The position numbers were made by a program, and so were the translations under genes. From an uncultured Spirochaetota bacterium (GTDB lineage Bacteria > Spirochaetota > Spirochaetia > SZUA-6 > Fen-1364), in the NCBI GenBank assembly GCA_963745235.1, contig CAVUXE010000059.1, positions 1 through 64,000 of the forward strand: DNA of 64,000 bases, given 5' to 3'. Positions within the stretch are counted from its first letter, which is position 1. Every line of letters begins with the position of its first letter. The notes beneath the pieces are model-generated. The model saw only the letters and a list, made by a program, of their open reading frames with translations, had not been told where the DNA came from and did not search any database. This document shows, piece after piece, positions 1 to 64,000 of the stretch.

Positions 1-28
1 TACCGGAAATGTAGCCCAGAAACGACCT

Positions 29-1171
29 TCAGCCCTTGTCCCCAATGTCCCGGTGGTACACCCGGTGCGTCTTGAAGACCCTGGCGCCAAGTGTCTCGAG
101 GTCCGCCAGCATGAGCTCGGTGGTCTCCGCGATCTGAACGGCGTCCACGTACAGGAAGCTCCGCCGGGAGGCGATTTTCTCCAGCATGGAGTACAGCAGG
201 GCGTTGCCTCCAAGCCTCTGGAAGCGGGGGAGGATCCCCGCCCCGTTGACCACGAGCCACTTCGTGCGGCGGTATTCCAGGAGGAGCCGGAGGATGGAAA
301 GGGGGGTCAGTCTGCCGCGGCTTCGCTGGATGGCCTCAGAGAGGTCGGGAAACCCGAAAAGGAAGCCGGCAATCTCTCCCCGGCAAAGCAGGAGCTTGAT
401 CAGCGATGGGTCGGCAACCTGGAGGAGCTCCTTTGTAACCTGCTCGATCTCCCGGGCGCTGAGGGGGTTGTACTCGTCCCCGTGGGACTGGAAGGACTCG
501 TTGTACACCTTGCCGATGTCGCCGGCGTAGCGGCGAAGGGTCGACTTGCTCTTGAAGTCCGGTACCTCGAAGCTTCCCCTCTTCATGGCGATCTCCGCGA
601 CCCGCCGTATCTTGTCCGGCAGCCGGAAGGCTTTCGCGTCCAGGAACATGGAGAGCTGGTCCTTGTGCTTGCGGAAGCCCTCCGCCTCCAGGAGCTTCTG
701 GTAGTAGGGATGGTTGTAGGCCATCATGGTCATTGCTGCGCGGTGCTCGAATCCGTCCACGAGGATGCCCATGCCCATGACACCGAAGCCGTACGGGCCA
801 ACGACCTCGCGAAGCCCCCTCTGGCGCATCCAGGCGAATGCCGCTTCGAACAGGGCGTGGGAAGCCGCGGGGTCTTCCGCGCATTCGAAGAAATGGAAAT
901 GGCCCCTCGCCGAGCCGTGGTGCTCGTTATAGGGAACATTGTCGAGCGCGCCGATGGTCCCGGCGGTGCGGCCGCCGCGCCTGCAGATGAAGAAAGCGGC
1001 CTCGGACCTGTCGAAGAACGGATGCCTGCGGTCCAGGATGGCCCGCATGTCCAGGCGGAACTGGGGCACCCACTGCCGGCAGCCCTTGTAGAGCCTGTGC
1101 GGGAGCTCGATGAACTCCCTTCCCTGCGCCGTGCGCGCCGACTCCACGACGTCGACGGAAACTGCATCCAT
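29..1171 (-). CDS. GNAT-fold acyltransferase, YghO / bacterial ceramide-synthase-like family
   Basis: Motifs FIELPHRLY..WVP, HPFF, GHFHFFEC, GILVDGF, YNHPYY, HRVY. Start MDAVSV at 1171 follows TTGACC-N18-TACAAA; the upstream part of the listed ORF overlaps the divergent gene. Confidence 0.7.
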   Translation of the reverse strand: MDAVSVDVVESARTAQGREFIELPHRLYKGCRQWVPQFRLDMRAILDRRHPFFDRSEAAFFICRRGGRTAGTIGALDNVPYNEHHGSARGHFHFFECAEDPAASHALFEAAFAWMRQRGLREVVGPYGFGVMGMGILVDGFEHRAAMTMMAYNHPYYQKLLEAEGFRKHKDQLSMFLDAKAFRLPDKIRRVAEIAMKRGSFEVPDFKSKSTLRRYAGDIGKVYNESFQSHGDEYNPLSAREIEQVTKELLQVADPSLIKLLLCRGEIAGFLFGFPDLSEAIQRSRGRLTPLSILRLLLEYRRTKWLVVNGAGILPRFQRLGGNALLYSMLEKIASRRSFLYVDAVQIAETTELMLADLETLGARVFKTHRVYHRDIGDKG

Positions 1172-1264
1172 GCAAGGTTTGTACTCGATATGTTCCACCT
1201 TGGTCAAATATCCGTGATTCGCTATACTTGCCGACGCTACACACTTCCGGACAAGGAGCCGCCT

Positions 1265-2419
1265 TTGAAGTCTGTTTTCGCGGAGACGCTGTACACTGGC
1301 AAGGAGGTCGTGAAGCACACGCACGTCCTGTTCGAGGGAAGCACCATCAAGGGAGTGTCCACGGAGCGCAGCGGGGAGTTCATCGGCAAGTTCCCTGTCA
1401 TCACGCCCGCCTTCATAGACGCTCACAGCCATATCGGCATGGAGCGCTCCGGGGAACCGGGAACCGAAGGGGAAGCGAACGAGCGCATGGACACCATGCT
1501 GTTCCTCGCGGATGCCCTCGACTCCGTGCAGATGGACGACACGGCGTTCCGCGACTCCGTGGAGATGGGGGTCCTCTACTCGTGCGTCCTGCCGGGAAGC
1601 GGCAATATCGTGGGCGGCCGCTCCGCCATCATTCGAAACTTTGCCCGCACGACCACCGAGGCCCTGGTTGGCAGATCCGGCATCAAGGCGGCCTTCGGCT
1701 ACAATCCAATGGCAACACGTGACTGGAAGGGGACCCGGCCCTACACGCGCATGGGCTCACTCTCGCTCCTGCGGTCCCGCCTTGCCCAGGTGAAAAAGAA
1801 GCTGGCCGGCGGCAAGGGCAGGAAATCCGCCGGCGGGAAGGCAGGCTCGGACCTCGCCGCGGAGGACGAGGTGATCCGTGAGATCCTGGAGGGCAGGCTC
1901 GGGCTGCGCATCCATGTCCACAAGATCGATGACATCGCGTGCCTCCTGCGGCTGCAGGAGGAGTTCGGCATCGACGTGACGGTGGACCACGCCTGCGACG
2001 TGAATGACGGTCATATCTACACCGTCCTGCGCGACCGCGGGATCCCCGTGGTCTTCGGGCCCCTCGATGCCTTTGCCTACAAGGTGGAGCTCAAGCACGA
2101 GAACTGGCGCAACGTCAGGTTCCTTCTCGAGTCAGGCGTGGACTTCGGCCTCATGACCGACCACCCGGTGATTCCCCAGCGCAACCTGGCCCTGGAGCTG
2201 CGATGGTTCATGCGCTGCGGCCTCAATCGCCAGGATTCCCTGGAGATCATCACGCGGCGAAACGCCCAGATCCTCGGGATCGACGGCCAGCTGGGGACGC
2301 TGGAAAAGGGGAAATGGGCGTCATTCACGTGCTGGAACGGGGACCCCTTCGACATCACCCGCTACCCGGTCAAGGTGGTCGCTGAGGGAAAAGTGGTGTT
2401 CGAGGAGCCGGCCCAGTGA
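1265..2419 (+). CDS. Amidohydrolase family protein
   Basis: TTG start after AAGGAG; PAFIDAHSHIG, IHVH, MTDHP, GTLEKGKWA, WNGDPF motifs. Confidence 0.85.
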   Translation: MKSVFAETLYTGKEVVKHTHVLFEGSTIKGVSTERSGEFIGKFPVITPAFIDAHSHIGMERSGEPGTEGEANERMDTMLFLADALDSVQMDDTAFRDSVEMGVLYSCVLPGSGNIVGGRSAIIRNFARTTTEALVGRSGIKAAFGYNPMATRDWKGTRPYTRMGSLSLLRSRLAQVKKKLAGGKGRKSAGGKAGSDLAAEDEVIREILEGRLGLRIHVHKIDDIACLLRLQEEFGIDVTVDHACDVNDGHIYTVLRDRGIPVVFGPLDAFAYKVELKHENWRNVRFLLESGVDFGLMTDHPVIPQRNLALELRWFMRCGLNRQDSLEIITRRNAQILGIDGQLGTLEKGKWASFTCWNGDPFDITRYPVKVVAEGKVVFEEPAQ

Positions 2420-3381
2420 GCCGGTTCACGGTGGTCATAGCGGATGATCGCTACGCGAGCTACCGTGAAGAGGAAGAGGTCCTTCGGGACGTTGATGCGG
2501 AGATACATGTTTTCCGCTCGGGCACGACCGCCGAGGCGAAGCGGGCTTTCTCTGGTGCGAACGGAATCCTGGTGAACCTGTTCCCCATGACAGCAGAGCT
2601 GATCGAGTCCCTCCAGGGGTGCCGCGTGATCTCACGCTACGGCGTCGGGTACGACAACGTGGACGTGGAGGCGGCAACGCGCAGGGGTATCTGGGTGACC
2701 TTCGTGCCGGACTACTGCTTCGAGGAGGTCGCGGACCACGCGCTCGCGCTTCTGCTGTGCTGCATCCGCAAGGTCGGATACAAGGACCGTATGATCCGCG
2801 AAGGGAAGTGGAACCTCCATCGGGACCAGCCCTGCCACCGCGTGGAGGGAAAGACTCTCGGAATCCTTGGCTATGGAAACGCGGCGCACACCCTGTTGAG
2901 GAAGGTCTCGGGTCTCGGGTTCGGCCGCGTGCTCATGTGTGATCCCTACGTGCGGGCCTCCACCATCAAGGCCGCCGGCGCCGAGCCGGTGGAGCTCCCG
3001 GTCCTGCTGGGACAGTCGGACTACATCTCCGTTCACGTCCCCCTCACCCCGGAGACCCGGCACATGATCGGGCGGGCGGAGCTTGCGCTCGTGAAGCCGG
3101 GAGCCATCCTCATCAACACCGCCCGCGGGCCGGTCCTGGATGAAAACGCGCTGGCCGACGCTCTTGCAAGCGGCAGGCTTGGCGGAGCGGGGCTTGACGT
3201 ATTCGAGACCGAGCCGCTGCCAGCCGCGAGCCCGCTTCGGAAGCTGGATACGGTGATCTTCACGGACCACGCCGGCTGGTACAGCGAGGAGTCGGTGGTG
3301 GAGCTGAAGACCAAGGCGGCCCGCAACGTGGCAGCGGTGCTTGCCGGGGGCCGGCCGCCTTATCCGGTCAACCGGCTGTGA
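2416..3381 (+). CDS. D-isomer-specific 2-hydroxyacid dehydrogenase (CtBP/SerA-like)
   Basis: YGVGYDNVD, GILGYGN, HVPLTPET, LINTARG, GLDVFETEP, HAGWYS; overlaps the previous stop codon. Confidence 0.9.
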   Translation: MSRFTVVIADDRYASYREEEEVLRDVDAEIHVFRSGTTAEAKRAFSGANGILVNLFPMTAELIESLQGCRVISRYGVGYDNVDVEAATRRGIWVTFVPDYCFEEVADHALALLLCCIRKVGYKDRMIREGKWNLHRDQPCHRVEGKTLGILGYGNAAHTLLRKVSGLGFGRVLMCDPYVRASTIKAAGAEPVELPVLLGQSDYISVHVPLTPETRHMIGRAELALVKPGAILINTARGPVLDENALADALASGRLGGAGLDVFETEPLPAASPLRKLDTVIFTDHAGWYSEESVVELKTKAARNVAAVLAGGRPPYPVNRL

Positions 3382-4149
3382 TCTCTGGCTGCGCCTCGGG
3401 CGGCCGCGCTCGTCAGCTCGTTCATTTTTCCGAGCACCGCCGCGTAGGGGTCTCCCCCCCGGGCAATCTCCCTGACCAGCGCGCTGCCGACAACCACCGC
3501 GTGCACGTGCGGCGCCACTTCTCTGACCTGGGCAGCCGTAGAGATGCCGAATCCCCCGAGGATTTTCGCCGGCTGATCCGGGGAAAGGGCCCGAACTCGC
3601 TCCAGGAATGAAAGCCCGTCCCGGTCCATCCGGGTGAGCGCGCCCGTTGTGCCGGTCCGCAGGGTGGCGTAGATGTACCTGGGGCGGAGAGCCCCCACGC
3701 GCCGGAGCCTTTCCTCCCTCATGGATGGAGAGACGACGGGGACCGCGGACAGGCCCCGGCGAGTCGGCCGCCTCGAAAAGCCCTTCGTCGTAGTCGGGAG
3801 GGAGGTCGGGAACGATCACTCCCGCAACGCCGCTTGCGGCGCACCGCGTGAGAAACTTTTCGATGCCGTGTGTGAAAAGCATGTTCGCGTAGCTCATGAG
3901 GAAGATGGGGACCCCCTCATGATGAATCTCCGCGACGAGACGGAACCCGTCGGTGATGGTAAACCCGGCGGCCAGCGCGGCAGTGCATGCTGCCTGGATG
4001 TCGGGGCCGTCGGCAGTCGGATCGGAAAAGGGGAACTGGACTTCCAGGTACGAGCATCCGCCGTCCAGGAGCCCGCGGGCAACCGAGAGGCTGGCCGCCC
4101 TGTCCGTGTAGTGGGCAACCATGTGCGCCATGATCCGCTCCCCGCTCAT
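3360..4149 (-). CDS. trpA: Tryptophan synthase alpha chain (frameshift near 3750, probable assembly indel)
   Basis: LEVQFPFSDPTADGP and IVPDLP in one frame; YATLRTGTTG, GGFGI and VVVGSALV in the next; follows trpB. Confidence 0.9.
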
Positions 4150-5426
4150 CGGGACCCTCCCGTCAGGGGGCCGGGTGCCGCGGCGAGCTTGCCGCGCGGC
4201 GCGCCATTTCCCGCTCCGCACTCCGAGGCAAGGAATGCCTGCCAGTTTTCCCGGTCCATGGCGGCCGCCAGGATGAAAAGGTCCTTGTCTCCCCGGCCCG
4301 ACATGTTCACGATGACGGCCTTCTCACCCGGATAAGACCGCGCGAGCTTCATCACGGCGGCCGCTGCATGAGCAGACTCCAGCGCAAAGATCATGCCCTC
4401 CGTCCGAGCGAAGAGCTCCACCGCCTCCAGCGCCTCTGTGTCGCTTGCGGTGGTAAAGGTGATCCGTCCCGTCTCCCCAAGATGAGCGAGCTGCGGCCCG
4501 ACTCCGGGGTAGTCCAGCCCCGCGGAGATGGAATGCGTGGGCAGAAGCTGGCCGTCTTCGTCGGAAAGGAAGAGCGATTTGTAGCCTTGCACGATTCCGG
4601 GCCTGCCCTTTCCATTCATCCGGGACGCGTGCTCCCCGGCTCCCCCGCCCCGGCCCCCCGCCTCCACCCCGATAAGGTCGGGACCCGCCTGCTCGAGGAA
4701 GGGTGAGAAGAACCCGATTGCATTCGAGCCGCCGCCGACGCAGGCAACCAAGGCCGCGCAATCGATGTCCTTCTCTCTCATCTGGGACGCAAGCTCCCTG
4801 CCGATCACCGACTGAAACTCGCGCACCATGTCAGGGTAGGGGGAAGGGCCGAGCGCCGACCCGATGAGGTAATGCGTGGTGGGAAAGCTGGAAGCCCAGT
4901 CCCGCAGCGCTTCGTTCACTGCGTCCTTCAGCGTCGCGGAGCCTCCACGGACGGGCATCACCTCCGCGCCATAGCGCTCCATCCAAAAGACATTCGGCCG
5001 CTGGCGTCGTATGTCCACCTCCCCCATGTACACACGGCAGGGGATGCCGAGCCGGGCGCAGATGGCCGCGGCGGCAACCCCGTGCTGGCCGGCTCCCGTT
5101 TCCGCAATGATCCTCGTCTTGCCCATCCGCCTGGCAAGGAGGGCCTGTCCGATTGCGTTGTTGATCTTATGCGCCCCCGTGTGCGCGAGGCCCTCGCACT
5201 TGATGTAGATGCGCGCGCCGCCAAGCGCCCGGGTCGCGTTCCGCGCGAACAGGAGCGGGGTCGGTCTGCCGGCGAAGTCCGCGAGCGCCTCGTTCAGCTC
5301 CGCAAGGAACTCCCTGGATTCCATGGCGGCCAGGAAAGCCTCCTGCAGCTCATCCAGCGGCGTGCGAAGCATCTCCGCGACGTAGCGTCCCCCAAACCCG
5401 CCGAAATAATCGTTATACTTCTGCAT
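4146..5426 (-). CDS. trpB: Tryptophan synthase beta chain (TrpB1)
   Basis: FGGRYV, HTGAHKINN (PLP lysine), AETGAGQHG, CVGGGSNA, HSISAGLDYPGVGP, SGRGDKD. Confidence 0.97.
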   Translation of the reverse strand: MQKYNDYFGGFGGRYVAEMLRTPLDELQEAFLAAMESREFLAELNEALADFAGRPTPLLFARNATRALGGARIYIKCEGLAHTGAHKINNAIGQALLARRMGKTRIIAETGAGQHGVAAAAICARLGIPCRVYMGEVDIRRQRPNVFWMERYGAEVMPVRGGSATLKDAVNEALRDWASSFPTTHYLIGSALGPSPYPDMVREFQSVIGRELASQMREKDIDCAALVACVGGGSNAIGFFSPFLEQAGPDLIGVEAGGRGGGAGEHASRMNGKGRPGIVQGYKSLFLSDEDGQLLPTHSISAGLDYPGVGPQLAHLGETGRITFTTASDTEALEAVELFARTEGMIFALESAHAAAAVMKLARSYPGEKAVIVNMSGRGDKDLFILAAAMDRENWQAFLASECGAGNGAPRGKLAAAPGPLTGGSR

Positions 5427-6843
5427 TGCGATGTATCTCCTCGAAGAACACCGTGAGCTTTTCCTTGTCCTTGCCGCCGGAAGCTGACTCCAGCCTGCTG
5501 GATGCATCGATGAGCTCCGGGCGGAGCCTCTGCATGACCTCTGCGACATTCTCCGGGCCAATGCCGCCGGCAATCCACAGGGGACCTTGACCACTGACTG
5601 CCCTGGCAAGCTCTTCCGGGATCCGTTTCCCCGTGCCGCCCGAGGCGTCGGCTGACCAGGCGTCTGCAAGCACGCGCGGGCAGCGGTAGAGGCTCATCCT
5701 CTGGACGTCCTTCATCTCCTTGACCCGCACGGCTTTGTAGTACGGAAATGCCAGCTCGGCGCACTCTTCGGGTCCTTCCTCCCCGTGGAATTGGACGGCA
5801 TCCACCAATCCCTCTTCCAGCGCGGAGCGCACGTCGGCGCCGAGCCGGGACGCCCCGTTTTCTCTCTCCGTCACAACGACGGCCACCTTCAGGCTGTCTA
5901 TGCCCGAGAGCTCGCGCAGGAGGGAAAGCGGGGCTCGTCTCCTGGACGGCGCCATCACGAATCCGAGCGCATCGGCTCCGAGGCTGACGGCTGCCTCCGC
6001 GTCCTGGGGACGGGTGATGCCGCAGACCTTGACCAGGGGGCGCCCGCGCAGTGCGCGCGCATACAGCCGTTGCCAGAAGTCTCCGGGTATCCGGTCGAAA
6101 CTTCCCAGCAGCGCGGGCACTCCCTCGGGAGACCGCATGGCGGTCTCCCCGACCAGAACGCCGTCGAACCCCCCCGACAGCGCGAAGCTCACGTCCTCCG
6201 GGCCGCGGATGCCGGATTCGAACACCAGCCGGGTCTTCCAGTTGATGCGAGGCCGCAGCGCAAGGGGGTGAGTGAGGTCGACGGTGAAGGTTGCAAGGTC
6301 CCGACAGTTGATCCCGACCAGCGAGGGCGCCAGGGATCGGCAACGCTCCACGTCGGCTGCGTCATGCACTTCCACCAGCGCCGCGAGCCCCCGCTTCTGC
6401 GCCGCTTGATGGAGGGAGACAAGGGTGCCCTCATCGAGAAGGGAGGCGATCAGGAGGACGGCGTCCGCTCCGGCCCGCCAGGACGTTTCGACGTCCTCCT
6501 CGTCCAGGAGGAAATCCTTGCGCAGCACGGCGACGCCGGGCAGCGCCCGCTTGATGCGCGCAAGGTCATCCAGTGATCCGCCGAAGCTGTCCTCCTCGGT
6601 CAGGACGGAGACGCTGCGCACGCCCGCGCGCGCGTAGGCCCGCGCCTGCTCCACCACGTCCACGTCCGGCGCAATGTCTCCCCGCGACGGCGAGCGGCGC
6701 TTGACCTCGCAGACCAGGAACGGGTCCCTGCCGAAGCTCTCCAGGGGGACATCCCGGGCGTCCCGCGCGCGCGCGCCGAGCCAGTGCCCTTCCCGCGCCA
6801 CCCGTTCCTTCCTGCGGGTGACGATCTTCTCAACGATTGTCAT
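5413..6843 (-). CDS. trpCF: Bifunctional indole-3-glycerol-phosphate synthase / phosphoribosylanthranilate isomerase
   Basis: TrpC motifs EVKRRSPSRG, LRKDF, GADAVLLI, ESGI, followed by TrpF motifs VKVCGIT, VQFHG, GGTG, IDASS. Confidence 0.93.
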   Translation of the reverse strand: MTIVEKIVTRRKERVAREGHWLGARARDARDVPLESFGRDPFLVCEVKRRSPSRGDIAPDVDVVEQARAYARAGVRSVSVLTEEDSFGGSLDDLARIKRALPGVAVLRKDFLLDEEDVETSWRAGADAVLLIASLLDEGTLVSLHQAAQKRGLAALVEVHDAADVERCRSLAPSLVGINCRDLATFTVDLTHPLALRPRINWKTRLVFESGIRGPEDVSFALSGGFDGVLVGETAMRSPEGVPALLGSFDRIPGDFWQRLYARALRGRPLVKVCGITRPQDAEAAVSLGADALGFVMAPSRRRAPLSLLRELSGIDSLKVAVVVTERENGASRLGADVRSALEEGLVDAVQFHGEEGPEECAELAFPYYKAVRVKEMKDVQRMSLYRCPRVLADAWSADASGGTGKRIPEELARAVSGQGPLWIAGGIGPENVAEVMQRLRPELIDASSRLESASGGKDKEKLTVFFEEIHRNAEV

Positions 6844-8463
6844 GCGGCGCTGACCTTGGCCGTCTTGGCCCCCGCCATGGATTCGCCCCTGATCCGCGCA
6901 AGAGTGCTTCGCGCTTCTCCGGATTCCAGGGCCTGGCGCGCCCTGAGGTACCCGTCCCCTATGTTCCGTGCGATTCCGCAGATGTAGAGGGCCGCGCCCG
7001 CGTTCAGCAGCACTGCCTCGCGGACGGCCTCGGGTCCGCCGCCGTCAAGGATGGCGAGAGCCATGGCGGCATTCTGGATTGCCGTTCCTCCCTTCAGAGC
7101 ATCCACCGTGGACCGCGTGATGCCGAACTCCTCCGGCGTGAGCATGTAATCCCGGCGGGCCCCGGTTTCGTCCACTTCCACGACGAGGGTGCGCGCCGCA
7201 GACGGAGATCTCATCCAGGCCGTCCTCCCCGTGCACCGCCATGACTCTGCGCACCCCGAGGAGATGGGCTGCTTCCGCCACGGGCCCGCAGAACGCGGGA
7301 TCGAACACGCCGATGAGCTGGTAGGAGGCATCCGCCGGGTTGGAGAGCGGGCCGATCAGGTTCATGACGCTCTTGACCCCCAGCTCGCTTCGCGCTCTTG
7401 CCGCGTGGCGCATTGCGCCGTGATAGGTGGGCGCGAAAAGGAAGCAGAAGCCGGTGGTGCGCAGCAGCTGTTCGCCGGTTGCCGGCGGAACATCCACGGG
7501 GACGCCCAGCTCGCGGTAGAAATCCGCGCTTCCGCACAGGGAGCTTGCCGCCCTGTTGCCGTGCTTCGCAACAAGGGCGCCGCAGGATGCCGCGACAATT
7601 GCCGCAAGGGAGGAGATGTTGAACGTGCCCAACCCGTCGCCTCCGGTCCCGCAGGTGTCCAGCGCCTTGCGGTCGCTCGCGAAGGGCTTCTTCTTGCGCC
7701 TGAGCACGGACGCAAATCCGGCCAGCGTATCCGGCGTGATGAGCTTCCCCGTCAGTGACGCAAGGACCCCCGCGATCTGGACGTCGGTGAGCTGGCCGTC
7801 GGTCAGCTCGTCCATGAAAGATTCAGCCTGGGCCCGGTCCATGGCCTTTCCCAGCTGCAGCGCGCCGAGGACCGCGGAGAGTGGAAACGGCTCCCGTCGA
7901 TACCGGAGGAAGTTGCGCAGGCAGCGCTTGCCGGTTTCCGAGGCAATCGATTCGGGATGGAACTGCACTCCTTCAATGATGTGCGTCGTATGGCGGACAC
8001 CCATGATCTCCCCGTCGGGAGAGACTGCGGTGATCTCCAGCTCCTCAGGGAGAGAGTCGCCGTCTATGACGAGGGAATGATACCGGGTGAACCGGGCGGT
8101 GCGCGGCAGGCCGCGGAAAAGCCCACGCCCGTCCAGTGACATCTCCTCCGTCTTGCCATGGACGATCCGGCGGGCAGTGACGATCCTCGCGCCGAATGCC
8201 TGTCCGATGGCCTGGTGGCCCAGGCATACGCCAAGGATCGGGACCGTGCCCGCCATGCGCTGGATGCACTCCACGCTGATCCCCGCTTCCTCGGGCCTGC
8301 CGGGACCCGGGGAGATCACGACGCCGGCCGGGGACAGGGAGATGATCTCGTCCACGGTGATCCTGTCGTTGCGAAACACTTCCACCGTGTCTTCCGTGAG
8401 CTCACTGAGGTACTGGTAGAGGTTGTGAGTGAAAGAATCGTAGTTGTCGATGATGACGTACAC
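6840..8463 (-). CDS. trpGD: Bifunctional anthranilate synthase component II / anthranilate phosphoribosyltransferase (frameshift near 7195)
   Basis: IDNYDSFT, SPGPGRP, GVCLGHQ, QFHPES; then DTCGTGGDG, AKHGNR, GLDEIS; C-terminus LNAGAALY in a shifted frame. Confidence 0.93.
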
Positions 8464-8465
8464 GG

Positions 8466-9884
8466 CTATTCCTCCTTGTATCCGATTGCCTTCGCGAGTG
8501 CGCCGAGCTTCGCCTCGGTCTCCTGGTATTCTTTCTCCGGCACCGAGTCATAGACGATCCCCGCTCCCGCCTGGAGAATCATCCGGTCTCCCTGCTTCAG
8601 CGCGCTCCTGATCGTGATGCACGAGTCCAGGGACCCGTCGGACTCGATGTGCGCCACGACCCCCGCGTAAAAGCCCCTTTTCTCCGGCTCGAGGGAATCG
8701 ATGACCTCGACTGCCCGGATCTTCGGAGCCCCCGAAACGGTGCCCGCGGGGAAGGTCGCGCGAAGCGCGTCCAGGCCGCTCTTGTCCTCCCGAAGCCTTC
8801 CTTCCACCTGGGAAACGATGTGCATCACGTGCGAGTAGCGCTCCACCTCCATGAACTCAGGCACCTCCACGCTGCCCGGCAGCGCAGACCCGGCCCAGGT
8901 CGTTTCTGGCAAGATCGACGAGCATGAGGTGCTCCGCCCGCTCTTTCTCGTCCGCCAGGAGCTCCTTTTCCAGCGCCGTGTCCTCCTCCGGGGTCGCTCC
9001 GCGGCGTCGGGTGCCGGCGAGCGGACGGATCATCGCCCGCCCATCCTTCGCCTTGACGTGGACCTCGGGGGAGGCGCCGAAGAGCTGGAAGTCCTCGAAG
9101 TCCAGGTAGAACATGTAGGGGGACGGGTTGAAGCTTCGCAGGGCACGATACGCTTCGATGGCAGGCATGCCGGGTGCGAAGCTCCACCCGTCGCGACAGG
9201 ACCCCCTGCAGGAGGTTCCCCTTGATGATCTCCTGGCGCACCGCCTCCACTCCGGCGAGGTACGCATCATGGTCGTCCGGTCGGGGACAGCCTCCACCGG
9301 CCAGCTTCTCTGCGCCGGATGCCATGAAATTGAAGTCCAGGTCATTGATGCGCGCTTCCGTCTCATCCAGCGCGCGGGAAAGGTCGATGCTCTTTCTCCC
9401 GGTAGTTCACGCCGACAAGCGAGATCGTGTCCGTGTAGTGGTCGAAGACGAGGAACACGTTCCCGAATATGAACATCGCATCCGGGATGCCGACCGGATC
9501 CGGCTTCTCCCGCAGGTGGATGGTGTCGAACCGGGCACAGTATTCATAGGACAGAAACCCGATGCCCCCGGTGGGCAGGGGGAACGGCGCGGTCAACCCC
9601 TCGTGCTGCCCGCTGAAGTGGGAAAGCACATCCAGGATGTCCTGCGCCTTCGTCTTGAGCGCGAGGGTGGCTCCGTCCCTGCTCATGAAGAACTCATCGC
9701 CTTTCTGAAAGACCCGAAAGGCCTCCCTTGCGAGAAGAAACGAGTACCTTTCCTTTCCCCTGTGGAAGGAGGCTGACTCCAGGAGCGCCCGGGCTTCGAG
9801 CTTCCTGGCAAGGGAGAGCGGCGTGAAGCGTTCTCCGTTGATGACCCGTATCAGGACTTTTTCTTTCTGCGTGGCAACCGCCAT
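8466..9884 (-). CDS. trpE: Anthranilate synthase component I (about three frameshifts near 9385, 9170 and 8890)
   Basis: [66 protein letters not shown] spread over four frames; AAGGAGG RBS. Confidence 0.92.
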
Positions 9885-9913
9885 TCCCGTCCTCCTTGCA
9901 ACTCTCTCCGGCG

Positions 9914-9955
9914 AAAAAAAAGCCGCAGCGCCCTTACAACAGGCACTGCGGCTTT
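9914..9955 (-). terminator. Second (distal) intrinsic terminator of the trp operon leader
   Basis: Minus strand GCCGCAGTGCCT / GGGCGCTGCGGC stem followed by 8 T. Confidence 0.85.
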
Positions 9956-9957
9956 CC

Positions 9958-10001
9958 AAAAAAAAAGCGCAGGACCTGGCCTCTTCAGCCAGAACCCGCG
10001 C
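9958..10001 (-). terminator. First (attenuator) terminator of the trp operon leader
   Basis: Minus strand GCGCGGGTTCTGGCT / GGCCAGGTCCTGCGC stem followed by 9 T. Its 5' arm GGTTCTGGCT is exactly complementary to AGCCAGAACC just after the leader stop codon. Confidence 0.85.
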
Positions 10002-10032
10002 TCTTGCGTGCGCTACGCGTGCATGGTTCTGG

Positions 10033-10083
10033 CTATCTCCAGGACCACCACCAGTTCATCAGACAGGCGCGCGTCGAAATCAT
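10033..10083 (-). CDS. trpL: Trp operon leader peptide MISTRACLMNWWWSWR
   Basis: 16-codon ORF with four Trp codons, located between a promoter and alternative antiterminator/terminator hairpins upstream of trpE. Confidence 0.9.
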   Translation of the reverse strand: MISTRACLMNWWWSWR

Positions 10084-10089
10084 GGCTGG

Positions 10090-10119
10090 AACATACTGGA
10101 AAGCCGCCAGGAACGTCAA
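10090..10119 (-). promoter_or_regulatory. Sigma70-type promoter of the trp operon
   Basis: TTGACG-N18-TATGTT, 6 nt before the trpL ATG. Confidence 0.7.
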
Positions 10120-10178
10120 GAGGGAAATTGACGAAACGGCCGGGATTGGAGATCTTGAGAGGTAACAAGGAGAATACC

Positions 10179-10637
10179 ATGGACACAGTGAAGGAAGTGC
10201 TGGCAGCCAAGGGCGGGAGCGTCTTCAGCGTTCGACCGGGCGCGACGGTCTTCGAGGCCCTGGAGGTCATGGCTGACAAAGGTGTGGGCGCTGTCCTGGT
10301 GGTCGACGAGTCAGGCAAGCTGGTCGGCATTTTCTCCGAACGCGACTACGCAAGGAAGCTCGAGATACGCGGGAAGAACGCCCGCGCCACGTTTGTGCGG
10401 GACGTCATGACCTCCGAGATGCTCGGCGTGGAGCCCACGACAACCGTGCGGGAATGCATGTCATTGATGACCGCGCGACGCATACGCCACCTTCCCGTTC
10501 TGGAAAAGGGTCAACTGGTGGGAATGATCTCCATTGGCGATGTCGTCAAGACGATCATCACCGAGCAGGAGCTCATGATCTCGCAGCAGGCCTACATGAT
10601 CGGCCAGTACGAGCGCTCTCTGGCAGGCGGGCCCTGA
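10179..10637 (+). CDS. CBS-domain (tandem pair) protein
   Basis: GIFSERDY, RHLPV, ISIGDVVK; AAGGAG RBS. Confidence 0.9.
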   Translation: MDTVKEVLAAKGGSVFSVRPGATVFEALEVMADKGVGAVLVVDESGKLVGIFSERDYARKLEIRGKNARATFVRDVMTSEMLGVEPTTTVRECMSLMTARRIRHLPVLEKGQLVGMISIGDVVKTIITEQELMISQQAYMIGQYERSLAGGP

Positions 10638-10651
10638 ACCGGGGCGCGTTC

Positions 10652-11509
10652 CTATTCCCCGAACACTTCCTCCAGGGCCGCCCTCATCACGCGGGGATCA
10701 GGATCGATACCCGTCCAGAGCTTGACCCCGATCACTCCCTGGTTGACCAGCATCCCGAGGCCGTCGATCACCCGGCATCCGATCTGCTCGGCGCTGTGGA
10801 TGAGCCGCGTGCGGGGCGGGTTGGGTATGACATCGGCCACCACCACCTGCGGCCGCAGGGTCTGGAAGTCAATGGGCAGCTCGGCACCCACGTCCGGGTA
10901 CAGGCCGATGGAGGTGGCGTTGATGACCACGTCGACCGATGCCGGCACTTTGAATCGCCCCTCCCACGGCAGGGAGCTCACCTTCACTCGTGTCCGCTCT
11001 GCAAGCAGCGCGGAAAGCTCGTCTCCGCGGTCCTTTCCGCGGTTGACCACCGTGATTCGGGCAACACCGGCCAGGGCGAGCTCCACCCCGATTGCGCGCG
11101 CGGCGCCGCCGGCGCCGAAGAGCAGGACGTTCTTTTCCCGGGGGTCGATGATTTCCCTGAGCGACTTCAGAAAGCCCTTGCCGTCCGTGTTCTCTCCGAC
11201 GAACCTGCTGCCCCGCCGCACGACGCAGTTGACCGCCCCCATCAGCCGCGCTGACTCGGCTATCTCATCCAGGAGCGGGATGACGGCGACCTTGTGCGGG
11301 ATTGTGCAGTTGAAGCCGGCAAAGCCGAGCGCCCGCGCGCCCCTGACGGCATCCGCGAGGTCCGCCGGGTCCACCTCCAGGGTCAGGTAGCGCCACGCCA
11401 GCCCGTGGTGGCGGAATGCCGCCTCCACCATGACCTGCGTCGGGTTCTCCGCGACCGGCTTGCCGAAGACGGCGGTGATCTCCTGCTTGAAGCTCAACGT
11501 TCTTTTCAT
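10652..11509 (-). CDS. aroE: Shikimate dehydrogenase
   Basis: GFNCTIPHK, GAVNC, ENTDGKG, GAGGAARA, INATSIG, GLGMLVNQ. The listed 715-aa ORF is an artefactual fusion with the upstream gene. Confidence 0.9.
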   Translation of the reverse strand: MKRTLSFKQEITAVFGKPVAENPTQVMVEAAFRHHGLAWRYLTLEVDPADLADAVRGARALGFAGFNCTIPHKVAVIPLLDEIAESARLMGAVNCVVRRGSRFVGENTDGKGFLKSLREIIDPREKNVLLFGAGGAARAIGVELALAGVARITVVNRGKDRGDELSALLAERTRVKVSSLPWEGRFKVPASVDVVINATSIGLYPDVGAELPIDFQTLRPQVVVADVIPNPPRTRLIHSAEQIGCRVIDGLGMLVNQGVIGVKLWTGIDPDPRVMRAALEEVFGE

Positions 11510-11523
11510 GGGTATCTGTTTTT

Positions 11524-13613
11524 CTACCTCCCCTCGGCGACCCGCAGGGGAACAAGGTAAGCGCCCGGGTCCGGGACGGGCTTCCCGTCCTGCAGGACGC
11601 TCACGCGCTCCTGGGAGCCCGCGGAAGCGGCGAACTTTCCGTCCGGGCAGGATGAGGGCCCAGCCGCCGTCGGTGAACAACGAAAGCTCCGCCATGCTCT
11701 CCCCGTGCTCCGCGTCGATCAGGCTCACCGAGGAATCGCGATTGAGCGAATACAGGATCCCGGCGCCGCAGAAGAGCCCGACGGTTCCGCGCGCGGAGGC
11801 GGGGAGCGCCTTCAGCATTCCCTGCTTCCACCGGGATATTGTCTCCCGCCCAAGGCTCGAGTAAAGGGCTCCCGAATCGCGGTCAAAACAGAGGCTTGCT
11901 GACAGATGCTCCCCGGGGGAGCTTTCGATGACAGACTGGCTCTGGTAGTCCGTGCCCGAGTTCGCCACCAGGTTCGTGGTCCCGTCGGCATCGACTCCCA
12001 GGGAGAACAACGTGCCCGTCCGCGCATCGTACGTGACGTCATAGGTGTAGCGGTTTGCGGTCGAAATGGGGTCTGTCTCCCCGGTGTCGATCGAGATCCT
12101 TACAAGAGATCCAGGATCCGCATCCCCCGGCAGACCTCCCACCACGACCGAGTTGCCCGCGGCCAGTGTCGCCCCCATGGCCCCGGGCCGAAGGGCCTGC
12201 GCTCGCGTGGCGCCCCCGGGGATATCGATGATCCTCAGGGTCCCGTCCTTCGAAAGCAACAGGCATTTCCGGCCGTCAGAAGCTGCCTGGATGACAGGAC
12301 CAGCCAGCGCCCCGCCGGAGGCCAGGGCACGGAAGGTCCCCGTTTGCAGGTCGAGAATCGAACAGTTCCCTGGACCGTCCCCGGTCTGCCATACGAGCAT
12401 CGACCCGTCATCGAGGAAGGTCAGGTCAACGGGCGCCTTGAACGGGTTGTCCATGCGCAGGGACCCGATTGAGTCCGCGCCGCCGGCCCCCTGGCGGGCA
12501 GCGTCGGGAAGTCCCGTTGTGAACACCTGTATCCACGAGCTGGTTGCAAGCGCCACCGCGCTGCCTCTCACGGCCATGCCCGTAATGAGGGCCCGCTCGT
12601 CCCCGGGGAAGCTCAGTGAGGTCCCCTCCCTCGCAAGGGAAGCAATCTCTCCGCTGCTCGAGCCCAGGATGAGAGCCCCCGGGACATAGTGGAGAACCGA
12701 GGGCTGCTGCAAAGCAGCCTGGAGATCATCTCTTTGCGTGAGTGAGCCTTGTCCCATGTCCCAGCGGGAAAGGACTCCATCCTGCCCCAAGCATGCCACT
12801 TCGTTCCCGGAAAGGGGATATGTCCATGGAGGTCACGCCGGGGACCGGGACGCGGGCCCGCACTTTGCCGCTTGTCACGTCGATGAGGCACAGCTCGCTG
12901 TCCGTGCTCCCGACAAGGGAGCTCAGGTCTGGAGAAAGCCTGATGTGGGCAAGGAGCGGGACGCTCTGCAGGCTTTCAAGCAGCTTCCCGGACGCCAGGT
13001 CCCAGTACGAGATGAGGCCGGTCATGCGGTATGTCATCAGGATCTTTTCGCTTTTCGAGAAAGTCGCAAAGCCGACCATCCCGCCTTCCGTGTGAAACGC
13101 CACCGGGGTGCCATCCGATGCGTTGACAATGCGCAGGCTTTCCCAGCGGGGGAGGCCGTACAGCAGGTATCTCCCGGATGCGGAGTACCGAAGAAAGAGG
13201 GGCTGATCGTCAAGCGGGATCCTGAAGAGGCGCTCTCCCTTCTGCCAGTCCCACACATCAACGGAGAAGCTCTGAAATGAATCGGTGGACAGGACGGCGA
13301 ACCGGGTCCCTTCCGGGCTCACCGCTATCATTGCCGCCTGAAGGCCTGTTACCGTGAGGCTCTTCACCAGGGACCGCGTGGCCGCGTCCCAGATCTTCAC
13401 CGTGCCATCTGAACCGCCGGTGAAAAGGAGGCCTCGTGCCTCGTCGCTGGCAATCGCGAGGACGGCGCCCCGGTGGCCCGAGATCACAACGGCCCGGGTC
13501 GACGGGTGATCCGCGACGCCGCCTGACCAGCCGGCCCAGCCGGGGAAAAGAGCAAGCCACAGGACGGCAGCCGGCAGCAGCAACGCTCGCACCCGAGGGA
13601 TCGACTTCTTCAT
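11524..13613 (-). CDS. Exported WD40/beta-propeller repeat protein (frameshifts near 12800 and 11645)
   Basis: Signal peptide; GHRGAV...TGGSDGTVKIWD, DVWDW, SYWDL and SRWD repeats. The reconstructed C-terminus ends at TAG 11524. Confidence 0.75.
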
Positions 13614-13999
13614 CGGAACAGCTTGAAAAACCTCGCCAGCGCGGACTCCCGGTGGCCGTCCTTCTCTACTGCCGGGACGCCGTCCGCGGCGCCGGGCGCA
13701 GGCACCTGATCAGCCTGCTCCGTCCTTCCCTCCGCGGCCGCCACCTTGCGTTCGCGCTCCTCCACCTCCCGGTGCCTTTTTGCCAGGCGCTCACGGGAGC
13801 TGCGATGCATGTACTGCCCGACGTAGAGGAAGAGGGAGTAGACGACGCCGAGGGCAAAACTGAGCATTGCAACGGCCACCACGGGGATCTTCTCGAACCG
13901 GGCGCCGAACAGGTTGATGGGCGTGGTGGGGCCGAGGTTCATGACAATCAGGACACAGAGGAGAACGAGCAGGACCACGCTGAAAATGACTCGTCCCAT
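13610..13999 (-). CDS. Small membrane protein, LapA/DUF1049-like
   Basis: Two TM helices around N....INLFG followed by a charged tail. Confidence 0.6.
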   Translation of the reverse strand: MGRVIFSVVLLVLLCVLIVMNLGPTTPINLFGARFEKIPVVAVAMLSFALGVVYSLFLYVGQYMHRSSRERLAKRHREVEERERKVAAAEGRTEQADQVPAPGAADGVPAVEKDGHRESALARFFKLFR

Positions 14000-14006
14000 A
14001 TTCGGC

Positions 14007-16568
14007 CTACCGTCGCGCCGCGAGAAATGCCTTGAGCTTGCGGTCCTCCAGGATGGTGTGGGTCAGCACCCAGTCCTTCAGGAAATCACGCACGTTCTCG
14101 TGGTTGGTTTCCTCCAGGAGCCCCTTCTGGTCATCCAGCCGCTTGATCTGCGCGAGCATTTTCTCATGCTCCGCCCGGTGATGGTTCAGCTCCGGGAAAC
14201 CCCGCCTCTTCATGAGGTTTTCCTGCGCCGCGAAGAGCCTGCTGCCTTCCTTCTCCACCTCGCTTTGAAGCTCCCGGCACGTCCCCGGCTTTCCTGGCTT
14301 CTCAAGGCAGTCCGCCAGGTCCCGCACCACCGCGAACAGTCGCTTCTGCCGGTCATCGGTCCTGGCTCCAATGGAATAGTCCTCGGTCCATTCGAGCTTT
14401 GCATGCGTCCGAAACCAGAAGAGGCGTTTGCGGAAGGTCTCCATGAGCTTCCACTGCACGATCGGGATATCTTTCAGGACCTCTCCTGCGATCAGGAAGT
14501 AGGAGCTTTCCCGTTCGGCCCTCGCATCGAAGATGCTCGGCGCTCGTTCCAGGACCGTCACCTCTCCCCAGAAATCCCCGGGCCGCAGGGACTCGAAGTC
14601 CTCTCCGCGAGTTGAAAGCGAGATTCTTCCTCTCTCCAGTATGGCAAGAGATTCTCCCGTGACAGGGACGGGGTCCCCCGCGCCCGCCGTCTTCCTGCTC
14701 ATGGCCTGCGCGATCCTGTTAGCCACGGTGAACGACACCATCTCTCCGAAGAGCCACGTGGACTGGAGGAAGTGGCGGTTCTCACGGACCCGCAGGATGG
14801 AGTCCCGCAGGCCGTTGCGTTCCACGAAGTCCGCGTACAGGTCTCGGGGGATGCGCAGCGCGGTCACGAAGCTGCGTGCCCGGTAGGTTCGCCGCGCGGC
14901 GTCTCCGGTGAGGGCTGTCATCTCCCCGATGAGGGCCCCGCTGGTCAGCATGAAGGAGGTGGTGCCGTCCGATGCGACTGAGTCCGCGACCCCGTCAAGG
15001 ATCACGTACAGGGCATCGATCTGCGAGCCAGACCTGACCATTGTCGTCCCGGCCCGGAAAGGAACGGCAGGGCTGCCGGCCAGGATGGCCACCTCCTCCC
15101 GCGGCACGGCGGGGAAACACGCGGCAAGGAAGCGCGTGGCCGCGGCAAGCGTATGCAGGGCCTCGGAGGCAGGGATGAGCACATCCTGCGATCCGAAGGG
15201 GGCGCTCATGCCGATTTCTCTTTCCCTGCCCGAGAGGGGTCCCGTCTTGTGACTGAGGTACTTGATGCGTGAAGAATCTCCCCGAAAATCCTCCGCGTTT
15301 CCGTGGATCAGGCCGCCTCCCGCGTCGATCTTCTTCACGTCCACGGGTGAGAGCAGCGCGGAGGTGTAGGACTCATAATGAGCGGGGGAAAGGGGCATGC
15401 CTCTGAGGTTCCCGAAATCGATGATGTCCGCCAGGTGCGCATACGTCTTGTGCTCCCCCTGCCACGGCGCGCGGAAGAAGAGCACCGTTGTCTCCACCGG
15501 ATGCGGCGAGTACACCGGTTTGACCTCCAGCCCGTCGATGCTGTTCCACTGGCCGGGAGCAAGGTCGTTGATCTCGAAGTAGGTGCCAAACTCCCCGGGT
15601 CGGATGCCCATGATGGCCGCAAGCTTCTTTTCCGCGCTGGCGCGGACGTACGGGGTGGCATAGTATTTCAAGCGGCGGTCCATGTGGATGAGGGAGGTGA
15701 ACCCCGCGAAGTGATCGTCATGGACGTGGGTCTGGAAAATCCCTTCCAGGTCGTTCACGTTGACTCCGAGGGCCACGAGTGATGCGCGGATGTTCGGCCC
15801 CGCGTCAATGAGGTAGAGCTTGCCCTTGAAGCAGATGATGCTCCCCATGCAGGGCTTGTCGATGTTCCAGCCATCCCCCTCTCCCACGTGGATCACCGAA
15901 AAATACTCACGGCTGATGCGGGCGGGGCTCAAGGAGTAGGTCGGGCCGTACTCCTGGTCGGGCCCCAGGTTCAGGTCAACGTCCACCGACTCTCCGCGGT
16001 GGCGTATCTGGAACCTGTTGATCCCACGCCGTCGGACGGTGACACCCGGAACAATCTCCGCTGCCTGCTTGCCGATCACCCGCATGTCCAGGAGCTCCTC
16101 GGTGCGCAGGATCCTGTCGAATGCGAAGCGCAGCTTGATTCGCATCATCTCCTGCGCCTCCGCCTCTCCAACCCCCGCCTCCCGCAGCTCCTCCAGGGAG
16201 GCCAGCCCATAGTTGCCTCGGAAGATGTATTCACTCTGTGACCGCACCTGGTCTTCCGCTCCCATCAGAAGAGGCTTGCGTCCAGTGTTGTTGGGGTGGC
16301 CCGGGAGAAGCATTCCCTGGCGGTAGAGCATCTGCAGGACGGGGAACTCAGCCAGGTTGGCGATGCTTCCTCGCTGGAGCGGCGTATCGGACAGAAGAAT
16401 GGCGTTCGGCCCTGTCTCAAAGGAAACACCACCGTTCTTGACGGGGGAAATGAGACCCCGCTTCATGAGGTGCTTCACACTGTCCGCCGGGCAGCCGCAC
16501 TGGATTCGAAGGTCCGCCTCGGGAATCGAGACCCAGAGGAGGCCGTTTGCGACTTCTCTTTTTTCCAT
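14007..16568 (-). CDS. Metallo-beta-lactamase-fold hydrolase fused to two cNMP-binding domains and a C-terminal hemerythrin-like domain
   Basis: LIDAGP, THVHDDH, HPVET; LYVILDG..GALIGE and GDFWGE (cNMP); W.EDYSIG, HRAEH, DWVLTH..ED (hemerythrin). Confidence 0.8.
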   Translation of the reverse strand: MEKREVANGLLWVSIPEADLRIQCGCPADSVKHLMKRGLISPVKNGGVSFETGPNAILLSDTPLQRGSIANLAEFPVLQMLYRQGMLLPGHPNNTGRKPLLMGAEDQVRSQSEYIFRGNYGLASLEELREAGVGEAEAQEMMRIKLRFAFDRILRTEELLDMRVIGKQAAEIVPGVTVRRRGINRFQIRHRGESVDVDLNLGPDQEYGPTYSLSPARISREYFSVIHVGEGDGWNIDKPCMGSIICFKGKLYLIDAGPNIRASLVALGVNVNDLEGIFQTHVHDDHFAGFTSLIHMDRRLKYYATPYVRASAEKKLAAIMGIRPGEFGTYFEINDLAPGQWNSIDGLEVKPVYSPHPVETTVLFFRAPWQGEHKTYAHLADIIDFGNLRGMPLSPAHYESYTSALLSPVDVKKIDAGGGLIHGNAEDFRGDSSRIKYLSHKTGPLSGREREIGMSAPFGSQDVLIPASEALHTLAAATRFLAACFPAVPREEVAILAGSPAVPFRAGTTMVRSGSQIDALYVILDGVADSVASDGTTSFMLTSGALIGEMTALTGDAARRTYRARSFVTALRIPRDLYADFVERNGLRDSILRVRENRHFLQSTWLFGEMVSFTVANRIAQAMSRKTAGAGDPVPVTGESLAILERGRISLSTRGEDFESLRPGDFWGEVTVLERAPSIFDARAERESSYFLIAGEVLKDIPIVQWKLMETFRKRLFWFRTHAKLEWTEDYSIGARTDDRQKRLFAVVRDLADCLEKPGKPGTCRELQSEVEKEGSRLFAAQENLMKRRGFPELNHHRAEHEKMLAQIKRLDDQKGLLEETNHENVRDFLKDWVLTHTILEDRKLKAFLAARR

Positions 16569-16619
16569 TCTGAATCAAATATACGTCCGGCAAGGGGCGC
16601 ATGTCACATCTCTTGTTTT

Positions 16620-17852
16620 TCAATCCACGCGCGCGCTCAGGGCCCGGGGAATGCCGAGCCGGGCGGCCCGTCTCGTTGGGAGCAGCGCGCCCGTAAGGGC
16701 GCTCGCCAGGCTGACGGCGCTTGCAAGGAGGAAGTCGGACAACCGATAATCGCCGGTAAAGCGGTGGCCGAACGGTATGGGCATTTCCAGGGGGGTGCTC
16801 GAGAAGTCAACGCCGACCGCCCCCATGTACCACGCGAACAACCCGCCAAGGACGCAGCCAACGACGGCCGCGGCGAGAGCGATTGAGGCCGCCTCCGCCA
16901 GAAAAAGCAGGGACAGTTGCGAGCGACGGATTCCGATGGCCCGCAACGTGCCAATTTCCCGCGTGCGCTCGTGAACTGCCATGGACATCGAGTTCACGAT
17001 TCCGATGACCACAAGCAGGAAAATGACGACGAAAATGATCCAGAACCCCCCCGCGTCGGCGGAGGTGGCTGACACGATGACCGGGGCAAACCTTCGCCAC
17101 GGGTACGCAGTGTCACCGGTTCCGCGCAGGAGGCCGCTCACGGAGGCAAGAGCGGAAGACTCCGAGACTCCGGCTTTCAGGCGGACCACAAGGCGCGTCG
17201 CCGCGCCCGGGATCCCAAGGAGCTGGCGGGCTGTGGCCAGGTCTACAAGGATGAGGTTCTCATCCAGAGACGTCAACCCGAAGCGGAAGATGCCGGAAAC
17301 AGGAAGCTCCACGAAGTTTTCGACGGAGTAGCGGTCTATCGCGGAAAGGGCTACAAGCTGGCCGACCTTCACGCCAAGCTTCCTCGCGAGGGGCTCGCCA
17401 ATGAGGAGGCCTTGCCCCCCTGACGGGATCCAGGCGCCCTGACGGACGAACAGGGGCGTGGTCGTCACCCGCGCCTCGGCCGCGGGATCCACGGCCCTGC
17501 CCAGGACGCGGACCGAGCCCGCCGCCGATCCAACCGTCGCGCTGAAGTCGACTCGGGGAGCGACCGCCATTACAAAAGGCTCCCCGGCAATCCTCTCTGC
17601 CACGGCCGCCGCATCCGGGATGGAAAGATCAAGGGGAAGTCGGCGTTCCTGATCCAGGTACCCGCGCCGGAGGACCTGGAGGTCGCCCGTTTCCAGCTTC
17701 TTCACCCCTTCGTAGATTGTCGTGGAGTAGCCGCGAATCCACCCCAGGCCGATGATCATGACGGCGACGCCAAGCCCGAGAGCGATGATGTTGAGCGCGC
17801 TGCGTCGGGGATTCCGCGTGATGTTTCGAAGCCCCATCGTGAACAGCCCCAT
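16620..17852 (-). CDS. ABC transporter permease, FtsX/LolE-like
   Basis: RNPRRS N-terminus, large periplasmic loop, ERTREIGTLRAIG; start MGLFTMG overlaps the upstream stop. Confidence 0.85.
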   Translation of the reverse strand: MGLFTMGLRNITRNPRRSALNIIALGLGVAVMIIGLGWIRGYSTTIYEGVKKLETGDLQVLRRGYLDQERRLPLDLSIPDAAAVAERIAGEPFVMAVAPRVDFSATVGSAAGSVRVLGRAVDPAAEARVTTTPLFVRQGAWIPSGGQGLLIGEPLARKLGVKVGQLVALSAIDRYSVENFVELPVSGIFRFGLTSLDENLILVDLATARQLLGIPGAATRLVVRLKAGVSESSALASVSGLLRGTGDTAYPWRRFAPVIVSATSADAGGFWIIFVVIFLLVVIGIVNSMSMAVHERTREIGTLRAIGIRRSQLSLLFLAEAASIALAAAVVGCVLGGLFAWYMGAVGVDFSSTPLEMPIPFGHRFTGDYRLSDFLLASAVSLASALTGALLPTRRAARLGIPRALSARVD

Positions 17853-17853
17853 C

Positions 17854-19095
17854 TCAGGCTCCCTGCTCGAGGGACTCGAGCAATCGCATGCGCACACTCA
17901 CCGACGCTCCGTACAGGTAGCCCAACGCGGCTATGAGGATGCCGGCGGCGAAGACCGTCAGCGCGCTTTTGGTGGTCACGACGAAGTAATAGGCAGCGGA
18001 GGTGCCCAGCACCTGGGAGAAGGCTCCGATCTCGAGGCCATGCACCTGGAGGTACAGGGCCAGAGGCAGTCCGACGGCCATTCCGAGCAAACTGCCTGCG
18101 AGACCCAGCACGAGGCCCTCTTCCATGAGGATCCAGAAAAGCTGGCGCCGCTTCAGCCCGATGGCCCTGAGAGTCCCGAAGGTCGGGATGCGTTCGAATA
18201 TGGTCATCAGGATGCTGCTTGTGATCACGGTGGCTGCAACCAGCGCAATGATCACGTCGATCACGGTCGCGTAGATGCTGCCGAGGTTGATGAGCGAGAC
18301 CAGCCCGCTCTGGATGTCGCGCCAGCTCTGCAGAACGGGCTTCTCATGGGAAAAAAGCGCGGAGAGATCCCGCGCAACCGTGGCCGCCTCGTCCGGGTTC
18401 TTGAGCGTGAGACGGAGCTCCGAAGCGCTGTGAGAGATGTCCAGGAGCCCCTGCGCTTCGCCAAGGTCGATGAAGAAGGAGTCCTCATCCGTCTGCTCGA
18501 CTCCCGTGGAGAAGATCCCTGTGACCCGGTAGCCCAGGTAGTAGGGGCTGCCGCTGGAGTCTTGCACCAGCACGATGACCTGATCCCCGAGCCCCAATCC
18601 GAGCAGCCGCGCGATGTCGGACGAGATGGCGACGCCACGGCTCCCCGGCATCGCGCCCGCCGGAAGAAACGAGCCTGCGAGCATGTTCTTCCGCACGTTG
18701 GCAAAGAACCCGGTAGTCGGTTGGACGGCCTGGCCGACCATGGCAACGTTTCTGTCGCCGTTGACCAGGAGAGCGCCGAACTGCAGCATCGGCTCTATCC
18801 CGGCGAGCCGTGGCGCCACGGTGAGGTCCCTTTCGATTCTGCGAATCATCCCTTGCGGGTCGCGCAGGAGATACGAGATCGAGTACGGATCCAGCCGATC
18901 CTGCCATCCCGCGGCATGGATCTGCAGGTGACCCGTCCCTTGAAGGAGGTTCTCGAAGAACGACACGCGCAGTCCGCCCAGCATCCCCTCCACGAAGACC
19001 ATGACCATGACGGACAGCGCAACGGAGGCCGCGATCACCGCGCTCCGGCGTGGGTGGCTGAGAATACTCAGGACGGCGAGCCGCAGGAAGAACAT
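17854..19095 (-). CDS. ABC transporter permease, FtsX/LolC-like
   Basis: HPRRS, TGHLQI, ERIPTFGTLRAIG. Confidence 0.85.
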   Translation of the reverse strand: MFFLRLAVLSILSHPRRSAVIAASVALSVMVMVFVEGMLGGLRVSFFENLLQGTGHLQIHAAGWQDRLDPYSISYLLRDPQGMIRRIERDLTVAPRLAGIEPMLQFGALLVNGDRNVAMVGQAVQPTTGFFANVRKNMLAGSFLPAGAMPGSRGVAISSDIARLLGLGLGDQVIVLVQDSSGSPYYLGYRVTGIFSTGVEQTDEDSFFIDLGEAQGLLDISHSASELRLTLKNPDEAATVARDLSALFSHEKPVLQSWRDIQSGLVSLINLGSIYATVIDVIIALVAATVITSSILMTIFERIPTFGTLRAIGLKRRQLFWILMEEGLVLGLAGSLLGMAVGLPLALYLQVHGLEIGAFSQVLGTSAAYYFVVTTKSALTVFAAGILIAALGYLYGASVSVRMRLLESLEQGA

Positions 19096-19781
19096 CAGGA
19101 GGCCTCCGGGCCGTTTTCCAGCTGACCGTCTTTGAGCCTGATCAGCCTGCTGGCAAACCTGAGGATTGCCGGATTGTGGGTGGAGAAGATGAAGGTCACC
19201 CCTTCATGCTCGTTCAGGCCCTTGATGACCTGGAGGACGTCATTTCCCGTTGCGCTGTCCAGGTTCGCAGTCGGTTCGTCTGCAATCACGATATCAGGAT
19301 GGTTGACCAGCGCGCGGGCAATCGCGACTCTCTGGCGCTGGCCACCGGAGAGCTCGCCGGGCTTGTGCCTGCGAAAGCGCGCAAGGCCGACGGTCTCGAT
19401 GAGCGCGTCTGCCGAGCGCCTTCGTCCGCCTGCCGCAACCCTTGCGAGCACCATCGGAAGCTCCACGTTTTCGCGCACGGACAGCACGGGCACAAGGTTG
19501 AAGGTCTGGAAGATGAAGCCGATGCGGTGCAGCCTGATGTCCGCAAGCTCGGCATCGGAGAGGACGCTCACGTCGCTTCCTCCGAAGAGGACCTTCCCGC
19601 GCGTCGGGCCGTCAATGCAGCCCATCATGTTCAGGAGCGTCGTCTTCCCGCAGCCCGAAGGGCCGACAATTGAAAGAAGCTCTCCCGGCTCGACGGAAAG
19701 AGACACTCCCCGGATTGCGTTGATGATGGTGTCGCCAAGCCTGTAGTCCTTTGCGGCATTCTGAAGCTCAATGAGCGGCAT
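19095..19781 (-). CDS. ABC transporter ATP-binding protein, LolD/MacB-like
   Basis: GPSGCGKT, LSGGQRQRVAIARAL, ADEPTANLD. Confidence 0.95.
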   Translation of the reverse strand: MPLIELQNAAKDYRLGDTIINAIRGVSLSVEPGELLSIVGPSGCGKTTLLNMMGCIDGPTRGKVLFGGSDVSVLSDAELADIRLHRIGFIFQTFNLVPVLSVRENVELPMVLARVAAGGRRRSADALIETVGLARFRRHKPGELSGGQRQRVAIARALVNHPDIVIADEPTANLDSATGNDVLQVIKGLNEHEGVTFIFSTHNPAILRFASRLIRLKDGQLENGPEAS

Positions 19782-19789
19782 CGCACCTC

Positions 19790-21135
19790 CTAGAAGTGAA
19801 CAACCACGCCGGCGCTGGCGGCGAGCCGCAGGGGCGAGCTGCCGAACTCAGTGCCGCTGTCCTGCCCCCACGCGGTGATGGCGCGGGCAAACACGTCTAT
19901 TCCCTCCAGGCTTGTCCAGCGAAGCTCTGCCTGGAGCGCCAGGCTCAGGTCCTGGAGGTTGATGAGGAACGCGGCGTCTGCAGAGAAAAGCCTGCTCAGC
20001 GAACCGTTGACCGAGATTGCCCCGTAGTGCTGGCCGAGGGAAGGGATCACCTCCCCGCTTTCAAACCAGGCGCTTTGCGCCACGGATCCCAGGAGCGTCC
20101 CTGACAGAGACCCGGGGCCCGGTGCAGCGGACAAGGCGGAAAGGAGATTACCGAGGAATTGGGCCGCCTGCGACGGATCGTATCCCGTGCTGTCATAGAG
20201 GTACTCGACGGTCGCTGTCACAGAGGCTGTATCCGTTGCGGCTGTCCGCTGCAGCCCGAATGTAGCGATTGGGAATGCCCTGCCGAAGCCGGGGCTTGCA
20301 TACGTTCCCCCGGTTGCGGGTAGAGGTCACTGTTGAGCAGCTCCACGGCGAGCGCTCCGTCCACGATGAACCCCAGGACATCGAGGGAAAAGTCGACCGT
20401 GGGCCGCAGCACTCTTTGCCATTGCCATGTGACCCCGGCGTGCAGGTCCAGGTCTCCCACGAAGTCTTCGACGTACACGGCGTACCGCAGTCCCAGCCAG
20501 GGAATGGCCGTCGAGGGCAGGTAGGGAGCGAGGAAGGGAAGCGACGTGGCGATGCTGGCTGCAGTGGGCCAGGCAAGGCCGGGAAGCTGCGCAAGGCCGG
20601 CAAACGCCGTGTCAAAGCGGACACTCGCTGTGATGCTCAGCGAGGCCGAGGGAGAAAGGGAGGTCGTGATGCCATAGAAGCCTTCTGAGCGGTTCTGGGG
20701 GTTTACCGGCGGATTGATCCTGTCTCCGGGAAAGAAAGCGTACCCGGTTCCCCAGGAAATCCTCTGCTTGCCCAGAACCAGGGTCAGCGCCGGGATGGGG
20801 GTGACCGATACGTACGCCTGAAGGAGATCGTTCTGCGCTGAGCCTCCGTCGGACCCCTGCCACCAGAGAACTGAATCTGCCACAGAGAGCTGCCCGCGGT
20901 CGAAGGTAAGCCGCTCGTTCAGGTCCAATTCCGCCTGGCCGGTCATCAGCTCGGAATCAGCGCCCAGCCCGATGGCCCCGGCGAGCGCAGGGTCCCGCGC
21001 GGAAAGGAAATCCTGGCCGAATATCTGCAGGTCTCCGAAAAGCATCTGGTTCTGTGCAGCCGCAGGAGGCAGGGCGAGCACCGTCATCAGGATTGCCGCG
21101 CCAGCGCCGACCACTGTTGCAACGGAGCGCTCCAT
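19790..21135 (-). CDS. Exported protein, putative outer-membrane beta-barrel (frameshift near 20270)
   Basis: Signal peptide, GKQRISWG motif, amphipathic strands, terminal Phe; split over two frames. Confidence 0.6.
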
Positions 21136-21139
21136 TCCG

Positions 21140-21907
21140 CTACCGCGTGAGCGCCGCGAGGTTGAACAGGGAGTCCGGCAGCTCTGGCCTGTCCTGGAGG
21201 TTTTCTACGGTCAGGATGGACTCCCGGTCGGGCTGATCGAAAGATACCATGCGTATGACGGTTGGGCGCTCACGACCGGCCATTTCGCGGATTCCCGTGA
21301 ACAGCACGCGCTTGAAGAGGAGGCCCGACTTTGCGTAGTACTCTCCCTTCAGCAGCATGTCATCGCTTGATCGAACCCAGAGGTCCACTTTCGAGTAGGC
21401 GACAGTCTCGTTCCGCGCCGTTCCCTCGAGCACGATTGCGGCCACTTCGCCGAGTGCCGGATGATCGAGAGTCTCCGTCCCCCGCAGGCTCATCGTGTAC
21501 TCGGTCGAATACTGCGGGTCTCCGATATCGCGATTGGAGAAGACGCTTCCCTGGAAGGCCGCTTTTGGGGAGAGCCTGATTGCCTGGCTGGTGCCCGCCT
21601 GCGGATTGAACAGCCAAAGGGCGTCCTCTTTCTGCAGGAAACGGATCCCGCGGGACCGGGGAGGCTCCAGCAGCTCGATGCGTGAGCCGACGTTCCTCTT
21701 GAAGGTCACCACCATCTCCATGCTGAGGGACTGCCTGCCTGATTCCAGGGTCTGGAGGCTTGCCCGCATGACGAAGGCGTCCGGAAAAACGGATCGCTCG
21801 GCCCGACGGATGATCTCATCAGGCAAAAGGGCCTGGGCAGTGAGGAATCGGGGGACAGCGAACCACGCTGTGACCAGGAGAAGGGCAGGGGCGGTGATTC
21901 TTCTCAT
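21140..21907 (-). CDS. Outer-membrane lipoprotein-sorting (LolA-like) protein
   Basis: Signal peptide; P..RG..FL....LWLF.P, FQGSVFS..D, EYYAKSG, P.SLF. Confidence 0.8.
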   Translation of the reverse strand: MRRITAPALLLVTAWFAVPRFLTAQALLPDEIIRRAERSVFPDAFVMRASLQTLESGRQSLSMEMVVTFKRNVGSRIELLEPPRSRGIRFLQKEDALWLFNPQAGTSQAIRLSPKAAFQGSVFSNRDIGDPQYSTEYTMSLRGTETLDHPALGEVAAIVLEGTARNETVAYSKVDLWVRSSDDMLLKGEYYAKSGLLFKRVLFTGIREMAGRERPTVIRMVSFDQPDRESILTVENLQDRPELPDSLFNLAALTR

Positions 21908-22548
21908 TGCCTGGCTTCACGTTTCGGGACGTTCTGGTGCCTGCCCACCGCAGTAGCCCGTCCAATTCCGTTGAGGATCAGTTCCGTTGAAAGCCTCAAC
22001 TGTCCCAGATCCGCAAGCGTGCGATCGAATACCCACAGCAGGATGTTGCCTTCGAAGGCGGCCATCAAGGCGAGGGCGATCTTTCGGGAATCCACCCTGC
22101 GGAACTCTCCTCCTTCAATTCCCTGATCAATGACTTTTTGAATCCCCTCAATGAATCTCCGGAAGAACTCCTGAAAAGCCTCTTTCATGACGCGGTTTCG
22201 AAACGCAAGAGAATAGAACTCGAATGTGATCGGCATCAGTCGCTCCATGCGCTGGATGTCCATGACGATGGATTCGGCAAACCCGATGAGGCGCGTCCGG
22301 GCCGGGCCCGCGGCTTCAGCAAGGACCTCCACGCGCTTGAGCTCCGGCCTGAGCAGGCGCTCCAGGAGCGCCAGGATGATTGCGTCCTTGCTCTTGAAGT
22401 ACCAGTAGAGAAGCCCTTTGCTGAGGCCGGTCTCCAGGACAATGTCATCCATGCGCGCGCCATTGAATCCCTTGTGGGAGAAGACGCGGGCCGCCGCCTC
22501 GACAATTTCGGTCCTGCGCTTCTCGCTGACATCCGGTCGTGGTGCCAT
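21904..22548 (-). CDS. TetR/AcrR family transcriptional regulator
   Basis: IVEAAARVF..KGF..ARMDDIV..TGLSKGLLYWYFKSK HTH; first gene of the ABC operon. Confidence 0.95.
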   Translation of the reverse strand: MAPRPDVSEKRRTEIVEAAARVFSHKGFNGARMDDIVLETGLSKGLLYWYFKSKDAIILALLERLLRPELKRVEVLAEAAGPARTRLIGFAESIVMDIQRMERLMPITFEFYSLAFRNRVMKEAFQEFFRRFIEGIQKVIDQGIEGGEFRRVDSRKIALALMAAFEGNILLWVFDRTLADLGQLRLSTELILNGIGRATAVGRHQNVPKREARQ

Positions 22549-22569
22549 GCGTGCCTCCGGGAACAGATA

Positions 22570-22624
22570 ACTGACCGACTGGTCGGTCAGTCACAAATAT
22601 AGGCCGCGCCGCTCGGGGAGTCAA
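22570..22624 (-). promoter_or_regulatory. Promoter and probable TetR operator
   Basis: TTGACT-N17-TATATT (22624-22596), followed by the inverted repeat ACTGACCGAC-TG-GTCGGTCAGT (22570-22591) at the expected start site. Confidence 0.8.
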
Positions 22625-22666
22625 GGAGCTCCCCTCCAACGTGCGAGGTCGGCGCTCTTCACCCTT

Positions 22667-23512
22667 TCAGGTGAATCCATCCACAAGCGTCTCCAGAGCC
22701 GCCAGGTGACCAATGACGGCATCTGGTTGCGCGGACCCGACTCCGTCCGGCGTCGACTCGTATGACCGACCATCGAGGGCCGCCAGGACTGTCATGAATC
22801 CGGATCTGGTCGCAGGCCCGATATCGTTGCGCGGATCGTTTCCCACCATGACGGTCTCCTCCTCCCGAAGACCGAGCTCATGCAATCTCCGGCGCGCGTG
22901 GTCAAAAAGGGCGGGATCGGGCTTGGCAACTCCGAAGTCGCAGGAGTAGAGGCAAAGGCTGCTCGAGAAGCCGAGGTCCTGAAGGCTGGCGCCCAGGAGG
23001 GCATGCAGGAAGACGGGTGTGTAGAACTGCGCGTTTGAAACGATTCCGTGGGTGAGACCCCGACACGCCAGGGCCTGCAGGAGGCGCCGGCAGCCCGGCA
23101 TTGGCCACGCGGGATGCGTTGCCAGCTCGTACTCCACAATCACCTGCCGGAGATCCTCCGGCGAGCGGTCGGAAAACATCCCGGCCCAGATGCGTTCGAT
23201 CGAAACCTCCGGGTTCGCCCTTCCGGCGGCGCGCAACGCGGCGTGCTCACGCGCAATTGCGGACTGCAGGCCAGCCTCGAGCTCCGCCACGGTGGTGGTC
23301 AGCTCGTACCGTCGTATGAGGGCCTCAAGCTGGCGCCGTTTTGCGGCCGGGCGCGGATGCACCTTACCCACACGCGCGAGAAGCCTTCCATACACGTCGA
23401 AAAGCACTGCGCGCGGCTTTCGCGGAAGCCGTCCGGATTCGATTGTTCGCGGGGGAAGGGGTCGGATGCGTTTCGATCCGCGCTTGACGATCGCGAGCAG
23501 CTCAGGACCCAT
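22667..23512 (-). CDS. HAD-superfamily hydrolase
   Basis: LFDVYG, GIVSNAQ, KPDP, MVGND..ND. Confidence 0.85.
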   Translation of the reverse strand: MGPELLAIVKRGSKRIRPLPPRTIESGRLPRKPRAVLFDVYGRLLARVGKVHPRPAAKRRQLEALIRRYELTTTVAELEAGLQSAIAREHAALRAAGRANPEVSIERIWAGMFSDRSPEDLRQVIVEYELATHPAWPMPGCRRLLQALACRGLTHGIVSNAQFYTPVFLHALLGASLQDLGFSSSLCLYSCDFGVAKPDPALFDHARRRLHELGLREEETVMVGNDPRNDIGPATRSGFMTVLAALDGRSYESTPDGVGSAQPDAVIGHLAALETLVDGFT

Positions 23513-23599
23513 GTGACGGAATGGTACTCGGCTATGGCTCCCGCAAGTATCATTCTGGAAATGATTGTTCGGTCGAAGGAATTCGACAGGGTCTGCTTC

Positions 23600-25090
23600 T
23601 CAGTCGAACAGCAGCCTCGCGTATTGCGCGTGGGCGAAGGCAGCCCGCATCCTTTCCTGGATGTCCGCAGGGGGAGCCGCGGATGCGCCTTCCGATGGCC
23701 CATCAAATGATTCCAGAATCTGATCGACCCGCGAGGCGTACGCCGAGAGGCCGAAGGATTGTTCGACTTCCCGGGTGCGCGCGCGCGGGCGCTCGGCGAG
23801 AAAGGCGTGGAGGCTTTTCGCAAGACCGCCGTTCATGGTCCTCAATGCCGAGCGGAAGTCGGATTGCTCGGCGGCCGCCGCGAGAAGCCGCATCTGCAGC
23901 TGTGGATCGAGATAGGAAAAGTCCACGGCGTCCCCCGCAAGGGCTTCGGAAAGCTCGTTTTCGAGCCTCTCCACGGCTTCTGCAGGCAAGAACCTTCGAA
24001 TACGATGCAGCTTGTCCCGGTATCGAGTCAGAAGAGCCGCTCTTTCAGGAGCATCAAGGGGGCAGGAGAACCCCGCGTAGAAGGAGGCGGGATACCCCTC
24101 GTAGAGTCTGCGTGGCCCTGGAATCGTCTCCAGACGGCGCGCCAGGAGTGGAAGGCCCCACTGAAGGGCCTGAACGAAAAGGTAGCCGAAGCCTTCCTGG
24201 ACTGAGCTGCTGACAACCATGTCGCAGGCCGCGGCCAACTGCCCGACGTTGAGGTCGGACCGACGGATGCCGGTCCCGAGCTCTCCAGGAATGATCCCCG
24301 TGTGAAACGCCCTTTCCACAAGGGCGCTGTACGCCCTCTCGGGCGGGAGACGCCGGGAAGCGTGATGATGAGCCGCAGGGGCAGATCCACCAGATGAAGG
24401 AGCATGGCGGCTTCCAGGACATTCTTCCTTCTGATGGACCGCACAGGATACAGGAGCGTCTGGTGCAGGGGATTCGCATCAGGGAAAAGCAACGAGCGTA
24501 TGGCGCGTCTGTCGTCGCCCCACTCCGTCTGGTCAGCGGAAGGGCCGACCGGATTCTCCAGGAGAAAGAGACGGGACTCAGGCATGCCGGCCCCCTTGAG
24601 CAGCCCAAGGTCCCTGCGATTGATCAACGCATAGCGTACGCGCGGCCCGCTGGGATACAACGGCAAGGTCACGACCCTTTCCAGCGCGGCAAGGTTGGCA
24701 TACCTGCCCGCTTCCGGAAAATCGTGAGGCTGCAGAACCAGGCGAGGCCCGTCTGGCAAGCCGGCCAGGCGGAGGACCACCTCCGTAAGAAGCGGATTCT
24801 TTCCCAGGTGATAATTGTGAATCCACCAGACCGCGTCGTTTCTGCCGAACCGGGCGAGGAGCAAGTCTGCCAGACCCTGCGTCGACGGTCGAACAGATGC
24901 GTAGTCGATCTCGGGAAGGCAATCGATCTCGGCCCGCGCAACGCGCGGCATGTCTTCCGGCACCCTGCCCGCAACCAAGCGTATCCGGGAGACCCGCCGT
25001 GAATGCGCCCGCAGGGCCTCGACGCATTGCCCGGATGACGGAGGTCACGCCCCCCGGCAGGAGGTGGTAATGAAATATCACCAGGTCCAT
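23600..25090 (-). CDS. Glycosyltransferase family 4 protein, possibly MggA-like (frameshifts near 25020-24975 and 24340)
   Basis: MDLVIFHYHLLPGGVTSVI, IHNYHLGKN, HDFPE.GR, YPVRSIRRKN, SVQEGFG across three frames. Confidence 0.7.
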
Positions 25091-25180
25091 CGCTCTAGGA
25101 GGTGTTCCACCCGCTCCCGTGTCAATGCTTGCGCGCCGTTCCCCTTGTCTTCCCGCAGCGCCGCGCCCTACAATGCGCTC

Positions 25181-26389
25181 ATGAAGCGCTGGAGGGACCT
25201 GCTTGCCTCTGTTGGCAGACTTTTCCGAAGGCGGAGTGTGGGAGGGTCGGCCAAAGCCAGTCGTTCCGAGACCGGCCCGTACGTGAATCGCATTGTATCT
25301 GACGCCATTCTTCTCAACGAAATTCCTTCCCCGACGGAGCGCGAGGCCGCCCGAACCCACTATGTGCTTCAGCGTCTCGGTGAGCTCGGATATCCCGAGG
25401 CATCGCTGGATGATTTCGGCAACGTTACAGCGGTGGTGCCGGCGCGCGAAAACACTGAAGAGCACGTCCTCCTGTTTGCTGACATCAGGTGCGAGGACTA
25501 TTCCCCCATCGAGAGCATGACAAGGTTGGAGCCAGACCGGGTCAGGGGGCGGGGGATAGCGGAGACGTCAGTCTCAACTGCAGCCCTCATGGTCCTCGCG
25601 GAGTACCTGGCCCGAAACGAAATCCAGTACGAACGCCCGGTGGTGCTACTCTTCACTTCCTTCGACCCGGGCGAACGGGACACCCAGCCCCTGGAGCACT
25701 TCCTTCAGAGGTGGAAGGACAACGTGCGCTTTGCCGCACACGTGCGCGGTCTTGAGCTGGGTCACGTTGAAGAACGCCCGCTTGGCACCTGCAAGCTCTC
25801 CGTGACGGTCCACGCCGAAGAGCCGGCCGCGGCGGGAAAAGAGCCGGTGGCATCTGCTATCTGGGTTCTTGCCAGCATCGCGAGCAGGCTCGGGAGCATC
25901 CGGTGGGACACGCAGAACAACACGTTCCTGAACATGTCGCGCCTGGAGGCCGGTGTCGGCTTCGGATGGTACGCTTCCGAGGGGGTGCTGGAGCTGGAGG
26001 TCTTTTCGCCGAGTGCAGCCACACTGGATATTGCGCGCAAGGCGGTCGAGGCAACCATTGCAAGCACCGCGCAGGAGACCGGTGCCTCAGTGGACATCGC
26101 GGTCAAGGCGTTTCTTCCCGCCGGCGATGCCCAGATCAATCAGGGTCTTGCGGCCATAGTGAAAGGAGTCTATGAACGGCTTCGCATCAAGGCCCGGCCC
26201 GTGTCTCTCCCCGGTTATGCTTCCTTTCTCAACTCCTTCGGCATCCCCGCAATCACCCTGGGGGTCACCACCGGCGCCAAGACGTATGCTGAGGAGTTCA
26301 TCCACGTTCGTCCCATCGAGGTCGGCTTCCGGCAGCTTCTTGCCTTTCTGGACGACAGCGCGGGGTGGCGTGGGGAGACGCGCTCATGA
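25181..26389 (+). CDS. M20/M28 peptidase-like protein with degenerate metal ligands
   Basis: EIPSPT..E, DDFGNV, V.GRGI, GIPAITLG and E.I match the M20 fold, but the canonical HxD, DD and EE ligands are replaced. Start follows TTGTCT-N18-TACAAT. Confidence 0.6.
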   Translation: MKRWRDLLASVGRLFRRRSVGGSAKASRSETGPYVNRIVSDAILLNEIPSPTEREAARTHYVLQRLGELGYPEASLDDFGNVTAVVPARENTEEHVLLFADIRCEDYSPIESMTRLEPDRVRGRGIAETSVSTAALMVLAEYLARNEIQYERPVVLLFTSFDPGERDTQPLEHFLQRWKDNVRFAAHVRGLELGHVEERPLGTCKLSVTVHAEEPAAAGKEPVASAIWVLASIASRLGSIRWDTQNNTFLNMSRLEAGVGFGWYASEGVLELEVFSPSAATLDIARKAVEATIASTAQETGASVDIAVKAFLPAGDAQINQGLAAIVKGVYERLRIKARPVSLPGYASFLNSFGIPAITLGVTTGAKTYAEEFIHVRPIEVGFRQLLAFLDDSAGWRGETRS

Positions 26390-27369
26390 AGGGGGAGGGG
26401 CGGATTCTCCAAAGCACATTTCATCACAGGGACTTCAAGGACAAGGCGGCGCTGGTGCGCCAGAAGGAGAGCCAGCACCTGAAGGTCTCCCTCGCCTTTC
26501 CCACGCTGAACGAGGAAGCCACCATAGGCAAGGAGGTGCTCGTCCTGAAGACGGAGCTCATGGATCGTTTCCCCCTCCTGGACGAGATTGCAGTCATCGA
26601 CTCGGGTTCGAAGGACCGCACCCGGGAAGCTGCAGTGGACAACGGCGCCCGCGTGTTTTCCTCCGCTGACATCCTCAAGAAATATGGCACCTACCGCGGC
26701 AAGGGGGAGAACCTCTGGAAGAGCCTGTACGTCCTTGCGGGCGATATCATTGTCTGGATCGACGCGGACATCAGCAACATAGCACCGAAGTTCGTGTACG
26801 GGCTGGTTGGGCCGCTCCTGCGGGACCCGCGCATAGCCTACGTGAAAGCGTTCTACGAGCGGCCCTTCCGCGTCGCGGGGGAGCTCATCCCCGCCGGCGG
26901 AGGCAGGGTGACGGAGATACTGGTTCGCCCGCTGTTCTCCCTTTTCTACCCAGAGCTGGCGTGCCTCGTTCAGCCTCTCAGCGGCGAGTACGCGGGAAGG
27001 CGCAGCTTGCTGGAGTGCCTGCCCTTCTCCGTGGGCTACGGAGTCGAGTTAGGGCACCTTGTGGATATCTATCACCAGGCGGGGATCGAGGCCCTGGCGC
27101 AGGTCAACATGGATCGCCGGGTGCACCGTAATCAGCCCCTCACGGCGCTTGGCAGGATGTCCTTCGGCATCCTGCAGACTTTCCTGGGGAGGCTGGAGAA
27201 GTACGGGGAAGCACGAATGCCCCATGAAATGGGCCTCCATCACTTTCTCGTATCCTGCGAGGAAGAAGCTCCCCGTGTCGACAAGGCAGAAATCCTTTCC
27301 ATCGAGCGGCCGCCCATGATGGAAGTGCAGGAATACCTGGACAAGTTCCACCCGGCGCCGAAGGGATGA
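26386..27369 (+). CDS. gpgS: Glucosyl-3-phosphoglycerate synthase (GT81-type)
   Basis: PTLNEEATIG, VIDSGSKD, GKGENLWKS, IDADI, VKAFYERP, GGRVTE, QPLSGEYAG, GYGVE, HRNQPL. Confidence 0.88.
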   Translation: MKGEGRILQSTFHHRDFKDKAALVRQKESQHLKVSLAFPTLNEEATIGKEVLVLKTELMDRFPLLDEIAVIDSGSKDRTREAAVDNGARVFSSADILKKYGTYRGKGENLWKSLYVLAGDIIVWIDADISNIAPKFVYGLVGPLLRDPRIAYVKAFYERPFRVAGELIPAGGGRVTEILVRPLFSLFYPELACLVQPLSGEYAGRRSLLECLPFSVGYGVELGHLVDIYHQAGIEALAQVNMDRRVHRNQPLTALGRMSFGILQTFLGRLEKYGEARMPHEMGLHHFLVSCEEEAPRVDKAEILSIERPPMMEVQEYLDKFHPAPKG

Positions 27370-28557
27370 CGCACATCGCTTCCCTCATCGAGTTCCAGAT
27401 GACCTTTCTCCTCTTCATCGCGCTGGCCGGATACCTTGCTTGCCGCCCGCGTGAACCAGTCCGCGGTCATCGGCGAAATCCTGGTTGGGCTCCTCGTTGG
27501 ACCCAGCGTGCTGGGGATCATTACCTACACTGACTTTGTCAGCAGTATTGCGCACCTGGGAGCCGTGATCCTGCTGTTCGTCGTCGGCCTGGAGTTCCGC
27601 CTGGAGGACATCGCGAAGCCCAGGTACGCGTTGATCGCGGGCTGCGGCGTCGTTGTCCCGTGGATCCTGGGCTATCTTGTCTCTCTTCTCTTCGGTTTTT
27701 CTTTCGGGAGCTCCGTCTTCATAGCAACGGCCCTGACCGCAACGAGCATCGCCATCACCGCGAATGTCCTCAGAGAGACGGGGAAGCTGAAGACGGACGC
27801 CGCGCGGGCGATCATCGGGGCAGCGGTCATTGACGACGTGCTGAGCCTCCTGGTGCTGGCGGTGGGGAACGGTCTCGTCGCGGGAGATATCTCCGCAGTC
27901 ACTCTTGCCGTCGTTTTCGCAAAGGCGGCCGCGTTTCTCGTGGTTGGTGGGCTTGCGGGCCATTTCGGGCTGCGAAAGCTCCTTGCGCTCGTAGATTCAA
28001 CGAGGTTCACGCGCCGTTACCCCGAGGTCACTTTCATCTTCGCAACCATGCTGGCTTTCCTGTACGGGATGGGCGCGGAGCTCATGGGGTTGTCAGCCAT
28101 TGTCGGGGCCTTCATTGCCGGCGCGTCCCTCGCGGGCGTGACCGTCCGCAACGGGAAAGACCTCTCCCGGGGCTCCGAATCCCTGATGGTCATCTTTTCC
28201 TCGATCTTCTTCGTGTCCCTGGGAATCCTGGCAGATGTCAGAACCCTCGACCTGAGGATCCTGGTCTTCCTCCTCGTGCTGACCGCTGTCGCATTCGTCT
28301 CCAAGCTGATCGGCTGCGCCGGAGCCGCGCTCCTGTGCCGCAGCTCGCCGCGGGACGCCGCAATCATCGGCTTCGGCATGGCACCGCGCGGCGAAGTAGC
28401 AATGATCATCGGACTGATCGGCCTTGGCAACGGACTGATCGGCCAGGAGGTGTATGTCACTATCATCCTCATGAGCCTCCTGACGACCATCATCACGCCT
28501 GTTCTTCTGCGCAACTGGCTGTTCGGGCGCGTCGGGGATTCACTCCCGGTCAAATAA
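27366..28557 (+). CDS. Cation:proton antiporter, CPA2/NapA-like (frameshift near 27435)
   Basis: GEILVG..GPS, LFVVGLE, ATSIAIT, AAVIDD, FFVSLG, PRGEV. N-terminus MTHIAS at 27366 lies in a different frame. Confidence 0.9.
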
Positions 28558-28644
28558 CCTCTACGGGAGCCGGAGCGCGAAATTCTACAGCGAAAACATG
28601 GTCCTTCGACGGCGCTTCAGCGAAGGATCAGCTACCATCTTCCT

Positions 28645-29058
28645 GTGGCACAGTTCTATTTTCTTTCCGTTGCGTTGAACCTTGCCGCGAGCTTCGCCCT
28701 CGCGGGCGGGTTCTTCGGCGAGAAGATGCCTCTCCTGAGGTGCTTTGCCGAGCTCACGAGCAGGAAGAGCTCTCGAATAACGATTGGAGTCGCCGCGCTT
28801 GCGGTCGGGATCATCAAGCTGTTCGTCCTGTCTCCCGGTGAGCACATCCTCATCATCGGGGACCTTCTTCCGGCGGTGACGGGGATGGTCATCGGCGCTG
28901 TCCTGCTTGCCGAAGTCAATCCGGGCAGGGTGGAAAAGGCCGGAGAGCCCATTCGCAGGATTTCGGCAACCGCACTGACGTACCGGGTGCCCCTCGCCAT
29001 CGCGGGAATCGTGGTGGCGGTTCTGCATTTCCTTTTCCCGGCCCTGGCTGTTCTTTGA
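28645..29058 (+). CDS. Small four-helix membrane protein (paralogue 1)
   Basis: 137 aa, hydrophobic; colinear with the product of 30403-30816. Confidence 0.8.
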   Translation: MAQFYFLSVALNLAASFALAGGFFGEKMPLLRCFAELTSRKSSRITIGVAALAVGIIKLFVLSPGEHILIIGDLLPAVTGMVIGAVLLAEVNPGRVEKAGEPIRRISATALTYRVPLAIAGIVVAVLHFLFPALAVL

Positions 29059-30380
29059 TGCGTGACACCGAGCGCCACGACAGATCTTTGAACGTCGGGT
29101 TCATTTCGACGCGTTTCAAGGGAACCGATGGCGTCTCCCTGGAGGCCGAGAAATGGGCATCAATCGTGCGGGAGTTCGGGCACAAGGTGTTCCGGTTCGC
29201 CGGCGAGCTCGACCGGGATGCGCAGTCCAGTATGCTCGTGCCGGAGGCGTTTTTTGGCCACCCCGCCGCGGAGGCGCTCACGCGCGCGCTGTTCAGCGCG
29301 CAGAAGCGCAGCCGTCTGCTTACCAACGCGCTGCACAAGCAGAAGGATTTCCTCAAGGACAAGCTCTACGAGTTCATCGACCGCTTCGATATCGACCTGA
29401 TGATCCCCGAGAATGCATTGTCAATCCCGATGCACCTCCCGCTCGGAATGGCGCTTACGGAGCTCATTGCGGAGACAGGGATCCCGACGATTGCCCACCA
29501 CCACGATTTCTCCTGGGAGAGGCCGAAGTTTCTCTCCAACGCGTGCCAGGATATCCTGAACATGGCATTCCCCCCGGGTCTCCCCTCGATCCGGCACGTG
29601 GTCATCAGCACGATAGCGCAGGCGGAGCTGGCGGCTCGACGGAGCGTCGCCGCAAGCGTCGTCTATAACGTGATGGACTTCGAAAAGAAGCCGCCCCGTC
29701 CCAGCGAGTCAGACAGTGAGTTTCGCGCGGCCATGGGGTTTGACAAGGACGACCTGCTGATTCTCCAGCCGACCCGCGTCGTTCAGCACAAAGGCATCGA
29801 ACAGGCCATCTCCCTGATCCGGATGTTGAACCTTCCGAAAGCCCGGCTGATAGTGTCGCACTCGCTCAACGACGAGGGCCCCTCCTATGCCGAATGGCTC
29901 GAAAAATGGGCACGCCGGGAGGGGGTTACCCTGAACTTCATATACGACAGGCTTCAAGAGGACTCCGCGCGAGAAGGATCCGGCACGCAGCTCTATTCGT
30001 TGCGGGACGTGTACCCTCACGCGGATCTTGTCACATATCCGAGCACGTTTGAGGGTTTCGGCAACGCATTCCTGGAGGCCGTCTACTACAGCAAACCGAT
30101 CCTTGTGAATCGCTATCCTGTGTTCATTGTCGATATTGAGTCGAAAGGCTTCGACGTCGTCGCGATGGACGGGTACCTGACAGACTCGGCGCTTGCAAAG
30201 GTCAGGGAGGTGCTGACTGATCCTGAGCGGCGCCGGCGCATGGCGGAGAACAACCTCGCGGTGGCGCGAAAGCATTTTTCCTTTCAGATCCTGCGAAAAG
30301 AGCTGGCCAGCCTGATTTCAAGTTTCTTCGGGATATCCCCGCCCGAAGGCGTCTTCGGTCGGCTGTTCCGGTGGGGATGA
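29058..30380 (+). CDS. Glycosyltransferase family 4, mannosylglucosylglycerate-synthase-like
   Basis: GTDGVSLEAEKW, ENALSIPMH, HHHDFSWER, LQPTRVV..KGIE, YPSTFEGFGNAFLEA. Confidence 0.8.
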   Translation: MRDTERHDRSLNVGFISTRFKGTDGVSLEAEKWASIVREFGHKVFRFAGELDRDAQSSMLVPEAFFGHPAAEALTRALFSAQKRSRLLTNALHKQKDFLKDKLYEFIDRFDIDLMIPENALSIPMHLPLGMALTELIAETGIPTIAHHHDFSWERPKFLSNACQDILNMAFPPGLPSIRHVVISTIAQAELAARRSVAASVVYNVMDFEKKPPRPSESDSEFRAAMGFDKDDLLILQPTRVVQHKGIEQAISLIRMLNLPKARLIVSHSLNDEGPSYAEWLEKWARREGVTLNFIYDRLQEDSAREGSGTQLYSLRDVYPHADLVTYPSTFEGFGNAFLEAVYYSKPILVNRYPVFIVDIESKGFDVVAMDGYLTDSALAKVREVLTDPERRRRMAENNLAVARKHFSFQILRKELASLISSFFGISPPEGVFGRLFRWG

Positions 30381-30402
30381 GATACTCTCAGGAGGTGCAT
30401 TC

Positions 30403-30816
30403 ATGGCGCAGTTTTATCTTCTGTCCGTCCTGTCGAACATGGTCGCGGGGCTGACGCTGGCGGGGGACTACCTGGGAGAAAAGATCCCCTTCCTCGCCTC
30501 GTTCAAAAACCTGCGCGCAAACAGGCCGGCCACGGTGACAATAGCCATCGTGACGGCAATCATCGGGCTCATCAAGCTCATCGTGCTCTCACCGGGCGAG
30601 ACCGTCCCTGTTGTCGGGGACCTTCTGCCCGCCCTTACGGGCATTGGCCTCGGGGGCATTCTCCTCGTGGAGGCGTTCCGGCAGAAGGTCGAAAGCCAGG
30701 GAGAGTCTCTGAAGAAGATCTCAACGGCGGTGCTCACCTATCGTGTTCCTGTCGGGATTGCCGGTGTGGTGATCGCCCTTGTGCACTTTCTGTTTCCCGG
30801 CGTGGTGATTCTCTGA
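30403..30816 (+). CDS. Small four-helix membrane protein (paralogue 2)
   Basis: 137 aa; AGGAGG RBS; shares MAQFY, VLSPGE, GDLLPA, LTYRVP and HFLFP with paralogue 1. Confidence 0.85.
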   Translation: MAQFYLLSVLSNMVAGLTLAGDYLGEKIPFLASFKNLRANRPATVTIAIVTAIIGLIKLIVLSPGETVPVVGDLLPALTGIGLGGILLVEAFRQKVESQGESLKKISTAVLTYRVPVGIAGVVIALVHFLFPGVVIL

Positions 30817-30855
30817 AAGCCGGGGAGGGTGTTCCCACCGCCGCCCCTCGGCAGG

Positions 30856-32572
30856 CTAATCTGCCAGTGCGGCCTGCGCCCGCAGGAGGTCGTGGAGCGT
30901 GACCACGGAAACCACCTCCCGAGTCGACTCGTCTCGAATCAAGACCATTCCTGAGGCGCTTTCCATCAGGAGGGAGCCAACCTCGCGGACGCTCATCTCC
31001 GGCGGGCATTCCACCGGTGGAGCCGCACGGGGAACCGTGTTAGCCGCGACGGCACTTTTCATGTCCTGGCGCGTGACGATGCCGGCCAACTTTCCGTTGA
31101 TCATGACCGGGAATCGTTGATACGGGTATGACTCCAGGTAGCTTTCCATTGTTGCCCTGTCAAGGTTCGGCAGGATCACGGGTCGTGTGCGCGCGATCTC
31201 CGAAACGGCGAGCTTTTGCCAGCTTCCCAGGTCTCGCGGCGGCTTGATGCGGATGAGCTCGTGGCCGTCCTGGAGGAGCAGTGCGTCATAGAAGTTGTGC
31301 CTGCCGCCCAGCCGGGAGATGGCCTGGCTCACAATGGAGCAGAACATGAGCGCCGGGACCATCGAGAACTGGTGGGTCATCTCAAAGACAATGAGAAGAG
31401 CGGTCAGGGGTGCGCGCACCACTGCGTTGAAACACGCGCTCATGCCCACGGCGGCAAGGACGATCTTGTCGGCCGCCGTGAGAGGCAGCCAGATGCCCGG
31501 CGACCCCCGCGAAGAAGAGTCCCGTCATGCCGCCGAGGAACAAGGTCGGGGAGAAGATCCCGCCGCACCCTCCCCAGCCGTAGGAGGCGATGGTGGCAAT
31601 GAACTTGGCCACCACGAGGGGACCGGCGATCTGCCAGACGAGCCTGTTGTCGAGGGCAAGAGAAAGATCGTTGTAGCCCAGACCAAAGACCCCGGTGTGC
31701 CCGTTGAGGAGGAAGATTGCGCAGCCGAGAGCCCACGTGACGAGGGCTCCGCAGAGAGGCCGAAGCCACGCTGGCAGGCGGCTTCGCTCGCGAACTCGGG
31801 AGCGAAGCGAAAGGGTGAGGGTCTGGAAGGCGACGCCGATCAGGGATGCGGCGGCCGCAACGAGGGGGAGGATCAGGTACATGAGCCACGTGATGCCTTC
31901 CACGGAAGGAAGAGTGAAGGCCGGCTGCCGTCCCAGGAATGCCTGGACGATGAGCGCCCCGAGCACGGCGGCCAAAACGACTCCGCCCAGGACCCGGCTG
32001 CCGAACTCGTTGTTGAGAAGCTCTTCCAGGACGAAGGTGATGGCAGCGAGCGGAGTGTTGAACGCCGCGGCGAGGGACGCCGCGGCGCCGGTGGCTGTCG
32101 ACAACCGCCTGCCGGCTTTTGGAACGCCTATGGCGGCCGCAAGGTTCGAGGCTATCCCCCCTCCGACGAAGACGGACGGTCCTTCCCGCCCAAGGCTCGT
32201 CCCTCCTCCCAGGGTCAGGACCCCGCCAATGAACTTCACGATGATCGATCTCAGGGGGAGGAATCCGAGGTCCTTCCAGTAGGCGGCCTTGAGCTCCGGT
32301 ACCCCGCTGCCCGCGGATTTCGGGCTGACCTTGTTCATGAGGAGTCCCGCGCCCGCCGAGGTCAGCGTGACCACCAGAAGGCTCCCGAGCACGAACGTGA
32401 GGACCGGTCCCGTGGACAACCTCTCTATCGTGACCCGGAACAGGAAGTTGGTGAGCCACAGAAAGGCAACCGCGGCGACGGCCGCGCCTGCGGCAAACAG
32501 CAGCGTGTTGAGAATCCCCCGGGTGTTTTCCGGGATGCTTCGCAGCTTCGACAGGGATAGTTCCATTGCCAC
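30856..32572 (-). CDS. ClC chloride channel / Cl-:H+ antiporter with CBS domains (frameshift near 31480)
   Basis: GSGVP, GREGP, AAFNTPLA, GGIFSP, RAPLT..FEMT, C-terminal CBS pair. Confidence 0.9.
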
Positions 32573-32784
32573 CCATTAAATCAGATTCATTTTCATCGCG
32601 GCAATACCTGGTCGTCGTACGGCTTGCGAACGCGTGTCGAATTCCTTCGACCTCGCGTCATTGAATGATTCGAGGGAAAAATCATTCTCTCGATGATACC
32701 TCCATGGTCTGCGTGCCCGTACCCTTGGTGCATGGGACGTACAAGTCCGACCCGTCGGAAAACCACGAGCGAAGGGGATGGGAC

Positions 32785-33033
32785 GTGGAGGAGCGAATTG
32801 CCGAATGCGCCAAGAGGATCTGGGTGCTTCTGGAGCGGACGCAGGAAGTGAACATCCTGCGCCTCTCGGAGCTCCTGGGAGAACGGAACGTGATTGCCTA
32901 CCAGGCCCTGGGATGGCTGGCACGGGACAGGAAGATACACTACGCGCAGAAGGGGAGCCAGATTTTCATATCGCGAGATGAAGGGGAGGCCGGTGCGCCT
33001 CCTGATCGAAGATCGTCAAGGAGGGAAGTGTGA
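32785..33033 (+). CDS. Small winged-helix protein (DUF2582-like)
   Basis: IAECAKRIW.LL...ALGWLARD.KI pattern; GTG start after AAGGGGA; coupled to the next gene. Confidence 0.7.
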   Translation: MEERIAECAKRIWVLLERTQEVNILRLSELLGERNVIAYQALGWLARDRKIHYAQKGSQIFISRDEGEAGAPPDRRSSRREV

Positions 33034-34838
33034 AGAAAGGTACTCTGAGCTTTCTTGGAGCAGCGGGGGCTGCGATAGTGCTTTCGGTGGTGCTTCTGAG
33101 CTGCCAGACAGCCAAGCCCAACACCGCCGGGAACTCCATCCAGACCGAGCAGACCGGGCTGGCGCCCAACGGGGACAAGACCCATCAGACCATGGATTTC
33201 TCTCTGGTGTTCGCCAACCGGGATGCGATCAAGACGTGGAAGGTGGAGATGGCCACGGGGTCTGGTCCGCAGAAGCAGTGGAGCGGGGACGCGAAGAACC
33301 TGCCCTCCACGTTGAGCTGGGACGGGAAGAGCGAGGCTGGGTCCCTGGCGCCGGAGGGGAACTACACGGCGAAGCTGACGGTGGACTACGGCAGCGGGAC
33401 CCCGGTGGCCACGGCTGAGAGCAGCTCTTTCGTGCTGGATATCACGCCTCCCACGGGCAGCGTGAGCTTCAACCCGCAGCAGTTCAGCCCTGATGCGAGC
33501 GGCGCGGTGCAGCCGGTGACGGTGACGATCAAGGGCACCTCGAAGGCGGCGAAGATGGACAGCTGGTCCATGGACATCACCGACCCCGACGGGAAGGTGT
33601 TCCGCAGCTTTGACGGGAAGTGGCCCACCACGGACGTCACGTGGGACGGCAAGTCATCCAGCGGCGACGTTGTGGCCTCCGGGGCCTCGTACTCCGCGAT
33701 GGCGACGCTGCGGGACGAGTTCGGACTGACAGCGCAGGTCAGCGGGGCAATCGGGGTGGGAGGGCCCGCGGCCCAGGCGCCCGGGCAGGCGCCCGGGACG
33801 TTCTCCGTGACCCCCATGACCGCGGGGTTCTCCCCCAAGGGGACGGTGACGGTGGAGAAGCTGGAGGTGGCCTACGGGAAGAGCGAATCGGTGCAGAGCT
33901 GGAAGCTTGAGATCCTGGATGGCAGCGGCACCGCGGTGAAAGCGTTCAACGGGGACGGGATGAACATGCCCAAGACGGTGAGCTGGGACGGCAAGGGGGA
34001 CAGCGGGACACTTTCCCCTGAGGGCAAGTACACGGCGCGGCTGTCGGTGGACTACGGGAGCGCCTTCGCGCCCGGCACGACCACCAGCGACAGCTTTGTG
34101 CTGGACATCACGCCTCCCACGGGGAGCATCGCGCTGTCGGACCCGTTGTTCTCCCCCATCGAGGGCTCGCCCACCATCACGCTGACGGTGAACGCCACAT
34201 CGCAGCTGGCGAAGATCGACAGCTGGCGCATGCAGATCAACGATCCGGAGAACCACCTGTTCATGGCGTTCGAGGGGAAGTGGCCCACCAAGGACGCGGT
34301 GTGGAACGGGAAGAGCATCAAGGGTGAGATGGTGCAGTCCGCGGAGGACTACCCGGTGGTAGCCATGGTGAGGGACGAGTTCGGCAACCTCGGGGAGCTG
34401 AAAGCCACGGTGCCCGTGGACATCCTGGTGGAGAAGACGGCAACAGGGTTCCGGATCCTGAGCTCGCGCATCTTCTTCAAGGCGTACACGGCAGACTACC
34501 AGGACGTGAGGCCGGACCTTGCCAGCCAGAACATGAAGCGGCTGAGCGACATGGCAGCGAAGCTGAAGAAGTTCCCCAACTACAAGATCAAGCTGGTGGG
34601 GCACGCGGTGAAGATCCACTGGGACAACGCGACCCTGGGGGACATCGAGCAGCGCGACATCCTGATCCCGCTGTCGCAGGCGCGCGCTGAGGCGATCAAG
34701 AAGGCGCTGGTGGACAGGGGACTGAACGAGGCGATGTTCAGCACCGAAGGGGTGGGGGCATCGGACCAGCTGGTTCCTGACAGCGACCTGAGCGACAGGT
34801 GGCAGAACCGCAGGGTGGCTTTCTTCCTGGAGAGGTAA
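33030..34838 (+). CDS. Lipoprotein with repeated FlgD/Ig-like domains and a C-terminal OmpA-like peptidoglycan-binding domain
   Basis: Lipobox LLSC; four W(D/N)GK modules; duplicated PEG.YTA.L.VDYGS...SFVLDITPPTGS; LSQARA and NRRV. Confidence 0.85.
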   Translation: MKKGTLSFLGAAGAAIVLSVVLLSCQTAKPNTAGNSIQTEQTGLAPNGDKTHQTMDFSLVFANRDAIKTWKVEMATGSGPQKQWSGDAKNLPSTLSWDGKSEAGSLAPEGNYTAKLTVDYGSGTPVATAESSSFVLDITPPTGSVSFNPQQFSPDASGAVQPVTVTIKGTSKAAKMDSWSMDITDPDGKVFRSFDGKWPTTDVTWDGKSSSGDVVASGASYSAMATLRDEFGLTAQVSGAIGVGGPAAQAPGQAPGTFSVTPMTAGFSPKGTVTVEKLEVAYGKSESVQSWKLEILDGSGTAVKAFNGDGMNMPKTVSWDGKGDSGTLSPEGKYTARLSVDYGSAFAPGTTTSDSFVLDITPPTGSIALSDPLFSPIEGSPTITLTVNATSQLAKIDSWRMQINDPENHLFMAFEGKWPTKDAVWNGKSIKGEMVQSAEDYPVVAMVRDEFGNLGELKATVPVDILVEKTATGFRILSSRIFFKAYTADYQDVRPDLASQNMKRLSDMAAKLKKFPNYKIKLVGHAVKIHWDNATLGDIEQRDILIPLSQARAEAIKKALVDRGLNEAMFSTEGVGASDQLVPDSDLSDRWQNRRVAFFLER

Positions 34839-34860
34839 GAGCACAAGCGGTGCAACAGCA

Positions 34861-34900
34861 GGGGCCGTCCATTCCACGGAAAGGACGGCCCCTTTTTTTT
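34861..34900 (+). terminator. Intrinsic terminator
   Basis: GGGGCCGTCC / GGACGGCCCC stem followed by 8 T. Confidence 0.85.
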
Positions 34901-34918
34901 CAAGCGGGTCTGGCCGGA

Positions 34919-35914
34919 CTACTTGTTCATCATCTTCTCGACGGAGAATACAGGACAGTTGACGTCTGCGACGTCCCTGGCAAGCACCATGGAGCTCATG
35001 ACGGAGCCGAAGCTCATGACCTTGTCGAAGTACATGTTGTCATAGGGGCTGACTGCCCACAACGGGGAGTAGTCCGGGTCCCCCGGCAGGGTTGCCACCA
35101 CGTTGTGCGTCTGCATCGATCCGGCGACCATCTTGAACCCCGAGGGAGGACCTCCGTTTGCCATGCCGGGATTCACATTGAAGGCAACGTAGATCGGAGA
35201 GACCGGCACCGTGCCGTCGGAGGCAACCATGAGAGGCGCCTCACTGAAGTTGAAATACTTGACAACCATATTCCTGTACCAGCCGCTGTGCAGGCCCGTA
35301 TCGTTCCCGCTCAGTCGGTGGGTGGCGGTCGAGCCGTCCGGGACGACGGGGCAGTTGACGATGGTGCTTGTCGCCGCCATGGGGTAGCCGGCATCCTTGA
35401 GCCCCTGAAGGCTCCCGATCGAGTTCGCGATGTAGTCGACGGGAACGGTGACCTTGTATACCTGCCAGAAGTCGTTGTACCCCTTGTCGCCCGGGATCAC
35501 GTCCACGATGTTGAGCTGGTTCTGGACCGGTGAGCTCTCACCCGCGCGAAACAGGACGTAGATCGGGGCGGGAGTCGTGGACTGCGCGTCGAAGTTGTAG
35601 TACATGACGGTCTCCCCGTGCGGGCCGAAGCCCGTGGTCACGAAGGGTGGCTGATCGAAGTCCACCGGCGCGTTGGCCCCGGGCAGGTGGTTCATCGCAT
35701 CACGCATCTGCAAGTGTCCGGCGGCGGCACTGAATCGATCAATGACCGCCATCCTGGCCGCCATTGGATCCATTGCCATCCTGGCCGCATTCCCGCTCAT
35801 CATGCCCTTGTCAGCCGTCATCCCCGCGCCGGCCGTCGCGCAGCCGGCAACCGCAAGGACAAGGGTAGGGACGCCGGCGGCCATGAAGCGTCGCACAATC
35901 TGCCAAATCTTCAT
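34919..35914 (-). CDS. Met-rich lipoprotein with an internally duplicated domain, function unknown
   Basis: Lipobox VAGC; two repeats of PIYV.F...N.V...PGD..Y...W.V...VNCPV. Confidence 0.75.
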   Translation of the reverse strand: MKIWQIVRRFMAAGVPTLVLAVAGCATAGAGMTADKGMMSGNAARMAMDPMAARMAVIDRFSAAAGHLQMRDAMNHLPGANAPVDFDQPPFVTTGFGPHGETVMYYNFDAQSTTPAPIYVLFRAGESSPVQNQLNIVDVIPGDKGYNDFWQVYKVTVPVDYIANSIGSLQGLKDAGYPMAATSTIVNCPVVPDGSTATHRLSGNDTGLHSGWYRNMVVKYFNFSEAPLMVASDGTVPVSPIYVAFNVNPGMANGGPPSGFKMVAGSMQTHNVVATLPGDPDYSPLWAVSPYDNMYFDKVMSFGSVMSSMVLARDVADVNCPVFSVEKMMNK

Positions 35915-35989
35915 TGCATTCCTCCTGTAGGTGACAACCTAAGGAGGAATGCTCACGGAACTCTCACGAAAGAGTAAAGAGAGTGTTCT

Positions 35990-37382
35990 CTATATGTGGA
36001 TTGCCCAGCCCTCCACGGCGCGCATGGCCTCGCAGACGGCCTCTGACAGGGTGGGGTGCGCGTGGATCATCTCCGCAATGTCCTCCGGCAGAAGCTCGGC
36101 CGTTCGCCCCAGGAGCATTTCGTGGATGAGCTCTGTCGCATCTGCTCCCACGATGTGCACGCCAATGATCTCCTTGGTCTTCGGGTCGTAGAGGACCTTG
36201 ACGAACCCTTCCGACTGCTCGACGGCAACTGACTTTCCCGCGCCTCGATAGGGAAAGCTCGCCTTGGCGAAAGCCACTTTCTGTTCAGTGGCTTTCCACT
36301 CCGGAAGCCCGAAGCTCGCCACCTGCGGCTCGCAGTAGGTTGCACTCGGAATGGAAAGCAGGTCCAGCCGCGGATGCGGTGACTTGCCGGCCATATGCTC
36401 GACGGCGATCTCCGCCTCCTTGAAGGCGACATGCGCAAGGAGCGGCGTGTTGACGACATCCCCTATTGCGTAGATGCCCGGGACCCTGGTCTGGTTGAAA
36501 TCCCCCACGGGAATGAAGCCCTTCTCCGTCGGGATCCCCACTTTCTCCAGGCCAATGCCGTCCGTGTTCGGAGTGCGGCCCACGACCACCAGGATCTGGT
36601 CCGCCTCCACGGTCTTTCGCGTTCCGCTCTTGTCCTCCAGGACAACACTGACGCCCCCCGCTCCCTTCTGCATGGAGACGGCCTTCGTCCCGGTGTACAT
36701 CTGGACGCCGCGCTTCTGGAAGGCGCGCGCAAGGACTTGCACTGCCTCCGCGTCCTCGATGGGCAGGATGCGATCCAGCATCTCCACCAGGTGCACCTCC
36801 ACGCCGAACGCGTTGAACACGTGGCTGAACTCCACCCCGATTGCCCCCGCCCCGAGAATGATCGCCTTCCGGGGCAGCTTGGGAAGCATGATGGCGCCGG
36901 TGGAGGAAAGGACCTGCTTCTCGTCGAACTCGAATCCCGAGATCACCCGCGGTCGCGAGCCGGTCGGCAATGACGAGGTTCTTTCCCGTGATCTTTTTTC
37001 CGTCCTTCAGGGAGACCTCGTTCTTTCCGGAGATTGTTCCCTCACCGACAATCGTCTCCACCTTGTTCTTTTTCAGGAGGAACTGGACTCCCTTGACCAG
37101 CGTATCCGAGGCCTTTCGCGACTTGTCGAAGACATGCGTGTAGTCGAATCCCGCGGTGTCCACGGCGAGCCCCATGTCCCTGAGATTCGGAATGGACCGG
37201 AAGAGCTCTGCCTGGTGGATCAGCGCCTTGGAGGGAATGCAGCCCACGTTGAGGCACACGCCGCCCACCTTGTCCCGCTCGATGACCGCCGCCTTGAGGC
37301 CGAGCTGCCCAGCGCGGATCCCGGCAACGTAGCCGCCCGGTCCGCCGCCTATGATGAGGACATCGTAATCAAAGCCAGCCAT
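35990..37382 (-). CDS. lpdA: Dihydrolipoyl dehydrogenase (frameshift near 36965)
   Basis: GGGPGGY, GGVCLNVGCIPSK, GAGAIGVE, HAHPTLSE. Confidence 0.95.
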
Positions 37383-37408
37383 GAGTTTTCCTCCGCCTTT
37401 TTTCTGTC

Positions 37409-38649
37409 TTACGCCAGCGCAAGCATCGGGTTTTCAAGCATGTCCGCCAGCTCCCGCAGAAACGCTGCTCCCACCGCGCCGTCAATCACCCGGTGGTCGC
37501 AGGACAGCGTGACGCGCATTCTCTGGCGGATCGCAATAGTATCGCCATCGCCCACCACCGGCTCCTTGCGGATGGCCCCGACTGCCAGGATGGCTGACCC
37601 GGGTGGGTTGATGACCGCGGTGAACTCATCTATGCCGGAGGACCCGAGACTGCTGATCGTGAACGTGGCCCCATCGTACTCGGCGGGCTGCAGCTTGCCC
37701 GCGCGGGCGCGCTCCACCAGGTCGGCGAGCTCCGCGTCGATTCCCAGGATCCCTTTCCGTCCGCAGTCGCGCACCACCGGGGTGATGAGGCCGTCCGGCT
37801 GGGCCACGGCAAGCCCGATGTCCGCGGCCGTGTGCCTGATGATGCTGTCTCCGTTCCAGGAGGAATTGACTTTCGGATGGTGGAGGAGAGCGCGGCCCGC
37901 GATTGCCATGAGGAATGCATTCATGGAGGCCTTCTTTTCCCGTCCGGCGTTCAGCTTGGCGCGGGTTGCGAGCAGCTCGTCCATCGTAATGGCAACGGTG
38001 AGGTAGTAGTGCGGCGCGCTGAACATGGACTGCGAAAGCCGCCGCGCGATGATCCGCCGCATGCTGGACAGCGGCACAACTTCGTCCCCGGGCCCGGGGT
38101 GTAGATTGGCCCCGCGGGCGCCGGGGCAGCGGCCAGGCCGGCGATGGGCGCGGAGTCCAGGTCCCGCTTTACGATCCTTCCCTCCGGACCACTGCCCCGC
38201 AGGCTTCGCAGGTCGATTCCCTTCTGCATGGCGATCCGCCGCGCAAGCGGCGACGACTTGATCCTCCCCGCTGTCGAAGGTGCCAGCGCTGCGGGCGCTG
38301 TCCGCGTGGCAACCGCACCCGCGGCAACGGTGGCTGCTGACGAGCCAGCGGCAGGCGCCGGCTTCACGGCCGCCGGTTTGGCCTCCGCAAGCAGGGCTGA
38401 GAAATCCTCTCCGGGCTTTCCCATGATGGCGATTGTGTCTCCGACCTTTGCCTGGCCGCCTGCGGGGACAACGATCTTGAGGAGAGTCCCGTCCGAGGTG
38501 GACTCATAGTCCATGGTGGCCTTGTCCGTTTCGACTTCGCACAAGACGTCGCCGGAGGCGACCGCCTCACCTTCCTTCTTCCGCCAGCGTACCAGCGTTC
38601 CCGTCTCCATGGTCGGGGAAAGAGCCATCATGAGGATCTTTTCAGGCAT
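37409..38649 (-). CDS. pdhC: Pyruvate dehydrogenase E2, dihydrolipoamide acetyltransferase (frameshift near 38085)
   Basis: LSPTMETG, ETDKA lipoyl site, SSPLARR..GSGPEGRI, DHRVIDGA. Confidence 0.93.
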
Positions 38650-39619
38650 AGAGAACCCTTTTGACTGCGTCCACGATCTTTTCAACCGAAGGCTGCGCGG
38701 CGAGCTCCAGGCTGTGGTTGTACGGCATGGGCACATCCTCCCCTGAAACCAGCTCCACTGCGGCGTCCAGGTCATCAAAGCAGCTCCTGGATACGAGCCA
38801 GGCGACGTGCGAGCCGACGCTTGCAAACGGCCACGCCTCGTCTATGACCACGCATCGGTTGGTCTTCCGCACAGACTCGTAGATGGCGGCCTCGTCCAGG
38901 GGCCGGATGCTCCTCAGGTCCACGACCTCGGCATCGATTCCCTGCGCGGCAAGGGACTCCGCCGCCTCCAACACCATCCGGAGGGGCTTGGAGAAGCCGA
39001 TCAGGGTCACGTCTTTTCCCGGGCGCTTGATGTCGGCCTGTCCGAGGGGGATCACGAGCTCTCCCTCGGGGACCTCACCCTTCCAGGAGTACATCAGCTC
39101 CGCTTCCAGGAAAACCACGGGGTTGTCATCCCGGATGGAGGCCTTGAGAAGACCTTTTGCATCCGCCGGGTTGGACGGGGCGACGACCTTCAGGCCGGGC
39201 ACGTGGGCGTAGATGGACTGGAGGGCCTGGGAATGCTGCGAGCCCAGGAACTCCGCCGGACCGTTGGGGCCGCGGAACACGATGGGAACGGAGAACTGTC
39301 CTCCCGACATGTAGCGCATCTTGGACGCGTTGCTGAAGATCTGGTCCATTGCCTGCAGGGAGAAGTTCACCGTCATCCATTCGACGATCGGGCGCAGGCC
39401 CGCCATGGCCGCGCCGATTCCAATGCCCGTGAACCCCTCCTCCGAGATGGGCGTGTCGATGACGCGCTCGGGTCCGTACTTTTCCAGGAGCCCCTGGCTC
39501 ACCTTGTACGCGCCGTTGTACTGGCCGACCTCCTCCCCCAGGAGAAGGACGCTGTCGTCCCGCGCCATCTCTTCATCGATGGCCGCGCGGAGCGCCTCAC
39601 GAAAGGTCATGACGCTCAT
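38642..39619 (-). CDS. pdhB: Pyruvate dehydrogenase E1 beta subunit
   Basis: GEEVGQYNGAYKVS, DTPISE, QHSQ, DLRSIRPLD. Confidence 0.96.
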   Translation of the reverse strand: MSVMTFREALRAAIDEEMARDDSVLLLGEEVGQYNGAYKVSQGLLEKYGPERVIDTPISEEGFTGIGIGAAMAGLRPIVEWMTVNFSLQAMDQIFSNASKMRYMSGGQFSVPIVFRGPNGPAEFLGSQHSQALQSIYAHVPGLKVVAPSNPADAKGLLKASIRDDNPVVFLEAELMYSWKGEVPEGELVIPLGQADIKRPGKDVTLIGFSKPLRMVLEAAESLAAQGIDAEVVDLRSIRPLDEAAIYESVRKTNRCVVIDEAWPFASVGSHVAWLVSRSCFDDLDAAVELVSGEDVPMPYNHSLELAAQPSVEKIVDAVKRVLYA

Positions 39620-40648
39620 GCGTAGACGTCCTGGTGCAGCGCCGAAAGCTCAGGCTCCGGGCTCTCCTCCGCGAAACGCACCGATTCGTCGCACACGACC
39701 TTGAACTCGACATCCATGGCGGAGAAGTCCGCCTCCGTGAAAATGCCGGACTCGATCATGCGCGACTTCTGGATGAGGATGGGGTCCTGCTTCTTGTACG
39801 ATTCCAGCTCCTCCGGGGTCCTGTATTTGGCAGGGTCGCTCATCGAGTGCCCGCGGTAGCGGTAGGTCAGGACCTCCAGGAAGATCGGGGTGGAGTCCGC
39901 GCGGGCGCGCTCCGCCGCGGCTTTCACCTCGCGGTGGACTTCCAGCACGTCCATGCCGTTGACCTGGCTGCCCGGGATGCCGTAGGAGGAGCCCATGACG
40001 GCAAAGTCCGTGACCGAGGAGACGCGCCGGAAATCGGTGCCCATGCCGTAGTGGTTGTTTTCGCAGATATAGACGATGGGGAGGTTGTAGATCTTTGCCA
40101 TGTTGAGGCTCTCGTGGAACGATCCCTGGTGGATGGCCCCGTCCCCGAACCAGCACAGCACAACGCCGCCCTCTTTGCGGTAGCGGATCTTCATGGCCAC
40201 CCCGGTGGCCACCGGGATCTGGGCGCCGACGATCCCATTGCCGCCGTACATGTGGCGCGCCGCATCGAAGAAGTGCATGGAACCGCCCTTGCCGCGGGAG
40301 ACGCCGGTGGCCTTCCCGAACAGCTCTGCCATGAGCAGCCGCGGCTCCATCCCGCAGGCGAGCGCGTAGCCGTGGTCCCGGTAGGCGGCCACAACGTAGT
40401 CCGTTGCGAGGTTGATGGCGGAGATGGCGCCGACCGCCACCGCCTCCTGTCCTATGTACAGGTGACAGAACCCGCCGATCTTCTTGAGCCCGTACATCTG
40501 GGCGGCTCTTTCCTCGAATCGGCGGATGAGGAGCATCGTGCGCAAGAGCTCGACCTGGAACTCGGCGTCACCCCCACGAGCGCCGCTGACGGCGCCATCC
40601 CCGGATACCGCGGGCGCCGCCGGCGCGCGCAGCCTTTGTGCCTGCCAT
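39616..40648 (-). CDS. pdhA: Pyruvate dehydrogenase E1 alpha subunit (probable frameshift in the N-terminal tail)
   Basis: GFCHLYIGQEA, YRDHG, GKGGSMH, FGDGA, YRYRGHSMSDP. The likely ATG (MAGTK) at 40648 with an AAGGAG RBS is out of frame with the body. Confidence 0.93.
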
Positions 40649-40667
40649 GCCCCTTTGCTCCTTCCGC

Positions 40668-41105
40668 TCAGAAATGGACGACTTCCTTCCTGCCCTCCAT
40701 TGGCAGGAAGCGTGTGGCGTGCTCCACGACGGTCTCCAGGACGGCAACATCCCTGTCGTCGTGCGCGAGTTTCCAGAACGTCCGCAGGCGCGGGCCGATG
40801 ACTTCCAGGACCTCCGCCCTGAGGGAAGGATTCTCCACCACATTGATTGCGCCGCGGACGCTGACCACCTCGTCCAGGGATGGGGTCTGGAACATCCATT
40901 CCACCTGGGGGTGCGATTTGACCTGCGCCACCTTGGCAAAACGGCCGGCGGTGATTGCGTAGATGGCCCCCGGCCTGTCGCGCAGGACCGCGGGTGTGAG
41001 CCAGCGGATGTGAGGCTTGCCTTCCTCATCCACCGTTGCAAGGAGGCCTGTCCTGTGAGCTTCGATGATCTCCTCCACCCTGTTCATCACCTGGCGGCTA
41101 TCCAT
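40668..41105 (-). CDS. Pyridoxamine 5'-phosphate oxidase-like FMN-binding protein
   Basis: LLATVDEEGKPHIR, KVAQV..HPQV, VRG split-barrel pattern. Confidence 0.75.
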   Translation of the reverse strand: MDSRQVMNRVEEIIEAHRTGLLATVDEEGKPHIRWLTPAVLRDRPGAIYAITAGRFAKVAQVKSHPQVEWMFQTPSLDEVVSVRGAINVVENPSLRAEVLEVIGPRLRTFWKLAHDDRDVAVLETVVEHATRFLPMEGRKEVVHF

Positions 41106-41205
41106 ATGTAAGGAAGATAGAGAAAACCGGTAGGGCTTTCAAGCATAGCCATGGATACGGAGGCACGGTAGGCGCGGCGTGGGCAGGACGGTATAGTATG
41201 CCGCG

Positions 41206-42888
41206 ATGCAGAAGCAGCCCTTCATATGGGAAACGCATGGAATCCACGTGGGAACGGGGGGAGATCACGTCACGCACGGCATCGACGACCTGGACAGCAT
41301 CGTCGAACAGGCTGTCGCAATCGGCTTTCCGTCCCTGACTTTCATCATCCACACGCCGCGCCTCACGAGGTTCCGCTACGCCAGCGAGCGTGCCACCGAC
41401 GTCAAGTTCATCCGCGGAGATGCCTCCTATTTCGCCTATACCGACACGATTGCGGGGCTGCGCCGGCGCCACGGGGGGCGCATCGATATCCGCTGCGGCG
41501 TGGAGCTCGAGTGGCTGGGCACGGGGCTGGGCATCCAGTGGAGCCGGGCAAAGCTGTTCCAGGCCCACGGCGCTGACTTTGTGGTGAGCTCGGTGCACTT
41601 CGCGCCCAACGGCGTGCCCTACGATGGCTCGAAGGAGGACACTGCCAGGCTGATCGAGGAGCGGGGCGGAGTGGAACAGCTCTGGGCCGCGTACTTCGAC
41701 GAAATGATCGAGATGGTGGACGCGGGCTGGCGGTTCATCTCCGTGGTCGGTCATCTCGATCTGCCCAAGCTCTTCGCTCCGCTGCCTTCCTGCCTCACGG
41801 AGGACAACGGCGCTGACACGGAAACCGAGAGGCGGCTCTCCACTCTGCTGGAGATGATCGCGGAGCATAACCTCGCGCTGGACGTGAACCTCGCGGGTCT
41901 GCGCAAGGGAGTGGGCATCTACCCGCATCCAAAGATACTGTCGAAGGCGCACACGCTGGGCATCTCGGTTGCAATCGGGACCGACACGCATGATCCCGCG
42001 GATCTCGGCAAGGACTACGCTGCCGGCCTGGAAGCCGTAAAGGCGGCGGGTTACCGCTACTACGTTTCCTTCTCCCGTGGCATCCCCGAAAAGCGGCCGC
42101 TTTCCCACGGCCTGGAGGGGCAGTTCAGGATCCTCAACCTCGGGACGGAGATCCTCAACCACAGGCTCGCGCGCGAGCGAAGGCTGGAGATTCCGCGGTT
42201 TTCCTTCGGGGGGGATTTTCGAGCTCTCGCGAGGGTGTTTCCGGAGTCATCGTCCCTGGGTTCGTTTCACGCTGTTCGCGTTCGAAAGGAAGAGCGGTCG
42301 GTTACCATCAGTGATCGGCTCCCCGCGTATCCGGGGGGAGAGACTCGGTACCTGTTCTCCCATCACCGTGACCTGCCCGGGACGCTTGCGATACTGTTGA
42401 ACACGCTGGCCTCGGAAGAGATCAACCTGGAGACGGCCTGGTTGAACTCTCTGGATGACGGGACCGCGACGGCGTACCTCACCCTTGATGGAACGCAGGA
42501 GGCGATTCGAGAAGCGGTGGAGTTCGTCCTGGGCACCGCGGGTGACCGGTTTCTTCGCATCGACACCGAGGTGCATGTCCGGCTTCCCCCCGTCAAGAAG
42601 GCCGCGGCGTATCTCCTGGAAGTCGACGGGGTGTGGCTGCCCATGCCCATCTCCCGTCACATGCTCATCACGGTCCACGGAAACCGCCCGGGCGTCCTTC
42701 TTGTCCTGCTCTCCGCCCTTGCTTCCCGCAACATCAACGTGGTAGATCTGCAGCTCGGCGCCCGGGGAGAAAAGGGATATGCGGCGCTGGGCGTCGGCGG
42801 TGACGAGCGGGATGTCGCCGAGCTTTTGACGCAGCTGGGACCTTCGTATCTCGAAGCGTCCCAAATCGTTCTGGGAGGGTTCCAATGA
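41206..42888 (+). CDS. PHP-domain (HisJ/histidinol-phosphatase-like) protein fused to two ACT domains
   Basis: CGVELE, DFVVSSVH, VGHLDLPK, GTDTHDP; C-terminal HRDLPGTL and HGNRPGVL ACT starts. Confidence 0.75.
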   Translation: MQKQPFIWETHGIHVGTGGDHVTHGIDDLDSIVEQAVAIGFPSLTFIIHTPRLTRFRYASERATDVKFIRGDASYFAYTDTIAGLRRRHGGRIDIRCGVELEWLGTGLGIQWSRAKLFQAHGADFVVSSVHFAPNGVPYDGSKEDTARLIEERGGVEQLWAAYFDEMIEMVDAGWRFISVVGHLDLPKLFAPLPSCLTEDNGADTETERRLSTLLEMIAEHNLALDVNLAGLRKGVGIYPHPKILSKAHTLGISVAIGTDTHDPADLGKDYAAGLEAVKAAGYRYYVSFSRGIPEKRPLSHGLEGQFRILNLGTEILNHRLARERRLEIPRFSFGGDFRALARVFPESSSLGSFHAVRVRKEERSVTISDRLPAYPGGETRYLFSHHRDLPGTLAILLNTLASEEINLETAWLNSLDDGTATAYLTLDGTQEAIREAVEFVLGTAGDRFLRIDTEVHVRLPPVKKAAAYLLEVDGVWLPMPISRHMLITVHGNRPGVLLVLLSALASRNINVVDLQLGARGEKGYAALGVGGDERDVAELLTQLGPSYLEASQIVLGGFQ

Positions 42889-43886
42889 CCATCAAAACAT
42901 TTCGCGGCGCGGCCCTGCGCCTGTTGCCGTTCCTTGTCGCCGTCCTGCCCGCCTTCCCGCAGGACCAGGGGCTGCCTGACGGCCTGTACGCCGAGATAAG
43001 AACCGCCCGGGGGACCATCGTGTGTTCCCTGGAGTACCAGAAGGCGCCCATGACGGTTTCCAGCTTCGTGGGACTTGCCGAGGGGACGCTCATGGCCAAC
43101 GGGGCTCGAGGGAAGAAGTTCTTCGACGGGCTTACCTTTCACCGCGTCGAGCCCGGGTTCGTGATCCAGGGCGGGGACCCCAAGGGCGACGGGACCGGAG
43201 GCCCGGGATACGAGTTCCCCAACGAAACCCGCCCCGACCTGAAGCATGACCGCGCCGGCACGCTCTCCATGGCCAACGCAGGACCGGATACAAACGGGAG
43301 CCAGTTCTTCATCACCCTCCGCGCCACGCCGAACCTGGACGGGGGCTACAACGTCTTCGGATACGTGGTGAAGGGGATGGACGTCGTGAACGCAACGCAG
43401 AAGGGTGACCAGATGACCAGCGTGCGGATCCTCCGTGTCGGTCCTGCCGCCACGGCGTTCACCGTGACACAGGACAGCTTCAACGCGCTGGTGGCAAAGG
43501 CCAAGGCATCTGAACGCGGAGCGGCTCTGGCGTTCATCATGAAGAAATGGCCGAACCTCACGACCACGAGGTCAGGCCTCATGTACGAAGTGCTGGAGAA
43601 GGGATCCGGACAGAGCCCTCCTCCGGGAGCCACGGTCAGCGTGAATTACACGGGCATGTTCCTGGACGGAAAAGTGTTCGACAGCACGCAAGCGCGCGGG
43701 ACGCCGGCGGTCATGCGGGTGGACAGGGTCATCAAGGGATGGTCCGAGGCCCTCCTCGCAATGAATCGGGGGGAGAGGCGCATTCTCGTGATCCCCCCCG
43801 AGCTTGCCTACGGAGAGCGAGGGTACCCCGGGGTCATCCCCGCCAACGCCTTCCTCGTGTTCGACGTGCAGCTGATCGACTTCTGA
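42885..43886 (+). CDS. Exported cyclophilin-FKBP dual peptidyl-prolyl isomerase
   Basis: FHRV..FVIQGGDP, SMANAGPDTNGSQFFIT; then YTG..LDG.VFDS, VIKGW, PPELAYG. Confidence 0.93.
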   Translation: MTIKTFRGAALRLLPFLVAVLPAFPQDQGLPDGLYAEIRTARGTIVCSLEYQKAPMTVSSFVGLAEGTLMANGARGKKFFDGLTFHRVEPGFVIQGGDPKGDGTGGPGYEFPNETRPDLKHDRAGTLSMANAGPDTNGSQFFITLRATPNLDGGYNVFGYVVKGMDVVNATQKGDQMTSVRILRVGPAATAFTVTQDSFNALVAKAKASERGAALAFIMKKWPNLTTTRSGLMYEVLEKGSGQSPPPGATVSVNYTGMFLDGKVFDSTQARGTPAVMRVDRVIKGWSEALLAMNRGERRILVIPPELAYGERGYPGVIPANAFLVFDVQLIDF

Positions 43887-43890
43887 CCTG

Positions 43891-43922
43891 TTGACACGAC
43901 ACGCCCGTCCCGCGTATATAAT
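43891..43922 (+). promoter_or_regulatory. Promoter of the trpB2 leader
   Basis: TTGACA at 43891 and TATATAAT at 43915-43922; the spacer to TATAAT is long (20 nt). Confidence 0.6.
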
Positions 43923-43929
43923 GGCCGTG

Positions 43930-44007
43930 ATGAGAAATGTCCGTGCGCTGGCAGTCAACCTGAACTGGTGGTGGTGGATCACGGGGAGGAAACCGCGGTC
44001 CGCCTGA
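43930..44007 (+). CDS. trpL: Trp leader peptide MRNVRALAVNLNWWWWITGRKPRSA
   Basis: Four consecutive TGG codons, upstream of antiterminator/terminator hairpins and trpB2; an alternative in-frame ATG lies at 43921. Confidence 0.9.
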   Translation: MRNVRALAVNLNWWWWITGRKPRSA

Positions 44008-44027
44008 AAAGGCGTTTCAGCACAGGA

Positions 44028-44081
44028 GACCGCAAGCGGTTACCCTCCCCTGAGCAAGAGGGTGACCGCCTGCGGTTTTTT
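44028..44081 (+). terminator. First (attenuator) terminator of the trpB2 leader
   Basis: ACCGCAAGCGGTTACCCTC / GAGGGTGACCGCCTGCGGT stem with a T6 tail. Its 5' arm is complementary to GGGGAGGAAACCGC in the leader ORF. Confidence 0.85.
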
Positions 44082-44086
44082 CATTG

Positions 44087-44118
44087 AAAGACCCGGGCCA
44101 TGGCCCGGGTCTTTTTTT
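44087..44118 (+). terminator. Second terminator of the trpB2 leader
   Basis: Perfect 28-nt palindrome AAAGACCCGGGCCATGGCCCGGGTCTTT running into 7 T. Confidence 0.85.
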
Positions 44119-44176
44119 GAAGCAGGACTGGTGGCGGCCGTGAGCCGCGGCAAAGTCTTTTTCAAAGGAGTCTCTC

Positions 44177-45542
44177 ATGACGGACGACAGGATCTTCCAG
44201 CTCCCCACCCGGGAGATACCCAAGAAGTGGCTGAACATTCAGCCGTCCCTTCCCGAGCCCCTCCCCCCCATGCTCAACCCCGCGGACGGCAAGCCTGTCC
44301 CGCTGGAGGCCTTTACCCCGCTGTTTCCCATGGGACTGCTGGAGCAGGAAGTGTCCCAGCAGCGGGAGATAGCCATTCCGGATGAGGTCCTCAAGGTGTA
44401 CTCGCTGTTCCGCCCCACGCCGCTCATCCGCGCAAAGTTCCTGGAGGAGGCGCTGGGCACCCCCGCAATGATCTTTTTCAAGAACGAGAGCGTGACTCCC
44501 ACCGGCAGCCACAAGCCCAACACGGCCATCCCCCAGACCTACTACAACCAGAAGGAAGGCGTGAAGAAGCTGGTGACTGAAACAGGCGCCGGGCAGTGGG
44601 GCAGCGCGCTCGCTTTTGCCGGTGCTCATTTCAATGTCGAGATCAACGTATTCATGGTCCGCGCGTCCTTCGAGCAGAAGCCGTATCGCAAGATCATGAT
44701 GGAAAGCTACGGGGCGAAGGTGCATCCCAGCCCTTCGAAGGAGACCCAGATCGGCAGGAAGCTCCAGGAGGACAAGAAGAACATGCCCGGCTCCCTGGGC
44801 ATCGCGATCAGCGAGGCCGTGGAGGTCGCGGCCACTTCAAAGGGAACGGTGAAGTACTCCCTCGGCTCCGTGCTGAACCACGTCCTCATGCACCAGACCG
44901 TCATTGGTCTGGAAGCGCGCGCCGTGCTGGAGGACCTGGGGCTCATGCCGGACATCATCATCGGCTGCCATGGGGGAGGGAGCAACTTCGGCGGCATTTC
45001 CCTTCCCTTCATGGAGGACAAGATCACCGGGAAAGAGGAACATCGAGTTCGTTGCCTCTGAGCCGCTGGCGTGCCCGTCGCTCAGCAGAGGGATCTACGC
45101 GTATGACTTCGGAGACGCGGGAAAACTGATACCGCTGGCCAAGATGTACACCCTGGGTCACGGGTTCATTCCGCCCGCGGTCCATGCCGGCGGCCTGCGC
45201 TATCACGGCGCCGCCCCCATTGTGTCGCTCCTGGTGAACAAGGGGCTTATCCGCGCCGAGGCGCTGCGGCAGAAGGAGACGTTCGAAGCCGCGGTGCTCT
45301 TTGCCCGCACCGAGGGCATCATCCCGGCGCCGGAATCCGCGCACGCCATTGCCTCGGCAATCAGGGCGGCAAAGAAGTGCAAGGAAACGGGGGAGAAGAA
45401 GGTGATCCTCTTCAACCTCTCGGGGCACGGTCATTTCGACATGTCCGCGTACGAGCAGTACTTCGCGGGCAAGCTGGAGGACTACGAGTATCCCGAGGAG
45501 GCGGTCAGGAAGGCGGAGCAGGATCTGCCGAAGGTAGTGTAG
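44177..45542 (+). CDS. trpB2: TrpB2, stand-alone tryptophan synthase beta-like PLP enzyme (frameshift near 45035)
   Basis: [57 protein letters not shown]. Confidence 0.93.
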
Positions 45543-45582
45543 CCAGGGAGGAGGACTGCCGCGCCCCCCGGCGCGGCGTCCT

Positions 45583-46389
45583 TTATCGTCCCAGGTATTT
45601 GTCTCGCGCCATCTCGAACCAGCGGTACACCTTCTCGAAAACATCCAGGTAGTCCTGGTATTGGAGCTTGACGCGGATATAGTCGGTGAGCTCCGGGGAG
45701 CCCATCTTTCTTCCCTCCATGAGCAGCGGGTTGTCCCGGTGCACCAGGGCGCTGAACTGCCTGTACTCTTCGATCAGCTCCTTGTCCACGCTGTTTTCCG
45801 CCAGTGTCTGCAGGAACAGGGACTCCAGGTCGATCAACCAGCCGTACACCATGGCGAGGCCGTGAATGACGCGGTACTCCTTGTCCGTGAAGATGATGAA
45901 AGGCAGCTCGTTGTCGACAATCCGCAGCTCGCGAAAGTCGAACAGCCCGTCAGGGAAGACCTCGGCATCCAGGCCGGGAGACCGGTCAGCGGCAATCCCC
46001 TCCGGCGGATCGAGCTGCTCGACGATCCCGGCCGCACTTTCCTTGATCACCCGGTAGAGCTCCTTCTGTTCGTCGCTGCTCGTCGGCGGATCCGGGAAGC
46101 TCTCGAACAACGCTGTCCCCGAGTGCCGGGAGAACTCCTTGAGGATCCCGGCGACTGTCATGTATACCTTCGCCGCATGGGCTTCGAAAGGCTTGCCGGC
46201 GCAGTGCTCGTTCACGAGCGGGAGCGCGATCTTGTAGAGGTTCTTGACCAGAGCCGCCTTTTCACCCTGGTCCTCCGGCTCCCGAAACCCGTTCCAGATC
46301 TCCAGCGGCTTGACGCCGTCAATCGTCTGCAGATCGAAAAACAACTCCCGAACGAATTGCCCGGCCCGTTCTCCCTTTTCTTCATGCAT
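45583..46389 (-). CDS. Hypothetical protein
   Basis: 268-aa ORF with protein-like composition, overlapping the pgl stop codon. Confidence 0.7.
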   Translation of the reverse strand: MHEEKGERAGQFVRELFFDLQTIDGVKPLEIWNGFREPEDQGEKAALVKNLYKIALPLVNEHCAGKPFEAHAAKVYMTVAGILKEFSRHSGTALFESFPDPPTSSDEQKELYRVIKESAAGIVEQLDPPEGIAADRSPGLDAEVFPDGLFDFRELRIVDNELPFIIFTDKEYRVIHGLAMVYGWLIDLESLFLQTLAENSVDKELIEEYRQFSALVHRDNPLLMEGRKMGSPELTDYIRVKLQYQDYLDVFEKVYRWFEMARDKYLGR

Positions 46390-47152
46390 GTCTCACATCC
46401 CTTCCATAGTCCGCGGCCTCGGGCCCCAGGGCGCTGCGCGTGGCCATGTACACGGTGGTCCTGCCCCGTATCCATGCCGCGGGGGTGGCCGGATCTCCCG
46501 CCCGCGCCCTGCGCAGGGCAGGGGCTTTCTCCTCACCCGCCACCAGGAACACGACGGCCCGGGAGCGGTTCAGCGCGCCGGGACACAGGGTCAGCCTCCA
46601 GCCGCGAGCGGATTGCGAGGAAACCGCGGCGGCAAGCCCGGGAACGTCCGGACCAACCGGCCTGCTGCTTCCCGCGGAAAGGTGGACATCCCCGTCAGGG
46701 AAAAGCGAGGCAGTGTGCCCATCTGCCCCAACGCCGAGGAAAACCAGGTCGAACTCACCGTCTTTCATTGCCGCCCGCGCTTTCTCCGCGTAGCGCATGG
46801 CGCAATCAACAGGCTCTCCGCTCCCGGCCTCCCAGGAGATCACCGTGGAGACCGGCGCTTTGATGGGATGCAGGAGGCTCTCCCTGGCCATTCCTTCATT
46901 CGACTGGGGATCGTCGACGGACACCCACCTCTCATCCCCGAAAAGCCACAGGAGCCTTTTCGAGGGGACCCCTTTCGCGGTCAAGGCGCCCGCAAGAAGG
47001 CGATAGGTATTCCGCGGGGTCGTTCCGCCGGCCAGCACGACCAGGGCCCGCCCCCGCGCCCGAAGCGCATTCTCGATCTTTTCCATCGCAAATGCGCACG
47101 CCCCCTCCGCAAGAGCTTCCGCATCAGGGAACGCCTGGGTGTCGACTGTCAC
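46382..47152 (-). CDS. pgl: 6-phosphogluconolactonase
   Basis: LAGGTTP, GDERWV...SN, LGVGADGHTASLFP, RLTL. Confidence 0.93.
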   Translation of the reverse strand: MTVDTQAFPDAEALAEGACAFAMEKIENALRARGRALVVLAGGTTPRNTYRLLAGALTAKGVPSKRLLWLFGDERWVSVDDPQSNEGMARESLLHPIKAPVSTVISWEAGSGEPVDCAMRYAEKARAAMKDGEFDLVFLGVGADGHTASLFPDGDVHLSAGSSRPVGPDVPGLAAAVSSQSARGWRLTLCPGALNRSRAVVFLVAGEEKAPALRRARAGDPATPAAWIRGRTTVYMATRSALGPEAADYGRDVRHA

Positions 47153-47155
47153 GCT

Positions 47156-48185
47156 TCAGCCGTCAATCCGGCCCGCGCGCTCCAGCACTTCCTGGTAGAT
47201 CGGGTCGCGGGTAAGGGAGTCCACTTCGTCGAGGAGGATCTCACCGTCGGAGGGGAACTTGTACGCGCCGCGCTCGGCCCCATCGGAGACGCAGCCGCCT
47301 CTGGTGCAGCCGATCTCGATTCCCTGCCCTTCATCGAAACCGAAGCGCAGCCGGAACCCTTCCGACAGCGGAAACCCCGGCGTGGCATGGACAAGGCGGA
47401 CGTCTTTGCCATGTCGATCCTTGTGCGAGCCGGAGGAAGCGGGGGCTGTCCAGCCGAGCCGGGAGGAAAGCCAGCAGAAGAAGAGCACACCATCCGCGTA
47501 GGAGCCGCCGTCAAGGGAGACTGACCTGATGGCGGCGAGCCGGGGGCGGGTCTCGGGCTGATCGAAGGCGCGGGCGGTGAGCTCGCGCAGGACCCTGCTC
47601 CTGCGCCACGCGAAGTCTGACGTGAAAAACGCCCCTCCCGCCTTTTCCTTCAGGGCAAGCAGGCTGCGCGCGGTAGCGAAGACCGCGCGCTCGTGATCCG
47701 GGGCGCTCCCCGAGTCCACGATCAACTTGTCGATGAGGCTGGAAGCATCCAGGATGGGGGCCTGCCAGGAGTCATCCGAGCCGTTCAGGCTGTCCGGCCA
47801 CCAGGCGAAGACAGGCAGGTCACGGATGAGGAGCGGTGCCCAGGCGCCGGGGTCCTTGCCCAGGCCGTCGGCGCCGCTTTCGATCCGGACCTCCTCGAAG
47901 CACACTCCGCGATTTCTCCTGTCGGGAAAGCAGCGTCCGCTCACCGTGACTCCCGTCTCCGGGGCATCCACCTGGTCGATGGTGATGATGCGCGCGGGTC
48001 TTCGTCCCAGCATGTACTGCAAGGCGGATGCGAGGGGATCCCCTTTCTCCTGGCTGCCCGGCTTTCGGAAGATCACCAGGGTGAAAAGGTTCGTCTTGAC
48101 CCCCGAAGAATACGGATTTGATTCCCTCTCCCTGATGCGGGCAATCTCTCGTTCGAATGGAACGCGGGTCCAGGACCTTGCTCAC
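47156..48185 (-). CDS. opcA: Glucose-6-phosphate dehydrogenase assembly protein OpcA (frameshift near 48150)
   Basis: P.RII, CFEEV, LLI.DLPVFAWWP, LIVDS, DFAWRR; lies between zwf and pgl. Confidence 0.8.
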
Positions 48186-49717
48186 AGGCGCCTCCATCTT
48201 CTCTCCGGGCTCCCCAGGAGGCGGTTGGCCGCCTCGGGACCCGAGCTGCCTGACCTGTAGAACGAGGGTTCCGGCTTTCCCGTGTCTTGCCAGCCATTGA
48301 TGATCTCCGTGATGAATGCCCAGGCAGAATCCACCTCGTCTTTTCTCATGTACAACGTCGAGTCCCCCACCATGGCGTCAAGGAGAAGTCTCTCGTATGC
48401 ATCGGGAAGCTCTTCCCCGAACGCGGAGCCATAGGAGAAATCCATGTTGACTGTGCGCATGTCGGTCGACGGTCCCGGGATCTTGGAATTGAACCCCATC
48501 ATGATGCCTTCCTGGGGCTGGATTCGAAAGGTCAGGACGTTCGGAGGCGTTCCTGCCCGGTGGCGGTCAGCAAAAAGCAGGAGCGGGGGTCTCTTGAAAT
48601 GGATGGAGATCTCGGTGGTCCGCCGGGAGAGGCGCTTACCCGTTCGCAGAAGGAAAGGCACCCCGGCCCAGCGCCAGGAATCAAGCCGGACGCGCAGCGC
48701 CGCAAAGGTTTCCGTGACGGAGGTCGGGCTCACATCGTTTTCCCCGCGGTAGCTGGGCACGTCGATTCCGTCGACGATGCCGTGCTCGTACTGGCCCCGC
48801 ACCGTCTCCGTTGCAACCGTGTCCGCCCCGATGGGAGCGATGGACTTCAGGACCTTGACCTTCTCATCGTGGATGCTGTCCGCGTGAAGGTCTACGGGCG
48901 GTTCCATGGCAACGAGACACAGGAGCTGCAGCATGTGATTCTGCATCATGTCGCGCAGCGCCCCGGCCTGCTCGTAGTAGCGGCCGCGGGAGCCGATCCC
49001 GATCGTCTCCGCCATGGTGATCTGTACGTGGTCGATAAAGCCGTTGTTCCACACAGGCTCGAAGATTCCGTTGCCGAACCTCATCAACATGATGTTCTGA
49101 ACGGTCTCCTTGCCCAGGTAGTGGTCAATGCGGTAGGTCTGCTCCTCCGAAAAGGCGGCTGCTATGTGATCATTCAAGGCCCGGGCGCTGGCCAGGTCTC
49201 TCCCGAGAGGTTTTTCTACTATAATACGGGCGAACCCCTGCGACTGGTCCGCAAGCCCCGCCTTATGCAGGCGCTCGATGATGACCTCGTAGGAGTCAGG
49301 GGGGGTTGCAAGGTAGAAAATTCTGTTTGCAGGGGACGGATATTGGTTTCGAATGGCCTCGTAACCCTCCGGCGACTCGAATGCCGAACGGATGAACCCG
49401 ACATTCTCGACAAACGCGTCTTTGAGCTCCGGTTCCGCCTCCGGAACGTCCTCCGAATCGAGCATTTCCCTCACGAGCTTCCGAAACGCGTCCAGAGTCC
49501 ACTCACGACGGGCGAAGCCGACGATGTGAACGCGCGGGATTCCCCCCTTTGTGTACAGGGAGAACAGCGCGGGGATGAGCTTCCTCCGCGTGAGGTCGCC
49601 GCTTGCGCCGAAAATGAAAAGGTTCAGCGGTTGCGGCTCCCGCGGCAGGCCCAGGCCTCCCAGGAGCGGGTTGTCAATATTCAGAACCGCCTCAGATACG
49701 GCAACATTATCAGGCAT
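48182..49717 (-). CDS. zwf: Glucose-6-phosphate 1-dehydrogenase
   Basis: FGASGDL, EKPLG, RIDHYLGKE, RDMMQNH, RTGKRL, AYERLL. Confidence 0.97.
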   Translation of the reverse strand: MPDNVAVSEAVLNIDNPLLGGLGLPREPQPLNLFIFGASGDLTRRKLIPALFSLYTKGGIPRVHIVGFARREWTLDAFRKLVREMLDSEDVPEAEPELKDAFVENVGFIRSAFESPEGYEAIRNQYPSPANRIFYLATPPDSYEVIIERLHKAGLADQSQGFARIIVEKPLGRDLASARALNDHIAAAFSEEQTYRIDHYLGKETVQNIMLMRFGNGIFEPVWNNGFIDHVQITMAETIGIGSRGRYYEQAGALRDMMQNHMLQLLCLVAMEPPVDLHADSIHDEKVKVLKSIAPIGADTVATETVRGQYEHGIVDGIDVPSYRGENDVSPTSVTETFAALRVRLDSWRWAGVPFLLRTGKRLSRRTTEISIHFKRPPLLLFADRHRAGTPPNVLTFRIQPQEGIMMGFNSKIPGPSTDMRTVNMDFSYGSAFGEELPDAYERLLLDAMVGDSTLYMRKDEVDSAWAFITEIINGWQDTGKPEPSFYRSGSSGPEAANRLLGSPERRWRRL

Positions 49718-49744
49718 CGCGAAAAATGGTACATAATCTCCCCC

Positions 49745-50461
49745 ATGGAGACAAGCCTGAAGGTCGCCAACCCATGGGCGCACGCCCCCGTCTTCGTACG
49801 GGAGCGCACGCAATCCACCATGGACGATGCGCGCAGGCTCGCCCTCGACGGGTGCGTGGAGGGGACCGTTGTCGTGGCCGGCTTCCAGCAGAAAGGGAGA
49901 GGCCGGGCGCCCGGCAGGACGTGGCATTCGCCGGCCTGGGAGAGTCTCACGGCCACCATCGTGCTGGACACCGGCGCGTTCAGCTTCCCTCTGGCGCAGC
50001 TTCCGCTGCGCGCGGCCGTTGCGGTCTGCCTGGCCGCGGAGGACGCCGGCGTTCGGCCGCGAATCAAGTGGCCGAACGACATCCTCTTTGAGGGGAAGAA
50101 GCTTGCCGGCATCCTGTGCGAGACATGCGGCAAAGCTGCGCTGGTGGGGATCGGGGTGAACTGCGCGCAGAGGACTTTCCCAGCGGCTCTGGCCGGTGTG
50201 GCCTGCTCCATCGTCCAGGTGACCGGACGGGAAATGAATCCCCTGGTTCTTCTGCCCGTCGTGCTCGCCAGGCTCAAGGGCGCCCTCGGGGACGAGCTGT
50301 GGCGGGAGAAGCTCCTTGCCCGCCTTGCCTACCGGGGAGAACGCGTTCGAATGACGCTCCCGCACGGCGGCGCGGTGGAAGGCATCCTGCAGGAAGTGGA
50401 CGAGCAGGGGAAGCTGATCGTGAAGAGCGACGCCGGGGACCTTCTCAGGATAGAGTCATGA
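49745..50461 (+). CDS. birA: Biotin-[acetyl-CoA carboxylase] ligase (no HTH domain)
   Basis: STMD, QQKGRGR..R.W.SP, IKWPND, KKLAGIL, GIGVN. Confidence 0.9.
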   Translation: METSLKVANPWAHAPVFVRERTQSTMDDARRLALDGCVEGTVVVAGFQQKGRGRAPGRTWHSPAWESLTATIVLDTGAFSFPLAQLPLRAAVAVCLAAEDAGVRPRIKWPNDILFEGKKLAGILCETCGKAALVGIGVNCAQRTFPAALAGVACSIVQVTGREMNPLVLLPVVLARLKGALGDELWREKLLARLAYRGERVRMTLPHGGAVEGILQEVDEQGKLIVKSDAGDLLRIES

Positions 50462-51095
50462 CGGGCCATCCGTTGCGGCGCGCCAGTTTCCGCAGCCGTA
50501 TGTCGGGATTCACCACGAAGGGGTGCCCCACGGCCTCCAGGAGCGGCGCGTCGAAAATGCTGTCCGTGTAGAAGGAACATTCCCGCGGATCTTCACCCAG
50601 GGTGGATATGTATTCCAGGACTCGCTTCTTCTTCTCCCGCCGGAACATGGGGATCCCATCCACGCGGCCCGTACAGGTCTCACCGGCGAACTCGAGCCTC
50701 GTCGCAATGACGGTTGTGATCCCGAGAAAATCCGCAAGGGGCTTCAGGATGAGATCAAGGGATGAGGAGGCAATGGCCAGCGTGCGACCTTTCCTTCTTC
50801 TCTCCTCGATCAGCGAAGCGGCATCCTTGTAGATGTCGCCCCGGAGCAGCCTCTCGAAGCTTTCTCTGGCAATCTCTTCCATCGTGGCGCGAGAGATGCC
50901 CCGGAGGTACGGGAAGCCTGCCTTGTAGTCCTTGAGTCGAAACATTCCCAGACGGTACGTGACCGAGTACAAGGGCATCACGAGCAGCACCCGCCGGGGC
51001 ACGATGCCCCGGCGCACGGCCAGGGAAACGAAGCGAGCGCCCGAGGACCTTCGCGTGATGGTATGGTCGACGTCGAAAAAATCTATGCCGGCCAT
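50445..51095 (-). CDS. HAD-IB family hydrolase (SerB-like)
   Basis: FFDVDHT, ASSS, YTDS..D.PLL, VNPD. Confidence 0.88.
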   Translation of the reverse strand: MAGIDFFDVDHTITRRSSGARFVSLAVRRGIVPRRVLLVMPLYSVTYRLGMFRLKDYKAGFPYLRGISRATMEEIARESFERLLRGDIYKDAASLIEERRRKGRTLAIASSSLDLILKPLADFLGITTVIATRLEFAGETCTGRVDGIPMFRREKKKRVLEYISTLGEDPRECSFYTDSIFDAPLLEAVGHPFVVNPDIRLRKLARRNGWPVMTLS

Positions 51096-51097
51096 GC

Positions 51098-52682
51098 TCA
51101 CGCCTCGATGCCGACAAGGAGAGAGAACCTTTCCCGCCTTCCGCTCAGGACAGCGCCGGGCAGGGGGCACCATCCACCGAACGGGTTGACTTCCAGGAAT
51201 CGCTTGCGGCCTTCACGCACCACGCGGAAGCTCGCCAGGTTCCAGCCGGTGCGTGCCCAATGGTCCGGGGCGAAGAAGAAGCGCGCCACCGCCGGCCAGA
51301 TTCACGCGATGGAGGGCCGCCGGCATCAGAGCCCACGCGCCCTCTCCAGCCTGCCGGGAGGAGATGCTGCCGTCCGGTGCTTCCGTCTCTATGACGGCCT
51401 GCTCCGCCCGGCCCATCTCCCTGAGCGTGATGACAAGCGGGGCGTGCTCGTCAATGAGCATCCCGGGCGGGATAACCGGCCACCGCACATCCGCGGTTAT
51501 CTCCAGCAGAGGGCAGTCGTCGCAGAAGGAATATTCGATGCTCAGCGAGGCTCCCTCCTGCGAGTCGATGGCGAGCACCTCCCGAAGGCCGGTCCCGTCA
51601 TCCCCTTCGAAGGAGAACGAGTTCCTGGTGTGGAAGTGCCAGATCTTCCCCCCGACGCGAAGGTACGAACGGGCCGGACGCGTCGGAAGGTAGTCACGCC
51701 CGGCTTTCGCGATGCCCGTGAACCTGCCGCCCGTCAGCTTCACGTCGAAATCGTTCCCCGCCAGCGCCACATCGCCAAGCATCTGCGCAACCAGCCGTGA
51801 ACCGCCACGCAGGGCATCCGGACGGGAGTCCTCCCGGGCGTCGCGCACTTTTGCCATGGACAACCCCGCGAGGATCTCGCGGTACTCCTCGTTTTTTTTC
51901 CTCTTTTTTCGAGCGCCACCCGGCGTGCCCGCCAGCGCCTGCCTCAGGAGAGGGGCCGGGAATGCAGACCAGTCCGGCGCGTCGGCCGCCAGGGCGCGGA
52001 GGTCGTCAACGAGAGGGTGGGCGGCAGAAAGGGGAGAGGGCGCGCCTTCCGGAGCGAGCCACGGGGTGACGCGCTCCAACTCCTTGCGGAGCGCTTCTAT
52101 CCCGGCCGAGGACAGGTCCAGCATGAGAAGGGCATCGCCGGCCCGTGATTGAAAGGCCCGGACGGGCATGGAGGGCTGATCAAGCGATACGCGGGACCAG
52201 GTGAAGCACGTCAGGCCGCCCTGCGAGCCCCAGGCAATGTTTTTGCGCGTGCTGGGAACGCCGAGGGTTTTGAAACCGTGCCCGCCGTACGCCGTGAGGG
52301 CATCCGCCCGCGCCAGGTCAGGAACTCGGGGCATCAGGATCTCCGGGTGAATACCGAGGAGCTGGGAAATCCCGGTGCCCCAGGGATTCTCCACCCCCCA
52401 GGAAAGCTCCTTTTCGAGCTCATCCATCGAAAGGATGGGATGGCACGCCCCCGCGAAACCCATGGTCGCGACGATGTCCAGGCCACGCCGCCCGCCGACG
52501 GTATTCTCGAGCCATGTGCGGTTGCGCTTCGGGCTGTCAGGGGGAAGGGCAGGGAAGTTCCACACGAGGGGTCTCTTCCCGACCATGCCGATGATGAGAT
52601 CGCAGAGCGGTGGCAGGGTATCCCACGAGCCGAAGTCCCATTGGACGCCCAGGAAAGCCCGTCGCCCACCCCGTTTCGCCAT
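51098..52682 (-). CDS. Hypothetical protein (frameshift near 51260)
   Basis: ATG at 52682 with an AGGAGG RBS; long ORF whose C-terminus continues in another frame up to the HAD gene. Confidence 0.6.
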
Positions 52683-52700
52683 TGCCTCCTTTTTATCAGA

Positions 52701-52775
52701 CGTAGACAGGGATGTCGAGGGCGGACGAGGCCATGGACGGCCGAAAGTCCGCTCGTAGACAGGGATGTCGAGGGC
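52701..52775 (+). repeat. 22-bp direct repeat flanking a hairpin; three GGA-loop stems
   Basis: CGTAGACAGGGATGTCGAGGGC at 52701 and 52754; between them GCGGAC-GA-GGCC-ATGGAC-GGCC-GAAA-GTCCGC. Confidence 0.85.
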
Positions 52776-52801
52776 TGTTGCAAAATTCTCGAAAAAAGCC
52801 C

Positions 52802-52830
52802 TTGATGATCTTTGCATGTTTTTGTATCTT
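52802..52830 (+). promoter_or_regulatory. Putative groEL promoter
   Basis: TTGATG-N17-TATCTT in AT-rich DNA. Confidence 0.55.
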
Positions 52831-52869
52831 AGCCAAAAGCGCAAACACGCTCAAACAATTCGCGCGTGA

Positions 52870-54555
<1,686 letters not shown>

Positions 54556-54624
54556 GAGAACTGAAGAAATCAAGGGCCGCCGCAGCCGGGGATGGCGAAG
54601 GCGGCCGATTGCACGGATGTACAG

Positions 54625-54660
54625 AAGGCCGCTCCCAGCCAATGAGGAGCGGCCTTTTTT
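54625..54660 (+). terminator. groEL terminator
   Basis: AAGGCCGCTC / GAGCGGCCTT stem running into a T6 tract. Confidence 0.85.
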
Positions 54661-54706
54661 GTCTTCCCGCCTTGCACAAGGGTGGCCCTTCTGTCAGGAT
54701 TGCACC

Positions 54707-55000
54707 ATGCGCAGGGAGGATTACGTTTTCTGCATCGGCTACGAAGGGAGCACGGCAATCGTGGACGGCAAGCTCATGCGCAGGCACAGCTCGGACACCA
54801 GCCGCCAGCTGGCTGAGGCGGGGCTGTTCAAACAGGCCATCTGCTCCGCCCTCTGGAACAACAGGACGGAAGAGCTGGAGGAAGTGCTCGCCATCTACAA
54901 TGAGAAGACCACGACTACGGCGCGCTCGGTGGAAGAGCTCACGAGGATCTTCGGAACCTCCGGCGTGCCCGAGGGGGTAAAGAAAGTCACGGTGGTCTGA
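54707..55000 (+). CDS. Small hypothetical protein
   Basis: 97-aa ORF starting MRREDYVFCIGY after TTGCAC-N17-CAGGAT. Confidence 0.7.
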   Translation: MRREDYVFCIGYEGSTAIVDGKLMRRHSSDTSRQLAEAGLFKQAICSALWNNRTEELEEVLAIYNEKTTTTARSVEELTRIFGTSGVPEGVKKVTVV

Positions 55001-55011
55001 GGGCGGGAGGA

Positions 55012-55692
55012 GTGGAAACTACCGGCCCTGTGGAGGCGCTGACCCGTGAGGAGCTCATGCAGCGCCTGCGGATTACACCGCAGGAGCTCCAGGAGTGGAC
55101 CGACAACGAGCTGATGCTTCCGCTTGAAAACGGGCAAAACCTCTATCCCCCTTCGGCAATCGAAGAGGGGGAGCTCATCAAGAAGTTCTCTTCCCTCGGG
55201 TACGCCCTTCGCGAGATACAGAAAATCAAGCGGAGCGTGGGGCTGCCGGTCAAGGACGAAAAAGGGCAGTACGTCTCCCGAAGTGAGTTCCTCACCATCG
55301 GAGAGCTCGCCGAGAAGTGCGCGGTCAATGTGCGGACCATCAAGTTCTGGGAAGAGAAGGGGCTCATTTCTCCCCACAGGCGCACGGAAGGGGGCTTTCG
55401 GCTGTACCGGCCTTCTGAGGTCGTTCGCCTCTCCTTCATCAAGGACCTGCAAGCCGTCAACTACACTCTTGCGGAGATCGGCAACATCTTGAAGCTGGCC
55501 GGTCCCGATCTCGGGGCGACAGACGCAGATCTGGAAGGTCTTCCCGCCACGGAAATCGACAAGATGCAGGGTGGGCTGGAGTTCCTTATCGGGCGCATGC
55601 GCGAGGTCCGCGACGCGTCCTCCCGGGTGGAGTCGGTGTTTGCCAGGCGCCTCAAGGCAGTCTCGCGGGCAGCTCGAATGCGCAAGCGATAA
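55012..55692 (+). CDS. MerR-family regulator with two HTH modules
   Basis: Second module LTIGELA...VNVRTIKFWEEKGLI.P.RRTEGGFRLY; first, more degenerate module ends in GYALREI. Confidence 0.88.
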   Translation: METTGPVEALTREELMQRLRITPQELQEWTDNELMLPLENGQNLYPPSAIEEGELIKKFSSLGYALREIQKIKRSVGLPVKDEKGQYVSRSEFLTIGELAEKCAVNVRTIKFWEEKGLISPHRRTEGGFRLYRPSEVVRLSFIKDLQAVNYTLAEIGNILKLAGPDLGATDADLEGLPATEIDKMQGGLEFLIGRMREVRDASSRVESVFARRLKAVSRAARMRKR

Positions 55693-55754
55693 AGTGCCAT
55701 GCCCTCGCCGTACGGGAGTACCCGTTCGGCGAGCTCGCCGTCCATGGCGGCATG

Positions 55755-55784
55755 TTGACGCTCGCTCCGGCTTCATGGTATGTT
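55755..55784 (+). promoter_or_regulatory. Promoter of yajC-secDF
   Basis: TTGACG-N18-TATGTT with an extended TG; same hexamers as the trp promoter. Confidence 0.65.
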
Positions 55785-55819
55785 TGCGCGGTTATTCATC
55801 TTCACTTTAAGGAAAGCAT

Positions 55820-56185
55820 ATGACAGGCATAATGAATCTTCTTCCCCTCCTTCTAGGGGCGCCAGAAGGTGCCTCAGGCTCTAGCGGAGGTGGCGGAACG
55901 CAGCTTATCACGATGCTGGTTACTTTCGGGTTGATCATCGTCGTGTTCTACTTCCTCGTCATCCGTCCTCAGAACCGCAAGCAGAAAGACGCAAAGAAGA
56001 TGCTGGAAAGCATCCGCAGGAACGACCGCGTGGTCACCATTGGCGGCATGCACGGCGTGGTGGAATCAGTCAAGGACGACGCAGTCGTCCTCAAGGTAGA
56101 TGACAACGTCAAGCTGAAGTTCAACAAGAGCGCAATCTCGACAGTCCTCGAGCGCCGCGACGATTCGGGAGACACCAAGGAGTAG
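55820..56185 (+). CDS. yajC: Preprotein translocase subunit YajC
   Basis: FYFLVIRPQ, VVTIGGMHG. Confidence 0.96.
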   Translation: MTGIMNLLPLLLGAPEGASGSSGGGGTQLITMLVTFGLIIVVFYFLVIRPQNRKQKDAKKMLESIRRNDRVVTIGGMHGVVESVKDDAVVLKVDDNVKLKFNKSAISTVLERRDDSGDTKE

Positions 56186-56193
56186 GACATCTC

Positions 56194-57924
56194 ATGAAGA
56201 AGCGGTACCGGTTTCTCATTATCCTCGTGGTGCTCGCGGTAGGATTCTATTTTCTCTGGCCCACCGTCAAATGGTATTTCCTCACACCGCAGGCGGACAA
56301 GGATGTGGCGGAGAGCTCCCGCAACCAGATCAAGGTCTACGCGCAGCAGAGAGCTGATGATGCAATCCAGAGGCTCCTCAGCCTCGGAGAGCAGACCGCG
56401 CTGCCGACCGAGTTTTCTTTCCTCGAGAAGAAGGCCGTCGTGCGATATCGCACCGCCAAGAAGACCCCTCCCTCGACGTGGACCATCCGGGATGTGCTTG
56501 CCGCGTACACGAGCCGCGGAGATCTCGCGGCTGACATCGAGGACTGGTACCGCTCCCAGATGTTTGCCCTGAAGGACCTCGAGAGCCAGACCATGCAGCT
56601 CGGTCTCGACCTTCGCGGCGGTATGTATGTCACGGTGCGCGCGGATTTCGCCGCGCTGCAGGCAGCAACGGGCGCGAATCTCACCGACGCGCAGAAAGAT
56701 GACAAGATGAAGACGACACTGGAGGTCTTGACGAACAAGATCGACCAGTTCGGCCTTACCAACCCCTCCATCCGGCGCCAGGGCTCCGACCAGATCATCA
56801 TCGAGATCCCGGGCACGTCGGATCCCGAGGTGGTACGACGTTTCATCATGGGCAAGGGACTCCTGACTTTCCATATCGCTGACACCGAAACCCTGCAGAA
56901 GCTCCGCGAATACGAGGCCACTCACAACAACGTGCTCCTGGACGCGGCAGGAAACGTGCAGGATACCGGCGCGCTCTCCGTCATTCCCAAGGGGGATGTC
57001 ATCCGGGGCGTTTTCCAGAAAGATTCCTACGGGCTGGACGAGCTGAAGGGCTACACCGTCCTGCACGAGGAGGTGGGGCTGAACGGCACCGAGATCAAGG
57101 ACGCCCAGGTGGGGCGTGACCCGCTGACCGGGGAGCCCACGGTCAACTTTGTCCTCACCGGCCAGGGCGGAGAGACTTTCTACAAGCTCACGAGCGCCAA
57201 CGTCGGGAAGGTCCTGGCCGTGGCCCTGGACAACAAGGTCAAGGCGCAGGCCACCATCCAGGAGCCAATCCGCGACCAGGTCCGCGTTTCCGGCTTCAAC
57301 TACCAGGAGGCATCGGATCTTGCCCTTGTGCTCAGGACGGGCTCCCTGCCTGTGCCCCTGGAGATCACCAGCCAGCAGGCAATCGGCGCGTCATTGGGGC
57401 AGGACGCAATCAGCCAGGGTATCCGCGCCAGTGTCATCGGCATCGGCCTTGTCATGCTCTTCATGCTCACGTACTACCGCAGGGCCGGCTTGAATGCAGT
57501 CATATCGCAGCTCCTCCACCTGTTCATCAACGTTGCCATCCTGTCGGTGTTCAATTTCACGCTTTCGCTGGCGGCAATCGCCGGGCTCGTCCTGACCATC
57601 GGCATGGCCGTTGACGCGAACGTGCTGATCTTCGAAAGGATGAAGGAAGAGTCCCGCCTGGGCAAATCCACAAATGCCATTATCAGCCACGGTTTCTCCC
57701 GGGCATTCACCGCAATTCTCGACTCCAACGTGACAACGATCATTGCCGCCCTCGTGCTGACGCAGCTCGCCAAGGGCAGCATCCAGGGCTTCGCGGTGAC
57801 TCTGCTGATCGGAAACCTCGCCACCCTGTTCGCGGCGGTCTTCGTGTCGCGGCTGATCTTCGACTTCGAAGTTGATGTCCTGCGGACAAGGAGAATCCTT
57901 CTTACGTGGAGAAGAGTCGCATGA
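56194..57924 (+). CDS. secD: Protein translocase subunit SecD
   Basis: LGLDLRGG, LRTGSLP, IGMAVDANVLIFER, AILDSNVTT. Confidence 0.97.
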   Translation: MKKRYRFLIILVVLAVGFYFLWPTVKWYFLTPQADKDVAESSRNQIKVYAQQRADDAIQRLLSLGEQTALPTEFSFLEKKAVVRYRTAKKTPPSTWTIRDVLAAYTSRGDLAADIEDWYRSQMFALKDLESQTMQLGLDLRGGMYVTVRADFAALQAATGANLTDAQKDDKMKTTLEVLTNKIDQFGLTNPSIRRQGSDQIIIEIPGTSDPEVVRRFIMGKGLLTFHIADTETLQKLREYEATHNNVLLDAAGNVQDTGALSVIPKGDVIRGVFQKDSYGLDELKGYTVLHEEVGLNGTEIKDAQVGRDPLTGEPTVNFVLTGQGGETFYKLTSANVGKVLAVALDNKVKAQATIQEPIRDQVRVSGFNYQEASDLALVLRTGSLPVPLEITSQQAIGASLGQDAISQGIRASVIGIGLVMLFMLTYYRRAGLNAVISQLLHLFINVAILSVFNFTLSLAAIAGLVLTIGMAVDANVLIFERMKEESRLGKSTNAIISHGFSRAFTAILDSNVTTIIAALVLTQLAKGSIQGFAVTLLIGNLATLFAAVFVSRLIFDFEVDVLRTRRILLTWRRVA

Positions 57925-59483
57925 AGAGAGTCATCCAGTTTTCGAAAGCGCGTTACCTCTTCTTCGGATTCTCCTCGATCCTGATCATCATTGGCATCGT
58001 GGGATTCATCATCAACCACGGGTTCAACCTCGGGGTCGACTTCGAGGCGGGTATCGCGTTCCAGTACCGCGTGGCCCCCGCGAGCTTCTCCATGCAGTAC
58101 CAGGGGCCTGACAAGGCCATTGTTTCCATCCCTGCCGGCGAAAGGGCCCTCACCTCGGCGGGGAACCTCATCATCTCGATCACCAGCTCGAAGGACGGGT
58201 CCACAAAGGACTATCCGTTCCGCTACACGGACTACAAGACGGTCCAGGACCTGGTCGACGCCATCACGAAGGTTCCCGGAATGACGGTCCAGCCCAAGGG
58301 GGACATGACCGCGCTCCCCACGCAGCTGCTTGCGCTTCCGCGGCCGGCCGATATCACCGGCACGTCTTTCTCCATCAACATAGCGCCGGGACCCGGCAGG
58401 GGCGTTCAGACATCCATTGCAGAGATGCGGACCGTGCTGGCCCCCCTCGGACAGTTCGAGTTGCAGGCGGTCGGCGCGCCGGCCAACCAGGGGTTCATGG
58501 CACGTCTGCCCGCAAAAGCGCAGGACCCATCGTTCCAGGCAACCGCGCAGCGGGAGGTCATGAGTCTTCTTGACGCGAAGTACGGCGCGGACCAGGTCAT
58601 CCTGGAGAGCTCGGACTTCGTCGGGCCCCAGGTAGCTCAGAACCTTGCCACGCAGACGATCTGGCTCGTCATCATTGCCGTCGGCCTGATCCTGGTCTAC
58701 ATGATGTTCAGGTTCCGGCCCGCCATCTATGCAATCGCTGCCGTGCTGGGGATCCTTCATGACGCCATAGTCATGCTGGGCTTCGACGCGGTGTTCCGCG
58801 TGGAGATTGATGCCGGCACCATTGCCGCCGTCCTGACCATCCTCGGTTACTCCATCAACGACACGATCGTCAACTTCGACCGGGCCCGGGAGAACAACAG
58901 CCTGATGCGCGGGTCGCCGCTGCGCACCATCCTCGACACCAGCGTCACCCAGACGTTGAGCAGGACATTCATTACATCGGGGGCGACACTGTTGACGGTG
59001 ATCGCCCTGTTCATCCTGACCAGCGGCTCGATCAAGAACTTCGCTCTCAACATGATCGTCGGTATCGTGGAGGGGACCTACTCCACGTTCATCTCCGCTT
59101 TCATGGTCATCGAGTGGTCCAGATGGCGGGACCAGCGCTCAAAGAAGCGCGACATGGAGAAGTACGGGATTGCGGCCCCACAGCCGAAGCTCGTCCCTGC
59201 GCCGGTCGGAGCACCCCTGGCCGAAGTGGAAGAGGAAGCAGAGGTCGACACAGAAGAGGAAGCCGAGGAGCCCGGCGCGGAGCCGGTGTCAGAGCCTGTC
59301 GGCGCTTCCCAGCCCGTGTCGCAAGCTCCGGGGAACGCGGCGGCCCAGGCATCTTCACAGGGCCAGCCGGCAGCCACCGTGACGCAGCCTCACCCTGATG
59401 CGGCGCGCCCCGCGCCCGCCCCGTCTTTGTTCGGGCATTCGGGGTCCCGCAAGAACAAGAAGCACAAGAGGCGGCATCACTAG
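57921..59483 (+). CDS. secF: Protein translocase subunit SecF with a long low-complexity C-terminal tail
   Basis: GVDF..G, VGP, HD, GYSINDTIV.FDR.RE, TLSRT..TS, GTYS. Confidence 0.95.
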   Translation: MKRVIQFSKARYLFFGFSSILIIIGIVGFIINHGFNLGVDFEAGIAFQYRVAPASFSMQYQGPDKAIVSIPAGERALTSAGNLIISITSSKDGSTKDYPFRYTDYKTVQDLVDAITKVPGMTVQPKGDMTALPTQLLALPRPADITGTSFSINIAPGPGRGVQTSIAEMRTVLAPLGQFELQAVGAPANQGFMARLPAKAQDPSFQATAQREVMSLLDAKYGADQVILESSDFVGPQVAQNLATQTIWLVIIAVGLILVYMMFRFRPAIYAIAAVLGILHDAIVMLGFDAVFRVEIDAGTIAAVLTILGYSINDTIVNFDRARENNSLMRGSPLRTILDTSVTQTLSRTFITSGATLLTVIALFILTSGSIKNFALNMIVGIVEGTYSTFISAFMVIEWSRWRDQRSKKRDMEKYGIAAPQPKLVPAPVGAPLAEVEEEAEVDTEEEAEEPGAEPVSEPVGASQPVSQAPGNAAAQASSQGQPAATVTQPHPDAARPAPAPSLFGHSGSRKNKKHKRRHH

Positions 59484-59489
59484 GCGGCC

Positions 59490-60149
59490 ATGAAGCTCCT
59501 CTGCCTGTCAGATATTCACGGGGAGCAGGCGGGCCTGAGGGATATCCTGCCCGGCGCGGCAGATGGCGCGGATGCGGTTGTGTTGGGAGGAGATCTCACG
59601 CATCTCGGCGGCTACGCGGAAGCGGAGGCTCTCCTGGCTCCGCTTCTTTCCATTGGCCTCCCCGTCCTCGCAGTCGGCGGGAACATGGACAAGGAAGGCG
59701 TGCGCCGCTACATTGCGGAGAAGCAGATCGACATTCATGGCCGGGGTGTCATGATGGGCCGCGTCGGGTTCATGGGGCTCGGCGGAGGGACTCCGTCTCC
59801 GTTCCATTCCCCGTGGGAGCTGAAGGACGCGGAAGCGCGCCCGTTGCTGGCTGACGGGCTCGCTCAAATCGCCGGGGCGGAGTTCAAGGTGCTCGTCTCT
59901 CATGCCCCGCCGCGAGGGACGAAGGTTGACCGCAGCTTCGCCGGCCTGCACGTCGGCTCCGAGCCTGTCAGGGAGCTCATTCTCAGCGGCGCGGTTGACC
60001 TGTGCATCTGCGGTCACATTCACGAGGCCGCGGGGGAAGATATTCTCGGGGATACACCCTGCGTGAACCTCGGGCCGTTCAAGAACGGCAGCTATGCCCT
60101 CCTCGTCATCGAGGGGGATCGAACCGAAGTGTTCTGGAGGAAGAGATGA
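59490..60149 (+). CDS. Metallophosphoesterase
   Basis: SDIHG, GGDLT, GNMD, SHAPP, CGHIHE. Confidence 0.92.
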
Positions 60150-62125
60150 ATCTCACCGCGTTGTCCGCCGTCGCCAACTCCGTGCGCTCGCTCACCATAG
60201 ACGCAGTAGAGAATGCGAACTCTGGTCATCCCGGGCTGCCCATGGGGTGCGCCGAGCTCGGCGCCCTCATCTACGGGGAGCTCCTTTCCCACTGGCCGCA
60301 GGACCCGCGGTGGATCAACAGGGACAGGTTCGTCCTTTCCGCCGGGCACGGATGCATGCTGCTGTACTCCCTTCTCCATCTTTCGGGGTACGACCTTTCC
60401 CTGGATGACATCCGCGGCTTTCGACACCTCGGGTCCCGCACGCCGGGGCACCCTGAGTGGGGTGTGACGCCCGGGGTGGAGGCAACAGCGGGACCACTGG
60501 GACAGGGGCTGTCCAACGCGGTGGGAATGGCCATTGCGGAACGGATCCTCGCGGCGACGTTCAACACCCCCGCGCGGACGGTCATCGACCACTACACCTA
60601 CGTGCTCGCGAGCGACGGCGACATGATGGAAGGGGTCGCCTCGGAAGCGGCCTCCATTGCGGGTCACCTGAAGGTGGCCAAGCTGATCGTGTTCTACGAC
60701 TCGAACCAGATCACAATCGAAGGCTCGACGAGCCTTGCCTTCTCCGAAGACGTGCTCAAGCGATACGAGGGGTACGGCTGGCGGACGTTGGAAGGCAGCA
60801 TGTACGACATGCCCGCCATCGCGCAGATGGTGGAGCAGGCCAAAAAAGCCGGCGAAAGACCCACCATCATCCGCCTGCAGTCCATCATCGGAAAAGGCGC
60901 CCCGAAGAAGCAGGGCACGGCAAAAGCGCACGGCGAGGCCCTGGGGCCCGAGGAGGCGGCCGCGGCCAAGAAGGCAATCGGCGTGCCGGATGGGTGCCAG
61001 TTCTATGTCTTCCCCGAGGCGCAGGCATACTTCAAGGCCCGGCAACCGGCGTGGAAGTCCCGCTACGAGGAATGGAAAAAGACCCTGGAGGCCTGGAAGA
61101 CGGAGAACCCGGACAAGGCGAAGGAATGGGCAAAATACTTCGAGGACGGCAAAGGCGACCTGAGCGCCTTGACCCTTCCTTCCTTCAAGGTGGGGGACTC
61201 ACTTGCCACACGCGCGGCAAGCGGCCAGGTGCTGAACGCTCTCGCAAAGGCGATCCCGAACCTCATCGGCGGCGCGGCTGACCTTGCGCCGTCGACCAGC
61301 ACGAACCTGAAAGACATGGGGGATTTCAACGCCTCCAACCCCGTGGGCCGCAACTTCCACTTCGGCATCCGGGAGCACGGGATGGGCGGGATCATGAACG
61401 GGATCGCCTACCACGGCGGCCTGCGGCCCTTCTGCGCGACCTTCCTTGTATTCTCGGACTACATGCGGCCCTCGATCCGCCTGGCGGCAATTGCCAGGCT
61501 GCCGGTGATCTACGTGTTCACGCATGACTCGGTCTTTGTGGGTGAGGACGGCCCCACGCATGAGCCGGTGGAGCACCTCGCGGCGCTGCGGGCCATTCCC
61601 AACCTGTTTGTTCTGCGGCCTGGTGATGCCGAGGAAACGGAGCTTGCGTGGCGCATCGCCTACGAGAGGCATGACGGACCCACGGTGCTCGCGCTGACCC
61701 GGCAGGGAATTGCGGTCTACCCGAAAGCCGACTCCGCGTGGCGCACCACCATCCGCAGGGGCGCATACATCGCGAAGGACTGCGACGGCGTTCCCGATGT
61801 CGTCGTGATAGCAACGGGGTCCGAAGTGTCAGTTGCCATCAAGGCTGCCGCTGAGCTCACCGACAGAAAGGTGCGCGTCGTCTCCATGCTGTCTCGGGAG
61901 CTTTTCCTCAAGCAGCCCGCGGACTTCCGCCTGTCCCTGGTGCCGCCAGCTGCGCGCAAAGTGACTTTCGAGGCGGGTGTGTCCTTCGGCTGGAAAGGAC
62001 CGTTCGACGACTCGGTGGTCCCTGTTTCCATCGACAGGTTCGGCGAATCGGGCCCGTACCAGAAGATTGCCGAGCACCTCGGGATCACTGCGGCGGCCCT
62101 GGCAAAGAGGATCCGAGAGCTGTAA
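60146..62125 (+). CDS. tkt: Transketolase
   Basis: [45 protein letters not shown]. Confidence 0.98.
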
Positions 62126-62141
62126 GGGATCCGGCGCGGGC

Positions 62142-63005
62142 GTGATCGTTCACCTTGTCGACGGCACCTACGAGCTTTTCCGTTGTTTCTATGGGCTGAA
62201 GCGCTCCACGAAGGCTGATGACGGAATGGGCGCCGTCCGCCTGGTCCTGCGCAGCCTGCTGGAGATGGTGGAGAACGGGGCGACGCACCTCGGCGTCGCG
62301 ACGGACCACGTCATCGAGTCCTTTCGAAACCGTCTGTGGCCGGGGTACAAGACCGGTGAAGGCGTTGATCCCGCTCTCCTTGCCCAGTTTCACCCCCTTG
62401 AAGACGCCCTCATGGCATTCGGGTTCGTCGTGTGGCCCATGGTGGAGCTCGAGGCGGACGATGCGCTCGCCTCGGCGGCCGCCAGGGCGGGGGCCGTCCG
62501 CGAGGTGGAGAAAGTCAGCATCTGGACCCCGGACAAGGACCTTGCCCAGTGCGTGGTCGGCGACCGGATAGTGCAGGTGGACAGGCGCACCGGTCAGATC
62601 CGTAACGCCGAGGCGGTGCAGGAAAAGTTCGGTGTGCCTCCTCGCTCCATCCCTGACTACCTGGCGCTCGTGGGTGACAACGCGGACGGGTACCCGGGGA
62701 TCAGCGGCTGGGGGCCCAAGTCCGCTGCCGCAGTGCTCTCCCGGTATGGCAGCCTCACGGAGATCCCCATCCGGGACCCCGAGTGGCGCCCGAATGCCGC
62801 CAACGCGGGTCGGCTGGCGCTGAGCCTTCGCTCGAGCTGGGAGCAAGCCCTGCTGTTTCGCGAGCTTGCGACACTGAGGACGGACGCTCCCGTCTTCAAT
62901 TCCGTTGACGAGCTTCGATGGACGGGTCCCGGGCCCGAGGCGAAGGGGCTCGCGAAGCGCATCAATGGCGAATCCCTCCTGGAGCGCGCCATCGGACTTC
63001 CCTGA
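62142..63005 (+). CDS. Stand-alone 5'-3' exonuclease / flap endonuclease
   Basis: HLVDGT, FRN...YK, EADD, DKD, LVGD..DG.PG..G.GPK. Confidence 0.9.
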   Translation: MIVHLVDGTYELFRCFYGLKRSTKADDGMGAVRLVLRSLLEMVENGATHLGVATDHVIESFRNRLWPGYKTGEGVDPALLAQFHPLEDALMAFGFVVWPMVELEADDALASAAARAGAVREVEKVSIWTPDKDLAQCVVGDRIVQVDRRTGQIRNAEAVQEKFGVPPRSIPDYLALVGDNADGYPGISGWGPKSAAAVLSRYGSLTEIPIRDPEWRPNAANAGRLALSLRSSWEQALLFRELATLRTDAPVFNSVDELRWTGPGPEAKGLAKRINGESLLERAIGLP

Positions 63006-63022
63006 AGCAGTATCTTCTTCTC

Positions 63023-64000
63023 ATGGAATCGGAGATCCTCGAGCTTGCGAAGCAGATCAGAAGCCGCGCTCGTCCCGCCGCGCCCTCCTTTTTCGACAGG
63101 GTCATGGATGCGGCCATGGAGGACAATGATCTCAAGGCAGATCTCTTCCACCTTCTCGACGTTCTCCCCATGCTCACCACGGACGCGGAGGTGAGCAGGC
63201 ACGTTCGGGAATACCTGCTGCAGAAACCCCGCAAGCTTCCCCCATTCCTCGCGGCGGCATTCCAGGCTGCGGGAACAAACGCCTTCTCCGGCATTGCCGC
63301 CCGCGCGGTCCGCGGCATCGCGCGGCAGATGGCGGAGCGCTTCATCGTCGGCGCCTCCGTCCCCCAAGGCCTGGAATGCCTTGCGCGGCTGCACAACGCG
63401 GGCTTCGCTTTCAGCGCTGATCTCCTGGGTGAAGCCACTGTGAGCGATGCGGAGGGAGAGGCCTTCTTCCATCGCTACTCGCAGCTCATCGAGACACTCT
63501 CCCGCGAGACCTCGCGATGGACGGCGCAGCCCCTTGTCGATGCCGGGCCCCGCGGGCCCATTCCCCGCGCGAACGTGTCCCTCAAGCTGTCCTCCCTGGT
63601 TCCGCGCCTCGATCCCCTGGACCATCAGGGGAGCGTCGAACGCCTCGTGAGTCGCATGCGCCCGTTGTTTGTCAGGGCGCGACAACAGGGGGTGGCTCTT
63701 GTCATCGACATGGAGCAGTGGGACCTGCACGGTATCGCGTGGGACGTCTTCGAGAGCCTGGTCACACGGCCGGACCTCGCGGATTGGCCGCACTTCGGGA
63801 TCGTGGTGCAGGCATACCTCAGGGCCGCTGCCGACGATGTGGGCAGACTGCTCGCCATTGCGCGGCGCCGCGGGACTCCCCTGTCCGTGCGGCTCGTGAA
63901 GGGAGCGTACTGGGACTACGAGGTTGCCCGCGCCCGTCAGCACGGCTACCCCTGGCCCGTTTTCACGGGCAAGGAGCGCACCGACGCGAGCTTTGAAGCG
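63023..64000 (+). CDS. putA: Proline dehydrogenase (PutA-type), truncated by the window end
   Basis: Read directly from the sequence: MESEIL..., LF.LLDVLP, RFIVG, DLLGEA, VSLKLS, IDME, GIVVQAYLR, VRLVKGAYWDYE. Confidence 0.9.
   Translation, partial: MESEILELAKQIRSRARPAAPSFFDRVMDAAMEDNDLKADLFHLLDVLPMLTTDAEVSRHVREYLLQKPRKLPPFLAAAFQAAGTNAFSGIAARAVRGIARQMAERFIVGASVPQGLECLARLHNAGFAFSADLLGEATVSDAEGEAFFHRYSQLIETLSRETSRWTAQPLVDAGPRGPIPRANVSLKLSSLVPRLDPLDHQGSVERLVSRMRPLFVRARQQGVALVIDMEQWDLHGIAWDVFESLVTRPDLADWPHFGIVVQAYLRAAADDVGRLLAIARRRGTPLSVRLVKGAYWDYEVARARQHGYPWPVFTGKERTDASFEA

Follow-up and report, generated by a model that had tools for sequence, protein, structure and literature searches.

The window analysed here, a stretch of 64,000 nt of DNA from an uncultured Spirochaetota bacterium, carries on its minus strand a trp operon preceded by a leader with the layout of a leader-peptide attenuator (Table 1). 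Following the order of the genes, the Pfam domains encoded by this operon are Anth_synt_I_N and Chorismate_bind, GATase and Glycos_transf_3, IGPS and PRAI, PALP, and finally Trp_syntA; the ATG of trpE is found at 9884 and follows an AAGGAGG Shine-Dalgarno (SD) sequence at 9897-9891. Upstream of the leader, a gene for a CBS-domain protein (Pfam) is oriented divergently.

The sole promoter-like site between 9600 and 10400 is TTGACG-18 nt-TATGTT, at 10119-10090, when 0.1 such site is expected from shuffled sequences. The 6-nt spacing between this promoter and the ATG of the leader ORF suggests that this ORF may be leaderless. It includes four Trp codons, three of them in tandem (10053-10045 and 10041-10039). 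The WWW(F/S)W motif is retained among the leaders that were assembled from related genomes (see below), WWW itself being kept across the 51 that were analysed with the exception of L041, where one Trp codon is altered and the stop codon is lost.

Downstream of the Trp codons, segment 2 can engage in two alternative pairings. The first is the protector 1:2, formed by TGGTCCTGG and CCAGAACCA with a single C/A mismatch, and the second is the antiterminator 2:3, where AGCCAGAACC and GGTTCTGGCT form a perfect helix of 10 bp. The minimum free energy (MFE) structure computed with RNAfold for 9905-10090 consists of 1:2, T1, and T2 and reaches -87.7 kcal/mol, corresponding to a z-score of -4.42, with 0 of 200 shuffled sequences being as stable. 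Taken as a whole, the leader shows the sequence features of an attenuator: a short ORF with tandem Trp codons upstream of a trp operon; exclusive 1:2, 2:3, and 3:4 pairings, with segment 1 in the Trp codons and segment 2 at the stop codon; and, before trpE, G+C-rich predicted intrinsic terminators followed by U9 (T1) and U8 (T2). The original prediction, made from the sequence of this DNA, had already placed the promoter-like site, the leader ORF, and both terminators at these positions, and the protector and perfect antiterminator that it had proposed were recovered as well, the former with its one mismatch.

Table 1. Position of the trp leader elements and of the operon in the window
Feature	Position	Strand	Description
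-35-like hexamer TTGACG	10114..10119	-	TTGAC retained in the same-genus leaders inspected
-10-like hexamer TATGTT	10090..10095	-	ends 6 nt before the leader ATG
Leader ORF	10033..10083	-	MISTRACLMNWWWSWR followed by TAG, 16 codons; ATG at 10083
Segment 1	10039..10047	-	within the Trp codons; partner is segment 2
Segment 2 (AGCCAGAACC)	10025..10034	-	includes the final two bases of the stop codon
Segment 3 (GGTTCTGGCT)	9987..9996	-	upper 5' arm of T1; antiterminator partner of segment 2
Terminator T1	9958..10001	-	stem-loop 10001-9967, U9 at 9966-9958
Relay hairpin	9940..9978	-	T1 3' arm and first U's (9978-9962) with GG and T2 5' arm (9957-9940)
Terminator T2	9914..9952	-	stem-loop 9952-9922, U8 at 9921-9914
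Operon under control	2635..9897	-	trpE, trpG-trpD fusion, trpC-trpF fusion, trpB, trpA, in that order

Reliability of the leader sequence

In the window, trpE and its neighbours are interrupted by frameshifts and the assembly is noisy. Contigs from four public DNA runs, each from a different study, differ from the window by single-base indels at 9392, 9311, 9286, 9169, and 8875; since these indels are seen in independent contigs, the breaks in the trpE of the window are assembly errors or strain differences. The same contigs were compared with the leader region. Contigs X1 (9757-10161) and X3 (9622-10083) are identical to the window, contig X2 (9639-10400) carries one differing base at an unlisted position, and all three span both terminators without any gap; contig X4 (9947-10168), also with 0 differences, reaches T1 only. 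Three independent runs therefore agree over both terminators, and the U9 and U8 runs are real. Among public runs, none of RNA was listed as holding the leader.

Two adjoining predicted terminators

T2 starts two bases after the U9 of T1, and the claim of the original prediction that T1 is adjoined by a second full terminator is borne out by the positions of the two hairpins and by their joint presence in the MFE fold. The G+C stem of T1 has a predicted energy of -24.2 kcal/mol, or -28.7 kcal/mol when its A/U extension is included, and that of T2 is -30.0 kcal/mol in the window leader. A simple terminator scan returned 0 sites, because the internal U/U mismatch of T1 and the 9-nt loop of T2 fall outside its rules; this empty scan is not evidence against either hairpin.

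The tandem arrangement was found in 40 of the 51 assembled leaders, where the energy of T2 ranges from -14 to -36 kcal/mol. All 40 have five or more T's in a row after T2, and 31 of them also have such a run after T1; the run after T1 is at most four T's long in the other nine (L039, L083, L041, L048, L052, L055, L059, L065, and L082; e.g., ACTTTCTGG and TGTTTCGTAC). As the T-run of T1 is degenerate in these nine leaders, T2 must be the working terminator there, and only the 3' arm of T1 can link it to the leader peptide.

A helix between the two terminators

The 3' arm of T1 and the first U's that follow it are complementary to the GG and the T2 5' arm located immediately downstream. The original prediction had seen nine pairs in this complementarity; the relay hairpin of the window leader in fact has 16 pairs and an energy of -20.4 kcal/mol. 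It can form in all 40 tandem leaders, with energies from -15.0 to -28.0 kcal/mol (median -20.5), and of the 16 nt in the T2 5' arm it sequesters a median of 13. When the T2 5' arm is shuffled, the mean relay energy is only about -9 kcal/mol; not one of 200 shuffles is as good as the natural sequence in 27 of the 40 leaders, and no leader has more than 13 such shuffles out of 200.

Conservation and covariation of this helix were evaluated on an alignment of 40 rows (A2; 39 distinct sequences), which defines a helix of 17 pairs. In A2, 82.8% of the relay cells are paired, as compared to 37-47% after a shift of the partner by 1 to 3 columns. The covariation score of the relay is 0.269, versus 0.06-0.13 for the slid registers and 0.182 +/- 0.010 for shuffled alignments, none of which (0/500) matches the observed value. 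Six pairs are altered on both sides, with for instance UA in 26 rows and CG in 12, or CG in 14, UA in 8, and GC in 4; the compared sequences are related, so that these compensatory changes represent few independent events. For another of these pairs, 19/34 (UA 18, GC 13, AU 4), our reading of the leaders places the 3' partner beyond the T2 stem in those of the CAGGCC type, where it would be kept for the T1 3' arm and not for T2. The T1-3'/T2-5' helix is thus conserved in orthologous leaders and displays compensatory changes, which is what the original prediction had proposed to look for.

The other helices were examined in a second alignment of 33 leaders (A1, 33 rows), where 94.6% of the cells are paired for 1:2, 94.7% for T1, 90.3% for T2, and 92.6% for 2:3, with seven pairs changed on both sides in T1 and nine in T2. 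In the register of the window, the relay is paired in 77.0% of the A1 cells, and it is thus less conserved than T1 and T2 (77-83% versus 90-95%). In the genus of the window, the relay contains a one-base bulge, 19 of 39 rows lacking pair 15/38. Covariation is observed for all five helices, i.e., 1:2, 2:3, T1, T2, and the relay.

The energy of each cognate relay was also compared to that of chimeras in which the two arms come from different leaders. In the clade of the window, 0 or 1 of 15 non-cognate partners is as good as the cognate one, which supports co-evolution of the two arms in this clade. The same test failed in several other clades, with for example 30 of 32 non-cognates being as good for L018 and 22 of 32 for L021; outside the clade of the window it is uninformative because the core of the T2 5' arm, AAGCCGC, is almost universal.

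This near-universal core and the failed chimera control are also compatible with T2 being an unswitched, leaky fail-safe that lowers the output of the operon, the complementarity then being left over from a duplication or arising because both stems use GCCGC and GCGGC motifs beside A- and U-runs; in many leaders, the two stems indeed have near-identical bases. However, an unswitched T2 of the stability given above, with its T-run preserved in every tandem leader, would block the operon when cells are starved, and leaders devoid of the T1 T-run would be unregulated. In addition, the relay is retained between two classes of Spirochaetota despite diverged loops and upper stems, it reaches into positions beyond the T2 stem, which covary with the T1 3' arm, and shuffled T2 5' arms almost never equal it in stability. 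We regard this fail-safe explanation as quite improbable, and a relay that switches T2 is the reading retained in what follows.

Energetics and co-transcriptional folding

In the window leader, the extended 2:3 helix has an energy of -24.8 kcal/mol. Barriers computed with findpath are 11.6-11.8 kcal/mol for the transition from 2:3 to T1 and 11.4 kcal/mol from the relay to T2, the latter being lowered to 8.6 kcal/mol with a shorter definition of the relay. Across the 40 tandem leaders, the median barriers are 10.65 kcal/mol (2:3 to T1) and 8.8 kcal/mol (relay to T2), with the lowest relay-to-T2 values, of only 2.5-3.4 kcal/mol, found in L046, L067, L069, and L070. The same method gives 5.9 kcal/mol for the 2:3 to 3:4 transition of E. 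coli trp, and 15.6 and 11.7 kcal/mol for the D:E to E:F and B:C to C:D transitions of E. coli his, respectively. By this estimate, the relay barriers would resemble those of the antiterminators in the trp and his leaders of E. coli.

Folds in which the ribosome is represented by a mask give a similar picture. When the Trp codons are masked and the RNA extends to the T2 5' arm and loop, the MFE structure combines 2:3 with the relay (-45.5 kcal/mol), and the relay is therefore predicted to be populated before T2 is complete, as the original prediction required. With the mask on the stop codon and the same RNA length, T1 persists (-38.1 kcal/mol).

Co-transcriptional folding was approached with a home-made and crude simulation, in which the chain grows base by base and moves to a lower structure if the findpath barrier is at most equal to a threshold, set at 7 and 10 kcal/mol for the window leader and at 8 kcal/mol for the 40-leader set, with one run per leader and condition. 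For the window leader in the starved condition, 19 of 19 pairs of 2:3 and 16 of 16 relay pairs are formed, and neither T1 nor T2 has any of its five bottom pairs at its decision point; in the replete condition, 5 of 5 bottom pairs are present for both terminators. Rendering the T1 3' arm unpairable in the starved condition restores T2 (5/5). Without a ribosome, T1 is at 0/5 and T2 at 5/5 at the decision points, the base of T1 remaining unformed because a small GCGC hairpin delays it.

When extended to the 40 tandem leaders, the simulation leaves both terminators open under starvation in 27 leaders and closes at least one of them in replete conditions in 37, and blocking the T1 3' arm closes T2 in 26 of the 27 leaders that are open when starved. 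The expected switch, i.e., both terminators open when starved and at least one closed when replete, is seen in only 24 of the 40 leaders. The window leader itself and only part of the set thus behave in this simulation as a relay would require, and these results, which come from a crude model and do not replace the DrTransformer or Kinefold folding that the original prediction had called for, should be considered as suggestive of a relay switch.

Distribution and natural variants of the leader

Relatives of the window sequence identified through the TrpE N-terminus are all Spirochaetota metagenome-assembled genomes (MAGs), from soil, peat, and similar sources. When 60 related genomes were searched at the DNA level, the stretch between the Trp codons and the U-tract of T2, both included, was matched at E <=1e-17 in 16 of 20 genomes of the same genus, with weaker matches in other families. 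A search with a pattern consisting of WW, segment 2, and segment 3 in succession gave matches in 41 of 92 genomes of the order, of which about 35 are true leaders by inspection and six are chance matches in coding DNA. In a sample of 401 genomes from across the phylum, 21 also matched the pattern, most of them in one family of another class (11/17).

Among the 51 leaders assembled in this way, the 40 of the tandem type are found in two classes of Spirochaetota, with four families of the order represented besides the second class. The remaining 11 (L071-L081) belong to a single sister family of the same order; they have the same leader peptide, segments 1-3, and T1, directly followed by the SD and trpE, with no T2 (the tails of two of them, L077 and L080, were mis-cut after TTTTTGC in the T1/T2 segmentation). 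Judging from this layout, these T1-only leaders are apparently classical four-segment attenuators, and since the T1 homologue is their only terminator, T1 is of a working terminator type. Loss of T2 in the sister family would be a simpler reading than its gain elsewhere, because the tandem type is present in four families and another class, and only one family has the single type.

Spirochaetota leaders thereby span a series, from T1 only, to T1 and T2, to T1 without a U-tract and T2. The last of these forms raises the question of whether T1 terminates at all in the window. In a six-segment attenuator of the his type, T2 would be the sole working terminator and T1 only the middle C:D hairpin, with the intervening U-run acting as a loop and as a partner for the A-run that precedes T2. 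The variability of the T1 T-run, as opposed to the constancy of that of T2, would fit this scheme, as would the relay hairpin itself, where the first U's after T1 pair with GGAAA before T2; moreover, the validated his leader operates in this manner, its C:D hairpin being followed by GUGGUGCAUGAA, without a U-tract. However, T1 of the window has a G+C-rich stem of -24 to -29 kcal/mol with nine U's directly 3' of it, as confirmed by independent contigs, a T-run of at least five is retained after T1 in more than three quarters of the tandem leaders, and a T1-homologous hairpin is the sole terminator of the 11 sister-family leaders. A T1 that serves only as a middle hairpin thus seems unlikely for the window, and we favour the view that both T1 and T2 are terminators there.

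Proposed mechanism

Altogether, it is likely that this locus is a ribosome-mediated leader-peptide attenuator of trpE-GD-CF-B-A, with six segments and two serial terminators that are opened via a relay, an interpretation for which all of the support is computational. From the elements described above, we infer termination at T1 and T2, its response to tryptophan, and the kinetics of the switch, as follows. When Trp-tRNA is ample, the ribosome would reach the stop codon of the leader ORF and mask segment 2, allowing T1 to fold and to halt most polymerases at U9; T2 would fold after T1 and stop the polymerases that escape. When Trp-tRNA is scarce, the ribosome would stall on the WWW codons and mask segment 1, so that segment 2 would pair with segment 3 and prevent T1 formation. 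The freed 3' arm of T1, together with the first U's, would then capture the T2 5' arm upon its emergence, leaving the T2 3' arm without a partner and letting the polymerase continue into trpE. That opening T1 frees an antiterminator for T2 was the central inference of the original prediction, and it has gained support from the stability and conservation of the relay, from the masked folds, from the simulation of the window leader, and from the loss of the T1 T-run in nine of the 40 tandem leaders.

If both terminators are functional, two isoforms of a terminated leader RNA would be produced, and these could in addition act in trans as sRNAs, similarly to rnTrpL of Sinorhizobium. Such a role would be compatible with the attenuator, and trans-acting sRNAs derived from attenuators do exist, as stated in an excerpt of PMC6614838. 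The strong conservation of segments 1 to 4 between classes might be a sign of such a function, but it is already accounted for by the fact that each segment has two partners and that segment 1 is also coding. We consider this additional role for the leader RNAs to be very improbable, and the cis-acting relay attenuator is the system that is compared to others below.

One sensor appears to gate two serial terminators in this leader, which should lower basal read-through while retaining inducibility: with a fraction f of polymerases passing each terminator, about f squared would pass two in series. In synthetic biology, this suggests a compact means of tightening attenuator-based switches.

Comparison with known systems

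RF00513 is the Rfam Trp_leader family of the E. coli trp attenuator; no Trp leader family is present among the 11 Rfam matches obtained for 9500-10500 with E up to 10, and no Rfam leader family matched the window leader at E up to 10. A match to RF02883 (BcKCsr2, Burkholderia sRNA 2), with 31.9 bits and E 1.1e-05, is below the gathering threshold of 40; it stems from the U-run and from how the two hairpins T1 and T2 are shaped, and was treated as a resemblance in shape. BcKCsr2 is described, in an excerpt of a review, as an uncharacterised RNA derived from a 5'-UTR (PMC10987360).

In the openly accessible articles that were searched, no description was found of a leader-peptide attenuator with two relayed terminators, and a search on Spirochaetes and attenuation gave only an unrelated paper and none describing a tryptophan attenuator in Spirochaetota; the present leader would add one to this phylum. 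Several candidates were set aside: the "two terminator hairpins" of PMC4615214 refer to the E. coli trp hairpins 1:2 and 3:4, while PMC5314783, PMC1262725, and PMC8632094, as well as PMC13401043 as far as its excerpt goes, are unrelated to two-terminator attenuation.

Leader-peptide attenuation is a textbook mechanism that was established from a few proteobacterial operons, each with one terminator. Like E. coli trpL, the window leader has a leader peptide with tandem Trp codons before trpE, the 1:2, 2:3, and 3:4 pairings, and an intrinsic terminator, and the four-segment layout of trpL is exactly that of the sister-family leaders L071-L081. The window leader differs from trpL in its second terminator, its fifth helix, and its putatively leaderless ORF. 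With regard to this last feature, leaderless leader peptides, including that of trpEGD, have been reported in Deinococcus deserti by differential RNA-seq, with transcription starting on the start codon itself or 1 nt ahead of it (PMC4007540, excerpt). The two cases are alike in that transcription starts, or would start, at or next to the ATG of a leader peptide that controls amino-acid genes; the leaderless state was shown by RNA-seq in D. deserti, whereas here it is deduced from promoter spacing, and the excerpt of PMC4007540 makes no mention of a second terminator.

Tandem terminators in a 5' leader are known from rimP of some Gammaproteobacteria, where the upstream one has a potential antiterminator (Naville and Gautheret, 2010, PMC2965389, excerpt). 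The presence of two of them is shared with the window leader, but neither a leader peptide nor a relay between the terminators is described for rimP in the excerpt of PMC2965389, and both the gene and the signal are different.

The closest parallel is the his leader. There, a slow ribosome promotes B:C pairing, which frees D, and D:E then blocks the terminator E:F (PMC4046918, excerpt). Folding of E. coli hisL with a starved mask reproduced B:C and D:E, with energies of -15.2 kcal/mol for D:E and -26.9 kcal/mol for E:F. In both leaders, alternating hairpins form a chain, and the 3' arm released from the middle hairpin serves as antiterminator for the last one; their energies and barriers are of the same order. 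The relay logic is thus not new, being the same as that of the his B:C/D:E chain. What differs is the middle hairpin: in hisL, the tail after C:D has no U-tract, and this leader has one terminator, whereas the middle hairpin of the window leader carries U9, and its homologue is the sole terminator in the Spirochaetota sister family; the amino acid that is sensed and the phylum differ as well.

The natural variants outlined above provide a concrete route to his-like relay leaders, together with a ready set of controls. Tentatively, serial terminators that one ribosome opens through a relay may form a recurrent class of leader-peptide attenuator in its own right, not described until now, of which Spirochaetota would have kept the whole series, from T1 only, through two live terminators, to a his-type arrangement; if true, this series would show the origin of multi-hairpin attenuators. 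The new element relative to his is that the middle hairpin is itself a terminator, and it extends the textbook switch rather than founding a new one.

Reading-frame integrity of the trp locus

The trpE ORF of the window is broken across several frames, and those of trpGD and aroE are likewise disturbed. A pseudogene reading of these ORFs was ruled out by comparison with independent short-read contigs, which differ from the window by insertions or deletions of a single nucleotide (see Table); the breaks are thus assembly errors or strain differences.

Coordinates of the features discussed in the window
Feature	Position	Strand	Remark
-10-like hexamer to leader ATG	10083-10119	minus	hexamer ends 6 nt upstream of ATG
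GCGC-ACGCAAGA-GCGC hairpin	9998-10013	minus	
Match to Rfam RF02883 (BcKCsr2)	9915-10024	minus	sub-threshold
trpE ORF	8466-9884		broken across several frames
trpGD and aroE ORFs	6843-8463 and 10655-12799		disturbed
1-nt insertions/deletions	9392, 9311, 9286, 9169, 8875		window versus independent short-read contigs

Folding of the tandem terminators

In a crude co-transcriptional folding simulation of the window run without a ribosome, T1, the first of the two predicted terminators, is incomplete at its decision point because its 5' base is trapped in the small GCGC-ACGCAAGA-GCGC hairpin. The second terminator, T2, acts in the same simulation as a back-up when T1 is incomplete. The region also gives a match to the Burkholderia RNA BcKCsr2, with a score of 31.9 bits that lies below the threshold of 40; this RNA appears in a review entry as 5'-UTR-derived (nc5U15) and uncharacterised (PMC10987360).

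Leader variants upstream of trpE in related genomes

Several of the stretches extracted upstream of trpE from related Spirochaetota genomes (L-numbers) carry additional elements. Between T2 and trpE, L019, L052, and L054 have about 150 nt of additional hairpins together with a third terminator-like element (AAAAAGCCACC...GGTGGCTTTTT), and L005/L033 an insert of about 100 nt. An additional G+C-rich hairpin (e.g., GCACGCCTTTGGCGTGC) is found in L002, L003, L005, and L007 between segments 2 and 3, the antiterminator partners, inside the antiterminator loop; it increases the computed stability of the 2:3 pairing to values from -34 to -49 kcal/mol. In L041, the third Trp codon is altered (TGGTGGCGG) and TCG replaces the stop codon, the ORF continuing to position 78 of the extract; these changes reflect decay of the leader or, alternatively, an error in sequencing.

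Other loci have different upstream elements. The Trp leader is absent upstream of trpE in L058 and L060-L064, from more distant Treponema/Breznakiellaceae-type MAGs, where palindromic TGTTTCTATTGACAGAAAC-like repeats, candidate repressor operators, lie across the promoter. A different long leader, containing a GTTTCT...AGAAAC palindrome, precedes trpE in L047, L050, and L051.

Initiation of leader peptide translation

Given the proximity of the -10-like hexamer to the leader ATG and the absence of an SD sequence before this ATG (10083-10119), translation of the window's leader peptide probably starts on a leaderless mRNA. Among leaders read from the window's order, the hexamer-to-ATG gap is 6 to 11 nt, and 6-7 nt in most same-genus leaders; leaders of the other class, as read from the extracted sequences, have a 5' UTR with an SD. 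Leaderless leader peptides are already known in Deinococcus (PMC4007540).

Follow-up and report, generated by a model that had tools for sequence, protein, structure and literature searches.

The window, as the whole stretch of 64,000 nucleotides analysed here is called, derives from the genome of an uncultured Spirochaetia bacterium (61% GC, 86% complete) and carries a leader region between a peptidyl-prolyl isomerase gene, which ends at 43886, and a stand-alone trpB2 gene, which starts at 44177. The isomerase gene ends 5 nt upstream of a -35 box, with no terminator on this strand. A convergent ORF ending at 45583 lies downstream of trpB2, and a trp operon that includes trpB1 is located 34 kb from trpB2 on the opposite strand. 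The features of the leader and its gene, together with the leader of trpE, are as follows:

43891..43922, + strand: promoter-like site, with TTGACA at 43891-43896 and an AT-rich, -10-like stretch at 43915-43922
43930..44007, + strand: putative trpL leader peptide ORF of 25 codons, with four consecutive TGG (Trp) codons at 43966-43977 and the stop codon at 44005
43983..44050, + strand: predicted first antiterminator (ON state), in which 43983-44000 pairs with 44028-44050 and captures the 5' arm of T1
44030..44081, + strand: predicted terminator T1 (OFF state), a G-C-closed stem at 44030-44075 (-31.4 kcal/mol) followed by U6 at 44076-44081
44068..44098, + strand: predicted relay helix, a second antiterminator (ON state) that pairs the 3' arm and U tract of T1 with the 5' arm of T2
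44090..44118, + strand: predicted terminator T2 (OFF state), a stem at 44090-44111 (-19.0 kcal/mol) followed by U7 at 44112-44118
44125..44162, + strand: third hairpin T3, a stem at 44125-44158 followed by U5
44164..44170, + strand: Shine-Dalgarno-like AAAGGAG of trpB2, a purine-rich GGAG-type site kept in relatives
44177..45542, + strand: trpB2, a stand-alone TrpB-like PLP enzyme, both frameshifted pieces of which match NF009057/TIGR01415
9914..10083, - strand: trpE leader, with an ORF containing three Trp codons, an antiterminator, T1, a relay (-20.4) and T2

TrpB2 is described in the excerpted text of PMC2700814 as a tryptophan synthase that scavenges indole, a role that fits induction when Trp is short. 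A frameshift splits the gene near 45030-45040, and the best 20 matches in relatives have no internal stop; trpE and trpD are frameshifted as well (about 8860-9370 and 6840-7050), and their counterparts in relatives are mostly intact. All three frameshifts are probably indel errors of long-read assembly. The leader anatomy does not appear to be an assembly artefact, because the leader is close enough in sequence to the leaders of relatives. Contigs from two peat metatranscriptome runs, in which a small share of the window is represented, touch parts of the trpB2 coding region only and leave the leader uncovered. A search of the genome, as far as its 86% completeness allows, gave no match to TrpR or TRAP. 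Upstream in the window, at 41206-42888 (+), a HisJ-family phosphatase carries a C-terminal fusion matching the regulatory end of phosphoglycerate dehydrogenase.

The leader ORF and its run of four Trp codons lie where the original prediction had placed them. A consensus promoter scan scored 0 sites, the TTGACA site at 43891-43922 included, and transcription would start near 43927-43930, at or next to the trpL start codon. The ORF has no Shine-Dalgarno sequence, and its translation is probably leaderless or nearly so, as suggested by the fixed spacing between TTGAC and the start codon in relatives: 36-41 nt in 25/25 trpB2 leaders listed and 35-40 nt in 23/24 trpE leaders, such that TTGAC lies 35-41 nt upstream of the leader start in 48/49 leaders listed when the two sets are taken together. 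If trpL is leaderless, read-through transcripts from the upstream gene would go unsensed and should end at T1 or T2. The region upstream of the trpE leader (10083-10118, -) likewise carries TTGAC followed by a leader ORF without a Shine-Dalgarno sequence.

The hairpins downstream of the Trp codons also correspond to the predicted ones. The first antiterminator begins 6 nt past the last Trp codon and overlaps the 5' arm of T1; its core (43983-43996 with 44036-44050) had been predicted, and four extra pairs (43997-44000 with 44028-44031) lengthen it to a helix of -33.1 kcal/mol that includes a nested GAAA hairpin. T1 and T2 are positioned as claimed, and the relay was recovered with the 13 pairs expected of it, including three G-U pairs, with C44073 bulged, a CATT loop and a folding energy of -15.4 kcal/mol. 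Folding of the entire leader yielded a z score of -6.8 against shuffled sequences, with 0/200 as good, and the fold contains a hairpin that takes in the antiterminator strand together with the last Trp codon, a candidate for the 1:2 protector or pause hairpin of trpL-type attenuators. The T2 3' arm and tail occur once in the genome and thus do not represent a genome-wide repeat. As for the weaker third stem with a T5 run that the original prediction had noted, T3 is present, and its standing as a conserved terminator did not hold: it scored as a terminator in 1/25 leaders, the one at this locus, and its site is occupied by a small GC hairpin without a U tract in most relatives of the same family and is empty in the four closest loci of a second family. 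For this lack of conservation T3 was rejected as a third terminator or a third relay; it is probably not a regulatory terminator.

Together, these elements almost certainly make up a ribosome-mediated tryptophan attenuator; from the sequence we infer leader translation, Trp dependence and termination at both sites. When Trp is ample, the ribosome would reach the stop codon and mask the first antiterminator strand, T1 would form, and most transcripts would end there. For polymerases that leak through, T1 would stay folded, the T2 5' arm would remain free, and T2 would stop them. When charged Trp-tRNA is scarce, the ribosome would stall at the Trp codons, and the first antiterminator would take up the T1 5' arm; the T1 3' arm so freed would capture the emerging T2 5' arm through the relay, neither terminator would form in time, and trpB2 would be transcribed. 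The predicted order of events is compatible with the layout of the RNA, as the first antiterminator is complete at 44050, ahead of the T1 3' arm, and the relay at 44098, ahead of the T2 3' arm. With the ribosome placed at the stop codon, T1 and then T2 fold in turn.

Attenuators normally rely on an antiterminator that is kinetically favoured though less stable than the terminator it displaces. The energies and barriers computed here, all nearest-neighbour estimates without polymerase, fit that pattern. For the passage from the first antiterminator to T1, barriers of 25.6, 18.4, 10.3 and 5.0 kcal/mol were obtained with free RNA beginning at 43982, 43985, 43988 and 43991, which represent stalls on Trp 2, 3 and 4 and on the next codon if 13 nt are assumed to be covered from the A site. 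T2 is favoured over the relay at equilibrium; its advantage is 9 kcal/mol when the fragment is folded in isolation and 3.4 when the antiterminator is retained, and the relay state is more stable than T2 in only 19/57 clusters of the comparative set described below. The barrier on the path from relay to T2 is 9.6-17.7 kcal/mol here, has a median of 9.5 over the 57 clusters, and reaches at least 8 in 44/57. On these models the ON state is metastable and the relay acts as a kinetic trap, not an equilibrium state, one that we infer would hold long enough.

Each half of this design has a precedent. In the hisL leader of Salmonella and E. coli, the OFF state consists of hairpins A:B, C:D and E:F and the ON state of B:C and D:E (PMC4046918, excerpted text). 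As in hisL, one stalled ribosome would flip a chain of hairpins by way of two antiterminator helices, with the relay corresponding to D:E; in E. coli, however, the middle hairpin has no U tract and one terminator was detected, whereas here the middle hairpin, with its U6, is a predicted terminator, and the leader carries Trp rather than His codons and is probably leaderless. By its predicted structure, then, the trpB2 leader works like hisL and is not a member of the hisL type. For two terminators the precedent is erm(K), in which two adjacent intrinsic terminators follow one leader peptide (PMC4335068, excerpted text). The likeness, by description, lies in this arrangement of a single leader peptide and a terminator pair; the difference is that stalling in erm(K) is macrolide-induced and the gene codes for a resistance methylase, whereas hungry Trp codons and trp genes are involved here. 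Termination at both ermK terminators has reportedly been shown by experiment. With trpL of E. coli the leader shares tandem Trp codons, an antiterminator just 3' of them and a GC-rich, U-tract terminator before trp genes; trpL, unlike this leader, has four segments and one terminator. The textbook mechanism is accordingly left unchanged, with hisL as the precedent for the cascade and erm(K) for the pair of terminators. In the trpB2 leader a cascade of the his type is probably combined with a pair of terminators, as a conserved and functional variation on the textbook switch.

Candidate attenuators before trpB2 operons are already known, as predicted for trpB2A of Corynebacterium diphtheriae (PMC1262725, excerpted text). 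In the rimP leaders of some Gammaproteobacteria, a second terminator in tandem and a potential antiterminator have been predicted; unlike the trpB2 leader, these have no amino-acid leader peptide described in the excerpted text, are thought to be protein-controlled, and are a prediction only (PMC2965389). The literature searched, the coverage of which was limited and the supplements of which (e.g. the terminator lists of PMC2965389) may list such leaders, yielded no account of trp leaders with a relayed double terminator, and a look-up by sequence gave nothing similar. Nothing closer appeared in the excerpts of PMC5864092, PMC5794164, PMC4615214 and PMC1854888 or in the reference list of PMC11721399. 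In Rfam, no family reached its gathering score and no Trp_leader match was obtained up to E=10; the best sub-threshold match was Leu_leader, which covers the terminator hairpins and scores 41.3 of 50 bits.

Within this genome, tandem pairs of compact, strong terminators are rare: a genome scan found 5 adjacent pairs among 854 hairpin-plus-U sites. The two trp leaders account for 3 of these pairs, T2/T3 among them, and the other 2 have weak tails. The original prediction had asked whether the relay outdoes the pairing of random terminators. For this copy alone it does not clearly do so: against pairs drawn from 182 other strong terminators of the genome, 687/10000 (7%) were as good with tracts included and 2699/10000 were as good on stems only, and pair-shuffled T2 sequences equalled the trpB2 relay in 14% and 20% of trials in two shuffle tests. 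In a single genome, the trpB2 relay is thus not clearly beyond chance. The relay of the trpE copy outdoes it against the same nulls (154/10000 with tracts, 262/10000 on stems only). Tandem terminators in other amino-acid leaders, which had also been anticipated, were not found in this genome: the leaders of an ilvB-like and an ilvD-like gene have one terminator each, and the genome scan, which may miss weak terminators, picked up no leader of his, phe, leu or thr genes that carries a strong one. The double-terminator design is trp-specific in this genome. The ilvB-like leader (G000:C45, about 11190-11360, +) and the ilvD-like leader (G000:C35, about 189400-189570, -), named from the look of the protein starts rather than by a family scan, encode unannotated Leu/Val/Ile-rich leader peptides before a single strong terminator.

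Relatives of the locus were collected by protein homology, such that their loci were unselected for terminators (30 trpB2 loci fetched, 61 genomes searched). Among the trpB2 loci of 29 relatives, 26 have an ORF with a Trp run and 25 the leader with both T1 and T2; of the others, one has an assembly gap after T1 and three, from distant relatives, have no leader. At the trpE loci of 29 relatives a Trp leader was found in 23/29 and a leader with T1 and T2 in 22/29, the remainder being one locus with T1 alone and six without a leader. A wider pattern search, which required Trp codons and two GC-closed U-tract hairpins and no pairing between them, matched 59/401 Spirochaetota genomes, 13/201 genomes of the phylum of a record titled Deltaproteobacteria, and at least 119 metagenome stretches. 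Distinct leaders with T1 and T2 numbered 27 from the 50 phylum loci read and 27 from the 119 metagenome loci listed; these 54 distinct leaders among the matches listed were added, the other loci being duplicates or without a short Trp ORF and terminator. The comparative set, made up of the relatives, locus L109 and the pattern leaders among the matches listed, comprises 98 distinct leaders in 57 clusters. Set aside from it were 12 entries parsed with a single terminator: four with a decayed T1 tail, five that are tandem and mis-parsed (the relay folds in four of these), two with truly one terminator and one non-leader. Of 13 loci added later, nine form a relay with an energy between -11 and -20, one was mis-parsed, one shows T1 only, and two are non-leaders.

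The genes that follow the 98 leaders are trpB2 (41), trpE (19), trpB1 (3) and trpG/D (1), and 34 have no match to the references used; of eight of these 34 that were tested, six are trpE-like and two are short, matchless fragments. The original prediction of a lineage-specific design is difficult to reconcile with this distribution, in which the double terminator recurs outside Spirochaetota in the deltaproteobacterial phylum, as well as in other Spirochaetota classes and metagenomes, and with the single terminators of the ilv leaders. Two Latescibacterota trpB2 loci (L091, L132) carry a Trp leader and two consecutive weak-tailed hairpins in which the 5' arm and loop of T2 repeat the T1 5' arm; a relay was suggested there by complementarity seen by eye, but the folds did not isolate one, and the case is a lead only. 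At L229, L275 and L303, double-terminator Trp leaders precede a protein of which only a short start is visible, and NCBIfam gave no match to that start. The region upstream of a Bacteroidota trpB2 (L092) contains two successive short ORFs with Trp codons and one terminator, after the first. Upstream of trpE at L052, L054 and L055 are structured leaders without a Trp run, which belong to another family.

Across the 57 clusters, the relay fares better than it does in the single genome. It covers at least half of the T2 5' arm in 57/57 and beats pair-shuffled T2 in 55/57, with p<=0.05 in 41 and p 0.14 at the trpB2 locus here. The caveat attached to the original prediction, that A-tract/U-tract pairing might be the sole cause, does not account for this: with the A/U tracts left out, the relay mean was -11.3 versus -6.3, with 36/57 clusters at p<=0.05, and on stems only 43/57 clusters placed within the best 5% when ranked with 179 terminators of the genome. 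When cognate T1/T2 pairs were compared with swapped ones on stems only, 0/10000 swaps did as well, and the result was the same after the clusters, which are kin, were merged to 27 and 10 groups. The first antiterminator captures at least 6 nt of the T1 5' arm in 56/57 clusters. In 22 aligned close leaders, 82-94% of cells are paired for the first-antiterminator helices, 94% for the relay and 91.5% for the ON helices overall; covariation of the ON helices, which are conserved or wobble-varied, was not above shuffles in these leaders (113-351 of 500), while T1 and T2 covary beyond shuffles (0/500). In the trpE leaders of genomes G017, G005 and G038 and the trpB2 leader of G022, the T1 tail has decayed and the relay (-15 to -21) and T2 are kept; these leaders could act only via the relay, because relay and T2 are what remain.

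These patterns must be weighed against the idea that the locus is a one-terminator attenuator, working at T1, to which a duplicated, unregulated T2 was added that scales expression or insulates trpB2 from isomerase read-through, the relay being a by-product. Duplication is a real rival because the T2 5' arm often repeats the T1 5' arm, and the mirror pairing of T1 5' with T2 3' also beats swaps (-9.7 vs -8.1); insulation would suit an isomerase gene that ends so close to the -35 box with no same-strand terminator, and an unregulated T2 would suit its advantage at equilibrium. Duplication alone, however, would predict equal mirror pairing, and the relay is the stronger of the two in 34/57 clusters (p=2e-4), 19/27 groups (p=0.003) and 7/10 groups (p=0.027), a bias in direction that counts against it. 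Moreover, the T1 stem itself is mismatched at a base paired in the relay in 16/25 trpB2 leaders and the reverse occurs once, although these 16 cases represent few independent events and the first antiterminator also constrains the T1 5' arm. The relay further draws on loop or mismatch bases of T2 in 26/57 clusters; some leaders have a tail-less T1; the gene upstream of the trpE leader is divergent, such that insulation is unneeded there; and a GC-rich U7 terminator that could not be opened would limit induction. The by-product reading is on this evidence decidedly unlikely, and the comparisons support selection on the relay helix, which is very probably functional.

Granting the relay, T1 could still be a middle hairpin or pause site, as in E. 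coli hisL, which works in this way with a middle hairpin lacking a U tract; all regulated termination would then occur at T2, and the T1 U run would exist to pair with the T2 A run. The decayed T1 tails of the leaders named above fit such a his-type cascade with one working terminator, as does the pairing in the relay of a mean of 4.4 U among the first 8 bases of the T1 tail. Against it, T1 has at least 6 U of 8 in 16/16 clusters in which the relay pairs three or fewer, a group that is partly pattern-selected and that includes the homology-found G048, G031, G043 and G038, where T2 has no A run, and 6-8 U are present in T1 of all but 2/24 motif-scored trpB2 leaders, the two being one assembly gap and one decayed tail. 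In most carriers T1 probably terminates transcription in its own right, because its U tract persists even where the relay makes no use of it, and the one-terminator cascade appears unlikely, though not negligible. It is very improbable that T2 serves antisense transcription from the convergent gene or that the trpB2 promoter lies after T2, both of which the original prediction had raised against itself. T2 is indeed perfectly palindromic and has a short A run, and the convergent ORF does lie downstream, but T2 faces the sense direction, its antisense tail here is three U, and at least 6 A among the 8 bases before the T2 stem occur in only 7/57 clusters; many relatives have just 28-39 nt between T2 and the start codon, and the sequence that follows T2 here showed no promoter-like site. 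We therefore regard it as reasonably probable, on the comparative sequence evidence, that the locus is a ribosome-mediated Trp attenuator in which T1 and T2 both terminate, in series, under one sensor.

The trpE leader has the element order that the original prediction attributed to it, from the ORF with three Trp codons through antiterminator, T1 and relay to T2. That the two leaders are unrelated in sequence and independent instances of the design is doubtful: they align collinearly (score 40 against a shuffle mean of 22, 0/500 under a lenient null), the trpB2 T1 pairs better with the trpE T2 than with its own (-19.6 vs -16.9), and leaders of the two genes have stem bases in common in other lineages. 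Collinear alignment, cross-pairing and common stem bases make it likely that both descend from one ancestral trp leader rather than from two inventions.

Single attenuators leak, which limits their regulatory range. With two terminators under one sensor the leaks would multiply, and neither a second sensor nor a repressor protein would be needed; the benefit is probably a smaller OFF leak in cells in which no Trp repressor was detected. On balance we lean, if only slightly, toward a broader proposal: that these leaders constitute a class of trp attenuator that is ancient, widely distributed and hitherto undescribed, and that occurs across the classes of Spirochaetota, in deltaproteobacterial lineages and probably in Latescibacterota. 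In this class one stall would open two terminators by a domino of helices, OFF leaks would multiply such that attenuation by itself covers the range for which E. coli needs a repressor plus an attenuator, and gain or loss of the T1 U tract would interconvert the design with the his-type single-terminator cascade. If true, this would give repressor-less bacteria a compact means of shutting down a costly trp pathway tightly, and it could be used directly as a plan for RNA switches that leak less. The design sharply predicts a pair of Trp-dependent 3' ends spaced by about 36 nt. Natural variants that have or lack the T1 U tract would suit the study of how a co-transcriptional decision is handed over from hairpin to hairpin. 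Natural losses of the T1 U tract with relay and T2 retained, which yield the his-type single-terminator form, are seen in three trpE leaders (L042, L048, L058) and one trpB2 leader (L021).
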